Shown here one piece after another: positions 1 through 64,000 of a stretch of 64,000 nucleotides of DNA. Below the pieces are notes generated by a model. It had not been told where the DNA came from, made no database searches, and was given only the letters and a program-made list of their open reading frames with translations. This stretch comes from Spizellomyces punctatus DAOM BR117. Its lineage: Eukaryota. The translations under genes were made by a program, and so were the position numbers. The DNA lies in assembly GCA_000182565.2 (NCBI GenBank), contig KQ257467.1. One strand, written 5' to 3'. Position 1 is the first letter of the stretch, and every line of letters begins with the position of its first letter.

Positions 1-1
1 G

Positions 2-742
2 CAGTCGCAATTCAATGCGGGAGGCCTCGGTCAGGCACCCCAACCACAAATCAACAGCGCCCTTGCCGGCGTTGTGGCAAATTTACTGACGGGCCATGCT
101 ACCCAACCAGCTGCGGGCGGACTGGATGCTCAGACGTTGTTGAGTTTAGTCGGAGCCCTCCAGCAACAGCAGCAACCTCAGCAGCAGCCGCAGTTGGCTA
201 CGTTAGGTCAGCTCACGCAGGGACTGGGTGCTCAGACTCTTAACCCTGCAAATTCTCTAGCAGCATTAGGATTGGGAGGACTTGCAGGACTGGGACAACC
301 ACAACAACAGGCGGCAGTGCAACAACAACCAAATTTGGCAACAATGCTCTCTTCACTCTTGAGCGCGCAGCAATCGCAAACCCAGGGCCAACAAGCCACA
401 CAGCTGCAGCAGGTACCTCAGTCACAACTTCAACAACGGACGCAACTTGGCGGCTTGCAGAACCCCATGCAAGCATCCATCCAACCACTGGTTTCAAGTG
501 CATTGGCAACTCAGTTTGGGGCGCTATCCGGTTCATCGACCACCGGATCCCTTCCAGCCGCTTTAGCGAATTTGCAGCGAATGGGCGTTACACAGCAACC
601 ACTGGCAAACCCTGCAGTTGGATCTACGGCGCCGACATCTGGGACAGAGTCTGTGGCGGACATATTGAATAGGTTGAAGCAGTTGCAACAATTACATCCG
701 GGGACAAGCAATCCCCAGTCCGGGGCCGCTGGGAGAGGATAG
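2..742 (+). CDS. 3' end of a gene with a Q/L/G-rich low-complexity C-terminus, possibly Nab3-like RNA-binding protein (5' truncated)
   Basis: Frame open from base 2 to TAG at 740-742. PolyQ and LGGL/QQP-rich sequence ends in a helix VADILNRLKQLQQ, which resembles the yeast Nab3 terminal helix (VQSLLDSLAKLQ). Coding status is likely; identity is weak inference. Confidence 0.6.
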   Translation, partial: QSQFNAGGLGQAPQPQINSALAGVVANLLTGHATQPAAGGLDAQTLLSLVGALQQQQQPQQQPQLATLGQLTQGLGAQTLNPANSLAALGLGGLAGLGQPQQQAAVQQQPNLATMLSSLLSAQQSQTQGQQATQLQQVPQSQLQQRTQLGGLQNPMQASIQPLVSSALATQFGALSGSSTTGSLPAALANLQRMGVTQQPLANPAVGSTAPTSGTESVADILNRLKQLQQLHPGTSNPQSGAAGRG

Positions 743-1266
743 GACGGCACGAGTCCGAATTGTGTAATAATTTTGGCATTTGCGAAAATGCTTGTGTAGT
801 TGTAACAAGCAAATAGCAATAAAGGGAACTGCAGCGAAAGATTGCGAACAAGGTTCAATTCTATATTCATTGCTACATGTTGTAATCATTTTCCGCCTGC
901 TGCCAATGGTTTTTCGATATAAATTAAAGATAGAAGATCTCTCTTGATAGCAGAAGCCTTTTGCCATCATTCTATACCAGGAGAAAGAAACTGCAAAACA
1001 CAATGCACAGACTGGACAAACTGGACGTGATTGGCATCGCTAATAAGGCACTTTGTCTTGTTGAATATCCATCCAAGGAAGATGATCGGCGACAGTCCTC
1101 CCGCGCCACAATCCAAGCCGCGCTTTAGTAAGAGTCACGTGCTACCATTTTTTTATTTTTGAAATTTCTGATCTGTTTTTTGTGTTGAAAGTTCAACGGG
1201 CTGGTAGTTTTTCTTCCGTTGCATCCCATACCGCTTTTGAGCACCTTCTTCCTTTAACTTTTGACA

Positions 1267-2493
1267 ATGGCATACGGTGAGTAATATACTGTCGCTGTGT
1301 GAGATTGTTTCTGGTCTAACCCAGTGTGTTTGGGCAGGTGCACCTCGCGGTGGTGGTGGTCGCGGCGGAGCTCGGGGCGGCGGCCGTGGTGGAGGTCGTG
1401 GTGGACCCCGAGGAGGTGGTGTTTCCAAGTTTGGCGGTGGTGGCCGTGGTGGTCGCGGAGGCTTTGGTGGTGGTGGTCGCGGTGCACCTCGTGGCCGTGG
1501 TGGACCTCGTGGAGGAGGTCGTGGTGGCCGTGGTGGAGCAAGGGGAGGAGCGAAAGGAGGGGCAAAAGTTGTTATCGAACCCCATCGTCATGAGGGTATC
1601 TTTATTGCTCGTGGAAAGGAGGACATGTTGGTGACAAAGAACTTGGTACCTGGTGAGAGCGTATACGGAGAGAAGAGAGTTAGTGTGGACGTGAGTATCA
1701 ATGATCTGTGCATGCAGTGATGGCGGTTCTTAACTCCAGATCTTTGGGATTGATTGCATCCCATTAGAGCACTGACGGAACTAAAATCGAGTACCGTGTG
1801 TGGAATCCTTTCCGATCCAAGCTTGCGGCCGGTGTGCTCGGCGGTGTTGACCATATTCATATTGCCCCGGGAAAGAAGGTTCTCTACCTTGGTGCCGCCA
1901 GTGGAACTTCAGTATCTCACGTCGCTGATATTGTTGGACCGGTACGGACTGTTTTGAAGGTCTTTTGTATGATCTCGGATTCAAGATGCGCCTTTCTGTT
2001 TAGACTGGTCTCGTGTACGCCGTCGAATTCTCGCACCGATCAGGTCGTGATCTGATCAACATGGCCAAGAAACGCACCAACGTCATCCCCATTATTGAGG
2101 ACGCCCGTCATCCCCACAAATACCGTATGTTGGTCGGTATGGTTGATGTTATTTTCGCCGATGTTGCGCAACCGGATCAAGCTCGTATTGTCACCATGAA
2201 CGCCCACATGTTCTTGAAGAATGGAGGTCACGTTGTGATATCTGTCAAGGTATGTGTTCTGTATTAGTGGGGTTGCCAACCGTCTACTCAATATCTCATC
2301 ATCTTGTCGATTGCAGGCCAATTGTATCGACTCAACGGTCGCAGCTGACATTGTATTCGCACGGGAAGTAAAGAAGCTTGAGGAGGAACGAGTAAAAGCA
2401 CAGGAGCAGTTGACACTAGAGCCGTATGAGCGTGATCACGCCTTGGTGATTGGAGTGTACCGGAAACAAAAGAAGGCCAAGGCCTCAGAATGA
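1267..2493 (+). CDS. NOP1: Fibrillarin, box C/D snoRNP 2'-O-methyltransferase; 5 exons
   Basis: RGG/GAR N-terminus; [55 protein letters not shown] introns about 1277-1337, 1691-1767, 1942-2003, 2250-2317. Confidence 0.98.
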
Positions 2494-2775
2494 GGTCGTC
2501 AATGTCAGTTTAAGACCTCGCCTATTCTTTAAGTGTATGTACATTCTGGTTAATGCTCGCGGTAACTCCAGAGGCAAAGGTGGTGTTGGTGGGGGCAGGG
2601 GGGAGAGGTTTTGCTTTTTAGTTTAGAAGGCTTTCGCTTGTATTTTATCTTTTTTTTGCCAACGACTGCATTTTCACAAAACCGTAACTTAGAAACACTC
2701 TTGCGTTCAAAATGATCATTATTTATTGATTTTTGCAGAAACTGAAATGCCAGCATTTATGGATATCCTACGTTG

Positions 2776-3454
2776 TCACTCGTGCTGTGAAACGAAAAAG
2801 TTTGCTCCCTCAGGCTTCAAGTCATACTGGTCTGCAAATTCCTGTACATGCCATCCACCGCGATCCTCTGGTAATTTAAGATGCCTCAACGATTTCGACT
2901 GAGCAAACAGGATAAACACGTAGCGATGCAAATGGGTGCCTTTCGGCGGTGTGGGGGGATGATAGGAAGTGACAACCTTTCCCTTTTTAACGTCACCGTG
3001 CGTGATGTCGGTTACGACCCAATGACGCCAGCATCTCTTGGCGGGATGCTCGCGAGACGGGGCATCTTTTGTGTGATTGAGTGAGTGGAACGATTCATTT
3101 TCAATACTTTTGGCTAGTCAAATTACCAGGATCAGCCAGGACGAGTGTGTAGAGATCATCGGGATTCGGTGGACTGAATGAGACTTTTGGTTCATGTTCA
3201 GCTTCGGAAGGGGATATTTCATTCCCCAGTGATACTTTTCTGTTCTTGTACGAAATGTCCAAGGCGATGGTCGGTGTGAAATCAGATATCACTAACCATG
3301 ACCGATTATGAGTATTTTTGGTGGGCGATTCAATACAAAAGGGGGATGAAAATGATGCTTTTTTACCATCGGGAATTACTTGGCTGTCGACAAGGGCTTT
3401 ATGCACTTCCTTTAGCATGTTTTTGATAATGTCTGGACGGTAGAGCCTTGACAC
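2776..3454 (-). CDS. Phosphatidylethanolamine-binding protein (PEBP/RKIP/Tfs1 family); start uncertain
   Basis: Spliced translation gives VIPD..FTPT..LGNEISP..YTLVLADPDAPSR..WRHWVV..YHPPTPPKGTHLHRYVFILF, the PEBP DPDxP and GxHR signatures. Stop TGA at 2776-2778. Confidence 0.9.
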
Positions 3455-5290
3455 TTTTGATGATGATAGGCGGCAGAAACGCTTTTAGTTTTTGCCAGCG
3501 TTCTTTTTATACTTTCAACCCGTAAATGTCGTATTGTGTCATCGTTACGCGGGATTGTCCATAACAAAAGACATGGCGGGCGGGAATAAAAACGGGCTTT
3601 TTGCAGGGCGGGGGCTGCAGTTGACGGCTGCCCATCGGCTGGTCAGTTGCTTTGAAGAAGGCCCTGAATCCGTGGCTTGTGGGCCAATCTGTGCTGCGCC
3701 ATCCACCAGTTTGTTCATGTCGTTGAGTTTTGAATAAAGATGAGGTTAGAATAAGTGATGGTTATTCTTTTGGACAGCGGGCGATGAAGTAGATGAGCCA
3801 GTGTATATAAAAGGCGCAACCACCCAGGATATTCTTTTAGAGTATCCTCTACATTTGGTTGTTTTGCAAAGCCAGGGTTGCTAAACCTGTGTTCTTTTTT
3901 TGTTTCCTATATGATGGTTAGAACGACTGATTTTTAAGCGTTATGAAGCGTCAGCGATAGGAAAACGTTTGTGGACACAAACCTTGTGTTGGACATTTGG
4001 TCTGTTGGAAGGTTCCAAACTGATATGCCCAGTTTAAACCAAAGATGGAGAGACGCTAAACCAATGTGGCTGATGTCGTTCCCCAATCCCGTTGACCTGT
4101 GATACATGGAACGATAATACCAACATGTTCCATACTGTTTATGCATTGAGTGAGTCCAGATTTGTTGCGAGTTGCAGCCTCTACAGAGTTGCTCCTTGTG
4201 GGCTACTCTTCGAGTTCATCTGTTCAACACGTGCAAATAAACAAAAGCAACTAAACGGCGCCCAAATGACAGCAGAACGCAAGTGCCTCCCCCCTCCTTC
4301 TCCCCCTCGTACTGCACACAAACATGCGCAAACGGGCCGATTATCGTGCGATTTATCGCTTGCTTTTTCTTTTGCGTTTGTTTGCGTTTGTGATGCTTTT
4401 GTACCATGTATGGACTCTTGAATGAGCATTGTCACCTGTAATCCTCCCCCCTCCTTTTGCAAAATGGATCTGTGGAATGTTTACAAAAAAAGAATGTTGC
4501 GCACATCGTTACGTCCATTTGCCGTACATGGTCTCTGCAACTGTCCTCAAAAATCAACCCAAAATCAACACAAAAAAAAAAATTGGAGGAAAACTCCGCT
4601 CACGGAAATCGTTGAATTTCAACGCGTGTTTTTGAGCTTTTGGCTTACGCGGATTAAGGTCTTTTGAAGAGGTCCGTTTTTTTTTTTTTTTATTGCGTAG
4701 GTCTTTTGTGTGTGTGTTTTGTTGGGCTTTTTGAAAGCGTTTTCCGTTGCTTTAAAACGCTGCAAGTCGAAAAGGACTGTATTTACGCTTCACGGGCCAA
4801 CAGTTAAAGATATACACACACCGGAACTGCCAACATTTAAAGGACCCTCGCTTACGTTAAGGCTCTAGTTTGCCCCAGCTGGCCAGCGCAGCGTCTTTTT
4901 GGGTGGAAATAGTTTTAGGCGCAATTTACAAAACAACCAGCTTTTGTGCATTCCATTCTCCTCTTGCGAACGAATACACACAAGACGAAGAAGGCAAAAA
5001 GCCAAGGTGTACGCAGAGGCGCTGGATACCCCCTCTTTTTTGCTGGAGTGGAAACGGGCGAAACGGAGAACCTTGGGTTGCAAAGGAGAGAAAACACACC
5101 TTGTTTTCTTGGACTTTTTGTGTACTTTTCTATCTTGCCACTACACGACGGCATTTTCTCTGGCATCATATCAGGATTCTGGGTCTATTTCGCGCTTGCA
5201 GTTGGCATATCTCCTACCAAAACCAGGACGTTCCGGTTACCCCAAAGAATACCCTGTTTCGTTATCTCCTGACGAGCTTGCGTGCCCATC

Positions 5291-6113
5291 ATGTCCGTAT
5301 CGAGAGGAAACTTGGTGAGAGAATATAAAATCGTCGTGGTCGGTGGTGGTGGTGTTGGAAAGGTATGTTGAACAAGAACTTGCGCCTTTGTTGTTTCCAT
5401 TGTGATTCTTGTGTCGATTCCTGTTGATGCCGGAACAAGGGGAAGCAAAAAGTGAACAGTGGGCATGCTGGTGGAGCCTGTAGGATTCTCCCGCAATTGT
5501 AACTCACAATTATTTTCCATCTTCTTTTGCCTCCTTATTCTATCATCGTGATACATCACACCGTTTTGTGGATTGCTTTGACATTTACCAGTCGGCTTTA
5601 ACCATTCAATTCATCCAATCGCAATTCGTTGACGAATACGATCCGACCATCGAGGACTCGTACCGCAAGCAATGCGTGGTAGATGGAGAAACTGCGGTGC
5701 TAGACGTGCTAGACACAGCTGGACAAGAAGAATACTCTGCCATGCGGGAACAATACATGCGATCAGGCGAAGGATTTCTGTTAGTGTACAGCATAACTTC
5801 CCGGTCCTCTTTTGAAGAAATTCAAACCTTTCATCAACAAATTCTGCGCGTGAAAGACCGGGACTGGTTCCCAGTCACGTTGGTCGGAAATAAGTGCGAT
5901 CTTGAGGGTGAACGAGTGGTGGGAACCGGCGAAGGGAGAGAATTGGCAAAACTGTTTAGGTGCAAATTTATGGAGACGTCGGCGAGGAGTAAAATTAATG
6001 TCGATGAAGCGTTTTTCTCGTTAGTAAGGGCAATTCGAGATGAGAATAAGAAAACTCCTGGTGGAGGACAACAGACGGTCAAGAAGAAGAAGAAGCCGTG
6101 TATGGTAATGTGA
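5291..6113 (+). CDS. RAS1: Ras small GTPase; 2 exons
   Basis: [19 protein letters not shown], effector loop [25 protein letters not shown], polybasic KKKKK and CAAX CMVM. Intron 5364-5591. Confidence 0.97.
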
Positions 6114-7210
6114 ATGGGGCAAACAAAGACTCTTGAGGTTGTTTGGCGACGAGGTAGAGACGGCGAGTGTTGGAAGCGCGGAGCCAATTTGCGGTGATCA
6201 TGGAGGGTTTGGTCTTTTTCTGTCAGCAAAGTTACGTTGAACTTTTGCTGTCATTGATTTCGACGAGGGCACGACTGTCTTTTCATCATGAACAAACTAC
6301 GCTGAATTGGTAGTGATGAAAAGAAGGATCGAGGGACGATGGGAGGCTTCTCTCTCTCTCTCTGATTTTTGTGTACATTTCGATATTTTGGGGGAGCGAG
6401 AGGTTTTTTTTCGCAAGGGACAAGTACCATTTAATAATAGAGTTTCCCAACATTTTACAATCGTGGTGCGAACAGCCGGCTGCTACTGAAAGGGACTTTC
6501 CGTTGAAGGAGTGTCCATTGCGGGCCATCGCAATGCCTTATCCAATCCAACCCGTTAGCTCACCTCGTAACAGGCAATATTCCCTCCGCTCCGATACATC
6601 ACTAAAGTCACAACCACTATTCTTCCCGTTGTTTAATAGTTTCTTGATATTGGGAGCTGGTGGCTCGGACTCACTTGCTTGTGCATAGCTTCTAGAGGTT
6701 CGGACATCTGGAAAAATCAATTGGGATCAATGGACACTCCACCATCGATATCTTCAAGCTACACTGGACATTACTCTTGCTGATGATCCGGGACCACTTA
6801 CGGAAAGTACAATTAGCAGGACAAGTCGGGATCACGCCCTTTTTTATTGGTAAATTATACTAAAGTTAACTCCCTACGGTATGCCTTCACCAATATGACA
6901 TGTTTCTCTTCAGTTACATTGTATGTGTCTATGTGGAGTGCCTGACATTGTGTTTGACAAAGAAAGCGTAGTTTGGGCATTAGAATCTGCGTGCGGAAAG
7001 CTGTCGGGAAAAGCGACGTGAGAGAATCGGCTAGTCCAGCCACCATCGGACACATTATTTCAAAAGATTATTATGCTGACATTTTATATCGTCAAATCAT
7101 ATTAAGAAACACACTAATTTAAATGGCATCGCTAGATCGTATCAGTAGGTGCAGGCTCATAAAGCGACATAAAGATCACCACGACCCGTCACTGGCTTCC
7201 CTTGTCTCCG

Positions 7211-10200
7211 TCATCGCGGAGTGGGAGGGTTGACAGGATTCCGTGACTTGCTGTCCACTAAGGAGCGACGATCGCTCGGAGGTGAGGTTAATATTCCACT
7301 TCCTATCGATGAAGGGAACTCTAATTGAAAAGGGGATTCTGGTATGGTAAACGAGGCGAGTGACTTTGATGTGTTTAAAGAGAGGGGAGTTGGATTCGTT
7401 GAAGGCCTAGGGTCTGCTTCTCGCCTGTAATACTCGAGTCCTGCAAGCCATCGAGCACGATCTTGCAGATCCTGGGCCATGAAATACTGTAGAAAAGCAA
7501 GAAAGAACAGCCGGGTTTTAATCCGAGCTATATCTTTAGAATATGCTGAAGAAGTTATGGTACGTACGAGAGGCGGCACTGTCTTCAAAGCTTGTGTTTC
7601 TTGGCAGGTAACGTCGATTAAAGTTCTGCACGATCGATGACAGATCATCTTACAAGCTAAAATCATATTTTGATTTTGAGTTTGACCAGGATGCCGAAAT
7701 ATGCGTTTTCCTTGACCTTACCGGTGCATTCAAAGCCTTGGTTTTTATTACCCCATAGCGGTTCGTGGCACACCGCACAGTCTGTAGGCTTGTAATATTG
7801 CCTGAGTCTAAAAGCATGACCATAGCTCTCAGACTTTTCCGTGGCTTCTTTTATTCTTCTAATCACCGCCAATATCCGTTGCTGATCATTCTATCAAAAT
7901 ATGTCAATCATTAGCCGGCCACGGTAAACCGCTGATGCAAAACATGTAGCTACCGAATTCATGGCATCCAAGTCCTCTACGGGATTATGGATAAGCATCG
8001 ATGTTTTCAAAGAGAGCAATACACGGACGCATACCTTTTATTTTGGCAACATTCCGCTCAGCGACCACTAATTCATGCTCTGGAGTTTGGGTGGAAGACC
8101 TCGTTCGGGGTTTATTTGCTGATCTCGCAACAGCGTTGGAGACCTTGATAAGACCATCTCGCTTCCTTTCCTCCTCAGCTAGCTGAGTTTCCAGTTTTTT
8201 GCGATAATATCCAATGTCCTCTTCTATTATCTCACTGCTTTGTTCCAATGACTGGCTCGAGGAGTGAGCCCACCACAGTATGTTCATTTATCAGAAGGGC
8301 TGTAACTTACTGTTGACGTCGTAGAAGGATCTTCAGATGGGAGCAGCGATCTGTACCGGTCCTGTTCGAGCCGTAATCCGCGAAGACGATTTTGGGATGC
8401 CTCAATTTGATTTGTTAATGTCGTTCTGTTCAATTCACTTGATAAGCTCCACATCTTTTCAGCAGCTTGTAACATTTTCTCTTCAAGTGCTATTTCTCCA
8501 TCTAGCTTGCTGATCTTTCGTTGAACAGCGACTGTATCATTCTGCTCAGTGCCGCTTTCATTGGTCTGAATATACACTTTTGTCAATGTCTGAAACGGCA
8601 AATGATTGCTGTTTTGCAGAACGTTACTCACTATAGAACTAGTGGCTCGTGTGCTTATCTGGCCGATTTGATCTTGGTTGACCGCATGAACTTTGAGGAT
8701 GCAATCAATGTCCTTGCTGTTGGCGTGGATGAGCTCATTTTGCGCTACCACCTTGGCGATGAAAATGTCGGATCTGACTCAAAGCATAAGACTCGAATAT
8801 CTTTAAAATGATGGAAGGTACATGTCCTTACCTTATATCGACGACGAGACTTCCTTCGATGCTCCCCACATCTTTATCCCGGTCGTACATATATATCTTA
8901 AAGTCGCGCACAACCGCGTATCGTTGCTTCCAACCTTTCTTAACCTTTCCACCTTTTGGTACTTTCAGCCAACCCTTCAAGCCCTCCTTTGGATTAAACT
9001 CTACCGGAACTACATCAGAAGCCTTGGTCTGACCGGATTTTAATGAAAAGCTTGAAGATGTAGTGCTGAGTCGACGACTAAGACCATACTCCAATATCTT
9101 GGTACTATCATCTTCCCTTTCGGGCGAGAGTGGGGATTGGGAGTTTGACCGGGAATGGTCAGTCTTCAAGGGCTGGCTGTTTGTCCGGAAAAGCATGTTC
9201 CGCCAGCCACTCTTTGACCTTGCCTGATGCTTTTCTGGTGATCTTGTCATTTTGTGGTCAGATCTTGCACTGTCCGACATCCGTGTAGCACTGTCGTCTC
9301 CCATTTCCAACTGATGATGCAGCGCTGAGCATGTTTGTTCCAGCTCGTGTATTCGTTCAATGAGATTGCGGATTTTGGTCTCTAACAAACTGCATTGTGT
9401 CTCCATCTCGTCCTTGCCCCTCTGAGTCTCTGCGTATGATTGCTCCAACTCGTCTATGCGCAAGGCTTCCGAATTCATTTTCTCCTCCGCCAGTTTCACA
9501 GCACTTTGGAGAGCTGCATTCTCTGCTTCCAACGTTTTCCGATATTGCTGTTCGGTTGCGTAGCGCTGCTCGAGTGCCTCGTAGTCAACCTTGCATTCGT
9601 TATAGCGCGAACATTCCCTTTCCAGTGCACGATTAGCTTCCTCTAGAGTTACTTTTAAACGGTCGAGGTCCTCCTTCAAGTGGCCGTTTCGATCGGCAAA
9701 AGTTTTGTGCGATGACTTTGCCTCAGTCAACTGCTTATGTAGCTCTTCAATAGACGACTGAGCCTCAAAGTACAAGCTTTCGTAGTTTATGGCGTGCTGT
9801 GCGGATCTTATCTGCTTTTGCAGTTCTGCTTTGCTTGTCTCCAGTTCTTTACAGAGCGCCGTTATTTGGTCTTCCAAAACAGCCGTCTTCTTTTCGGCAT
9901 CTGACCGAGCTGCTAACTCTCGCTTAAGCTCAGCACCTAACCTCTGGGTCTCAGCATCTGCAAGCTTTTCCATGGATATGATAAGATTAGCTTCAGCAGT
10001 GTTCGCTCGTGTCATTGCGGCGTCTCGTGCATTCCGCTCCTCTTCCAGCTTCCTCAATAATCTGTCCACTTCCACTTCTAAGCAAGCCTTGCTCTTTGTA
10101 ATATCAGCCGCAGCAGCAGACTGTTGCCTAATCTCCTCGTTGGCCTGTTTGATCTGAGCACGCAAGTTTTCAAGCTCTCTCTCCATGCGCAAATTGGCAT

Positions 10201-12532
10201 CTCGAGCGCTCTGCAACTCTGCTTTGTCATTTTTCTCGCTATCCAGGGAGTGCTTTAAACGATCCAAAGACCTCTGCAAGTCCTCCCGCTCCCGCGCATG
10301 TCCATCTCGCGTTGATCGCAGCTGTTCCAAAGTTGCGTCCGCCATCTCTTTTTTCTTTTCGAGCGCCGTGACCAAGTTTTGAAGGTCGGATTGCTTCGAC
10401 AGTGACCCGGCCAGCTGTTGACGAAGAGCTTTTATTTCATCTTCGGAAGTTTGCTTTGCTACTGTAAGATCATGGATTTGCTGTCGAAGAGCATCGGCAT
10501 CACCTCCGGAGAGTGATCGCGAAGAACTTCGCTTGCCCATTGCCGCCAAATGCCCTTCATGGCCGGTATGGAGTGATACTTGCCATGAAATGGCTGGGAT
10601 AGCATCCTGGACGTACGTGTACCCCACGAATGGAAGATGCTGACCAGTGAACTCCTTCGTTTTCACCAGGGTTTTCTTTGTCACTTTCTTGCTCTCATCT
10701 TCCTCGTCCTCAAAGTACCTCGTATCATCAGGCCCACTTAGCTCGGGGATAAACGGTGGCGTCACTAGAGTAGAATCGTTAATGCTGACCAACCTTCTCC
10801 TACCCAACTGCTTAATAGATCAAATAGCGTACTGTTTCGGACCGCGCTCCAGTCAAATCCTTTAAACCACGGATGTCCTTGGATCTCCTGACTTCCTTGA
10901 CGTCCTAACCGAGTTTCCTTCTTGCAAATCAACCTGATGGTCATCCAATCAGTAAACGATCTAGTCGGCATTAATCTCACTTTCGTGCCCACCTTCTCAT
11001 CAAGTCTAATGCTTCTTCTGAAACGTCGCTATCTTCAGGGAACGCAAAATGTTTCTATAACAGTTATTGTTGAGCATTTGAGAAGCAACTCGATGCGCTT
11101 TTACGGAGCTTCGAGCGACAGTACCTCGTGATCCATAATCTTGCCGTATGTTTCCATCAACGATTCGGAATAGAACGGTACTTCATCATATAGGAGCTCA
11201 TACAGTATGATACCTGAAGGGGCACCGATGAACAAGATTTCTGGTGCTCATTACAAGGACACCGCCATTACCTAATGACCACCTGTTACAATAAATCAGG
11301 GTTTAGAAAGCCAATTGCTACTATTGCGACGACTCTCTGCCGTACCAGTCACATTCTCTTCCATATGTTGAATTTCCTTCGTGTGCGCGGAGAATTTCGG
11401 GTGATATATAGTCTAGGAGGTACAGGTTCAGCATGGTGTTAAATTGGTCAATAACCATTCGAAGTTACCTGGTGTTCCGACTGTTTGATGTGATGTTACC
11501 TGGGTACGAACCTCAAGTTTAAAGAAATTCACGATCAGGGATATCTGTTGCATGAAAACATACTGCTTTAGCATCGTCCATTCGAATGCATGAGCCGAAA
11601 TCGGCGAGTTTGAGGTGACCGGATCGGTCGATAAGGCAGTTTTCCGGTTTGACATCACTGAGACATTTGATAAGCTGGGGCATCAACTTTACTGACCGCA
11701 GAAAATAGTCTTACCGGTGTATGAAGTTGTGCTTATGCAGCTCATCCAAGGCGAGAAGAATTTGCGCAATATAAAAGCGAGCATCCTCTTCCCGCATTAC
11801 TTCTTCGCGATTATTCAGTAGAGATCGCAAGCTTCCTCCCGATGCATACTCCATGACAAGGTACAGATTTTCCTCATCTTGAAAAGCCGCATATAATGTT
11901 GTAATCCACTCCGATGCCTTTGCAAACACCAAAGCATCACGCTCTTCCATGAAAAAACCTGCCTGTAGTGGTAGTTCCAGCCAGGAGTAAAGCAACCATT
12001 TAGCCTAGATTCGCAAGGAAACAAGAAATGCCGTGCATACTTCTTGACGGGTCAGCAAGTCTGTCTTCTTCAGTATCTTCATGGCATAAACCTTTCTTGT
12101 TGGCTTATACTTCACCAGACAAACCTACAATAGATCCACACTCGCCTCAAGTTGTATTGTAATGCCGTAGCCAGAAAAACGTTACCCTTCCAACAGCGCC
12201 TGTGGCCAGCGTTTTCACAATATCAAAATCAGCGGTGTTTATTCGTAGCGCTTGTAGTCTCGTCATTAGCTTCTCATCTGCAATTTCGGCGATGGTCAAA
12301 ACATTTCAACCTCCTTGAATTAGTCAATAACAATTCACCAACATTTGTGAACAAAAGCAGCCATGTGCCCAGTTTGACTGCTAGCTGCTGTTTTGCAGTC
12401 GGTATAGACTGCAAGGAAAAAGTCCAGCAAGGCCTCGAGGGAAAGTGACGGAGCTGCGAGTTCATTGGATAGGACCTGCGATATCTGGTCCAGCCGAGGC
12501 CTGACGTGGGAAGCAAACTCTGCTGAAGCCAT
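7211..12532 (-). CDS. Rho-associated (ROCK/DMPK family) AGC kinase: kinase, long coiled coil, split PH containing 2 HR1 repeats and a C1
   Basis: N-terminal [59 protein letters not shown]; hydrophobic motif [13 protein letters not shown]; about 450 aa coiled coil; PH-N GWLKVP..GWKQRY; C1 [22 protein letters not shown] helix [12 protein letters not shown]. Confidence 0.92.
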
Positions 12533-13388
12533 GTCTGTTGGCCGTCTTGAACCCCTCTCCAATATTCGTATAGCTTATACAGGTCAAAAGGGCCGGTGAA
12601 ACTAAAAACAGCGAAAACGTCTGATCGGTGTTTTCAGACCCGCGCGGTGTTGTTGCTGATATAATCATGGCACGTGTCCTGCCTCATATCACGCCCGATG
12701 TTTAAGGCCATCAGCGTTTTTCAATGGCAAGATACGGGGCATCTTACGCTTTATCCATACTTGGAAGACGCTGGATAAACGTTGGCCTTGTCTCTGAGCC
12801 ATGATGATGTTGTCGTAATTAGAGGAAGATACGCAAGAAACTGGTTTTATATGTTCAATCTTATCCGTGAGATGAAGTCCAGTTCACCTCATTTGCATCA
12901 TCGCCGTAGCGAATGCATTGTTACTGAATTGACGACTATCGCAGTCTACTTTGATGAAGATGGACTGTTTCCAACCAGTTTTGACTTGAAATGTCTCCCG
13001 TACCTGGGTTAGCCTTTAATTGCTTTTCACTATATCATGAAGTTCTTCCTTTTATATATGGTGATTTATACTACTATGGATGTTGAAGTACCTACGACTG
13101 TGAGACCCTTGAAGGACAAGCGCAATATCCATCTAGTTTCACTGGAAGGTTTACTTACCTCCATGTCCCATCAAACCCGTTGATACTTAATGTCCTTGGT
13201 GAAGCCACGTGATTCGGATGTTCAAATTAGTATGGAGGTGATTGAAAATGGCACTAGGACCCATTATTATCCGGATTAATCCGGTTAATCATATCGCATA
13301 ATCAGAACCCCCATCTATTGCTCAAAACGGTGTGGTATGCATGTAATGTTTTTTCTTTTAAACTGCGGTGAGGCACATGCCAAAGGTC

Positions 13389-13395
13389 TATAAAA
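13389..13395 (+). promoter_or_regulatory. TATA box (TATAAAA) ahead of an unannotated small spliced transcript
   Basis: TATAAAAGG followed by a pyrimidine tract and a CA-rich leader, then ATG at 13484 and a canonical intron. Confidence 0.55.
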
Positions 13396-13483
13396 GGGGG
13401 GCCTTCACTGTCTCTTCCCCTTCCTCACCAGTTCCTCGACTCAAATCATCTGCGCAACTCTCAAGCAACTCGCAAGTCCAATC

Positions 13484-13685
13484 ATGAGAATGCAGATGTG
13501 GTGGTGCCGAGGACCTCCACCCAACAACGACAACAACATAACCCCTTACAAACACTACTACTATGCTGCTACGATCGCAGGTATGCATTATCTTTGTATT
13601 TTCCCACGCGTATTCCGAAGTCTAATTATTCTGCTTTCACTTAGTATCTGAACATCCTCCGACGCTTCGGAATCAAAGGGCTTAG
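13484..13685 (+). CDS. Candidate 45-aa spliced micro-ORF (or uORF/lncRNA), unknown function
   Basis: Exon 13484-13580, intron 13581-13644 (GTATGC..CTAAT..TTAG), exon 13645-13685. Translation MRMQMWWCRGPPPNNDNNITPYKHYYYAATIAVSEHPPTLRNQRA*. No family recognised. Confidence 0.4.
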
Positions 13686-13999
13686 TAGGATTTCTCTCGT
13701 GGTGGTGGGCCTAGTTACCCGGTTGACCAACCGTTATCGCATGTGTAATGGGGCCTAGTGGTAGTTAGTTAGTGGAATCGTGCTGCTTTGCACGTACCCC
13801 AGTTCAACCCAGGCTGGAACCTGTAGCGAGTTAGGATAGGGGTGGGACTCGTTTGCAGGATAGGTTATGAAGGGTTGGACAGGCTGGCTAATTGTAACTT
13901 AGAACCGGCTGTAGTGGGTTGGAGGGAGAATTTGTCCCTAGTGACATTTTCTACCACCTGCACACTAAGATCAGCGCTTTTCCAACGATCTAGCGCATC

Positions 14000-16063
14000 A
14001 TGTTTCGACCCATCCTGCCAGCATGTCGTGCTCCACCTATACCAGTCATGGGCTGCTGTCGCCGGCATGCGGTAAGATATCTCATATTTGCACTTTTAGT
14101 GGATATTGCTTTGATACCTCGTAGACTTTGGCTGGCCCTCACCAAAATAGAATGTCCAGGATGCTCGCACCAACCTCTAAAGCTGTACACGCTGCGGATA
14201 ATGCACATTCTGCAGTTAGTCACAATCTTCTGTTAAGGGCAGGATACATAAGGCAGGTAGGTCTCCACGGCTTCTTGGGGAATGGTTAATTGCCATCCAC
14301 TAATAGTTTAGTGCCAAAGTCTTCGGCCGGAATGTACAGTTTTTTGCCGCTCGCCCTACGTGTTCTTGGAAAAATAGAAAGGATCATCGACGAAGAAATC
14401 CAACGTGTAGGTATGCTGGCACATCCAATGGACTAACATCAAGGTGATTCATCTGCTCATAAATGAGGTTTGCGCAGGTGGTCAAAAGCTATCTTTGCCA
14501 TGTCTCCTCCCATCCGATGGTTGGAAGAAAACGGGACGCTGGGAATCAACTGGTTCTGAGGTACGCTGCTAGCTCCCCTCTACCTGGATCTGAAAATAGA
14601 TATGTATACCGTGCTATAGATGTTTAAGGTTACCGATCGGAAAGGAGGCGAGTTTTGCTTAGCACCAACTCACGAGGAAGAGATCACGCAGCTAGTCGCT
14701 GCAGAGGTTTCCTCATGGAAACAACTACCGCTTCGCCTATACCAAACAGGTGAATAGTCTGGAATCGATATGTAATACTGTAGCCCATATTCATATCGAA
14801 ACATGTAGGACGTAAATATCGCGATGAAGCACGGCCAAGGTCGGGGCTGCTTCGTGCCCGGGAATTCATCATGAAAGACCTTTACTCTTTCGATGCAACT
14901 GAAGAAGCTGCCTTAGCAACCTATGATGAACTAAGGAATGCTTACGACCGAATATTGAAAAGGATTGGCATACCGTTTGCTGCTGCAGAAGCTGATAGCG
15001 GAAATATTGGAGGAACGAGGTCTCACGAGTACCATTTTCTATCAACTGGTGGGTTTGCTGTGAGGGATAGCGTTTCTGTCAAGCTGAAGGCTGATGACTA
15101 CGGGCAGTTGGCGAAGATACACTTTTGACCTGCAACAATTGCGGGTATACCGCGAATGAAGAAAGAGCAGTGGGAATCCTAAGGCCACCGCAGAATGACG
15201 ACATGACCACGGAGGAACTACGATTCAGCTTCGGAAGACAGGATCAGAGCGAATGGTGCAATGCTAGTGTTACGGTACCAAATGGTCGCACGCTGAATCC
15301 CGCAAAGCTTAAAGCACATCCAGCCCTGAAAGGATTAGTCGTCAAATTCAATAATCCAACGGAGTCAAATGCCTTTCCCAACGAAACGAAATTCATTGAT
15401 CACAGAGTTCGAAGAAGGGAAACTGCATTGGATGACTCTCGGACGCATATTGGAGACTTCACCATGATCCAACATGGTGATGGGTGTTCCGTTTGCAACA
15501 GTGCATCTCAACACCATGATTCGCAGCCATCTCAATTCCTCCAATCCCATCGGGCGATAGAGATCGGTCACACCTTTTTCTTGGGTACAAAATATTCAGC
15601 CTCCCTAGGTGCGACATTCAAAAACGAGAAGCAAGAGGTTGTTCCGATGCAAATGGGCTGCTTCGGCATAGGCGTGACTAGGATGATGGCCGCGGTGGTT
15701 GAGGCCAGCCATGATCAGCATGGCATTATTTGGCCAGAGTCTATTGCCCCATATCGCATATGCATCGTTCCAATGTTAAACAAGAAGAGCGCGCTAGAAC
15801 AACAGCGGGCCATATCAGGTGCCATTGAGCAACTTTACAGCCTTTTAAAGGATGCAGCTGGGCAGGAGGATATTGTTGTTGACGATCGAGAAGATATGAC
15901 CCTCGGATTCAAAATGAAGGATGCCTCGCTGATTGGGTATCCTTACATGATCGTGTTGGGAAAAACGTTCTTGCAGGACGGATTGGTGGAAGTCCATATA
16001 AGAAAAACGGAGGAAAAGCGCTTGATGAGGATCGAAGATATTACAACAATGTTCAATCATTAG
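14000..16063 (+). CDS. AIM10: Mitochondrial (bacterial-type) prolyl-tRNA synthetase
   Basis: Basic presequence [88 protein letters not shown]-terminal anticodon-binding domain. Confidence 0.93.
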
Positions 16064-16156
16064 TTATTGATACAAAGTTCAGTGTACATTGTACTTAATT
16101 TAATCTTCCTCGCATTTACAAAACATTCCTAAATAATTATTGACCGACACCGGCTG

Positions 16157-16974
16157 TCACCATACCGCTGGTGCCTCGTCCACGATCTCACTTATTGTCA
16201 TTGGTATTGGATCTCTCGCAACGGTGTCAATCACCTCACGCAATACTTGTGCGGGTGCCGTAGAGAACAAAGTAGCCGGGTAGTTTCTGGTACCCCAATT
16301 CGGATGCACAAGGATTCTACAGCATCCTGCCTGGACGGTTGTATATCTCAAAAGCCGCACACTTCCGTCCACATCGGGGTATATACAGCTTCCTCTAGAC
16401 GAGAACATTGGATAGCCTGAAGCAGGGTCCGTCATATCCGCCCAGTAATTGAGGTGGCGTAAGAAAGACACGACGCGAGTAGCCCACGCATATACCTACG
16501 GAGGTAGAAATTTACGCAATGAGACGACACGTCAACAATGAAAAGGGCAAGCAATGAGGGTCTCACATATTCCAATAGAAGGTCACGTTCCCAATTTGTC
16601 TCACCAGAGACGGCGACCAAGTCATGGACCGTCTTTTGGAATGTCGGCACAATGACCAAGTTTTCCAAGCCTGCGCTTTGACTTTTCAAGTTGGGAAAGA
16701 TCAATGCAAGATCCCTCAACAGGTAGCGACTAGGTTTGTGAATGGAATACTGGAATTCCGTTGTATTTGGAGGTATGACGGCGTCTCGTTTTGATCTGAA
16801 TGTGTTGAAGGTCGCCTCGGTTGACAGGATCGAGGAGTCGGTGGGGGAAAAGGATAGAAGCAACTTTGTTGGGGGGACGAGCGTAAGTGGAGCGGAACGT
16901 CTGTGTTCTTTGGGAGAGGATAGCGTAGAAGGAAGGATGTGGCAAGCAGATGCGCTTGATGTCGATGGTGGCAT
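16157..16974 (-). CDS. MMADHC: Cobalamin trafficking protein CblD (MMADHC family); 2 exons
   Basis: FQYSIH..RDLALIFP..FQKT..ERDLLLE..YWADMTDPASGYP..GCCRILVHPNWGT..PATLFSTAP match MMADHC C-terminal motifs. Intron 16496-16566. Confidence 0.88.
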
Positions 16975-17218
16975 TGGGGGCCCAAACTGCGCGAAGTCCA
17001 AAGTCGGAGATCCTCCGACATCGCTTGGCTGATAAAACTGGAAACGGCAAAGTTTGGGGCGTCCCTCGTCATTTACCTTTTTATGGATAAATAATGCATG
17101 TGATTCCACGTGGCTTCAGAGCTTATCGTTTTGGGCGGCGACCAAAAGTCGACGGTTTCGTCGCACATTTGTAGGACACTTGCCAGAAAGCACTTTGACC
17201 GCATCAACAGGACGCAGG

Positions 17219-20200
17219 ATGACTGTCAAGGATGTTATCAAAAATAGTGAGTGGATTGTAAAGTTTAGTTATTTGACCCTGCAAGCTCTTGACACCTGCC
17301 TTGTAAAGAAATCCTCCAGGACATGGTGCAGGCGGTGAACCCGCCGGGCAAGTGGAAGGTTATGGTAGTGGACGACGAGGCCCTTCGAATTTTGAATACT
17401 GTTTGCAAGCTCTCGGATTTAACGGACGAGCATGTCATTTGTAAGAACTGAAGCTATTGACGTTTCGACCGTACCGTCCAATTTACCCTACAGTTTATAG
17501 CGGTAGAAGGGCTTGCGAAACGAAGGCAGCCTTACCCCGATAGGGAAGCGATTTACTTCATTTCTCCGGATCCTGCCTCAGTTCAACGCATCATTGATGA
17601 CTACACGCAACCGAAGCCTCCCTATGCTGCCATTCATATATTTTGCTCTGCCCGTAAGTCCCCGTGTTCAAATGTGTCAACCGTGCTTTTTGGTTCACAG
17701 ATTGCTGTTTGTGATTGTAGCTCTCTCAGATACTCTGTTTGAGAAAATAAAACGGTCGCCTGCTTCGAAATTCATACAAAGCTTGAAGGAACTGAATGTT
17801 GACTTCTCAGGTACAGTGGCATTGAAGAAGAGATGCGATAGGTTCAGGAAACTGACTTTTCGGCGAATCAGCGCCCGAATCGCACGTCTTCACCGTAGAT
17901 TTCCCAAACTCACTCAAAACCGCTTTCAACCCTCAAACTCCCTCTCTGCAAAACTACGAGCTGGAAAAGATTGCAAAGAGGGTATGTACAGCGTCTTCCA
18001 CAACCGCATACGGCATCCGTGTCGGTAATCTAATGCCAACATCCTATTCCACAGCTCGCGTCAGTACTAGCATCTTTAGGGGAGTATCCGTATATCCGTT
18101 ATCATGATCCATCCGGCGGGAAGAAGGCCAGCGCGGCCGGTAAACTAGCAGAATTAGTTCAGGCAGAGCTCGATAGTTTGTCTCGCATCAACCCAAACTT
18201 TCCGCCGCAAACTCAATATCAGCGAGCAATCCTGGTCATTATGGACAGAGCTGTCGATCTGCTTACACCCATCATCCATAGTTTTTCGTATCAAGCAATG
18301 GTGATGGATTTACTCGGCCTTGAAGATATGAAATACAGGTGCAGCCAAAACGAGATACTGCGTGGATGCTTGGAACAGACCGTGACTGATCTTTTCCTAT
18401 GTAGCCCTGCCGACGGTGACCCGGTTAAGCTGGACGAGAGTGACCTTGTGTGGGTGCGTTCAGGGTTCTTTTGCGCTTGCGGCTTAGGCGACAGGCCATA
18501 ACCTGTACATCATTTTCCTTTTACAGAATCAGGCTCGACACTGGCACATAGCGGAAGTCATGGAATATCTTGCAGACGCAGTAAATAAGTTCACTACCGA
18601 GAACAAGGCGGCCGCATTCGCCATGAAGCGGAATAACTCGGGGTGCGTTGATACCTAGGGTCACTGGTGCATGATGGGAAGTCACTGACTGTTACTGGTT
18701 TTGATACAGAGGGTCAAGCTTGGATCAGATCCAGCAGATGAAGGATACCATGGCTCACTTGCCTCAGTTCCAGGAAATGAAAGCCAAGGTGTGCATATCC
18801 GTGATCAGAAAGTTGCGCGAATATTCGCGTTTACTAACGATGGTGATCAGTATTCTCTTCACACAAGTCTTTGCCATGAGGCAATGAAAGCCTACAATGG
18901 CCGCCGATTAGAACGGATATCACAAATAGAGCAAGATCTTGCAACGGGAGAAACGTCAGATGGAAGGTCCCCACGACTTTCTTTGATGGAAGTCATATCG
19001 TTACTGGATGATCCGAGGATCGAGTATGTATACATTATCAGTATCGGTCGTTCAGCGGCATCTTTTTAAAGACAGAAATGAATTTGTTCGATTCAGGCAT
19101 GAAGAGAAACTCCGTCTTGTGATGTTCTACGTAATTGCGCAAAATGGAATGTCGGACAGCGACCGGCAAAAGCTTATGGAGCACGCGAAACTGACGTTGG
19201 AGGAGTCTCAAGCTGTGCATAATCTCAGTATGTTAGGAGTACGATTGAGTGCCAGCTTAATGGGACGCAAAGGAGACAACAAGGTACATCATTAGCGTTG
19301 ATTTCACGGTGACCTTGATGTCCAGCCTCTGACTTGGACCATGCGACTTCATACGTTCATCAGGGGCAATACGCGTATGGCATGCGCGATAAGGGGAAGG
19401 AACACAAGTTTGAAAATAGCCGATTTACACCCATCATCAAATATATCCTAGAGGTGAGTGTAACTCAAATCTGGTGTCATTTCCGAGCGATATTCATTGA
19501 GCGCGACGTAGGACCAAGTCAAAAATGTCGTTGAGGGGATAACCTTTCCGTGGGTCCGTGAGCCGCCATCTTCCGAGCTAGGTGGCAGGCCAATGACATG
19601 GGCGGCATCTGGATCAGCAGCGTCAGGAGCTCCATCTGCGGCCGGATCTGTGAGAACTAAAGCATCCTGGGCAACACGACGAGCAGTAGTGTCCGCTAAC
19701 GCGAATGGGACTGCGACGGGATCTGGCGGGCTGGCGGGGCTGCAACCGCGTCCAACAGAGAATTTGCGCGCAAATGGGCCTCGGGTGATAGTGTTTGTAC
19801 TAGGGGGCCTGACGCCGAGCGAACTGAAGGCGTGTTACGATGTCATGAAGGACCAGCAGAGGGAAATCATTGCTGGTAAGCACGCGCCTGTGAACTTGGG
19901 TATCTATTTTGCAAAGGCATCTTTAACCGAATATACATGATTTTCGTATTGATACTCAGGGTCTACCCACCTCATCAATCCTATGCACTTTGTCGAGGAT
20001 GTTAAAGATCTGCACCGACATGGTCCTTCTAGACCACCGCGACCCGCAGGATCCAGCCGTGCATCACTTCCGGAAAGGGCAAGTAGCAGCCCATCAATAG
20101 GCGATAGATCGCCACGGTCGACGGCGCGAGATATGAATGGTGGTTCGGCGTACCCAGCGCGATCTTCCAAGCATTCTACAGCACGCACTGATTCTGCTCC

Positions 20201-20426
20201 TGCCATAATTGGACCTCGGACAGGCAGTTCCGGAGCCGTCGCTTCGAGAATTGGCAACATTGAAAACCGATTAGCAGGGATGAATCTTTCCGAGCGTCCG
20301 CCGATAGGGGGTGCGTCGGGAAAGCCTGCTAATGGACGTAGCGCGCTGCGAGAAGACAGTGCAAGTCGCTCAGTGAACATAGATAAAGAGCGAGAGAAGA
20401 AGAAGGGCTGGTTTACTCGAAAATAG
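17219..20426 (+). CDS. SEC1: Sec1/Munc18 SM protein
   Basis: KWKVMVVD, RQPYP..EAIYFISP, LKELNVDF, LVIMDRAVDLLTPIIHSFSYQAM, EQDLATGE, SRFTP, RVIVFVLGGLTPSE; many short introns; last exon stops at 20426. Confidence 0.93.
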
Positions 20427-20708
20427 GCCGTAGGAGATTTTGTATGGTTCAAAGCGGACTCTCATGTACATATTTCATTCCTGACACACAGGATGGGGTT
20501 GGTTAATCACCAGCATTTTGTCCCCTCCGTTATCGTCTTCCGCCTTTTTATACTTTTCATCATTTTGCCCGAGTACAACCCTTTTTAACACTGGTCGGGA
20601 GTTACCTGCTGTGTGCTGTGGCGAAGGGATCTTTGGTAAGCGAATCCACGTCAGCAAAATTTTGTGAAGTTGCGAAGCCGAGCAGCGGTGAAAGCTAGTT
20701 CATCACCA

Positions 20709-21841
20709 ATGGCGCTAAATTCACAGGTAATTACCCGTATTTCTTCAAGTAGCGCTTATTCTGTAAAGCCCATCTCACACATTTTATCCTGGTGCAGATC
20801 GTCAACCTGCTGGTTGTCTTTGGCCTTGTGCAGATCGTAGGTAGTCCCTTGTTACATATTTCTACGATCTGGCGATCCGACAAGCCGTGAGCCTGCAATT
20901 GTGCAGCGCATCACGTCGTCCACACACGCTGTACGCTACCATGGTTGATTAACGCCGCTGTATCTTTGACAGGCTAACCGTTTTGATCTCGACAATGAGG
21001 CCAATGTGCAGTAAGTAGCTCAATGGACACCAATACGTAAAAGATACGCCCTCACGCAACCTTTTGTGCCATAGCTATCTCCGAGCCGCGTACATGGGCA
21101 TGCAAGTGATTGTTGCCATTGTACTGTTCATTGTGTACAGGAGAGTGTTGGCCAAAAAAGGTGGGTAATTAATCGAGTGTAATATACCGACCGCTCTCTG
21201 ATGAATTGCCTTTGACATTCAGATGAAACGCCTCTCGTTTATACGGAAGCGAAGAATCCTATGGAACCCAAGTATGATCTTGCATTTGTGGTAAAGATAT
21301 CTGTGTTCGGTGGCAGTAATGGATTTTTCTTAGAAATGTCGAGACCGTTCGGACAACGATTAAGGACTACGACATCACTAAGTTGAAGGAAACTCTTCGG
21401 GGTCAAGTTGTTGCAATGGCCATTTTGGGTTTCATTCATTACAAGTGGGGTTATCTTCGACCACTTTTGCTGCAGTCTGTTCTGGGACTTCGCACTCTAT
21501 ACCAAGCTCAGCTTGTGCAGGTACGTGAAGTCTTGCAATCCCGAGCAGTTGCATTTAACTTGCTAATTTTATCCGACGCAGGTGCATATTCTTGGAAAGC
21601 CAGCTACTGGCGACTTGGCCAGGCCATGGAAAGCCGCGTCTCCTTTCGGGTGAGTATAAAAGGACATACAGTCCAGGGCACGATTTTCTCGAATACAATA
21701 CTTTAGATTTCTATGTCACAGGCTGATCTTGAACCTATCTTATCTCTACCTACTAGCCAACCTCCCACCGCAGTCAGCGAAAAGGAACTCAAGGCCAAAG
21801 AGAAGAAGGAAGCGAAGAAGAAGCTCATTCACCAAGAATGA
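20709..21841 (+). CDS. PHO88: Pho88/Snd3 SRP-independent ER targeting protein
   Basis: Small exons give MALNSQIVNL..YLRAAY..TTIKDYD..GFIHYKWGYLRPLLLQSV..VHILGKPATGDLARPWK, typical of PHO88. Confidence 0.88.
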
Positions 21842-21969
21842 AGGATGGGGGTGTCTACGTGATATTTGGGCATTCCAAAAAGGATCCTCTCTTTGTTCAT
21901 AGGGTTGATTTGCTAATTAATAGAGTTTGTCTGATCTCGGTTATACTTCATACTTGTGCGTTTGAAAGA

Positions 21970-23535
21970 CTATATCCAATCTCTCGGCGTCCTCAGGACT
22001 TCTAAAAGCTCGGCCTCTGGGCTACCAGGCGTTGGCACATGTCCGTACTCCCAACGTGCAGTCAATGGTAGGGACATTAATACACTCTCAATACGCACTC
22101 CCGGCGTAGCGAGGCCAAACTTTGTTCCCCGATCATGAACCTAAGATAGTCGTGTTAGTTTGGACCGCAAAGCGCCAACATGCAGACGTAAACAAGTACC
22201 AGATTGAACTCTACATATCTCCCTCTGCGCAACTGCTGCCACAACTTGTTCTCTTTCGTGAAGGGCATATCCTTCCGCTTTTGTACAATCGGAACATACT
22301 GATCCACAAAACTTTCTCCACAGTCTTTGACAAAGGCAAAAATCTCTTCGGCGGGCCTGTCTTCCAGATCGTCAAAAAAGATTCCACCAATTCCTCTTCG
22401 TTCACCACGGTGCTTGACATCAAAGTACTCGTCACACCACTTTTTGAAGCGGGGGTAATAAGCTGTGTCGTGATTATCGCAAGCTTGTTTTATAATCTTA
22501 TGAAAATGAATCGCATCTTCTTCAAATAGGTATGAGGGCGTCAGATCACACCCGCCACCAAACCACCATGCCACAGGTTCATCCCCGTTTTCTTCGACCA
22601 ATTCAAAATATCGGTAATTGGCATGGACTGTCGGTGCCATCGGGTTATGAGGATGCATTACAAGGCTAATTCCGGCCACGAACATGTTATACGGTCCTTT
22701 ATCAATTCCTTCTCGTTTGCGCGCGCGCATGTGCTGAAGCATGCCTTCTGGTGCTTTACTGGCCACAATGGAAATGTTTACTCCGGCCTTCTCAAACACC
22801 TTGCCGTCTTGAAGAACACATGAAACACCTTCACCACCTTCCTCCCGGATCCAAGCATCGTGGAAGAAACGGCCACCATTGGGACCTTCAAGTTCCTCTA
22901 CAGCCGATGTTATTTTGTGCTGGAGATGGCGCACCAACTGCTCCATTTTGGCGCTCATCGGCTTCCGCAAGGCAGTCTAGCGAAAAGTCAAGAGCCACAG
23001 GTCAACCGATGTACCCAGTCGTTGCACATACTGCGATATGCGTACCTCTTCTTTCTGCTTGCTTGATGATTTACTTTGAACCCTGCCTTTCAGTTCCTCG
23101 GTCGCTTCGCAATCAATGGTTTTGTGCGAGATCTACATAGTACCAGTCAAGCGGCTTGCAGGTACACTAGAAGACAAACACGCATACCTGGTGCGCATAG
23201 ATCCAACTACTTATACACACGACAGTAGTGCCCAGGATAATTGAAACCGATCGTTTCGCAGTTGGTCTTGCGGAGAAAGAGGGGAGAGTAGAGAGCGATG
23301 CCCGAGGATGTGATACCGTTGACGTGCGCCATGTGGAAGTCCATCTGGCAAGCGAATCAGTGTCCCGAATTAGGGCAAACTTGTAAAGTCGAGCTGTCTT
23401 ACCCTGTGAAGCCCCGTTGTGTTTGGGCCCTTAAAGCTGAAAGAGATGTCGGATCGCCCCGACGGTGAGTTAGGAACTATGTGAAAGATGCCTAAATGAT
23501 AGTGCCCCTAGCGCACCTGTGAAGAATAGTCGCAT
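21970..23535 (-). CDS. HEM13: Oxygen-dependent coproporphyrinogen III oxidase with N-terminal targeting extension; 6 exons
   Basis: [64 protein letters not shown]. Upstream exons 23517-23535, 23403-23436, 23188-23344 and 23046-23132 splice in frame to 22976. Confidence 0.95.
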
Positions 23536-24032
23536 CTCAAATATCGACGCAAATCTGGTATGTCGAGCCTGACTTCCGGTTCACCGTTGGTTAGAACGCA
23601 ACGGTGCTCTGCACACCGTCAAATGTCTTTTTATCTTGCGGGGCCGTACAAGGACGGGAAGCAAAGTAGAACGCATCATGACACACATTCAGTCAATATC
23701 ACGTGGCTATCCACATTGTATTGCAAAAGATGAGATATCTGGCATCAATGCCAGTATGAAGAGCAGCCGACAAACTATACACTCATGGTATTATGTGATA
23801 TCTTATGCCTAGGGATATTGAATGTTAACTGACACAAAATGATATGAGACTTTATCATTTCTTCCATACAGCCTTTTAAAGTCATCCGACACCACGTTCA
23901 TCCCATGTAACGAAATGATGACCTTGGCAGACAATGGCAAAGGATAGCTGCTGAAGATCTCAATGCAATGTTGTACTCTTTGCTTATTCTATCCTAGTCA
24001 TGCAATAAAAGATCCTTGCTCATTACATATAT

Positions 24033-25604
24033 TTACAAAAAATAGGCACCAGAGCTATGTAGTGCCGCTTTCACCACTTTGCATTTGTTGATCAAAATCT
24101 GTGCTGCTTCAACGAACAGTACTTGTGGCGGTAATATACCGGTGGACTCGATGCTGACTGTTGTACGCCGCGTTGTTACGTGAGTAAAGGTTCAAGCGCG
24201 CCAAAGCATTCCATGGACTTACAGATGAAGTGATCACGAACACGAGTTAATCGCACTTTCTTTTCAAATTCAGCATGACGCAGCACCTCTCGGCTAACAG
24301 TATCTTTTCGCGGATTGACTACTTTAGCCTCTGGCTCCCCACTATCGTTCTGCTCGACCTCTACAACGCCTTTAGGGAAGCATTTTTGGAATTTGTAAGC
24401 TGAGTCCCCCGTTATGGGCTCTAGGATCTGAATGTCTGGCAGGAGACGGTATGAAGCCGTAGCTAGTGTTCCAAAGCAAAAGGGCAGGCAGCTTTAAGTA
24501 TATATCCAAACCGACATGTGACAATTGCCGCTTACTGACCAACGGGCGACCACTTTGCATGTTCCTTTCCAATTCCCTTTTGACAGTGCAGCTCCATATC
24601 GATTTCCTACAAAATCATCAGCTCAGAACAAAATTGAGGCTAATGACAGGTCAAAAACAAACCTGTCCCGGCCGTAGCTTCGTAATCAAGATGTCATCTA
24701 TAACCGGACGTATCGGATCATTTTTAAACTTCTCTGCCTGCTCTCCTTGCGGATCCCATTGTAAGTGAGAGGATAGCACTGATCATGACGTGGATATCAC
24801 TCGTTATTACGATATCCCAGAGACCAAGTTCAAGTAATGACAAACGTTCTAACCACTTGAGTTTATGAATTTATCGCTGGGAAGTGCTGCCATCGGTGGT
24901 GCGTTGGGATTTTTGGAACATTGGATTTTCAGCTTCAGTACGACCGTATTGAGATCAGTCGGGGGATCGTCCGCTGAAATGGAGGCAGGACCTCGGTAAA
25001 CAGTACAGTTGAAGCCGACCAATATGGCTACCCACCTCCTCGACGGAAATCGAATAACCGCGGATCAGCCTTAATGGGAATCAAACCCAATCGCTGTGCG
25101 AGGATCTCGTCGTGCATTATAGACGTGTTGTTCATGATGTAAACTTTCTCGATGGCCATCGTCGGTACCTTTATCGCCACCATAAGTCTAGGGAAACATT
25201 CTCCTTCCGCCTAATCATGCTTACTTCGCCAATCAAGATACGACGGAAAGCGTTTGCAATTGCGGCGTCTACGCCGATCATATCAAACTCCATGTCGTTC
25301 TTTCCAATGAAGCCTATAACTATCCGAAAGTTCTGGAACGCCATCAGCGACAAATTTTGATTATGAATAATCTACATGGTTTGAAATAATACCTCCTTGA
25401 ATTTCGTTAGGTCCCAAGACAAATCCTCGTTCGGGAAAGTATGGGGGAAGTCCATTGAGGAAGGCTGTGCGGAAACTCTTTTTTTAAAACTCCACCAGAA
25501 AGCAGCAAGTTTCGAAGATAGCTTACATGGGCTACTCTATCCTTGTGCAGCACCACCCGAGTGCGCATCAGGTTGACAGCGTCCTGGTCATGCACAGCAG
25601 TCAT
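24033..25604 (-). CDS. RPC40: RNA polymerase I/III shared subunit AC40
   Basis: [82 protein letters not shown]. Confidence 0.95.
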
Positions 25605-25785
25605 GGCAGGAAATAATAAATAGAGATCAGTTGGAGGGCGAGCGGGAATGGAAAATGCCCAACTGTTCAACCAAAAACATTTCCAGCCTGGTTGGAGCCA
25701 GTGGCACAGTCGAGTCTGACTTTCACCGCTCTGTGCGAGTTTCTGCCCATCTGCCTTTTGGTTCTCGTTTCCCTTTGCTTCCACC

Positions 25786-27295
25786 ATGTCGGCCGACGGA
25801 CACGTACGTGATGCTTTGTCTGTTGGAGTGTGCCATTTTATTTACACTGTGGTTCTGGTGTTTGCAGCATCATCAGAAAAAGGTCAAGGCATCGGCGGAG
25901 GCTGTCGAGCGGCAGCGAGAGAAAAACCAAAAGAAGATTGCCGAGTACCGTGCCCTATGCGCACAAGTCCAACAGAAGGTAGCGCAGTCGGTCTCGTATT
26001 CTATCAGTGCATAACTTCGGCATTTGGGAACTTCGACAGCGCTAATATAAGTTGGATGGCGTAGCGTAACGACAAATCATATGACGACGAAACATTTCAG
26101 CTCACTACAAAACTACTTTCGATCAATCCGGAATATTACACAATGTGGAATCTTCGCCGCCAGATACTACTGGAGAAGTTCAAAATTGTGTAAGATGTAG
26201 GCGCATCTATACACGAATTACATTTTGGGAAACCAATATGCCCGCGTACAGGGGAGTCGAAAAGAAGGAAGCGCTGTGTTCATCCGAGTTGCGCTTTGCA
26301 CAGGAAGGGCTCAAAGTTAATCCCAAGTCCTATTGGGTGTGGAATCATCGTCGGTGGATATTGGAGAATATGCCGAACCCTCCATGGGACCGAGAATTAC
26401 GATTGCTGGAAGCAATGTTGGATCTAGATGCTAGAAACTGTAGGTCGCATGGTGAAGTGGATACGGGTTTTTCCGGAAAGCTAATGTACGCTTCCGAATC
26501 CTTCTCAGTTCACGGATGGAACTATCGACGTTACGTTGTGGCAAGGTCAAATAAACGAACACCTCAAGAAGAATTTGATTTTACGACAACCAAAATCAAT
26601 CAGAACTTTTCAAATTATTCCGCCTGGCACCATCGTAGCAAGTTTTTGCCGCAAGCTTACATGGTGGAAGAGTTGACAAAGGTCATCGATGATGGTAATC
26701 TTGAGCTCCCCAGTCTGCAGCTATGCCTAAGGGGATATTGACCGCCAAATTGAAACAGAATTTGAACTTGTTCGGAACGCAATATATACGGAACCTGCTG
26801 ATCAAAGTGCTTGGCTTTATCAGCGGTGGCTGCTGAGGTGAGCCCGGTATGTTACGCCATCAGTGATCATTTTTTAATGCCGACACTCTCCATGTAGTCT
26901 CAAAGCGGATGACGAGAAGAGGTGGAAAAATGAATTGCAATCAATCCAGGAACTGGTGGATTTGGAACCGGAGAGTCGATGTATGCTTCATTGTTGCTTT
27001 GCTATCATTGTCTCACGCCCCGAGTGGCTCACCTGATCATGTTGTGTAGGGGCTTTGATAACTCTGGTCCACATTATGGCGAAGCTACAGCTTCAAAAGG
27101 ACGATGCATTGAAAATACTAGAAAAGCTTGAAGCCTTGGACCCATATCGGCGTGAATACTATGTGGATCTAGGTGAGTCTGGCAATGGTTTGAGGTCGAT
27201 ATGCGACATGAATGCTGACGAGCGTTGCCGATGAAGGGAAGCGAATCATGAATCCAACCAACCAACCACATGTGATTCAGGAGGGATCGCAATAG
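25786..27295 (+). CDS. BET4: Rab geranylgeranyltransferase alpha subunit
   Basis: Prenyltransferase alpha repeats NPEYYTMWNLRR, NPKSYWVWNHRRW, DARNFHGWNYRR, NFSNYSAWHHRS, EPADQSAWLYQRW. Last exon end inferred. Confidence 0.9.
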
Positions 27296-27387
27296 AATGT
27301 GCAAGCATCCGGTTCCATTCATAGGAGCTTCGGGTCCCCCCACGTTCCGAACGTGCTGCGGGCGAATGCGGTCGACATGGTCCCTTC

Positions 27388-29756
27388 ATGGCTGCAACAA
27401 CTCGATTGCAGGCGACATCCGCGCACTCTAGTCGTTTGCCCGTAATTGCCGAGGCGACGCTGCTGATTGGGCCTGCATGTTGGGCCACTCTAGCTCTTGC
27501 ATTTCGGAGCCGTCTGTATGAAAGCGGGTGTGCGTGTTCATCGTGATCTCGGCAGAATATATATAGTTATGTATTAATGCAGCTCCGCCAATATCTAGTA
27601 TTTTGTCTTCTGATAGCGGTAGCGCTACTTTGCCTAATATATCGATATCCATATGTAACCCCGCCCTCTCGCACCGGGTGCTACCGGTAGGTTGTTCGAG
27701 GTGACGACGAAACCGTCTTTTACTACTCCTAAGATGCCTGTTGCATTCCAGCCCCGACGCTGAAGCGGGAACGGTGGCTGGACTTATACTCCCACCCTTA
27801 GTTCTGGCAGCTTTGATTCTCCGCCTACCCGATGGAATCATGTTTGGTAGGGCAATTTACTCAACTCGAGTGCTCGTCATTATTTGTTTATCTCTTTGAA
27901 TGGTAGCCTACCTATTACCGTTCCTCCGATTAAGCATATGGTTCAGCCTGCTTGAAGCTCTACCTATTCTTACCCAAGGATGGCGCAAACACTGGATTAT
28001 GCTGTGGGCGATGGGATTCATTGTTCCGACTACGAGGCACAGTGCAGTCTATTATGGCGTTTTCGGTAAGGTCCCTCTGTCCATGCGATCGGTCACTGAT
28101 GCTAATACATTGTTTACTTCTAGTCCAGCCATTTATGTTTCTTCTGGGCCTAGCGACGTTCAGAGGCACTTTGCATCTAGTTCTCACCCGATTTCGACGG
28201 AGCTTCACATTTGGAGAAGCGTTGGTGGTGACACAAACGTTGTCGCTGCTTTTCTTGGACGCTCTTGTTAGCACCTTGACCAAGGTGAAATCAAGCATCA
28301 ACACATAAATACCTCCATCTCGACTAAAAGAATCTCTACCTCAGTTGCATCCGACGCGAGTACCACAGGAGATGAACATCGATCGTAGTGAAACCAATGT
28401 GTTCATGCATGCGCTGCTGTTCGGAATGCTATTGATTGGCGTCCTATTGGTTCCTTTGCTGAGAAAAATACGCGCCATCCGCTATCATGCAAGCCATCAG
28501 CAATTCGTTGCTCTTTCGATTGGATTTTATTGTGCCACCTTGGCGATCGTGCTTTTCTTGATAGCTCCGTGGACGCAGTTGTGTCTCGGAGCTGAACCTT
28601 TTACCTGGTCGGTGTCAGACGGCAAAGAGGGTGGCAACGTGGATAACTCATTAAATGCCTTCCATCACTTAGGGTGGTATACTTTATACTCACTCCTGGC
28701 GCATATCGTCTAGGCCTAATTGGTTATTGGGCACTGATTATCGCTATTGGGGTAACGGTGGCATATCAACACTTCCCAACGAGCACCTCGGATCTCGCGG
28801 TGTTAAACCTCAAACGAAAATACTTCCATGTGCTCGCTACTCTTATGTTTATTCCGGGATATATATTGGATGTACGTCTCGTTTTATGAGCTTGGGCGTC
28901 GGTCGTATTTAAACCGACACGACCTCTCCAGCCAGATTTCATGCATTTAGCATTTTCAGTTGCATTAAGCGCCCTCATTCTGTTGGAATATGTGCGACAC
29001 TATCAAGTCTGGCCCATTGGGAAAGAGGTCAACGAATTTCTGAGTCATTTTCTGGACAAGAGAGATCGCGGTCCGGTCATTTTGTCGCACTTATATCTGC
29101 TCATTGGGTGTGCTCTCCCTGTATGGTTGAACAGGTGACATTCATATTGTCGGTCGCAGGCGCTAATCCACTCAAAGTCAATACTGACGTGTATGCTCCA
29201 TTTCTAGAATACCCCAGGGACATAATTTGGCGGCCGTGAGCGGCATTTTGACTCTCGGCATTGGAGATACAATGGTGAGAATGGAAAGCCTCATCAGTTT
29301 TCCTTCAATAGCAACAGGTTTTTGACATGGCTAATGTCCCATTTTGTGCCGTTCCTAGGCTTCTATACACGGCAAGCGTTTTGGTCGCATTCGATGGCCG
29401 GGGACATCAAAGTCTGTCGAAGGCACAATGGCTTTTGCAATCACTGTCACCGTTACCTGCTGTCTGTTGGCCGGTATAGGTGGCGTGATAGTGGAGGGAG
29501 CCAAGCAGGTAAGTAATCGGACCCATCGAGCTGCAACAGATCCTACTCCTAATGATTCTCTTATACAGTGGTTGTCGGTGCTACTATGCATCCTGTTAAG
29601 CAGTAAGTTCTTCGCATGCCGGCTCAATAGCTTCTTTTTTCCAAATGTGTAACCATGTTTTGCATTCTTGCAGGCTTCCTGGAGGCTTTCTCTGATCAGA
29701 ATGATAATCTTATCATTCCGCTATATAGTTTTGCATTACTTCATTTGTTTGTCTAA
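27388..29756 (+). CDS. SEC59: Dolichol kinase; start may be 27388 or 27577
   Basis: SFTFGEA, KRKYFHVLA, DKRDRGPVILSHLYLLIGCALP, LGIGDTMASIHGKRFG..WPGTSKSVEGT, LEAFSDQNDNLIIP; multiple TM segments. Confidence 0.9.
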
Positions 29757-29925
29757 CTTGCTTTAGTGTGGGGGTATTAAATATTTTTATTATGCGATAA
29801 TGTTAAATTATTCAATTCACAACCATGTGCGATGTGTGTCTTGTGTTCAAGTGCAGGTCGCACGTTCGTGTCACGAACCAGCTATCTGTGCTGGCTGTTC
29901 GGATGGCTTTCGTCCAGCGAATTAC

Positions 29926-31201
29926 TTAAAGCGTCGATGACTGAAGATCTTGAACTATAGCATTTGTCACCGCAGCATCCGTGAGGTTGGCCACTGGCTG
30001 CGTGGTGACGTCCAGTTGACTAAAACGTCGTAACAAATATGCAGGACCGTCATACGTAGATTTCTGGTGCTCTGGCACGTCCTCCATCACTCTTACGTCT
30101 ACTGGCGGCGGGTGACAACGTATAATGATCGTCGGGAATTCGATGACAGTTTTGCCTCTCAATGCATCTCGAAGAGTGTCCTTTGGATTTATTGATAAGT
30201 AAATGGTTTGGTTGGCCTATGTCACATGGCATTAACAACCCGATCATGGCATGCGCGAATGAAAGGTATGCCTACAGGTACGTCGACCATCTTCATGTAG
30301 AAGAGCAAATTCTTCAATCCACGCTCGCAATACGGCTGTATTTGGTATCTTGTGACGGCGTTTCCTTCCTGCCCTTCAACATGTTTTGCGACAAGATCTT
30401 CCACCGTGTCGGTGTCCTTTACCCTAAAATGCACATTTTCAGAACAAGAATCCATAAGTTCCGGGTGATGTGATGACTTCTTATACCTATGATCCACGAT
30501 TGTGACTTTACTCTCCTGAAAGTCCCATTCCACCGTCCAGGAAGTGAACTCACGTCTGAGACAAGGATTTGACAGGTAAGCCTTGTTCGCGTTCGATGTT
30601 GCATTACAAACAATGCCTCAAATATTGATTTTACTTCTGTATGTATATCGACTGATTTTGGTCATGTCTCTTCATTCCAGCGGGCATGAATTTTATCCGT
30701 ATTCCTCGGCTTTTGCACTGCTTCGCCAAAACTCGTTGTCGCACGTTATGCGACTTGGAAGCGGAATGTAAGCGATCATTGTCCCGAGTAGCATTGTCTG
30801 CGGTACGATAAATATCTTCCAGAAAGGTGTAGTCTTCAAAGGATGACGATAAACGAATAGTTCACAACGCATTTAACGATATTACAATTGCCACGCACCA
30901 CTCGTCATGTCATTCGCCGTATAGTCGGCAACTTTGATGAATTGAGTCTTATCCCGTTGCCCAGTACAGCCGCTTTGATCCTTGTGCGATCTGGAGCAAG
31001 CCAAGGAACAGGTTCGGCAGAGACAACCGGGACATTTATACTGAAGAAGGAAAAATGTTCAAAATAAGCGTCATTTTTACATTTCTTGACATTTTTGTTC
31101 CGAACCTTGTATGGATGAGCTTGACATACTTCGCAGAGAGAACTGGCTGTGCGTGCTGTAGGAGATGGCTCTTCCTGGTCATCAGACATGGTTATTGCCA
31201 T
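29926..31201 (-). CDS. BCD1: Box C/D snoRNA biogenesis protein (zf-HIT, ZNHIT6 family)
   Basis: zf-HIT CEVC..KYKCPGC..TCSLACSRSHK..CTG.RD; DYTFLED; MPAGMKRH; WTVEW; RGKTVIEFPT. Confidence 0.88.
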
Positions 31202-31445
31202 ATCACTGAGTTAGTTGACGTTCTGCTCAACTCATCCTGAGCACGTGACTAGTTCTTATTGCCATAGCAACTCGCATGCTCGCCTGACAAAGCGATCAGC
31301 AGCTGGGCTTCTTCCCCATCGACCTGCACCGGCATTCCCCCAATATTAGCGTGCCATTTACAGTTTGCGCCGCTGAAACGTCTTGCACTGGCTTCCTCTA
31401 AGAAGCGTCGAGCACTTTTCTAGGAGATTTTGAAGATCAAGTACC

Positions 31446-32882
31446 ATGTTCAACTCGCCTTATCCACAAGGGAAGGGCGCGATGTCGTTCCGTGGTCAGA
31501 CCCCTTTTGACGGTGAACGGGTGCACTCTCCAGCTTATTTCACCCCGGGGGAGAACTTCTCCTCACCGCGGCGCACACAGAGCCCTTCGAATGGGCACGC
31601 TGGGTCTATGTATGGGAGATCGCAGCAAGGATCGCAACATCAATATCAGCACAACAATCATGGAAACTTGTACGAGAACTTTCATGAGCAGAATGGGTCT
31701 CCGCCGCATCAGTCGGGAATGTATAGCCATTATGAATCACCATATCAACAGCCAAACTCGCACGATGAGCACGAGCTTGCACAGCACCAACCTGGCATGT
31801 ATGCCGAACAGCAGCAGAGACACCAGCCTTCACAGGACGAGGGTCCCAAGTATGTACCATCATTTCTTACAGAAGCACTCTTGGGAAGCCCCAAAAAACG
31901 TCCCTCGCCAAGACTATATCAGGGGCTTCGAGATCGGAGGCGATCGTCGTCAGGAGCAGATGATTCAAGTAATGTGAGCACATCACCTAGACAGGAAGAC
32001 GATTATATACCGAGAATGTCGCTATTTGTGGACGGCGCACGTTGCTACGGGCTTCCGTACACAGGATATGAGGATGCAGATGTCCACTCTGAGCCCACCT
32101 CCTGGGCCGAAAATAGCGTGGGCAGTAAAGGAGCGCGAACAAACTATACCCAAAGAGGACGTGACACAAGTGTTTCCCGATCGCTGCATGAGGAGGGAAC
32201 GATGCTACCGGACACGCCAATGGATATGTCCCCACTGTCGGTCGGGTCGAGGAGCAGCGTGGCGCCAGATACCCCGACGCCCAATCCCCTTGGCAATACG
32301 GTAACCGTATTGGGGAGCCGCGATGTAGATCTATTATTACAGGAGTTTAGCAACCTTGGACGCATTATTAGCCACAAGAAGGGTAGAAACTGGATCGTCA
32401 TTCGATATGCGGATCACAGTGCGGTGCGTGCGGCTCTCCGTCATGACAACACGTTATGGAACGACGAGGTCCTAGCAGTAAAATCTGGCGATACTGTCAA
32501 TGCGTATGGGAGCGGCATCCGTTCTGCGGCACCAAGCCTGTCATCACCCATTGCGATTCCCGGGGCATTTGATTGGGCCACGTCCCCTGATGACGGTTCA
32601 GCCAATCCACCTTCCGAACCTGCTGCGGTACGGACAGAAGAAAACGGTCTGGCCAGTACTGTCAGCAATGATTTTGAGGACAAAAGCAATGGCGTCGCTC
32701 CAGGCGCAGAAGAGAAATATGCATCACCAGCTCCCCGTAAGGACGATATACTGCCTGTCACACCGCCAAAGTACGAATCGTGGCCTCCTGTCTACGATAA
32801 TGCGCATGGAAATCGGATCAAGCCCGGCTATTTTTCGGATGGAGTTTTAGGATATGTTTATGACTTTCTGTTCGGATCCTAG
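31446..32882 (+). CDS. Nup53/Nup35-like nucleoporin (RRM plus C-terminal amphipathic helix), single exon
   Basis: 478-aa ORF; SP/TP-rich disordered N-terminus with YVPSFL; RRM TVTVLG..LLQEFSNLGRI..NWIVIRY..ALRHDN; terminal GVLGYVYDFLFGS like the Nup53 membrane-binding helix. Confidence 0.72.
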   Translation: MFNSPYPQGKGAMSFRGQTPFDGERVHSPAYFTPGENFSSPRRTQSPSNGHAGSMYGRSQQGSQHQYQHNNHGNLYENFHEQNGSPPHQSGMYSHYESPYQQPNSHDEHELAQHQPGMYAEQQQRHQPSQDEGPKYVPSFLTEALLGSPKKRPSPRLYQGLRDRRRSSSGADDSSNVSTSPRQEDDYIPRMSLFVDGARCYGLPYTGYEDADVHSEPTSWAENSVGSKGARTNYTQRGRDTSVSRSLHEEGTMLPDTPMDMSPLSVGSRSSVAPDTPTPNPLGNTVTVLGSRDVDLLLQEFSNLGRIISHKKGRNWIVIRYADHSAVRAALRHDNTLWNDEVLAVKSGDTVNAYGSGIRSAAPSLSSPIAIPGAFDWATSPDDGSANPPSEPAAVRTEENGLASTVSNDFEDKSNGVAPGAEEKYASPAPRKDDILPVTPPKYESWPPVYDNAHGNRIKPGYFSDGVLGYVYDFLFGS

Positions 32883-32982
32883 TATTTGACGAGCGGCCAT
32901 GCTGACTGTATATATCTAACTTACCACGCACCCAGCCCATCTCTACACTTAAAAATGTATACTGCCTGATAAACCTGGGTTT

Positions 32983-34479
<1,497 letters not shown>

Positions 34480-34626
34480 TGTGCAATGAACAGGCAGGGA
34501 TCTGGACGTCAAACTCAATTGACAGCTTGTTTGGCCGCACTTTCCAAACTTTGGGGTTGGATCACGTGCCTGATCTGATTACTTAAGTCTCGTCGTCCAT
34601 AAAACAATTGTTTATTTTCTTTATTT

Positions 34627-37017
34627 TCAGTCTATCATTAATCTTTTCCGCAGTATCTCGCACATAATTCGCTTCCTGAAATATGGCATATGGGTACCAT
34701 CAAAATCGAATGCCCTTTCACGCGCTGTGTATTCCATAAAAAGGCAGGTGAAAACACCACAGTCGTTGCCATTTAATTGCACCGGCACATTCTTTGGTCA
34801 GAAAGCAGGATTAGCGCGCTGTCCTAGTGTGCTGAACCGAGCGCCGGGCGGTGTACCTTAGGAACATGTTCGGTCCATTCGCTGAGATCCACAGTTGTTT
34901 TCTTCTTGTCCTTTGACTCCTGCTCCAAGTAATGTCTCAAGTTCTACATGTAATGAATAATTATATTTTACAGCACTTCTCAAATCATGCATCCCTCACC
35001 TTGAAGATGGACGAGTGTCCTCCATGCAACGAGTCGTAATATTCTAGGCGTTTTCGCTTAAAGTTGATCACGGCACAAGTCCAATGGTTGCCCAAGTGCA
35101 CGGGCATGATGACATAATCCAGTGCAAAGATATCAAACTGCCCGACGATGAGCACATGTTGAAAGGTAGGGTTTTGCCGCTAGAATGATTACCTTCCGTG
35201 TCCATTTGCGCACCAGTCCATAATTTTGCGTCAGATACTTGTAGAAAAACGTGTTGAAGCAGTGTAGCTTAGGATATCGCGCCAGATCTTCCTTTGCCCG
35301 CGTCATGATCAGCTGGCCGTAGAAATTTATAACCTAGGAACAGAATCAGTCTTGCCGCACTGTCGATCCGATTCATCATGAAACCATAGTACCAACCTCA
35401 TCATTGAGCCAATTCCCGTCCAGCAACGTCCGAATATCCGTTTTTGTCATATCAACATTAAAACCGGACACCACAACGGCAGTACCAGGTCCAGGGGCGA
35501 GAGCGCTTTCGATCTAAGAGAACATCAGCACTCAATGATTTCCAAAGAGCACAGAATAACTCTACCTGCATTTCTTGCTCCACAGAGAGAGCAGCAAACG
35601 GCTTTGTTCTTCTTGGGAACGCCTGGATTATAGCGGTCAGACCAAGAGTAGTACAATTGCCACCCATCGCATCACTAACCTCATCCCATTCATCTTCTGC
35701 AAAGTCCTTGAATTCCTGCAACTGCAGACACAGCCAAAGGTATACGGGTGAATTAGAAGCTCGTCCAGCTTTGAAGTCAGAAAGGACTCACATCTCGCTC
35801 AATCTGATTACGTTTGGACACGAGATCGGCATAGACGGGAGTCTCAGGTTTCGTTTCCAGCAATATTCCACTTCTACATACCAGTATCAAGTCATGTTAG
35901 AATATGCTCAAGGATCACTTGCGAGGACTGTAATACCGACAATCGTAAAGCTTCCTTAGCACGCTCGGTTAATGCTTTTAACATACGATCTTTGCCAACA
36001 CGTGGTCCCTGGGAGCCGTTTCGAACCCTAAAAGACAGTCATCAAAACAACCTGCTCTCGTGAGGGGATGCGACTGAGCGGCTTACCTGATCCGCTTGGC
36101 AAAGTTGCGTGAACCTTAAACAACCACGATCGCGTAAAATGAGTCTCATATGTGAGCGTCTACTAAACACCGAGATTAAACTGACCATTTTCACAGGTAT
36201 CTGGCTTAATGGTAGCACCTAAAGTTGAACGTCAGTACAATTTAACCCGGACCACCTTGTGGGGATGTCAACCGTACCAATGATTCTTGCATAGTGTTGG
36301 GGCATAGTGCTTTTGATCAGCTTCAAATGGGCGGCAGCATGGCGCGCTTTACGCTATCCGACATATATGTGAGTGATAGCTGCGATTTTCACAGTATCAC
36401 GACCGTCGGGTACCTGGGAGCGAACCGCCGACCACAAGCGACTTTCCACGGTATCACGACCGTCAGGTGCCTTTCCAGTCTCTGCAAATACATTAGGTGC
36501 CGTGGCTAACGAACAGACGGCATCAAGACTACTTGGTGTTTTTACGGGACTGAAGGTATATTTTTCCCGTCGAACCGCCGACCACAAGCAACCCACATGG
36601 TCGCCCCCTCCCAACAGACCAAAGGTCCAGGAACGTGAAGAGCTGTCAGCTCCCCTACTGAAACTCTTTTCACCTCGAGTACCTCCAAAGGTACACCAAG
36701 ATCTTATGCTAAATTTCGATGGGGGTAGCACGTCGCCGTCAACGTCTGAGTCCCGGCTCCGCTTCGCCCCCATGCGTGAGACGAGTTATACGAACAGGTG
36801 GATTTCCGAGAGCAATGCGCTGGAATATGATGCAACCTGGTAATCTGACAACAACGTTGTATCAGTCAAGAGCTACAAGATGCAAGAAGAAGATCGCCAA
36901 AAAGTCTAGGACGAGGTATTCGAGGTCCGTCCAGCAAACGTTATCCAAAACCCGTGACTCGTGACATTTCGCGCTTCGTTCAGTTCCACCCTGTAGGGCC
37001 CTTTTTCTTTCAACCAT
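34627..37017 (-). CDS. ULP1: SUMO protease, Ulp1/SENP peptidase C48; 5' exons uncertain
   Basis: WLNDE-VINFY, CFNTFFY, VRKWT, PVHLGNHW (His), YYDSL (Asp), QLNGNDCGVF (Gln/Cys), MPYFRKRIMCEI. Confidence 0.9.
36395..36589. repeat. Short internal duplications in the ULP1 N-terminal region
   Basis: TATCACGACCGTC at 36395 and 36452 (57-nt offset); CGAACCGCCGACCACAAGC at 36421 and 36571 (150-nt offset). Confidence 0.8.
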
Positions 37018-37558
37018 TTTGCACTGATTGAAGACGAGGATGCTGTAAGAACAATCGGAAACAATGGCTGAACATTCTTTTGTTAGCCCAGTGCTGTATT
37101 GATACCGGGCGAGCTCTGGGAGTCGTCACAACCAACACGTACGGAAAGACGCACAGAACCAATTGGTCGCGGCTCACTGAGACGGCTTTTCCCTAATGTC
37201 ACAACAATTGATATGGTGCAATCGACCACGTTTGGTCGGCGCGCTGTGGAAAGGAACTCGCAACGAATCGAGGAATGTATAAAAGGATTTCATTTACAGC
37301 GTTTGCCCGCGGCACTTGTCCCTTATCCCAGGTTCAGCGTGCTCCTAGTTTATTGAGACCGAATGATCACCTTGGCCATCTATAGAGTATCAGGAACACC
37401 ATATCTGTGCATGGCGTGCAGTTTCTGCATAATTATGAGTCTCGCTAGCTGAAATTGAGACCAAGAGTATGTTTCTTCCTATTTTATTGATTCCCACGAG
37501 CACTGCTATCTCTTGGAAGATTGAGAAATCAAATGAAAAAAAAAAAAACAAATAAAAA

Positions 37559-40500
37559 TCAAGCGTCCGTGGCAGGAGGTTGCTCAGGCTCCGGAGTGGG
37601 AATCTCTAAAGCACCATATTTGTTATCTCAAGAATGATATCAACCAAGCGTAACATGCATACCTGGAGGAATCTGTTCAGGAGCCCAAACCTGCCCATGT
37701 GGTGGGGCTGGGATCATCATTGGCTGCTGGAAATGCGGTATCATTTCGGGAGGATATCCGGGCATCATCGGCGCTAGCCAAGAAGAAAAACGGTCATCAC
37801 GATTTTGAACACGTAATAATCCATCGGCTTCATTCATTCCTCACCAGTTTGGTATATCGGTGGTGGGCTGCCCATGAATGCAGCAGGTACTGGTGATGAT
37901 GCGACCGGGCGCGATTGGTAGCCGTCCGGTCGAAAGTGCCCACCTAAGAGGTGATCAATCATTGTACTGTGACCGGATGGCTTTCAGGAGTAACACGTAC
38001 CATTTTCGTCACCGACGAAATTCCCTGGCTGTCCTTTTTGGTACATTCTCATGTTAGCGTTGGGGGGCGGAGGCACAAATTGTGGAGGATAAACCGGGGC
38101 GTGTGGTACAGGAGCGACAAAGCCGGGCGGAAACTGCCCTTGAGGAACCTAGAAGGCATTTTCAGCTGGGAAGACAAGATTTCGCTTCCTCACATAACGG
38201 AAATACATACCGGCATTATAAAAGTAGCCCCAGGAGGCATGCTCATACCTGGCATGCCTGGAACAAAAGGCCTGCCAATCATTGGCTTTGATTGCGTTGG
38301 GTCAATGAGAACATCATGTCTAAACAATGACAGGAAATGGTCCTTACCCGATACTGATAAGGTGGAACTGGGTATGGGAAGTATTGTTGAGGTTCCACCC
38401 CTTGTGGGTACATTTCTTCTCCATACTGAGGAACTGTGTTCACATGGCTAAAGTGAGGACATCGAATTACTCTGGACAACAAAGACTAGCTTACCATAAT
38501 GCCCAGGCTTCGGCGAGCCATTGTTTTTCTGGAAACCCTTTCCGTATTGTTGCTTTCCTTGGTAACTGCCTTGATTCTTTCCAGTGCGCTTACCGCCAAA
38601 ATAGGGCGACTGAATAGGGATTAGTCACATCACGACCCTGCCACGAGACAGCAGCGACATACCTTCTCTCCATGTTGAGGTGACTTATGCTGGGTCACCG
38701 GGGTGGCGGCCGCGGGAGCGGAAGATGGGGTAAACTCGAGGGCTGCCACGTTGAACTTGAATTCACTCTTTGTAGTAGCAGGAGGGGGAGCCGTATCTGA
38801 TCCAGATTCCAGTTTTGTGGGTGCGACATTATCTTTTCCATCTTCTGATGCTGCCTTAAGGGTTGAGCCTCTCTCCGTTTCAGCTGATGCAGGTGACGTG
38901 CCGCGTCCGGACGATTGCGTGCGGGTTGCATCGTCTTTCGTGGTAACTGCTTTATTTTCCATTTTGCTGGGTCGAGAATCTGTATCCTCCTTTGAGGTCT
39001 CCAATTTAGCTTGAGGAAGTTTGGGGGATTCCTTCTCTCCGCTCTTGTGCAGAATCTCTTGTAAGTCTTCCGGCATTGGGGTCTTCAGCTGCATTCCGAA
39101 TCAAGGCATCTTCAGTGCTCTGCATATTTTCCACCAGTCTCTATTGGTAATACCTTGAAAGATTTACTGAATGTTTTGAATTCTTCAACAATTTGATCCT
39201 TTTCTTGCTTCATTAACACTTGCTTCCGCTGCATCAGCATTTCCTTCTCACCAACAGCGAAGTCCTTGAAAAGTTTGGCAATGTGGGCGGCTAAATATCC
39301 ACAATCACAATGAACACAATCAGACCCTCATTATGTTTAGAAGCCTTTGGTTAACACTTGTTCATCATACCTTCGACGGGATTGGGAGGCATTTCGGGTA
39401 AATCCGCATTTCCTGCCCCCTTCTAAGAATTGTAATCATCCTGGCTTTAGCAATTATAGTGGTAATTCTCCTTCCCGCGCAAATCTCACCTTCTGCGCCA
39501 GTTTCGTAAGCGCCGCAGCGCTTGCCCCATGCTTTCTGAGCGGTGACTGTCGTTGCTCAGTACTTTCCGACAACATCGCTTCCTTTTGCTGTTGTTTTCC
39601 AGCATTCTTATTTGCGTCCTGTTGAGATATTTTTGCCGGTATTGTGGATATCTCCTTGGCGACAGGTTCCCTTTTCTTCACATCCTTTGTGGAGGACGTC
39701 TCTCGCGTTGTTACACTGGAGGATGCTTCATTACGCTTTCCTTCCTTTGGCTGCTCAGCCTTCCCAGTGCTTGCCGCAGCCTTGCGTGCTCCAGGAGGAA
39801 TGTATTTGCCAGGCTGCCGAATGACGGACGAATACCTGGCGTACGTCCGGTAAGTCATTAGTAAGAAAATATGAACATATCAGCGATCGTATAAAAATTG
39901 TACCTTTCCTCCTCATCGACATTTGCCGTGCTTATATCTAAACCACGTTCCTCGGCAATATGAGGGTTATTGACGGGGCCCTGCGGTGAAAAATTGTAAG
40001 TTTGCGGTGATATGAACCATACTGAAAGTAGCTGTCGTGCTTACCCTTTCGATTTCTCGTGCCAATCGAATCGCCTCAGCCTCGCGGCGCTTAAAATTGG
40101 GATCAGACTTATCTACAGTCGTGGTGTACAGATGCTCATCAAAGTCCGTTGTGACGCCGAAAAGCTTCTCGTTTGTGGCAAACTGATCCCACTCGCCAGC
40201 ATGGCCAACTTCATCTTCAAGTCCGATGGCTGCGTCCGCCCCAGTATCCGGAGCCCACTTCTGAAGATGTCTCTCCCTGACAAGCCCCGAATGTCCACTG
40301 ATCGTCGTATCGGTTTGGACTGTCAACAATAGGGAGTCAACTTCATGGAACCCGATCCAGACAGCAATCAAAAGTACCTTCTCGCTCTCCGGAAGCTTTC
40401 TGAGTAATCGACAGATCCAACGGGCGGGCACTGATACTACACACGTCTTTAGGCATAATGATCAGGTTTTTTATGGTGACGCCCTCGGAGCCATCGGACG

Positions 40501-41042
40501 TTTTTTTGATTGCCATCTTGAGTAGGACTCCCAAATCCTTACTCGTGGGCGATGCGCTATAAATGCCTTCGTATACTGTGCCATTGCGGACCTTGACCTC
40601 GACTTTCGTGCCCTGCAGTGGAAGAGGGTTAGCGCATCTTGACCTGTGCTGTCTCATGTATTGTTGCATACAATCATGTTCGCGAGGATGAACAAAAGTC
40701 TGGCATGTTGAATTTCAGCAGATGACTCGGACACCGTGTTGTCCTTTGGGAGTGGACGGTCGCGCGATGCTTGGGCGTGGCCCATCTGCCCAGATGGAGG
40801 TCCCCATTTGCTCTTGCCGCCCCTACTCGATGCCGAATACCAACTATGCTGTCAGCTATGATTTCCAAGTTGACTTTGTTTTAAGACCTTGTCGCAGTAA
40901 CTTGCCTGCTATACTGCTGCTGTGAACCTCCGTGATGTACATCCGCGAATTCACGGCTGCCGTGGAAATCTTTACGAGTCCCTCCACCCCTGGGTCTTCC
41001 CCCGCTTCCTCCGCCAGCCCCCGTAGAGGCTTTCCTGTTCAT
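37559..41042 (-). CDS. PBP1: Ataxin-2/Pbp1 poly(A)-binding-protein interactor
   Basis: LSm GTKVEVKVRNGTVYEGI; LsmAD WDQFATNEKLFGVTTDFDEHLYTT..HIAEERG..EEERYSSV; PAM2 FKFNVAALEFTP; P/M/Q-rich tail. Confidence 0.93.
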
Positions 41043-41402
41043 ATTGAAGACGCTTGAGGAGAGCAGGATTGCAAACAGGTAAAGAAAGTTTCAACCAGGG
41101 ATGCTGTTGTTGGAGACGTGTTAACAAACACTGACAATTTGCCTCCAATTCAAGCTTGCACCTGTGGAAGAGAGGAAAAGATCCAGAGAATCGTGTGCAA
41201 ACAAGGACGTGTAAAGGCGAGTGGGATTGTCACGAAATCAGCTCCAAGGCGCGGGGATGAAACAACAAAGCTTCACAAATGGGTAATGTAGGAATGGGGG
41301 TGGTGAGTCTCACAGCGTAACTGTTTGGGCGATCACTAGGGCACGTGTCACGACCTGAAGGATTGGCCTTGACTTTTCGCCTGCTTTCCTTTTTAGATTG
41401 CA

Positions 41403-42035
41403 ATGCCGATTATTGGAATTGGAGTGGACACTTGCCATCTACCACACCTGCACTCGCTCCTAACGCGGCATTCTCCCTGGCGGCTAGTTCGCCGTATCTT
41501 TACAGTTCGAGAACGAGAATTATTTGAGCAGAACTTTGGCGCACTCGATTTACACAAACCCTTGTCGAAATATCCTAACCCTGAAGGGGGCCCACATTGG
41601 AACCGTATACCGCCCCCACAAAGAAGGCTCCTGTCATATTTGGGTGGCAGGTGAGCAAAGAGATGTCGTTTACACAAAAGTGTTCCTCTGACCTTTAAAC
41701 ACTCTCGTAGATGGGCGGCAAAAGAGGCCGCGTTCAAAGCCCTGTATCCTACTTATCACTTGCAATTCCGTGATGTTTCTATTCTTAAAGAACAAGGTTC
41801 GCATATCGATAACGTGTCTGTTGATGACACTCTGCATCGCTGATATAACTCAAATTCCGGCTTCAATTATGTAGGAGCGAAGCCCTGTATTGTCCTTTCT
41901 CCGGACATTGTAGAGGCTGCCAATGTATCGGCTAGCCATGTATCATTATCGCACGACGGCGAGATTGCTATGGCATATGTAGTATTTGAACGATCTTGCG
42001 ATGAGCAAACCTGTGCCAAGCTCACGAAGCAATGA
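41403..42035 (+). CDS. PPT2: AcpS-type 4'-phosphopantetheinyl transferase (mitochondrial Ppt2-like)
   Basis: IIGIGVD, RIFTVRE, YLGGRWAAKEAAFKAL, GAKP, HVSLSHDG; 2 introns. Confidence 0.88.
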
Positions 42036-42797
42036 GCGCGTGCGCAACAAACGACACTCTCGCGCCATATCAAGGCTGCCAATACAAGTCCACAGTCCAG
42101 CAAAGCCTATGAGCCCATTTTGCACGGCACGGTCAAGTAATCTCATTGGCTACCGGTTCGCAGCTAAGGGACAACACCTTCGACCTGGAAACAGTAAATA
42201 ATGGATCCTCTGGGAGTAAGCGCCTAGCCAACGAGCATATTTTAGAGCTTAAAGAACTCTGCGGGGCGATCTCGTTATGGGTCGTTGTGACTCGACGGAC
42301 AGCCGATAGTGGATGCCTTGGAGCCCGGGGAAATGGCTTGCCATTATCGACACGCCATGCTCTAGTCTCCTTGGTTGAATAGAGACCAAGACTGCTTGCT
42401 GCACAGCATAAATGAAATCTTTCAACTAGCAGCTTTTGACCTATGGCGAGGTCCATCGCCGATTTCACGACGCTGCCCTACGTGGCTGCAATACCTAATA
42501 TGACGGGTGTGAGTAATCGGCTGTTCTGTCATACTAGGAAATTGGACAACGACCCGGATTGGCGTCACCTTTTCCTGCAGACATCCATCTGTCTAGACAT
42601 CGTATGCATCACAGGAAATAAGAACTAAAATGTAGATATATATGTATCATGTAAATTACATCCGGTGGTTGTGTATATTTGCAATACGATAAATGGCAAG
42701 CTTACAGCTAACTCCATTGATATCCAAGTTTCATCTGTCAAATGCTCGCGACAGACACTCATTCTGTCCCCAGCTCATTTGCGAGCGACGCAAGTCT

Positions 42798-45700
42798 TCA
42801 CCATCCGTATTTACTCCATATGACAAGGATCGCCTTCCATATTACAATGATCCCAGTAAGCAGTATCGGCGGAGTAGATACGTTTCTCCACCCAAAGGTG
42901 CTACCCAAGAGAAACATCACCACAGTCAGTGCCAGCACAAATGCCAAGTTGCGCCACACCGCGAAACATCTGAGCCATTCGAAGCTGGGCAAATCCGGAA
43001 GCCCAGGATTCCTTCGTCGCAGAATAGCGTACTAAATTATAATGTCAGTTGAGTCGGTCATGCAGGCAGCAAACACCCTACTTTTGCAGATAATGCTAAC
43101 CTGCTCATCAAGGTAATGCGCCAACGAGGTCCAGAACCATACCAACAGGGAGCTCTCGTATGTTTTCACCATTTTGCCTACACTGGCATCGGCAAAAATG
43201 GGAATATTATCCTTGCTACTCATACGAAGGCCTGCTTTCAACTATTCTCGGGGCAAAGGGTGTGATTAATACTTTATGAAAACATATAAGCAGGAACATG
43301 CTTGCACCTGGTCTCGGCCTCTACTCGTCAAAACTACAACTCCGTCGCTCCGAACCCTTTCTTCCGGTGCCAGTACGCCAGGTGCCACGCTCTTGAACAC
43401 CACTTCCTCATGGCCAAGAAGCTCCTGGTCAGAGGCGGACGTGCGACGCGACGAGGGTGGTGATGCACCAAGTGTGCCTTGGCCAGTTGTCTTCCTGACA
43501 GGTTCAGGCACTTGTAGCTGTCCACTCCAAATTGCCACCGCTGCGTTGATCGTCGTCTCTAACCGAGTAATGTTTTTCCGTGCCGTCTCCTGATTTGCAG
43601 TTGTGATATTCTGCCGTGGTCTTAGTCGATCGTCTTCTCGGGGAAGGAATACGGACATATCGAGCCAGCCACTGGCTGTTCGGCCAGTACTGGGCCCTGC
43701 AGCTTTGTCTCCTTCCAGGTATATCTTCAGTCGTTCTCTACTATCAACGAGATTCCTAAGGAGTCCCGTCGCCTGCAGTCAACGCGTCAAAAAAGCGCAC
43801 CACAACAAAAGTCTTATCACAATACTCACACTTTCCATCCCTAGATCTTTTTGTTCCGTACTGCGAGCCGGTTGGCCCCGGTCTGGGATGAATACTGGAT
43901 AATCGTACTTTTCACCGATCTGCAGCATTTTTGACCGAAAATCGTACATTCTACTCAACGAGCCGTGGCTCGCATTGGAGTGCGGCTCATTCGGATCCGA
44001 ATTACCCCCTGATCTATTAGATCGCAGTCTTAGATCTGATTCGTCCAACGAAAATATGGATGCCTCAATCGCACGAAGAGATTGAATCAACATGTCATCA
44101 TTGAAAGCTGCGAACACCTTCTCGACCGCATTCAAATAGTTCTTGTTGAAGGTTTTCGTTCCAGCAACAGAGCTCACAGGCCGCACCGAAGAGTATACAT
44201 CAAAACTCTTTGCGCGGTTCAGGAACCGTCCGAAAAGGACGGTGTAAAACATGAAGTTGTCTTGAATGAAAGGTGCCCTGACGAATTGTCACACAGTCAA
44301 CAGGGAGCAAGCAAGACTTATAAACCAAACCAGGTCTCACCAGTTGCTCGAGTACTTTGCATCTGGAGACGATCGTTTCCAGGGTGTCACATACGTTAAC
44401 CAGACATCAATAATCTTTCATGGTAAGGGATCAGTAAATTTCACACTCGAAAATTATCGGATGCCATTACCATTGAGATACTGTCATCTCGAGGCCAGTA
44501 ATCAAAAGCCAATCGCAAGAACCAGTAAAAATTAGGCTGAAAGATTTGATATGCCCGCCTGTTTCAAAGCAGGATCAGTATGAAAAATCGGCTCAAACTG
44601 CATGGGATGGCATCTACATACACCCTCGCCGTAAGTAGTTCAGAAGACAGGTAATCCTGGTCACTGTCAGAGGTGCCTCGAAAGATTCGATAGAAGTCGG
44701 CCGACACAATCTGATTGATGAGCTGATCTATGCACACCATTTGGGTTTCGGTGGGCTTTACATAATTTCTAGTCTGGTTCCCAGGGACGAACGGTTAGGG
44801 GTCACAGGTTTCTGTTCACAAACGCAAAATAGAGAGTCTCACCGGCTGACCCAATTGGACTGGGCTAGAGAGGACGCCTGCGTCGTTCTGACACAACCAG
44901 AGTTCAACAAAAGCTCCAATCACGAACTCGGAGGCGAGACGCTTCTGCGACAAATCCAGCTCCCTATTCCATACGATATCAATGAACTTGGGTCTAATGG
45001 ACTCTGATTACCAAATGGGCCTGCGTACCGAATGGTAAAGATGCTCAGATTATCATTCTCGCGCGATACTATTCGTGGGCTCCCTATTTGGCCTGGCTTT
45101 TCGTCGGTCTTCCAAAGATGCTCAACAGTGTGAACAGCGCGCGTAAAACTATCGCGCAGCTGATTTAACTCCCGTCCCATCTCTCCCAGTGGAGGGCGAC
45201 CCATCGGTGCATTTCCCCGAGTATCCTGTCTTTTTCGCAGTCCAGACGCATCTGATAGTCCAGAATATCCATTGTATTCCTCTCCATTACTGGAGAGCGG
45301 CAAGAAGAAGTCCAGATACGCTTGAACTAGGTCAAAGAAAACAGGATTTAAGGACGATGAGGGCCTGTGTCCAGGTGAATCGACCTTCGCATCCCTCTGC
45401 CAGTGACCAGCAACAGCTTTAGGTAAATGAATGGCGGATAGGAGTCCGTGAGTGGGGGTGTTCGGTTGGTGTTTGGCGTGGTCGTAGGAGGATAGAGAGG
45501 CGGATTTCTGCGTCGCACATAAACTGAACATTTCGGTTAATAGTTGGCCACATGAAGTTATTCAGCAGAAGGAACTTGACTCACGCGAATGAAAAGATGT
45601 AGTACTCGAACATATCTGACGTGTATAATGAGACCAGAGCAGCTGGTGGTCATCATGATCGACAAACCGGAAACTTACTGAACACTATCTCAACTTTACT

Positions 45701-46247
45701 TGACTGTCCACCTTTTCTTGGGGACCCTACTGTAGGGCTTAAATTGCGTTGTTGAAGGAAGGGCTGCTGTCGCTGCTGTTCCAAACGAAAGTGGTTTTTA
45801 TATATTGCTGGCAGCTGAGACCAGTCGGAGTTGCTGATAAGCCGACGGGAGGGGGCCTGGATTAATATAAATTATCAGCTGTACATTGATAGGTATTCTT
45901 GCGTCAAGCCAGGCTACCGGAAGCTGATCGAATTTTATCTCGTAAATCAGATCTCTCTGGTTAAGTTTGAGTAACGTGCGGAGAAATATGCCACTGGGAT
46001 GTAAAAAGTGTAGAAAGTCCAAGCGCTCTTTTTCAGGTCGAGGGCGTAGGATATAACATGCTTCGGTGCCTCCTCCTGAAAACAGTTTCGCCGTGATTCT
46101 TGAGAGAAAGCGATGCAATGGCTTTGCACGTGTTGAGTCTGGATTGTCTTTCAGCCAAGCTTCGACCCCCTTAACAGCGACAAAAAAAGAGGGCAGGTCC
46201 GTGGCAGCGACTAATCGTGCAAGGGGATGATTTGGAGTGGCTTCCAT
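42798..46247 (-). CDS. SMPD4 (neutral sphingomyelinase-3/NET13)-like tail-anchored protein
   Basis: FLHPSGIFLRTLLKL..YEIKFDQLP, FEYYIF, LVQAYLDFFLP, VKTYESSLLV and C-terminal WLRCFA plus TM helices recall SMPD4 conserved blocks. Recalled similarity, not searched. Confidence 0.65.
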
Positions 46248-46651
46248 TGTCGGCACGATGGTCGGAAGGAGTCCGCGAGATCGCGAGCTATTCCTTTCGA
46301 TTTCTTGCTGGACGTTTGCGTAAACCGTGCAATGGTTGGAACCGGTTAAATCGGAAATGAAGTGACACTCTGGTCGGCATCTTGCAAATGCCTCTTTTGT
46401 GCTGTGCTGCATGGCGGGGAATGGAAAGCAAGCATGAAGGCAGAAAGTCAGCGAGAACCAGTTTGATAAAAGATGGGAATGAGAGTGTCATTGCTGGACA
46501 TTTGCATTTCATCGTCTAAAAAGTTCATGTGGTTTTCCCCAATATACTCGCAATAAATCAGCGCGTTGCGTTTCATATTTTCACCTTGTGTAAAGCTTGA
46601 ACTGGGGCCATTTGGACCGCTTCCCGCTACAGCAGAGAATTGAGCAGCAAC

Positions 46652-49600
46652 ATGGCCGCCGCCGTAATTGTAGATACGGACTGTCTTGCAGATGCCGTGG
46701 TTGAATGGGTGAACACTTTTGATTCCATATCCCGTCCTTGTCGGAGCATCAAAGACCTTGCTGATGCGGTGGTGTTGACCGACATTCTATCACAAATGTG
46801 AGTAGTGCTTTCTTGTTTGGTCGGGACTCTGCCACGGTCTCGTAAAGCAGACGGTCACTCTACACGGCTGTCGCCCAAAAGCTAGCTATCCTCTGTCCAG
46901 TCGCAATGAGTAGAGCCCAGGCTACGATCCACTGTTGCTGAGGGCAAAGGTGGGATGAAGGAATTCAACAGTACTGAGTGACTTTTTCAAATGTCGGACA
47001 GTGATCCCCAATGGTTCAAGGCCGCCCGCGCTGCCGAGTATGGTGACAATTGGGTACTACGGTTTAATGGTCTCAAGAAGCTTCACAAACTTTTGATGGG
47101 TTATTATGAGGAAGTCTTGGGCCAAAACTCTGCAGGTTTGGAAACTCCAAATCTGACGGCAATCGCTCGGGATGCGGATATCCTTGAACTTCTCAAGCTT
47201 GCCCAACTGGTCATCGCGCTCGCTGTACAGTGCGAAAACAATCAACGATATGTCATGAAGATCCAGTCGCTTTCCCAAGACTCTCAGCATGCATTGATGC
47301 TTTCGATCGAGACGGTGCGTCTTGCTCAACATGCGCTTTTCAAAGTATGAGGTTTGACCTCAGATGCAGGTGATGGGTAGACTGGCGAACAGCACAGGAA
47401 CGACTCAAATATCCCCTTCTACAATGTGAGCGTTGAGTCTCCAATATCACTCTGGAAAAAACACTCTAAGTGCAATTGGAATTACACAGCGATGCGGATA
47501 TGGAAGGATCGATCACTGCTGCCTTAATGGCCGAGAAGTTGGAACTAGAAAAATCAAATAACCTTCTGTCGGAAGAGATGGAGGACCTTCGAACAGAATA
47601 TGTAAGGGAACATGGCATTCACGCCCGCACTCCTCCTTGTACTGAAAATGAAAATTAAAGGAAAGAGTACTGGAAGGACGGAAAGAGCTACAACACAAGA
47701 TCAATGATATGGAAAAAAGCTTGTCCCAGTTGACCGAAGCAGGCCAGGTGGACTTCATCCTCCGGACCGAGATCGATAACTTGAAGGCAGACCTGTATGT
47801 TAACTCAACTACAAGAAACACTAGACAACTTAGCCTCTTGCTGATTGCACTTGCTTCCATAGAGTTAAAAGTGAGAATCGGCGTGTGGAACTTGAAAACC
47901 TTTTGGAAAAGCAGACTGCCGTCATTACAGATATGACCCGCAAAGTAAGTGCTGTGCCGGGTGATACGTAAAGTCGATGCTTTGCCTAAACGATGCACAG
48001 GTGGAAGAAACATCCAGGAAAGCGGAAGAAGTCGATCGTTTGAAAGATGCCCTTGACGAATTTCGGCACGTAGCTGACAAGCTCCAGAAGTCAGAGGCCA
48101 TCATAGACAAATATAAAAAACGATTTGAGGAAGTGACCGACCTGCGTAGACAACTCAAGGTTCAGGCCGTTTCTTGACATTAGTGGCGATATCGGAACTG
48201 ACGTGTCCATTTTCAGTTGGCTGAAGAGCAGAATCAACAACATGCCTTGCGCAATGCACAGCTAGAAGAGGAATTCCGCAAGGTGGCCGGTATCAAGCCC
48301 TTGGTGGATACACTAAAGAATCAACTCAGTGCCTCGGAAACAAAGAACAGCTCGTTACAAGTTGAGGCATCAACGCTAGCGTTTCAGCTGACGGAAGCCC
48401 GTTCGAAGCTGGAAAGATATGATTTAGAAAAGCGAAGTGATCAGGAACTCATTCAAATTTTGGAGGATCGCCTTAAGGACATGGAACATCATAGTAAGAG
48501 TGGCTTATATCTAGAAACTTTGTGTTTTTACTAATTGATGAATGTATCCGATCTTACGTATTAGGTTCAGGAAACCCTCCTCTGGATCGCGAAATATCTG
48601 AAGCAGGAGGCGGGGCTGAATCGGCAGTGTAAGTGCACTAAAAGCGTCTTAAATCTCTGCATATTCCTAAGACTTTTCGGCTACAGTGCCATCAAGATGG
48701 GTCAGTTGGAGAGGGAAGTGGAGCGCTTGCGCGCTGACAATGCTTCTGCACATGCTATTGGCGCAAAGGTTATTTTACTTGAAAATCTCCTTGAAGATGC
48801 CAATCGCTTGAAGGCTAAATTTGAGGAGGTGGGTGCTAGTGGATTGGTCAAATTGATGTGCATTTGCTGCAGGATGGCGCTGACTATCAAGTTATCAGGA
48901 TTATCGAGTTGCGCACGAAAAAAATATTGCATTTGAGAAGGAAGTGCAAGAGCTGCGCTCATCCTCCGACCGGTGAGTCCCAGTCCATCTCGTGAATGGC
49001 CTCCTTTACCAACATACGCGTATTTTAGTCCTGTTGATTCGGCCACCGCACTGAGTAGCGAGAGGCAGCGTGCATCGGTAGACAGTGCGGCTGCTGAACC
49101 ATTGCGAAAGCAGGTCAAACAGCTGAGCGAGCAACTCCGACAGTCCATGGGACAAATTAACAAAATGGCCTATGAGAGGGATAAGATCAACCATGATCTA
49201 ATGGACGCCAAAAGCACTATATCGCAACAAGAGCGGATGATCAAGTACGTAACTATTGTAAATGTTCTTCCACTTTTCACAAGCATATTTCTTACAAACG
49301 TGTTAGCGAGTTGCGAAGCGATCTGGCGGCGATGGAGAGCCGCGGACAGTCGTCCGACGAATCCGTTCAGAAGATTGCAGCCATCACTAAGCAGGCAGTA
49401 GAAGCTCAGCATAAGAACGAGTACCTGCACTCGGCCCTCAAGTCAGCCAAAGAGGTATGTTCAATTTCTTCTATTCTTTTTTTTCTTTGGATAGACGTGT
49501 TTAGGATGATTCGGTATACCTTTTCGTAGCACATTCGTATGTTGGATAACCAAGTCAAGGAATATGCTGCCATCGTACCCAAGGTATTCTCAACATTTCT

Positions 49601-49915
49601 GTGACGCACTCTGACAATGTCGACAGTGCTGATTCATTATATGGGCAGGATGACAACTTTGCAGAGGCGATCGCATCTCTACAATCGGCCTTAAGCGAAT
49701 GTCAAGCTGAAAATGCACGTCAGAAACAAGAATTGGCTGATACTCGTGCCGCAGCCAAGCGAGAGCAAATGCTGATGGCATCGGCGTGGTACAAGACTGC
49801 CACCGAACTGCAATTGAAGGCGTCGGCCCGACTAAAGTCGGCGACACCTGATAGTCCAAAAAGCTGGCTGGCCAGAGAACGACAGAAGGTGATCAGGGAA
49901 ACCATACGTAGATAG
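46652..49915 (+). CDS. Hook-family dynein/kinesin activating adaptor (HookA/Hok1-like)
   Basis: Hook domain VEWVNTF..DLADAVVLTDILSQIDPQWF..NWVLRFNGLKKL..LAVQCE..IQSL..QHALMLSIE; long coiled coil; C-terminal REQMLMASAWY..SWLARER. Confidence 0.92.
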
Positions 49916-50406
49916 ATCATTTCAGTACATGTATAACAGTGCAGTTGGTACATTTCGCTTCCGGCCTGAGTTCAACCAGAGTTTGGGCAACAGTTTTATG
50001 TTTAGAGTTACGAAGAAATGCTGTTTTTCAAATACCAGTATGACACGTTGACATCTTTCGGCACTGACCTACGGAGTGATTGCCACCGACTTTGGGCCAA
50101 TAGCATACAAAATCGGTAATATCATCATGTGCTGGGGGTGCCCAAAGTCGCTTGATGTTCTTTCAGCATCATAGGGTGTCATGCAACAAGTACAAAAAGA
50201 AAAATTGTAGCGATAATGTTTACAGGAAGATTTATCACCAGGTTGCTACCAACAATCCTGCTCAACGTCATAATTTCCACCTTTACTTTAACATGCCTTC
50301 CCTGCGTCCCCATCCGGCCAATTTCAAGCTTTCGTAACAGTCGATTTCGGGAATGTCGCAGCCCACAATCCCTGCCTATTCGCAGCGACAGACACATACT
50401 CATATT

Positions 50407-52332
50407 CTATTGGACACGTCCATTCCCGACATGTCCACCATGCCCTTCTTCGCGATTTCCATATCCTCCACGATTGTAATTCGACCTATAGCCACCTCTT
50501 TGCCCACCGTTGTAGTTGCCACTGTAGCCGCCATAATTTCCACGTCCACGACCTCCGCGACGGTATCCACCGTAACCGCCCCGGCGATAATTCCGTCCGC
50601 TGTCAACCCCAGTCTGCCCAAACGTCTCCATGTTAAGTCGCCGTTCTTCATATTGCCGAGCCCGGCGGTTGCCACTAAAATCGTAATATGATCAGACACA
50701 TAATCAATTCTTGTGTAAATATCGGTGAGTATACTTACCGGCCGTCACCTTCTGCCCGATCTTTGCTCTCGCAAGAGATGTTATCAAAAAAGGATGACTT
50801 TTGGTAAAAGCCCGCACCTTCTTCATCCTCTTCCTCGGCATGACTCACACTTGGCTCTGGAGGAGGGATCGCCTCGATAGGCGATGCGTCACCCCCGGTT
50901 TTCGTAGCTGCCTCCTGAGCGAGCTCTGTCTTGTTAAACTTTGCATTTGCGGATTCAAAATCAAAATCCGAATCAGGAACAGGAATTCGAACGTTACGAG
51001 GATTCGCAGGATATCCGCGTCGATTATTGCCCCGGCCACCTCCCCGGCGATGGCCGCCTTGCAAGAGATGAGCACCAGTACCGGGTAAACGTTGCCCCTC
51101 AGAACGAACATCTGTTCCATTAGCGCCTTGGGAGCGACGAATCTCTCCCTCTGATGCTCCCGATGCATTTTGCTGCGACTGTTTGGCATCATGCTCATTC
51201 TTTCCAGCAACAGCAACTACACCGGCGCCGACGGGTGCTTCCGCAGCGTCCGGCGCTTTATGGATATTGCTGGGTGTACCTCTCTTCTCCTCATTGCTTT
51301 GCTGTGTTGCCTTGACGTCCCTCTGTGTAGATCTTTCCGGTCTTGCGTCCTGCGCAACCTTCTTTTCCTTTGATTCAGGTGCAGTATGGGACATTGTAGA
51401 TTCATTAAGATCCAACTTGTCCAGAGTAGGAACGAGACCGGCTACATCTTGATTGGCCTCACTTTGGGAACCTGGCTGCTGGCTATTCGATGGCAGTGCG
51501 TTGAGTCCTCGCGGTTGCTGCGGCGCCGAAAATCCGCCCACCTGCAGTCCAATGAGACGGAGCGTTAGTGTTAAAGTGACTGCATGATGGTGGAAAATAT
51601 GCACGTATTACCGCTCCAGGAAATACCGGCGCACCAATTTGCTCGGGTCGTCTGTCCCAATAGTATTGAGGAGGTTCTTGCTTCTGCTGAGAATGTGGGT
51701 ACGGATAGTTCACACTTGGTGGTCCGCCGTACGGGCCCATTCCTTGCGGCATCATAGGAAAGCCAGGTTGAGATGTTTGGCCTACCATCCCAGCAGGTGG
51801 ACCGTATCCAGAAAATCCGGGAGGACCGCCTGGTCCAGGAGGCCCTGGCTGCGGAGGCATATGACTTGGGGGTGGAATCTGGCTTCGCGGGTGTTGCTAC
51901 ACCATATGCCGAACAGGTTAGGCGCAAGACTATTTACGTATCACCATAAGGGCCTTCAACCTCACCCTCACGATAGCCGGATCATTCGGAACCCTCGACG
52001 GCGCAGGTGCCTTCGCTGGGGCATTCATCACATGAAGGTCCTTGACATCTGACCCTCTAAACACGACAAATGGATAGATTTCGTCGCTAGGAGGCAGTTC
52101 CTCGGCTGGGTTGCCCTTCCTGCCTTCTGTTCCGAAGGAACGTACTAGATAAGAAACAAGATTGAAGTTAAGCAACTGTTTAGTATAGGTATGAAGTCTC
52201 TAGATTTGGCGGACACGAACCATTTTCAAGTGCCACAGTCGACTCCTGCTGGTTGATTTCAGTCAAGATGCCCACATAGCGGATATCTGACTTGGATATC
52301 AAGCTAATTTCGGATCCAATGTACGGCATCAT
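50407..52332 (-). CDS. SCD6: Scd6/Lsm14 decapping activator
   Basis: [52 protein letters not shown] box [17 protein letters not shown] tail. Confidence 0.96.
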
Positions 52333-52562
52333 CTTGAAAAATCCTGGAGGTGAGCGACGAGCGGGATCGCACAATGGCCCCTGGTTGATCTAAACTGCAG
52401 CTCACTTCTCACGCAACTGCCAACTCCCAAAAGCCTTTGGCGTCTCCTTCCGGACGGCAATTTTCGGGGTCACGTGTTTCATCGCGTTCGGGTTGCGTAA
52501 GCAAACACGACGGGGTTTTCCTTGCGTTGTTTTTGAGGTTGACCTTGTTTGTTATATCAAAG

Positions 52563-53939
52563 ATGACATCGATCAAGGGAGCAAGGTAAGCCTGCATCAA
52601 AAGGAATTCATTTGATACGGCAGCATGACTTGTACTATATCGTTAGCGATGATGGAACGCATTTCATTCAGAAAACAATTCGAGATACAGGTTTGGACAA
52701 GCAGATGGGAGAAGAACAGGTTTAATGTTGACCATAACGACCCTGTTTGTTTACAGAAAGAAGTATGGCCAATTTGCGCCGGACATTGGCTGGCTATCTA
52801 AGAAACCAAGAACGTGAGAAATCATAGTGGTTATGTATTTGTTTACTTTGTGATCGATCAAATCCATTCAATAGGCCTCCGGCGAAAAAGTCTTAAATTG
52901 GCCGTGGTACTCAAGATGTTCTCGGAAAATGAGGCGCCTGCCCTTTCCACAGTGTTGTCCGGTCTGGCGGAGCTGGTAACAGAACGTGAGAAGGCCCGTG
53001 AAGTTGCAACCGATAGAATAAACATAGTATCTCAAGAACCATTAAAGCTATATTCGGTACGGATATGCTTCACAACCTGTCCCTAAGGCTTCTCTGACAC
53101 AGTCGACATTTGCAGATGATATGTACTAGAATGAAGGTAACTCCCTAACGTCCGAGTTGAGAGATCACATGTCTAAAACATATGCAGAACGAAGTGAAGG
53201 CAAGAGAATCGGCTGCACAGAAAGAACATAGAAAGCAAGAACAGTTGGATAAAATATTGATCAAGGATGCTGCAAACCGTACCAGAATCGTAAGCCCTGC
53301 TTTTTTTTTACTAGTTTAAAATCTTGTTCGCCCCGAGTCTAATAAGTTATCAGTCTCAGGTATAGGTGATTGGGCTCTGTCCAGGTTGCATTCTCCCAAT
53401 TTGCAAAATCTTAACGTTCATCAATAGAGCCAATTAGAGCTAGCGGGTGCCACACAGGATGTGCGAACAGCAACTGGCGCATTAGTTGACAGCGTCCACA
53501 GGTTTGAAAGTCAAAAGCGAGCTGATCTGCAGGTGGGTTCAATCACCAACAACTTCCCCGCTGTATTCAGGACAACTTAAACAATGCACAGAGATCCCTT
53601 GGAGAATTCCTTTGGAATGAAATGAATTTCCATGCACAAGCCCTGGAAATACTGACCGAGGCACATCAGCTCCTGATGACAGACGATATGAGCGCTGATT
53701 TGGCAGAGATTGAAGAGAGAGTGAATCTAGCAGCATCGCGAACAAATTCTCCGATTCGGGGTCACCGAGAGGACGCTTACTACGACAGTGACGAGGACGA
53801 CTCGAGAAGTCCGCATTTCCGCAGGAAAGACAGCATCAGATCACGAAAATCTGTCAGATCTCATCAGGACAGGTTAGAACCACCCAGATCAGAAAAAAGA
53901 CGCCAGAGCGCTGGTCACGCAAGAGGTAGAAACAAGTAA
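52563..53939 (+). CDS. FAM92: FAM92/CIBAR BAR-domain ciliary basal-body/transition-zone protein
   Basis: Spliced translation ..YLRNQERLRRKS..ENEAPAL..EPLKLYS..RTRISQSQLEL..FESQKRADL..EMNFHAQALEILTEA is colinear with human FAM92A motifs (EPLKTY, ISQAETEL, EMLFHGKALE). Confidence 0.8.
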
Positions 53940-54066
53940 CTGTCTCCGCAAGTGTATCACTGAGCTAAGTGCATATGTCAATATACATATATTTCAATAC
54001 AAACGGATGCCAGATCGGGAGGAACTATATGGCTAGGATGCTGTGTGGTCAAAGTTGAGGGGCGGT

Positions 54067-54815
<749 letters not shown>

Positions 54816-54924
54816 GCTGGAAAACGAATGAAAGGAAATAGAGCAAGATCAGCTCCGCATTCCAAATGTCGAATCACTCCAAAATGGTCAGCCCAATCAG
54901 TTCTCTCCTACCCCATCCACTCCT

Positions 54925-54981
54925 TCATCCATCCATCCATTCGCCCGTCCAATCATCCATCCATCTATACATCCATTCCAT
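54925..54981. repeat. Imperfect (ATCC)n tetranucleotide tract in the EGD2/TLG2 intergenic region
   Basis: catc atccatccat..tccaatcatccatccatctatacatccattccat. Confidence 0.7.
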
Positions 54982-55210
54982 GAGTTGCTCCTCTCCCCAG
55001 CTTGCCAACTTACTTGCTAATTCGCTGCCGATGCTTCGAGCCAATGATTCAGGCAGGACGATGGGAGGCAGTAGATGGGTCCTTCCTTGTGATGGCACAG
55101 CAACAATTCGAAAACTGTGCCAATCTGAGGTCGTTATGTAATCGTCCCGTAACCGGAAGCGCAAACGCGGCCAGCTCGGACCAACACTGCAACCACACCA
55201 GCTGTAGACC

Positions 55211-56641
55211 ATGGCTACTCGAAGTCGGACCCTTTTATTTCTCCAGTACCGCAATTCCTTTGCTAGAACTGGAACTAGGAGACCAACACGGCCACTTGGT
55301 GTGGATACGTCTGAACGTGCTGGCCTTATTGCCAATGAGGTCGACCAGAGCACAGAAGTGGTGGTGGAGCTCTCCGTATTACCCCCAAAATGGTAAGACA
55401 TTGGAAGTGCAACGCTCTCCTCGGTATATACTTATTTAAATTCACTCTCATATGTGAATGGGAAGGATTGACATTGTTGACGAGGTATAATGCCTTGAGA
55501 GTCGCACGATGCCTTGACAGTTATTGAACAGTTACTATATTGCAGGTCGATGAAGACGTCGACCGTATCAAGGCGCGACGTACGTATATGCGAGAATACA
55601 CTGGCAGATTGTTTGCCACGCCTAACCGGCATCAACTTATTCACAGTAACCGAGTTGGAAGCTCTACATAAGAAACATCTACTACCTGGGTTTGATGATC
55701 GATTAGGAGAGGAGCAATCCATTGAGCGACTTACGACCAATATCACCGATGTGAGTTCAGGATGCGAAGCATCTTTCTAAGATAGCGCATTGGATGGATC
55801 GCTAGACCATTCGTTGTCTTTCACTAATATCGCATTGTTTCCCGGAAGTGCAGATGTTTCGTGAATGCGAGCGGAAAGTGAAACGTATTGCGAATGAGAG
55901 CCAATATGCGCCTGCAACATCGAAACAAAACCAGGTTTTGGCTCGCAACATTCAGACATCTCTTGCAACAAAGATGCAAGACCTCTCCAGTGCGTTCCGA
56001 AAAACTCAATCAAATTACCTGCAAAGTAAGGGTCGGTGCTAAGGATGCTGTCGCAAAATATGATTTACAATATCGTATTGTCACTGTCCAGAACTTCGCG
56101 GTAGGGAAGTTCGCAACAAGGATGCGTTTGCAATGGAGTCGGGACCATCAGACTCCCAAGAAGACGATTTAGATGCGGTATGATCAACCACTGTGACAAG
56201 TGCTGGCCAGTTATACTAATTAGTGTGTTTCTCTGTCACAGGTTTTTACAGATGCGCAACTTCAAATCGTACAGAACAACGAGCGAGCAATCACAGAACG
56301 AGAGAAGGAGATCAACGAGATCGTTAAATCCATGCTTGGGGTGGCGGACATTTTCAGAGAGTTGCACACAATGGTGATTGACCAGGGGACAGTACTTGAT
56401 CGAATAGATTACAACATTGAACAAGTCAATGTTCACATGGAGGACGCACATAAGCAATTGCTGCAGGTTGGTGTTGAACCGGTGTTTATTGCTCACTAGA
56501 ATTTTCTGCTGACGGGCCTGACCTTTCGAAAAGGGAGCAAAGTACCAGGACAGATCAAAAGCAAAGCTTTGCATCATCCTGCTTGGCATAGTCGTATTTT
56601 TATTGTTTTTGATTCTAGTGTTCAAACGACGGAGTACTTAA
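55211..56641 (+). CDS. TLG2: Syntaxin-16/Tlg2 Qa-SNARE
   Basis: N-peptide MATRSRTLLFLQYR, LPPKWVD, LHKKHLLPGFDD, SNARE motif IFRELHTMVIDQGTVLDRIDYNIE, C-terminal TM. Confidence 0.95.
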
Positions 56642-56746
56642 TATTAATCATATGCATACATGTCTGGGGAGATCGTTTTATGATAGCATTGATACCCCTA
56701 CTATCTGCCGTATTCTTGGGACGCCCGCCGCTGTACGCGCATCCCG

Positions 56747-57295
56747 CTATGCGATTTTTGTGAGTAGTTGCTTATATATCTTGTTCATTGGTCGGTTGTT
56801 GGCGAGGTGCTTCGCCACATAATGAGCGCAGACTTGTGCGTCCAAAAGTGGATTTTTGATGACGTTGACTTTCAAATGGATCGGTGAATCCCGGTAAATT
56901 TGTAAGGAAGCAAGGGGGTCCTGTTCCGCGCCCAAAGCTTCCAGAGGAGTTGTCGCATTCCCTTTGAAGATATCTTTGAAGTAATGATTTCCTTTCGCCA
57001 GTTTGTCCACTCGCCGTTCTAATCGTCCAAGTGCCTCCAGTGGGCGGACATTGCGGAAGTCTATGGTGGGGTTTCGCACGCGTGGGTGTGAGCTTGGCTG
57101 GTTGTCACTTTTTGTCTGTTCAAGAACTGTAAGGTTGATCCATATTCCACTCGTCGATGCTCGAATGTGTGGTTCAGAGATGACATTGTGTTGAAATATG
57201 TGCTTCACGTAGTCAGCGAGAAGCTGGTGCCGGACGTTTCCAGGCCAGTTGACAACTCCTCGCAGACGGAGGGCGAGAGGATTGGTACGACCCAT
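56747..57295 (-). CDS. Nuclear-encoded ribosomal protein uS3-like (N-terminal KH-type domain only), probably mitoribosomal; optional upstream ATG at 57427
   Basis: MGRTNPLALRLRG..W resembles the uS3 start MGQKVNPxGLRLG..W; IKNPLLDAQVCAHYVAKHL resembles P-LDAxLVAxxIAxxL. ORF ends before the uS3 C-terminal domain. No introns. Confidence 0.7.
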   Translation of the reverse strand: MGRTNPLALRLRGVVNWPGNVRHQLLADYVKHIFQHNVISEPHIRASTSGIWINLTVLEQTKSDNQPSSHPRVRNPTIDFRNVRPLEALGRLERRVDKLAKGNHYFKDIFKGNATTPLEALGAEQDPLASLQIYRDSPIHLKVNVIKNPLLDAQVCAHYVAKHLANNRPMNKIYKQLLTKIA

Positions 57296-57352
57296 TATGC
57301 AAAATGACTTGGACAAACAGTTCAATCGTGCTCCACTCAGGTCAACTCGGTG

Positions 57353-57366
57353 GTTGACATGGCAAC
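57353..57366. promoter_or_regulatory. RFX X-box-like element between the uS3-like gene and RIX7
   Basis: GTTGACATGGCAAC, one mismatch from the palindrome GTTGCCATGGCAAC. Confidence 0.45.
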
Positions 57367-57517
57367 TAGCTGTATTAGGTAAGCCCGTGGCTTGTTTGAA
57401 GAATCTGGTCAACGAGTTCAGGTTCATGGTGAAGGAGAACTTTGTACATTTTTATCCGAGGCTTTAGTCCATTTCACAAGTGCAGCACTTGTGAGGACGG
57501 GCTGCAGCGTACCTGCC

Positions 57518-60565
<3,048 letters not shown>

Positions 60566-60947
60566 GGAGTCACGGATGCGGCGCCATGTATATAGAAAAC
60601 ACTTGCTGTGCATGTAAACTACACTTGGATTCCGGCAGCAATATTAGGATGTCGGATGTTGTTTGTGTTGGTGGCAAAGGGGAAAACCGGATGAGATATG
60701 GTATATTAGAGGTTGGCTAGCTGCAATGAATTCGATCTATTGCAAGTGTCCCCTAGATAGATTATTAGTTTGCTGTAGCCCACTGGTTCATATTGTAGAA
60801 CCGCGACCGCTGCCATGAGTATAGCGCTGATACATAGAGCCGAATAAGAGGCGTCGAAGTGTCTGTGGTATTATGCCAAATGGTTCACTGTGTAACTGAC
60901 CATAGAGGTCTTTGTACTAAATTATCTTAAAATTGAGTCCATTTCCC

Positions 60948-62183
60948 TTAACCAATGACAATCTTTCCATCACTCTCATTGAATTCGTACGCAGGAATCT
61001 CAAGGTTCAGGGGAGCAGGACCCTTCCTGATTCGCCCGCTATTTTCCCATGATTTGTTAGAGCTTAGCACTTTAATATCCGCAAGCAATTGTCATCTAGA
61101 CTCTCACCTGATATCATAGTGGGAACCGTGGCACGGACAGAACCAACCTCCATATTCACCAGCTGCAAACAGAACCATTGTCAAAACAATCTCCCTCGTC
61201 CGTTCCAGTAACACTGACAAGCGCGTACCTTCTCCAATGGGAACACATCCCAAATGGGTGCATACTCCCAACATTACCAGCCATTCTGGCTTTTTTGTCC
61301 TGTCCGCGTCAGTTTCAGGGTCACGAAGTTCGCTCAAAGACACAGAGTTGGCCTCAGCAATTTCTGCAAAATATGTCGAGTGAATTTACGATATGCAAAA
61401 AATGAAAACATCGTATCATGTACCATCCGCGGTCCGGTGACGGATGAATACCGGCTTTCCACGCCACTGTAATGCAAAATGTTCAGCAATGCAACTTTTT
61501 AAAAAGGAGTTTCGTCCTGTACCCATCCCTCATTCACGCAAAGCCACGGTTGACTTGCTTTGCTTACCTTAATGATAACATTTTTCCCTTCCGGAATGGA
61601 TGCCATGTCGACTTCGACCTTGGCGAGAGCAAGCACATCCGCCGACGCCGCAAAGTGTACAAGATAGTCGGTAACAATGTTCTTGGCCGCGGCCGCGCCG
61701 ATGAAACTGTACGTGCCAATCATAAAGTAGGCAAAGTTCCGGTGAGCGATATCGTCGGTGTTTCGCAGTCTGTATGCCTCCTGGTCAGAAGGTGGGACGG
61801 CTACATCGGCGTCGTAGTCGACCTGCTTGACGGGGGAAGCGTAGAAGCGTTTTTGGCCGGCGATGGAGCTTGGTGCTATAGGTAACGTAGCCACAATGCA
61901 TCAGCCACCGATGCATAGAAACAAGAGTGCACAGAGGCGGCGAGCTGACTAGCTTTGGCTGTACTTCATATTGCCTCCAAGCCTGTCCAAGCTTACCTGT
62001 AAACGTGGTCTTTGACGACAGGTAGGCGCCGTTAATGTTTGCGGCCACATGCTTGGCGACGTTGGGAACGGATGACTTGGGGGCTCCAGCGGACGCGGCG
62101 CCCAATACACGCGGAATGCCCGTTGCCGGTCGTGAGACCCAAGAGCGAGAGGACAAAAGGGAAGGGGCCACCTTGCTCGCCAT
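60948..62183 (-). CDS. RIP1: Cytochrome bc1 Rieske iron-sulfur protein
   Basis: Presequence; [33 protein letters not shown] and [19 protein letters not shown]. Confidence 0.97.
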
Positions 62184-62308
62184 GATTTCAAAAAGTTGGA
62201 AGGTAAAAAATCCAATCAGGTTCAGGCGTTGAAAACCGTTGCAAAAGGTTTTGTTGCTTGCCTGACTCTTCCGATGCGAAATAATTTCGGATGGGCGCGG
62301 GGGATTAT

Positions 62309-62343
62309 CACGTGAAATGACTCACGCTATGCTAGGTCACGTG
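62309..62343. promoter_or_regulatory. Paired E-boxes (TCACGTG x2) flanking TGACTCA in the RIP1/PFK divergent promoter
   Basis: CACGTG at 62309-62314 and 62338-62343, with the AP-1/Gcn4-type TGACTCA between them. Confidence 0.55.
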
Positions 62344-62436
62344 GACAGGATTGCACAATCCAACAGATCCGATAAGGTTCGCGTGAAATCCGCCCTCGGC
62401 TTGGCCATCGTTTTTGCCATTGAAAACTTGTGTGTG

Positions 62437-64000
62437 ATGGCCCCCATCTCTGCGCTTTCCCATCTGACTCTAACGGCTCCCAATAGGAGACTCCACGAAG
62501 AGTCTCTCAATTTCTATAGTCGCCTGGGATTCAAGGCCATTTCTCAGGAAACAGACGACGTATGGTTGCACTTGTTCCCGCCTCCGAGTGCCAAGCACGG
62601 CGCTGGCTTCACGTTGCATTTGATAGTGGACAATGTACCTACGTTTGATGAAAGCACCTTTCAAAGGAAATGGAAAAAGACAGCAGACTCTTTAACCGAC
62701 GACAAGGTCGGATACGCGTCTTGGGGCTGTTTTGTCGTCGACGACGTACAGGTGAGTGGATATCGACCGTAGGTGATAGCCAGCAGAGGTGCTACCTCAG
62801 AGAGCATTGTGATTCTATCAACGTAAATTATATTGGAGGGGCGAGAGAACTTGCCATTCTTTAAGAACAAAGACGTCAGATTGTCCTGCAAAGACATGCA
62901 TCTGTTCTTATTTGTATATCCGTCATCAGGCAATCCAAGCTGAATTGGACAAAACCAATTACCCTTACAAAGTGTCCAGCCTTCAATACTCACAACTTTG
63001 GACGTCTCAACGGGTCACTTCCCACTCGCACATTACTGGTCCCGCCAGCGAAACCCCACAGACAGAAGCGGTTGCACTCCAGACATATGATCCTATAGGT
63101 AACCTTCTGACTTTCACGAACCGCGCGTCTCCTTTTGGAACGGGAAAGGTGGATGCCGTTGCAGTATCCCAAACATCCTTGGCCTCTATAGCTACCGTGG
63201 ATGGCATCCCAACCGCGTCAACGGACGAAGGGAAACCACGGCAGCGCAAGCGAATTGGAATTCTAACCAGCGGTGGTGATTCGTCAGGAATGAACGCTGC
63301 TGTCAGATCCATCACTAGAGTAGCGTTACAGCGTGGGTGTGTTCCATTCGCCATTTATGAAGGATACCAAGGTCTGGTTGATGGCGGTAACTACATCAAG
63401 CGTCTTGGCTGGGAAGATGTTCGTAGTCTGCTTGCAGTCGGAGGCACTTCCATTGGTACAGCTCGCTGTGCGGACTTTCGTACTCGAGAGGGGCGTTTGA
63501 AAGCAGTATATAATCTCATTACAAACGGAATTGATGCATTGGTGGTAATTGGGGGCGACGGGTCCCTTACAGGAGCTGATATGTTGAGAGCAGAATGGAA
63601 GGGTTTGGTAGATGAGCTCGTGGCTCTTGGAAAAATAAAGGAAGATGAGTGTCAGCATTTACGGGAAGATCTTACCATCGTTGGCATGGTTGGGTCAATC
63701 GACAACGACATGTCGTCCACAGACATTACCATTGGTGCCGTAACCTCGCTCCATCGAATTTGCGAGGCTGTCGATAACCTCACCTCGACGGCACTATCTC
63801 ATCAGCGTGCCTTTGTTGTGGAGGTCATGGGCCGTCATTGCGGTTGGCTAGGGTTGATGGCGGGTATCGCTGTTGGCGCAGATTGGGTGTTTCTACCCGA
63901 AAGGCCTCCTCCACTAGACGATGCTCGCTACGGTGACGATTGGGAGACTGAAATGTGTGATACCATAAAGAAATACCGAAGCAGGGGCAACCGCAAATCC
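62437..64000 (+). CDS. PFK1: 6-phosphofructokinase with N-terminal glyoxalase-like domain (3' truncated)
   Basis: Exon 62437-62751, intron 62752-62929, then open frame: DPIGNLLTF, RIGILTSGGDSSGMNAAVR, GGTSIGTARC, IGGDGSLTGA, GSIDND, EVMGRHCGWL. Confidence 0.96.
62768..62899 (+). ncRNA. Candidate intronic H/ACA snoRNA-like element in PFK intron 1
   Basis: Hairpin TGATAG/CTATCA with upper stem GGTGCT/AGCATT, H-box-like AAATTA at 62825-62830, weaker second hairpin, ACA at 62894-62896; about 130 nt. No target identified. Confidence 0.3.

What the first reader, a model, noticed from the sequence alone, without database searches (positions are those of the whole stretch)
7420..8983. Fungal ROCK whose split PH domain carries two HR1 repeats as well as the C1
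Seen: PH-N ([41 protein letters not shown]) is colinear with animal ROCK PH-N. It is followed by two HR1-like helical repeats (about 8353-8526 [29 protein letters not shown]; about 8037-8206 [24 protein letters not shown]), then the C1 and the PH-C helix. Known: animal ROCK has only a C1 inside the split PH and binds Rho through a coiled-coil RBD; HR1 repeats are the Rho-binding modules of PKN/Pkc1; Dikarya lack ROCK. Inference: a hybrid ROCK/Pkc1-like Rho effector that senses Rho at its membrane-binding end, relevant to actomyosin control in zoosporic fungi.
Basis: partly seen in the sequence, partly recalled or inferred. Interest (0 to 1): 0.7.

Follow-up and report, generated by a model that had tools for sequence, protein, structure and literature searches.

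The report
Fungal Rho-kinase with membrane-end Rho dock
This chytrid gene encodes the fungal counterpart of the animal contraction kinases ROCK and MRCK, and unlike them it carries Rho-GTPase-binding hairpins inserted inside its membrane-binding domain, a layout shared by many early-branching fungi.

Summary
A 19-exon minus-strand gene (12532-7211) gives a 1390-aa DMPK-family kinase: kinase, long coiled coil, then a PH domain split by two helical hairpins and a C1. The PH halves fold together in the model (Z 13.7 to ROCK2 split PH). The first hairpin is a divergent PKN-type HR1 (below Pfam's cut-off here, above it in 2 of 28 relatives, clear against coiled-coil decoys); the second is weaker. 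A complex prediction docks a near-identical Rho1-GTP on the first hairpin (0.84; best control 0.02), possibly from memory of RhoA-PKN. The layout is not chytrid-specific: all 40 named fungal-lineage homologs with the PH half carry one or two HR1, from aphelids to Mortierellales; 0 of 27 animal/Capsaspora ROCK/MRCK do. Corrections: the kinase is not shown to be ROCK. The fungal clade's position against ROCK and MRCK is unresolved, and it is not NDR/Cbk1. It is not confined to zoosporic fungi. HR1 plus C1 was already tabulated for the microsporidian GEK kinase. Best reading: a Rho1-recruited ruler kinase that docks at its membrane end. New variant of a known kind.

The parts
7211..12532 (-). Whole gene, 19 exons, 1390 aa DMPK-family (ROCK/MRCK-like) kinase. 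Exons: 12532-12343, 12277-12186, 12124-12041, 11962-11715, 11657-11564, 11499-11469, 11412-11346, 11282-11272, 11213-11125, 11054-10993, 10933-10833, 10764-8832, 8773-8632, 8565-8311, 8251-8035, 7976-7954, 7890-7722, 7656-7568, 7486-7211
   Evidence: identical to P0001; the introns rest on GT-AG ends, open frame and homologs, not on RNA junctions (one search shows none)
12234..12505 (-). N-terminal helical region (aa 10-78), the capped-helix-bundle dimerisation region of DMPK kinases
   Evidence: match to MRCK/ROCK/DMPK structures starts at aa 9-30; function inferred
10864..12227 (-). Kinase domain (aa 81-346), catalytic motifs YAMK, HRD, DFG intact
10604..10863 (-). AGC C-terminal tail with hydrophobic motif FVGYTY (aa 347-410)
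9305..10492 (-). Long proline-free coiled coil (aa 448-843); about 157 aa shorter than in close relatives, in-frame gap at about 9982
   Evidence: crude heptad score; alignment
8999..9304 (-). Ser/Pro-rich low-complexity linker (aa 844-945)
   Evidence: sequence
8680..8986 (-). PH domain N-terminal part (aa 950-1032), first six strands, with a conserved basic loop (7 K/R in 21 residues)
   Evidence: PF25346, model
8344..8529 (-). HR1a hairpin (aa 1061-1122), wholly on exon 14; predicted Rho1 contact residues aa 1075-1101 (about 8487-8407)
7960..8224 (-). HR1b hairpin (aa 1143-1211), more divergent, with a long loop; no Rho contact in the model
7831..7884 (-). Extra helix (aa 1216-1233) between HR1b and C1
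   Evidence: model helix 277-294
7601..7818 (-). C1 zinc finger (aa 1238-1288), all eight His/Cys ligands present
   Evidence: PF00130 45 bits; sequence
7415..7570 (-). PH C-terminal part (aa 1299-1323): last strand and closing helix
   Evidence: model; whole PH aligns to 2rov over model range 11-384
7214..7414 (-). Disordered Ser/Pro-rich tail (aa 1324-1390); no CNH domain or CRIB motif

Best explanation
It is the only DMPK-family kinase found in this genome, the fungal counterpart of animal ROCK/MRCK. Shown: architecture, family, HR1 homology of hairpin 1, conservation across early-diverging fungi. Inferred mechanism: the protein is an extended dimer with the kinases at one end. At the other end the split PH (basic loop) and C1 touch acidic membrane, while HR1a, inserted in the same PH loop, binds membrane-anchored Rho1-GTP through its switch regions. 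Rho thus recruits and orients the kinase (coincidence detection) rather than switching it on, and the coiled coil holds the kinases at a set distance in the cortex, where they probably phosphorylate myosin-II regulatory light chain or its phosphatase. HR1b is accessory (second GTPase or packing).
For: Kinase vs solved structures: MRCK 411, ROCK2 380, DMPK 364, Cbk1 275 bits. Tree: DMPK family vs NDR 98/93, fungal clade 99/93. Single PH_MRCK locus in the genome. Model pLDDT 88; PH halves align to ROCK2 split PH, Z 13.7, rmsd 2.5, 113 of 117 residues. HR1 tests with decoys; Pfam cut-off passed in 2 of 28 divergent relatives and HR1 listed below cut-off in 13 more. Complex with Rho1-GTP: 0.84, best of 3 controls 0.02; mark reached by 51 of 78 solved and 2 of 108 mismatched microbial pairs (eukaryotes 39 of 65 and 2 of 126); runs share at least 66% of contacts, partner pLDDT at least 71; contacts only on HR1a, at Rho residues 38-41, 56, 65-76. 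40 of 40 named fungal homologs with PH-N keep at least one HR1, 0 of 27 holozoan ROCK/MRCK have one. No RBD match. Context: ruler model and the RBD-to-membrane distance problem (PMC4905274, passages); ROCK1 PH-C1 itself is recruited to Rho zones (PMC13646499, passages); chytrid cellularization needs myosin II (PMC11974727, passages).
Against: Both hairpins are below Pfam's cut-off in this protein. The complex resembles solved RhoA-PKN HR1a (1CXZ), so the pass may be memory; it does not say which Rho-family member binds, it used a stand-in Rho1 (5 differences in 182 residues, none in the interface) and the alignments were not used. The 15 predicted interface positions are not more conserved than the rest of HR1a (p 0.30). 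Fold search of HR1a alone is non-specific: no match at E<=0.001, PKN HR1a only at rank 46. Some HR1s bind no GTPase (PKN1 HR1c; 10.64898/2026.01.30.702881, passages). Kinase-to-PH spacer length varies (400-746 aa among named fungi), which weakens a strict ruler. No substrate evidence.
Confidence: 0.6

Rival explanations
1. The HR1s bind Cdc42 or Rac rather than Rho1, so the kinase works like MRCK (Cdc42 effector), with HR1 in place of CRIB.
For: Kinase scores best to MRCK. HR1_TOCA (Cdc42-type HR1, recalled) matches 7 of 9 chytrid copies, best E 1.6e-5 against 1.6e-4 for HR1, and heads the Atlas leads at 0.79, a lead only. The genome has Rac- and Cdc42-like genes. The complex tool states that close cousins of a true partner also pass.
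Against: Divergent members score better to PKN-type HR1 than to HR1_TOCA (P0073 40 vs 27 bits, P0085 39 vs 18). The tail layout is ROCK-like.
Confidence: 0.17
2. The hairpins are HR1-derived but no longer bind GTPases; they serve as oligomerisation, autoinhibition or spacer elements, and membrane lipids alone place the kinase.
For: Low HR1 scores in chytrids; interface not specially conserved; precedent of non-binding and oligomerising HR1s. Plausible for HR1b in particular: no Rho contact.
Against: Exposed motif residues E1076, A/G1082, E1084, K1085, M1086, Q1101 are conserved over 44 thinned rows; at least one copy is kept in 40 of 40; complex passes.
Confidence: 0.15
3. Rho binding is real but the output is not actomyosin: the kinase acts in polarity, wall synthesis or trafficking, as a Pkc1- or Cbk1-like Rho effector.
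For: Kept in walled, non-crawling Mortierellales, Endogonales and Zoopagales. The microsporidian member was read as Cbk1-like or a divergent PKC (PMC2078597, passages).
Against: The genome has its own two Pkc1-like genes and Cbk1-, LATS- and Dbf2-like genes. DMPK kinases are actomyosin regulators in animals (10.1101/2022.03.11.483953, passages).
Confidence: 0.25
4. The hairpins are generic coiled coils unrelated to HR1, or artefacts of gene prediction.
For: Two-helix hairpins are a common fold; no RNA junction reads.
Against: Decoy-controlled profile tests; Pfam cut-off passed in relatives; same insert in 17 of 20 homologs that were returned by a kinase-only search and not used to build the profiles, the other 3 lacking PH-N.
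Confidence: 0.04

Closest known systems
Animal ROCK1/2 (Rho-kinase)
   Same: DMPK-type kinase, long coiled coil (671-746 aa spacer in the 21 other Chytridiomycota measured vs 741-758 in three ROCKs), PH split before its last strand by a C1, no CNH or CRIB
   Different: About 205 aa with two HR1 hairpins between PH-N and C1 (25-30 aa in ROCK); no PF08912 RBD match; kinase orthology to ROCK unresolved; this copy's spacer is only 540 aa
MRCK / Genghis khan (GEK)
   Same: Best pairwise kinase score (411 bits); same PH family (PF25346; 7z6e Z 15.2)
   Different: In MRCK the C1 precedes an unsplit PH and CNH and CRIB follow; none of that here
Microsporidian AGC/DMPK/GEK kinase (E. cuniculi ECU01_1320)
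   Same: Listed with 'HR1 and C1_1' in table S1 of PMC4280135; three short unnamed homologs found here have kinase, PH-N, one HR1, C1, PH-C, and the two kept in the final tree fall in the fungal clade
   Different: About 850 aa; the passages read do not place HR1 inside a split PH and the main text assigns the HR1 to another kinase. I did not analyse that protein itself; that the short homologs are microsporidian is my inference from size and branch length
PKN / fungal Pkc1
   Same: Tandem PKN-type HR1 hairpins; C1 closer in sequence to PKC C1 domains than to ROCK2's
   Different: There the HR1s are N-terminal with a C2 domain and a C-terminal PKC-type kinase; descent of this cassette from Pkc1 not shown

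Membership tests
DMPK family of AGC kinases | Kinase groups with ROCK/MRCK/DMPK, apart from NDR | tested here: met
   98/93 support against three NDR-type rows; fungal+Cbk1/LATS rejected at p 0.035; scores
DMPK family of AGC kinases | N-terminal helix-bundle region, N-terminal kinase, long coiled coil, C-terminal PH/C1 | tested here: met
   (coiled coil by a crude heptad score only)
DMPK family of AGC kinases | Dimeric, constitutively active, phosphorylates myosin light chain | not testable with these tools
   needs biochemistry
ROCK subfamily | PH split by a C1 domain, halves fold together | tested here: met
ROCK subfamily | Kinase forms one clade with animal ROCK | tested here: inconclusive
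   best tree joins ROCK+MRCK (92/47, not starred); AU p 0.25 for fungal+ROCK; only 5 ROCK rows, no citron or DMPK rows
ROCK subfamily | Coiled-coil Rho-binding domain (PF08912) | tested here: not met
   no match in 13 of 13 chytrid proteins at E<=0.5 nor at this locus; caveat: 2 of 5 ROCK-type proteins scanned also lacked it
ROCK subfamily | Conserved spacer of about 740 aa | tested here: not met
   540 aa here; 671-746 in other Chytridiomycota
MRCK subfamily | C1 before an intact PH, then CNH and CRIB | tested here: not met
MRCK subfamily | Kinase forms one clade with MRCK | tested here: inconclusive
   AU p 0.38
HR1 repeat (PF02185, PKN type) | Pfam gathering score 33.1 | tested here: not met
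   18.5 bits in this protein; met in 2 of 28 relatives
HR1 repeat (PF02185, PKN type) | Homology by profile above coiled-coil background | tested here: met
   HR1a clear, HR1b weaker
HR1 repeat (PF02185, PKN type) | Two-helix hairpin of about 65 aa | tested here: met
   helices 6-41 and 44-74, pLDDT 87; the fold is common and not diagnostic
HR1 repeat (PF02185, PKN type) | GTP-dependent binding of a Rho-family GTPase | tested here: inconclusive
   model passes for HR1a (0.84 vs 0.02) but may reflect likeness to 1CXZ
PKN / Pkc1 | N-terminal HR1s, C2 domain, C-terminal PKC-type kinase | tested here: not met
NDR / Cbk1 | Kinase groups with Cbk1/LATS/Dbf2 | tested here: not met
   the genome has separate such genes

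The most novel reading that the evidence does not exclude
The HR1-in-PH layout is the ancestral opisthokont way for a DMPK kinase to read Rho: the fungal protein is the unduplicated pro-ortholog of ROCK and MRCK, animals lost the HR1s (keeping the C1 in the same loop and a residual PH-C1 response to Rho) and gained RBD or CRIB, and this kinase is the missing Rho1-to-myosin-II link in chytrid cellularization and crawling, lost in yeasts.
Probability: 0.2. Interest if true: 0.82.

Novelty: new variant of a known kind. Interest (0 to 1): 0.58.

Why it matters
How membrane-anchored Rho can engage ROCK is disputed, because ROCK's Rho-binding site sits about 17 nm up the coiled coil from the membrane end (PMC4905274, passages). 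Early fungi appear to solve the same problem by putting a PKN-type Rho dock inside the membrane-binding PH domain, a natural test of recruitment-and-ruler models, in a chytrid where actomyosin cellularization can be imaged. It also names a candidate upstream regulator of myosin II in fungi with animal-like actin behaviour, and suggests a re-reading of the microsporidian kinase once filed as Cbk1 or divergent PKC. The parts are all known domains, and function is predicted only.

Tried and rejected
NDR/Cbk1 identity: rejected. Strict ROCK or MRCK orthology: could not be decided; a quick tree rooted on PKC gave ROCK+MRCK 98 but did not resolve the fungal rows. For the final tree 11 of the 48 rows were dropped (near-duplicates, one long branch, the PKC outgroup) and 3 NDR-type rows added. 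Genome-wide HR1 scan did not flag this locus. Foldseek on HR1a alone: uninformative; on the whole module it returned PH and C1 structures and no HR1 in the rows shown. Sequence search of solved structures found PKN HR1a only at E 0.79 and not with a divergent relative. Atlas hits all under 0.9, leads only. Interface-conservation test negative. RNA: no RNA holder listed; one raw run gave 267 short reads piled at 7100-7487 and no junctions, strand meaning uncertain, so splicing is unconfirmed; three low-depth contig sets that retain the introns do not bridge 9676-10085, which proves nothing. The first identity count for the Rho1 stand-in was off by one codon and was redone. Earlier findings of this scan: none. 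Literature: nine searches found no description of HR1 inside a fungal kinase's split PH; the library lacks most subscription journals, and the supplements of bioRxiv 10.1101/2020.06.12.142943 (main text: ROCK 0, MRCK 0 occurrences) could not be seen and may list this gene. PMC4818920 and PMC4685582 (passages) were irrelevant. Absence from Dikarya was not tested; none of the named hits was dikaryan, and the yeast AGC table in PMC2078597 lists no DMPK subfamily.

Full report
Gene and observation. The finding lies at the 3' end of a minus-strand gene. Joining 19 exons at GT-AG boundaries (introns 56-81 nt) gives a 1390-aa frame, identical to database protein P0001, which its source calls an AGC/DMPK/GEK kinase of Spizellomyces punctatus. 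Pfam finds a kinase (83-346), AGC tail, PH_MRCK (952-1062) and C1 (1238-1288). Catalytic motifs and all eight C1 zinc ligands are intact. RNA did not confirm the introns: one raw run gave 267 short reads, nearly all at 7100-7487, and no junctions.

The PH is split and reassembles. An AlphaFold2 model of aa 940-1330 from 63 aligned rows has pLDDT 88, pTM 0.63. It shows six PH strands, hairpin 1, hairpin 2, an extra helix, the C1, then the last strand and closing helix. The model aligns to the ROCK2 split PH (2rov; Z 13.7, rmsd 2.5, 113 of 117 residues, model range 11-384) and to the MRCK1 module (Z 15.2, rmsd 3.6, 126 aligned); many ordinary PH domains score 12-13.6, so this shows a complete PH, not which subfamily. 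In three ROCK-type proteins only 25-30 residues separate PH-N from C1.

Are the hairpins HR1? In this protein HR1 scores 18.5 bits, under the cut-off of 33.1; 7 of 9 chytrid copies match HR1 and 7 of 9 HR1_TOCA at E<=1. Among 28 chosen divergent relatives, 2 pass the cut-off (40.1 and 39.4 bits) and 13 more list HR1 below it. With controls: the hairpin-1 profile ranks 5 of 5 true HR1s of the same genome (21.9-34.4 bits) above all 173 coiled-coil decoys (best 11.8). The hairpin-2 profile does so only marginally (11.9-17.9 vs 13.7). In reverse, 31 of 55 hairpin-1 and 3 of 54 hairpin-2 copies beat the best decoy. Profile-profile probabilities to true HR1s are 97% and 78%, controls at most 22%, and the two hairpins match each other at 97%. 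So HR1a is a divergent PKN-type HR1 and HR1b a more eroded tandem copy. A fold search of HR1a alone adds nothing.

Which kinase? Against solved structures the kinase scores MRCK 411, ROCK2 380, DMPK 364, Cbk1 275 bits. A tree of 40 rows (23 fungal-lineage, 9 MRCK, 5 ROCK, 3 NDR-type from this genome) gives one fungal clade (99/93) inside the DMPK family (98/93), with ROCK+MRCK joined at only 92/47. AU tests reject neither fungal+ROCK (p 0.25) nor fungal+MRCK (p 0.38) and reject fungal+Cbk1/LATS narrowly (p 0.035). No citron or DMPK rows were on hand. The genome has one PH_MRCK locus and separate Pkc1-like and NDR-type genes. The C1-in-PH layout and lack of CNH/CRIB are ROCK-like; the ROCK RBD profile does not match, though it also misses 2 of 5 ROCK-type proteins. 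'ROCK-like DMPK kinase' is justified; 'ROCK ortholog' is open.

Distribution. A profile search of 1.84 billion representatives gave 44 hits at 1e-30 and 1375 at 0.001, of which 150 were listed. Names place the family in Chytridiomycota, Monoblepharidomycota, Neocallimastigomycota, Blastocladiomycota, Olpidium, Amoeboradix, the aphelid Paraphelidium, Zoopagomycota, Mortierellales and Endogonales (the higher-rank labels are recalled). Of 43 named fungal-lineage proteins, one per species label, 40 have PH-N: 35 carry two HR1 after it and 5 carry one; 3 have no PH-N (shorter models). 0 of 27 named animal/Capsaspora ROCK/MRCK have a match. The profiles were built partly from these proteins; of 20 that came from the kinase-only search and were not in that alignment, 17 have PH-N and all 17 have the insert. 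C1 was not detected in several, including Paraphelidium.

Rho binding. The genome encodes two Rho1-like genes, a Rac, a Cdc42 and a further Rho (labels from recalled motifs). Its Rho1 has introns, so a chytrid Rho1 with 5 differences in 182 residues stood in. Folded with GTP, Mg and both hairpins, the complex scored 0.84 against a best control of 0.02; the mark was reached by 51 of 78 solved and 2 of 108 mismatched microbial pairs (eukaryotes: 39 of 65 and 2 of 126); runs agree in at least 66% of contacts; partner pLDDT at least 71. Confident contacts are all on HR1a (aa 1075-1101) and on Rho residues 38-41, 56 and 65-76, the switch regions (recalled). This resembles the solved RhoA-PKN complex, so it shows likeness, not binding, and it cannot rank Rho1 over Rac or Cdc42. 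The interface as a whole is not more conserved than the rest of HR1a (p 0.30), though its core A/G1082, K1085, M1086, Q1101 is conserved. PKN1 HR1c binds no Rho GTPase (10.64898/2026.01.30.702881, passages), so HR1b may be inert.

Mechanism. Shown: architecture, family, homology, conservation. Modelled: PH reassembly, Rho1 on HR1a. Inferred from animal DMPK kinases (PMC4905274 and 10.1101/2022.03.11.483953, passages): an extended, constitutively active dimer positioned by its membrane end. Here lipid binding (basic PH loop) and Rho binding would coincide at that end, avoiding the 17-nm offset of ROCK's RBD. Human ROCK1 PH-C1 is itself recruited to Rho zones (PMC13646499, passages). Myosin II is required for chytrid cellularization, and that paper's main text does not mention ROCK or Rho (PMC11974727, passages). 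The substrate is a guess. I give 0.6 to Rho1 recruitment through HR1a.

An oddity. The kinase-to-PH spacer is 540 aa here, 671-746 in 21 other Chytridiomycota and 741-758 in three ROCKs, but 400-714 in the other named fungal groups. Residues 625-781 of a close relative have no match in this genome. The gap is in frame within exon 12 near 9982; independent contigs do not bridge it. It is either a real shortening of the ruler or an assembly error.

Prior knowledge. Table S1 of PMC4280135 lists the E. cuniculi DMPK/GEK kinase with 'HR1 and C1_1' (supplement rows seen), while its text assigns the HR1 to another kinase. PMC2078597 read the same protein as Cbk1-like or a divergent, possibly Rho-activated PKC (passages). 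Animal ROCK 'HR1' is a different, parallel coiled coil (PMC13737125, passages). Nine searches found no account of HR1 inside the split PH or of its spread over early fungi; coverage of the literature is partial.

Verdict. Real, conserved, a new variant of a known kind; interest 0.58. The most novel reading, that this is the ancestral layout and the fungal Rho-to-myosin link, has probability about 0.2.

Noticed in passing
window about 9982 (exon 12): In-frame loss of about 157 coiled-coil residues relative to close chytrid relatives; real ruler shortening or assembly error, unresolved.
   Followed up: partly
L005:1186-2892 (G000 C5): An open frame that reads by eye as C1, a true HR1 (39.6 bits), then a DH-type RhoGEF domain: a GEF with its own Rho-binding hairpin, a possible feedback module. 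Its HR1 is the best match to HR1a.
   Followed up: no
L001/L003/L045 (C4) and L002/L004/L046 (C23): Two separate Pkc1/PKN-like genes, each with two HR1 repeats and a nearby kinase match.
   Followed up: partly
L042 and L043 (G000 C3:1202245 and 1239757): Two AGC kinase matches with the same scores and the same printed sequence about 37 kb apart: recent duplication or assembly duplicate.
   Followed up: no
window 5484-6113 (+): Neighbouring Ras-family GTPase gene (Pfam Ras 179 bits) ending in a CAAX-type motif, convergent with the kinase; no evidence of a functional link.
   Followed up: no
window 12802-12748 (-): A short upstream ATG exon candidate with a GT donor could extend the N-terminus; not in the database model.
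   Followed up: no
window 2776-3484 (-), 15098-16063 (+), 17036-18028 (+): Ordinary neighbours recognised by eye only: PEBP-like, prolyl-tRNA-synthetase-like and Sec1-like frames.
   Followed up: no
P0105, P0106, P0118: Short (844-1060 aa) unnamed long-branch homologs with one HR1 in the split PH; sizes of two match microsporidian GEK kinases.
   Followed up: partly
window 7601-7818 (C1): The C1 matches PKC C1 structures (E to 1e-11 and better) far more than ROCK2's C1 (E 3.5e-4) and keeps Pro, Trp-Gly and Gln of the lipid cleft (recalled motif); diacylglycerol binding is untested.
   Followed up: partly

Follow-up and report, generated by a model that had tools for sequence, protein, structure and literature searches.

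Most fungi keep one ribosomal protein gene, rps3, in their mitochondrial DNA. Excerpts of a review (PMC7194472), on which the statement in the initial annotation that several chytrid mitochondrial DNAs lack this gene can be rested, list rps3 in early-diverging fungi only for some Mucoromycetes, and in a chytrid mitogenome paper (PMC6131824) the terms 'rps3' and 'ribosomal protein' have 0 occurrences. No description of a nuclear uS3m in chytrids was found in the literature titles and abstract openings searched. A short uS3-like reading frame of Spizellomyces punctatus DAOM BR117, located in a 64-kb stretch of contig KQ257467.1 (the window, meaning the whole stretch of DNA that was analysed), raises the question of where the chytrid rps3 went and in what form its product may have survived.

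A nuclear, single-exon, transcribed gene and its start codon

On the minus strand of the window, the list of translated open reading frames contains a frame of 226 amino acids at 56747..57427, open under the standard genetic code, in which a second in-frame ATG at 57295 gives a 182-aa product (MGRTNPL...LLTKIA). This product defines a single-exon uS3m-like coding sequence (56747..57295, minus strand), recognised from the open reading frame and from profile matches to uS3, with a TAG stop codon at 56749-56747 on the same strand, as read from the translation. The coding sequence is collinear from end to end with 47 relatives in an alignment without a frame break. The G+C content around the gene is 45-51%, and its neighbours are an AAA ATPase gene and a SNARE-domain gene, the latter downstream, convergent, and interrupted by an RNA-supported GT..AG spliceosomal intron. 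Because of this base composition, the spliceosomal intron next door, the nature of the two neighbours and the standard-code frame, the gene is assigned to nuclear rather than mitochondrial DNA. Open reading frame, translation, neighbours and RNA reads agree on a gene that is nuclear, single-exon and transcribed, just where an intron-free nuclear uS3-like gene had been proposed.

The upstream ATG at 57427, which has an in-frame stop nine codons above it, would add 44 residues that had been likened to a presequence. The relatives lend this idea no support: in the 48-sequence alignment, a methionine stands at the position of ATG 57295 in 42 of 48 and there is no N-terminal extension in 45 of 48, and an environmental relative (contig L002) has no in-frame ATG above its MGRT start. 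For these reasons the 44-aa stretch is unlikely to belong to the translated, conserved protein, and the corresponding codons (57296..57427, minus strand) are probably a 5' leader, possibly an alternative N-terminal extension. The stretch was unmatched in the 15 relatives found with the 226-aa query (coverage at most 81%), and the RNA data, which have a 3' bias and hardly any reads above 57063, do not reach it. A further ATG, out of frame, lies upstream at 57449. We infer that the conserved start is the second ATG, 57295, where translation would begin. The first 27 residues from this ATG are arginine-rich and acid-free, and may act as an uncleaved or short import signal.

Sequence and structural matches to uS3

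Scanned alone, the window protein matched 0 Pfam families at E<=10, and a single-sequence search of the PDB gave four matches, three of them uS3 chains, with borderline E values of 0.035-0.041. A 16-sequence profile found 39 uS3 chains among 54 PDB matches at E<=10 (best 1.5e-4), and with a 48-sequence profile uS3 accounted for 53 of 53 matches at E<=1 (best 1.1e-7), so that the profile match to uS3 named beforehand as a check was obtained and exceeds chance. HMMER resolved the match of the 48-sequence profile into two collinear stretches, 2-59 aligning with uS3 1-68 and 121-184 with uS3 71-143. Archaeal S3P was matched less well than bacterial uS3 by the same profile (E 0.016-0.03), and no mitoribosomal chains were present among the PDB matches of the 16- and 48-sequence profiles. 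The N-terminal uS3 signature MG.R.NP..R....W (residues 1-20; 57236..57295, minus strand) aligns to bacterial uS3 1-21, with M1 conserved in 42, R3 in 43, R10 in 44 and W17 in 42 members of the 48-sequence alignment, and the stretch NPLLDAQV..YVAKHL is matched with the bacterial uS3 helix P-ELDA..A..I...LE; both the N-terminal motif and the KH-end motif of the initial annotation are borne out by these alignments.

Bacterial uS3 (B. subtilis, E. coli RpsC) is collinear with the chytrid protein from the initiator methionine to residue ~140-143, and the two have in common the N-terminal signature, the last N-domain strand and the P-(E/L)LDA helix. The chytrid protein differs in lacking a segment of ~10 residues after the N-terminal W and all residues from ~144 to the end (the C-domain sheet), and in possessing ~50 extra residues between the N-domain hairpin and the last strand, as two lineage-specific insertions of ~25 residues each (roughly residues 59-86 and 102-124). 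Unlike bacterial uS3, it has no match to Pfam KH_2 (0 of 48 members at E<=10).

The only Pfam family that recurred among the 48 members at E<=10 was VAR1 (PF05316), which represents the fungal mtDNA-encoded uS3m (Var1/Rps3/S5); it was matched by 10 of the 48 (best E 1.2e-7), making the two the same family by profile. These matches all lie under the Pfam gathering cut-off of 33 bits, the best being 32.5 bits for P0071, a protein that bears PF05316 in the database's precomputed column, and in the five matching members of ten scanned singly they are confined to profile positions 2-100 of 195. Unlike the mtDNA-encoded fungal uS3m, the chytrid gene is nuclear, and its matches cover only positions 2-100 of the 195-position model, below the cut-off.

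An AlphaFold model was built from the 48-sequence alignment (pLDDT 90.3, pTM 0.77). The best 50 Foldseek rows were all ribosome-entry chains (probabilities 0.75-0.99), with no row at E<=0.001 for either of two models. In a wide structural search that does not rely on Foldseek, the chains covering the model as far as residue 182 were all of the ribosomal S3 type, among them those of the yeast mitoribosome (5mrc_CC, Z 5.1, 113 aligned), A. baumannii (6v39_c, Z 5.0, 107 aligned) and the Neurospora mitoribosome (6yw5_CC, Z 4.1, 117 aligned). The yeast and Neurospora CC chains align over model residues 11/12-182, and the yeast chain continues for ~90-150 residues past the aligned part (aligned range ending at 249 of 339-396). 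The wide search was led by an unrelated zinc-transporter domain (3byp_A, Z 5.8, with S3-type chains at Z 4.1-5.1), and therefore the fold alone does not identify the protein; at Z 4-6, the S3 chains are interspersed with metal-transporter C-terminal domains and further domains of the two-layer alpha/beta type.

Sequence comparison thus shows the gene product to be a uS3 of bacterial/mitochondrial type, and it is very probably the uS3m of the chytrid mitoribosome, for which it is put forward as a candidate. In favour of a uS3-derived protein at work outside the ribosome, such as a KH-type assembly factor or an RNA-binding protein, in mitochondria or elsewhere, half of the ancestral sequence is gone and KH-type assembly factors appear in the wide structural search (RbfA 7x9u_A, Z 4.6; 8byv_A, Z 3.7). 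Such a role is nevertheless very unlikely: all 53 profile matches are to uS3, with no RbfA or other KH protein among the PDB matches of the 48-sequence profile (E<=1), and the protein retains the extreme N-terminal uS3 signature, which stands outside the KH fold. Furthermore, the protein is strongly conserved and its gene is expressed, and since the review excerpts report chytrid mitogenomes without rps3 (PMC7194472), uS3m would otherwise be missing from the phylum.

The point of truncation and its conservation among chytrids

The frame stops 18 residues past ..AKHL, at approximately residue 140 of the 233 residues of E. coli uS3 and ahead of the C-domain beta-strands. An hhalign comparison with E. 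coli rpsC placed residues 137-180 on E. coli residues 97-140; this match to E. coli RpsC alone was weak (probability 10.6, E 0.0029) and was used for alignment numbering only. By this numbering, residues 137-182 (56750..56887, minus strand), which run to the end of the polypeptide, consist of the final strand of the N-domain followed by two helices and correspond to E. coli uS3 ~97-140. The Pfam family Ribosomal_S3_C (PF00189) was matched by 0 of 48 members at E<=10. Given the end at about E. coli residue 140, the protein retains the N-domain and the first two C-domain helices, without the beta-sheet half. The initial annotation was correct that the C-terminal domain is absent, to judge from the end point, the empty Ribosomal_S3_C scan and the transcript data below, which speak against a missed exon; its description of a protein reduced to the N-terminal domain holds for the missing C-domain sheet but not for the two C-domain helices (153-165 and 170-181), which are kept.

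The retained helices have conserved features of two kinds. K172 and K175 (codons K172 to K175 at 56771..56782, minus strand) align with R132 and K135 of E. coli uS3, which we take to be basic residues at the mRNA entrance; K or R occupies position 172 in 33 of 48 relatives and position 175 in 37 of 48. The helices also bear conserved hydrophobic faces (I173, Y174, L177, L178, I181), whose counterparts in bacterial uS3 lie against the sheet of the C-domain. The model contains a strand (139-146) and the two helices (153-165 and 170-181) at pLDDT 83-95, with values of 93-95 throughout the first C-domain helix and for the greater part of the second, and a block mean of 83 at residues 171-180. The high pTM and the pLDDT of 93-95 on the helices argue that both are packed within one polypeptide in the predicted structure.

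Minus-strand RNA reads (run X9) are unbroken across the stop codon, with a depth of 92.6 at 56740-56793 and 69.6 at 56686-56739, and seven RNA molecules of this run end at 56593, which the reads place as the main transcript end beyond a 3' untranslated region at 56593..56746 (minus strand). Runs X3, X4 and X8 (contigs, library type unclear) were left out of the RNA evidence. No minus-strand splice joint was present in the RNA data at the locus, where the only joint is the plus-strand intron of the neighbouring gene, and the 48 bases immediately ahead of the stop codon are free of GT dinucleotides. Reads that continue past the stop codon without splicing and terminate near 56593 leave no room for a downstream exon; splicing to a C-terminal exon further on, a possibility raised in the initial annotation, was not found.

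A search without length limit among 1.84 billion representatives found 57 relatives at E<=0.001, the longest of 327 aa, and in 48 of the 48 aligned members any tail past the common end is at most 23 aa. Every named relative is a chytrid protein annotated "hypothetical protein", and the protein of a sister species is 98% identical. A metagenome scan with the 16-sequence alignment yielded one locus (contig L002) from 38 pattern matches. Longer fused forms numbered one among 8000 scored candidates, a 761-aa Podochytrium protein with WD40 families (P0074) that is read as a merged gene model. The alignments show that the truncated form is conserved across the Chytridiomycota. One divergent family member comes from Zopfochytrium, and P0067 carries an unrelated C-terminus.

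That the gene model is at fault, because a 3' exon was missed, the truncation is recent or the locus is a pseudogene, and that the true protein is of full length, is hardly credible. Automated chytrid gene models can, as a general fact, be incomplete, and the merged P0074 and the foreign C-terminus of P0067 illustrate such problems within this family. However, reads at a depth of 70-93 run unspliced through the stop codon, the sole splice joint belongs to the plus-strand neighbour, no GT occurs within the 48 bases preceding the stop, the end point is common to 48 of 48 relatives from many orders, and the sister species has a nearly identical protein.

Fate of the beta-sheet half

The gene may descend from a mitochondrial rps3 that an ancestor of the chytrids transferred to its nucleus. 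The mRNA entrance of the ribosome is formed by uS3, uS4 and uS5. In the mechanism proposed here, the N-domain of chytrid uS3m would bind the small-subunit head, as it does in ribosomes elsewhere, and the two retained C-domain helices, carrying K or R where E. coli has R132 and K135, would still line the entrance. The beta-sheet half of the C-domain would have been lost from the chytrid mitoribosome and not be supplied by another gene, and the insertions at ~59-86 and 102-124 would, as a guess, help to pack the orphan helices into one compact domain. The outcome would be a remodelling of the mRNA entrance that is animal-like but milder. The statement as a whole, that the chytrid mitoribosome has a uS3m whose beta-sheet half is lost, has a little under an even chance of being correct. 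The same tentative standing is given to its more particular form, in which the sheet was lost independently of animals and the orphan helices, carrying the basic residues of the entrance, are packed by the insertions.

Deletion of the uS3 C-domain from the mitoribosome of Holozoa is described in excerpts of a published study (PMC7326499), in agreement with the statement of the initial annotation that mammalian mitoribosomal uS3 lacks this domain. Animal uS3m (MRPS24) is likewise nuclear-encoded, short, based on the N-domain and devoid of the C-domain sheet. Chains C/AC of the mammalian mitoribosome, presumably MRPS24 by naming convention, gave the best structural rows for the first model (Z 5.8-6.2, 85-90 aligned, rmsd 3.7-5.6), and the animal uS3m chain 9ojm_C gave Z 5.0 in the wide structural search. 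Mammalian chain C aligns to model residues 6/13-160 at its own last residue, 167, in the case of the first model, or to 10-147 in the wide search, and the chytrid protein runs 22-35 residues, or one to two helices, beyond this end (~147-160). The chytrid and mammalian truncations, whose likeness had been pointed out, are comparable in kind without being identical; the chytrid one is milder in keeping two C-domain helices. Pfam includes an MRP-S24 model. Among the 48 members only VAR1 recurs in Pfam at E<=10, and no mitoribosomal chain was matched in the PDB by the 16- and 48-sequence profiles. Special kinship with animal MRPS24 was set aside, the sole sequence-level link being with fungal VAR1. 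Because this sub-threshold kinship is with the fungal family, the profile matches suggest that the short uS3m of chytrids arose independently of the animal one.

It is also conceivable, with somewhat lower probability than loss, that uS3m is split in chytrids, with the beta-sheet half coming from another gene, either nuclear or a mitochondrial ORF that has gone unnoticed, and the domain being rebuilt in trans on the ribosome. Excerpts of two papers provide precedents: Polytomella uS3m consists of two nuclear-encoded fragments (PMC9576764), and Tetrahymena uS3m is assembled from three proteins (mS92, mS31 and mitochondrial uS3m), its C-half being a mitochondrial ORF that was recognised as such only through the structure (PMC7326499). 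In these systems the short N-terminal part of uS3 and the C-half have separate coding sequences, and the chytrid gene likewise encodes a short N-terminal part. Their C-half is known, whereas in chytrids the N-part is known and a C-half was seen neither next to the gene in the window nor on contig L002: the gene downstream in the 64-kb window is the convergent SNARE gene, and the flanks of L002 contain a GATA-type zinc-finger-like ORF and other ORFs with nothing S3-like by eye. The position of the break, inside the C-domain and after helices with conserved hydrophobic faces, would suit a split, as would the nearest non-chytrid neighbours in a language-model comparison, which are clusters of short uS3-like ciliate ('S3a', 177 aa) and chlorophyte (166 aa) proteins at 0.87-0.90 and are leads only. 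On the other hand, the early-diverging fungal mitogenomes covered by the review excerpts lack rps3 except in some Mucoromycetes (PMC7194472), and the model folds as one compact unit (pTM 0.77). Two observations count against loss: the conserved hydrophobic helix faces are equally well explained by a partner sheet in trans, and Polytomella and Tetrahymena, the known non-animal cases of N-only uS3m genes, are both splits. Loss of the C-half is tentatively favoured over a split, at slightly less than even probability.

The gene family probably accounts for the whereabouts of the chytrid rps3, and it adds, from outside the animals, a uS3m that lacks the C-domain sheet, a form described so far mainly for animal mitochondria. 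To our knowledge, deletion of the uS3 C-domain has been reported only in animals. The chytrid form, ending two helices later, could have arisen by independent loss or by a split within the domain, and either outcome bears on the remodelling of the mitoribosomal mRNA entrance and on the nuclear transfer of mitochondrial genes for soluble proteins. If the loss is true, the mRNA entrance of mitochondrial ribosomes would have been remodelled a second time, to an intermediate grade, in a lineage whose mitochondrial genomes are in other respects of the fungal type.

Genomic setting, transcript and start codon

The uS3-like gene is a 226-codon open frame on the minus strand (56747..57427), with an in-frame stop nine codons upstream of ATG 57427; from the second in-frame ATG, at 57295, it encodes a protein of 182 residues that begins MGRTNPLALRLRG. 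Its downstream neighbour is a convergent SNARE-domain gene (56254..56685, plus strand) interrupted by a 67-nt GT..AG intron (56465..56531, plus strand) supported by 23 RNA reads, and its upstream neighbour is a divergent ORF (58067..58783, plus strand) that matches the Pfam AAA family (AAA ATPase domain, E 1.7e-34). Given these neighbours, the RNA-confirmed intron and a G+C content of 45-51% along the window, the setting is nuclear, as the initial annotation had proposed. About 770 bp separate the AAA ATPase ORF from the conserved uS3-like start codon, and the two genes may have a promoter region in common. On one environmental contig (L002; 411..1193 and 2568..3364, minus strand), the ORFs around the homolog are unrelated, one of them being GATA-type zinc-finger-like, and show no synteny with the SNARE and AAA neighbours in the window.

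About 6% of RNA run X9, which carries the same species label, was sampled as raw reads, giving 833 aligned reads with a 3' bias. First mates over the plus-strand SNARE gene map to the plus strand, and first mates are therefore sense. Minus-strand depth is 72.5 at 56794-56847, 92.6 at 56740-56793, 69.6 at 56686-56739 and 82.8 at 56632-56685; it drops below 56632, with seven molecules ending at 56593 and sparse reads reaching about 56470. The sole joint listed for X9 is the plus-strand intron of the SNARE gene. Because minus-strand reads cross the stop codon and no minus-strand joint is listed, the uS3-like transcript is unspliced across its stop and carries an approximately 150-nt 3' UTR. This read-through, together with the lack of any GT dinucleotide in the last 48 bases ahead of the stop, excludes a downstream C-terminal exon for the main transcript and bears out the initial description of an intronless gene that ends at this codon. 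A poly(A)-like loose end of the SNARE gene was seen near 56660, and the 3' UTRs of the two genes overlap in antisense. Inside the overlap, 56605 G>T was present in 12 of 62 X9 reads (9/31 on one strand, 3/31 on the other), which could reflect a strain polymorphism or a mixed culture.

RNA cover is near nil above 57063 and has no bearing on the choice of ATG. The upstream ATG 57427, suggested initially as a possible start, is indeed in frame and open, but several comparative features favour ATG 57295. Its column holds Met in 42 of 48 aligned family members (the other six being four fragments, one Q and one P), and 45 of the 48 have no residues ahead of it. The relatives found in the first homology search match only the 182-aa part, covering no more than 81% of the 226-aa query, and in the L002 relative the open frame has no in-frame ATG ahead of the corresponding one (MGRT). 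Furthermore, a 24-codon uORF (57375..57449, minus strand) opened by the out-of-frame ATG 57449 spans ATG 57427, an unusual leader arrangement for a main start at 57427. One exception to the conserved start is the Zopfochytrium homolog (P0025), in which Q replaces the initiator Met behind a 63-aa N-terminal extension. In the 182-aa form, residues 1-27 include four Arg and no acidic residue, a composition compatible with a putative N-terminal import signal inside the mature protein.

Relatives and identity as a uS3

The first homology search yielded 15 relatives out of 506 candidates, and all 13 with a named organism belong to Chytridiomycota, the closest being a Spizellomyces sp. 'palustris' protein (98% identity), which assigns the window to a Spizellomyces-like chytrid. 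Searched exhaustively with a profile, 1.84 billion representatives yielded 57 proteins at E<=0.001, and every named relative is annotated as a hypothetical protein. The family is kept across chytrid orders; that the gene model is an artefact is hardly credible.

The window protein by itself matched no Pfam family at E<=10, and uS3 chains accounted for three of its four PDB matches at borderline significance (E 0.035-0.041). With a profile of 16 sequences (the window protein and 15 relatives), 39 of 54 PDB sequences at E<=10 were uS3 chains (best E 1.5e-4), the others being 15 hydroxyacyl-CoA dehydrogenases and dsRNA-binding proteins at E>=0.057. With a profile of 48 near-full-length family members, all 53 PDB sequences at E<=1 were uS3, confirming the uS3-like identity assigned at the outset; Bacillus subtilis chains scored best (1.1e-7 to 1.5e-7). 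The match consists of two collinear stretches, profile positions 2-59 onto uS3 1-68 and 121-184 onto 71-143. Archaeal S3P chains match this profile far less well (E 0.016-0.03), and the protein is thus a uS3 of the bacterial/organellar type. When each of the 48 members was scanned against Pfam, VAR1 (PF05316), the family of fungal mitochondrial uS3 (uS3m), was the sole recurrent family, matched by ten members (best E 1.2e-7); the remaining families were each matched by a single one. Ten members scanned singly gave five VAR1 matches, all within profile positions 2-100 of 195 and all under the 33-bit cut-off (best 32.5 bits).

AlphaFold models were mediocre with 16 sequences (pLDDT 72.8) and better with 48 (pLDDT 90.3, pTM 0.77). 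Neither model had a Foldseek row at E<=0.001, and the best 50 rows for both were all chains of ribosome entries or yeast Rps3, many from entries named uS3 in the PDB profile searches. In a second structural comparison, the first model aligned best with small subunits of mammalian mitoribosomes, whose chain C/AC supplied the top five rows (Z 5.8-6.2, over 85-90 residues), with model residues 6 or 13 to 160 (13-180 in one row) aligned to chain residues 76 or 80 to 167, the chain's own C-terminus; bacterial uS3 scored Z of about 5 (model 13-182 onto 24-142). Mitoribosome chains C, AC and CC are taken by naming convention to be uS3m (MRPS24, Var1). In a further fold search, independent of Foldseek, the C-terminal domain of a zinc transporter (3byp_A) ranked first (Z 5.8, 74 aligned), followed by chain 5mrc_CC of the yeast mitoribosome (Z 5.1, 113 aligned, model 12-182 onto 100-249), human mitoribosome 9ojm_C (Z 5.0) and Acinetobacter baumannii 6v39_c (Z 5.0, 107 aligned, model 19-182 onto 18-143); Neurospora mitoribosome 6yw5_CC scored Z 4.1 (117 aligned). 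Whereas S3-type chains track the model up to its end, nearly all unrelated rows break off at about residue 144-154, with two extending to 165 and one RbfA chain to 182. With an unrelated row in the lead, the predicted fold appears consistent with uS3 but would be insufficient alone for identification.

Fungal VAR1/Rps3 is the closest known form by descent, from which the window protein differs in scoring below the cut-off, in not covering both halves and in not being mitochondrially encoded. Compared with bacterial uS3, the chytrid family lacks about ten residues past the N-terminal W and carries about 50 additional ones, divided over two insertions that lie between the hairpin and the last strand of the N-domain. 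The uS3 N-terminal part and the VAR1 link, in a nuclear gene that is expressed and kept across chytrid orders, together indicate that the gene very probably encodes a chytrid uS3m and was moved from mtDNA to the nucleus; a non-ribosomal role for a uS3-derived protein is quite unlikely. According to a review passage, mitogenomes of early-diverging fungi carry two rRNAs and the 14 OXPHOS genes, and rps3 is confined to some Mucoromycetes (PMC7194472); a chytrid mitogenome paper makes no mention of rps3 or ribosomal proteins (PMC6131824). No description of a nuclear uS3m in chytrids was found among the literature titles and abstract openings searched.

The C-terminal end and the missing sheet

In a weak alignment to Escherichia coli RpsC (hhalign, E 0.0029), window residues 137-180 correspond to residues 97-140 of 233. 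The polypeptide therefore comprises the N-domain and equivalents of the first two bacterial C-domain helices (model 153-165 and 170-181), and ends ahead of the C-domain strands. The initial annotation was thus right about the truncation, but retention of two helices means that more than the N-terminal domain is present. In the 48-sequence alignment, tails past the last residue of the window protein are 0-23 residues long, the longest being low-complexity and basic, and the end point is a family-wide property. The sole longer protein found, a 761-aa Podochytrium protein (P0074) in which the uS3-like part is joined to WD40 repeats, is probably a merged gene model. By the same weak alignment (E 0.0029), N171, K172 and K175 align with E. 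coli R131, R132 and K135, and a basic residue (K/R) is present at position 172 in 33, and at position 175 in 37, of the 48 relatives. These E. coli residues presumably line the mRNA entrance and are implicated in ribosomal helicase activity.

The absent beta-sheet half of the C-domain may have been lost in chytrids or may be encoded by a separate gene. Loss is preferred tentatively, falling just short of an even chance: the protein is modelled as one compact unit with high pTM (0.77), chytrid mitogenomes as described have no rps3-like genes, and the lineage-specific insertions could stand in for the sheet as packing partner of the helices. Animal uS3m (MRPS24), which the window protein resembles functionally without being a sequence member of that family, is shorter at the C-terminus by one to two helices; in Holozoa the C-domain of the mitoribosomal protein is described as "completely deleted" in a passage of PMC7326499. 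A split uS3m is somewhat less probable, still a serious alternative: the two retained helices keep conserved hydrophobic faces, and precedents exist outside animals, the C-domain of Tetrahymena being encoded by a mitochondrial ORF of its own that had gone unrecognised (a passage of PMC7326499) and uS3m of Polytomella consisting of two nuclear fragments (a passage of PMC9576764). The nearest language-model neighbours, which also speak for a split but are leads only, are short uS3m-like clusters of Ciliophora ('S3a', 177-181 aa) and Chlorophyta (166 aa). A short uS3m-like cluster of Mucoromycota (118 aa) has VAR1 in 22% of its members. Among fungi, short nuclear or split pieces of uS3m may occur beyond the chytrids.
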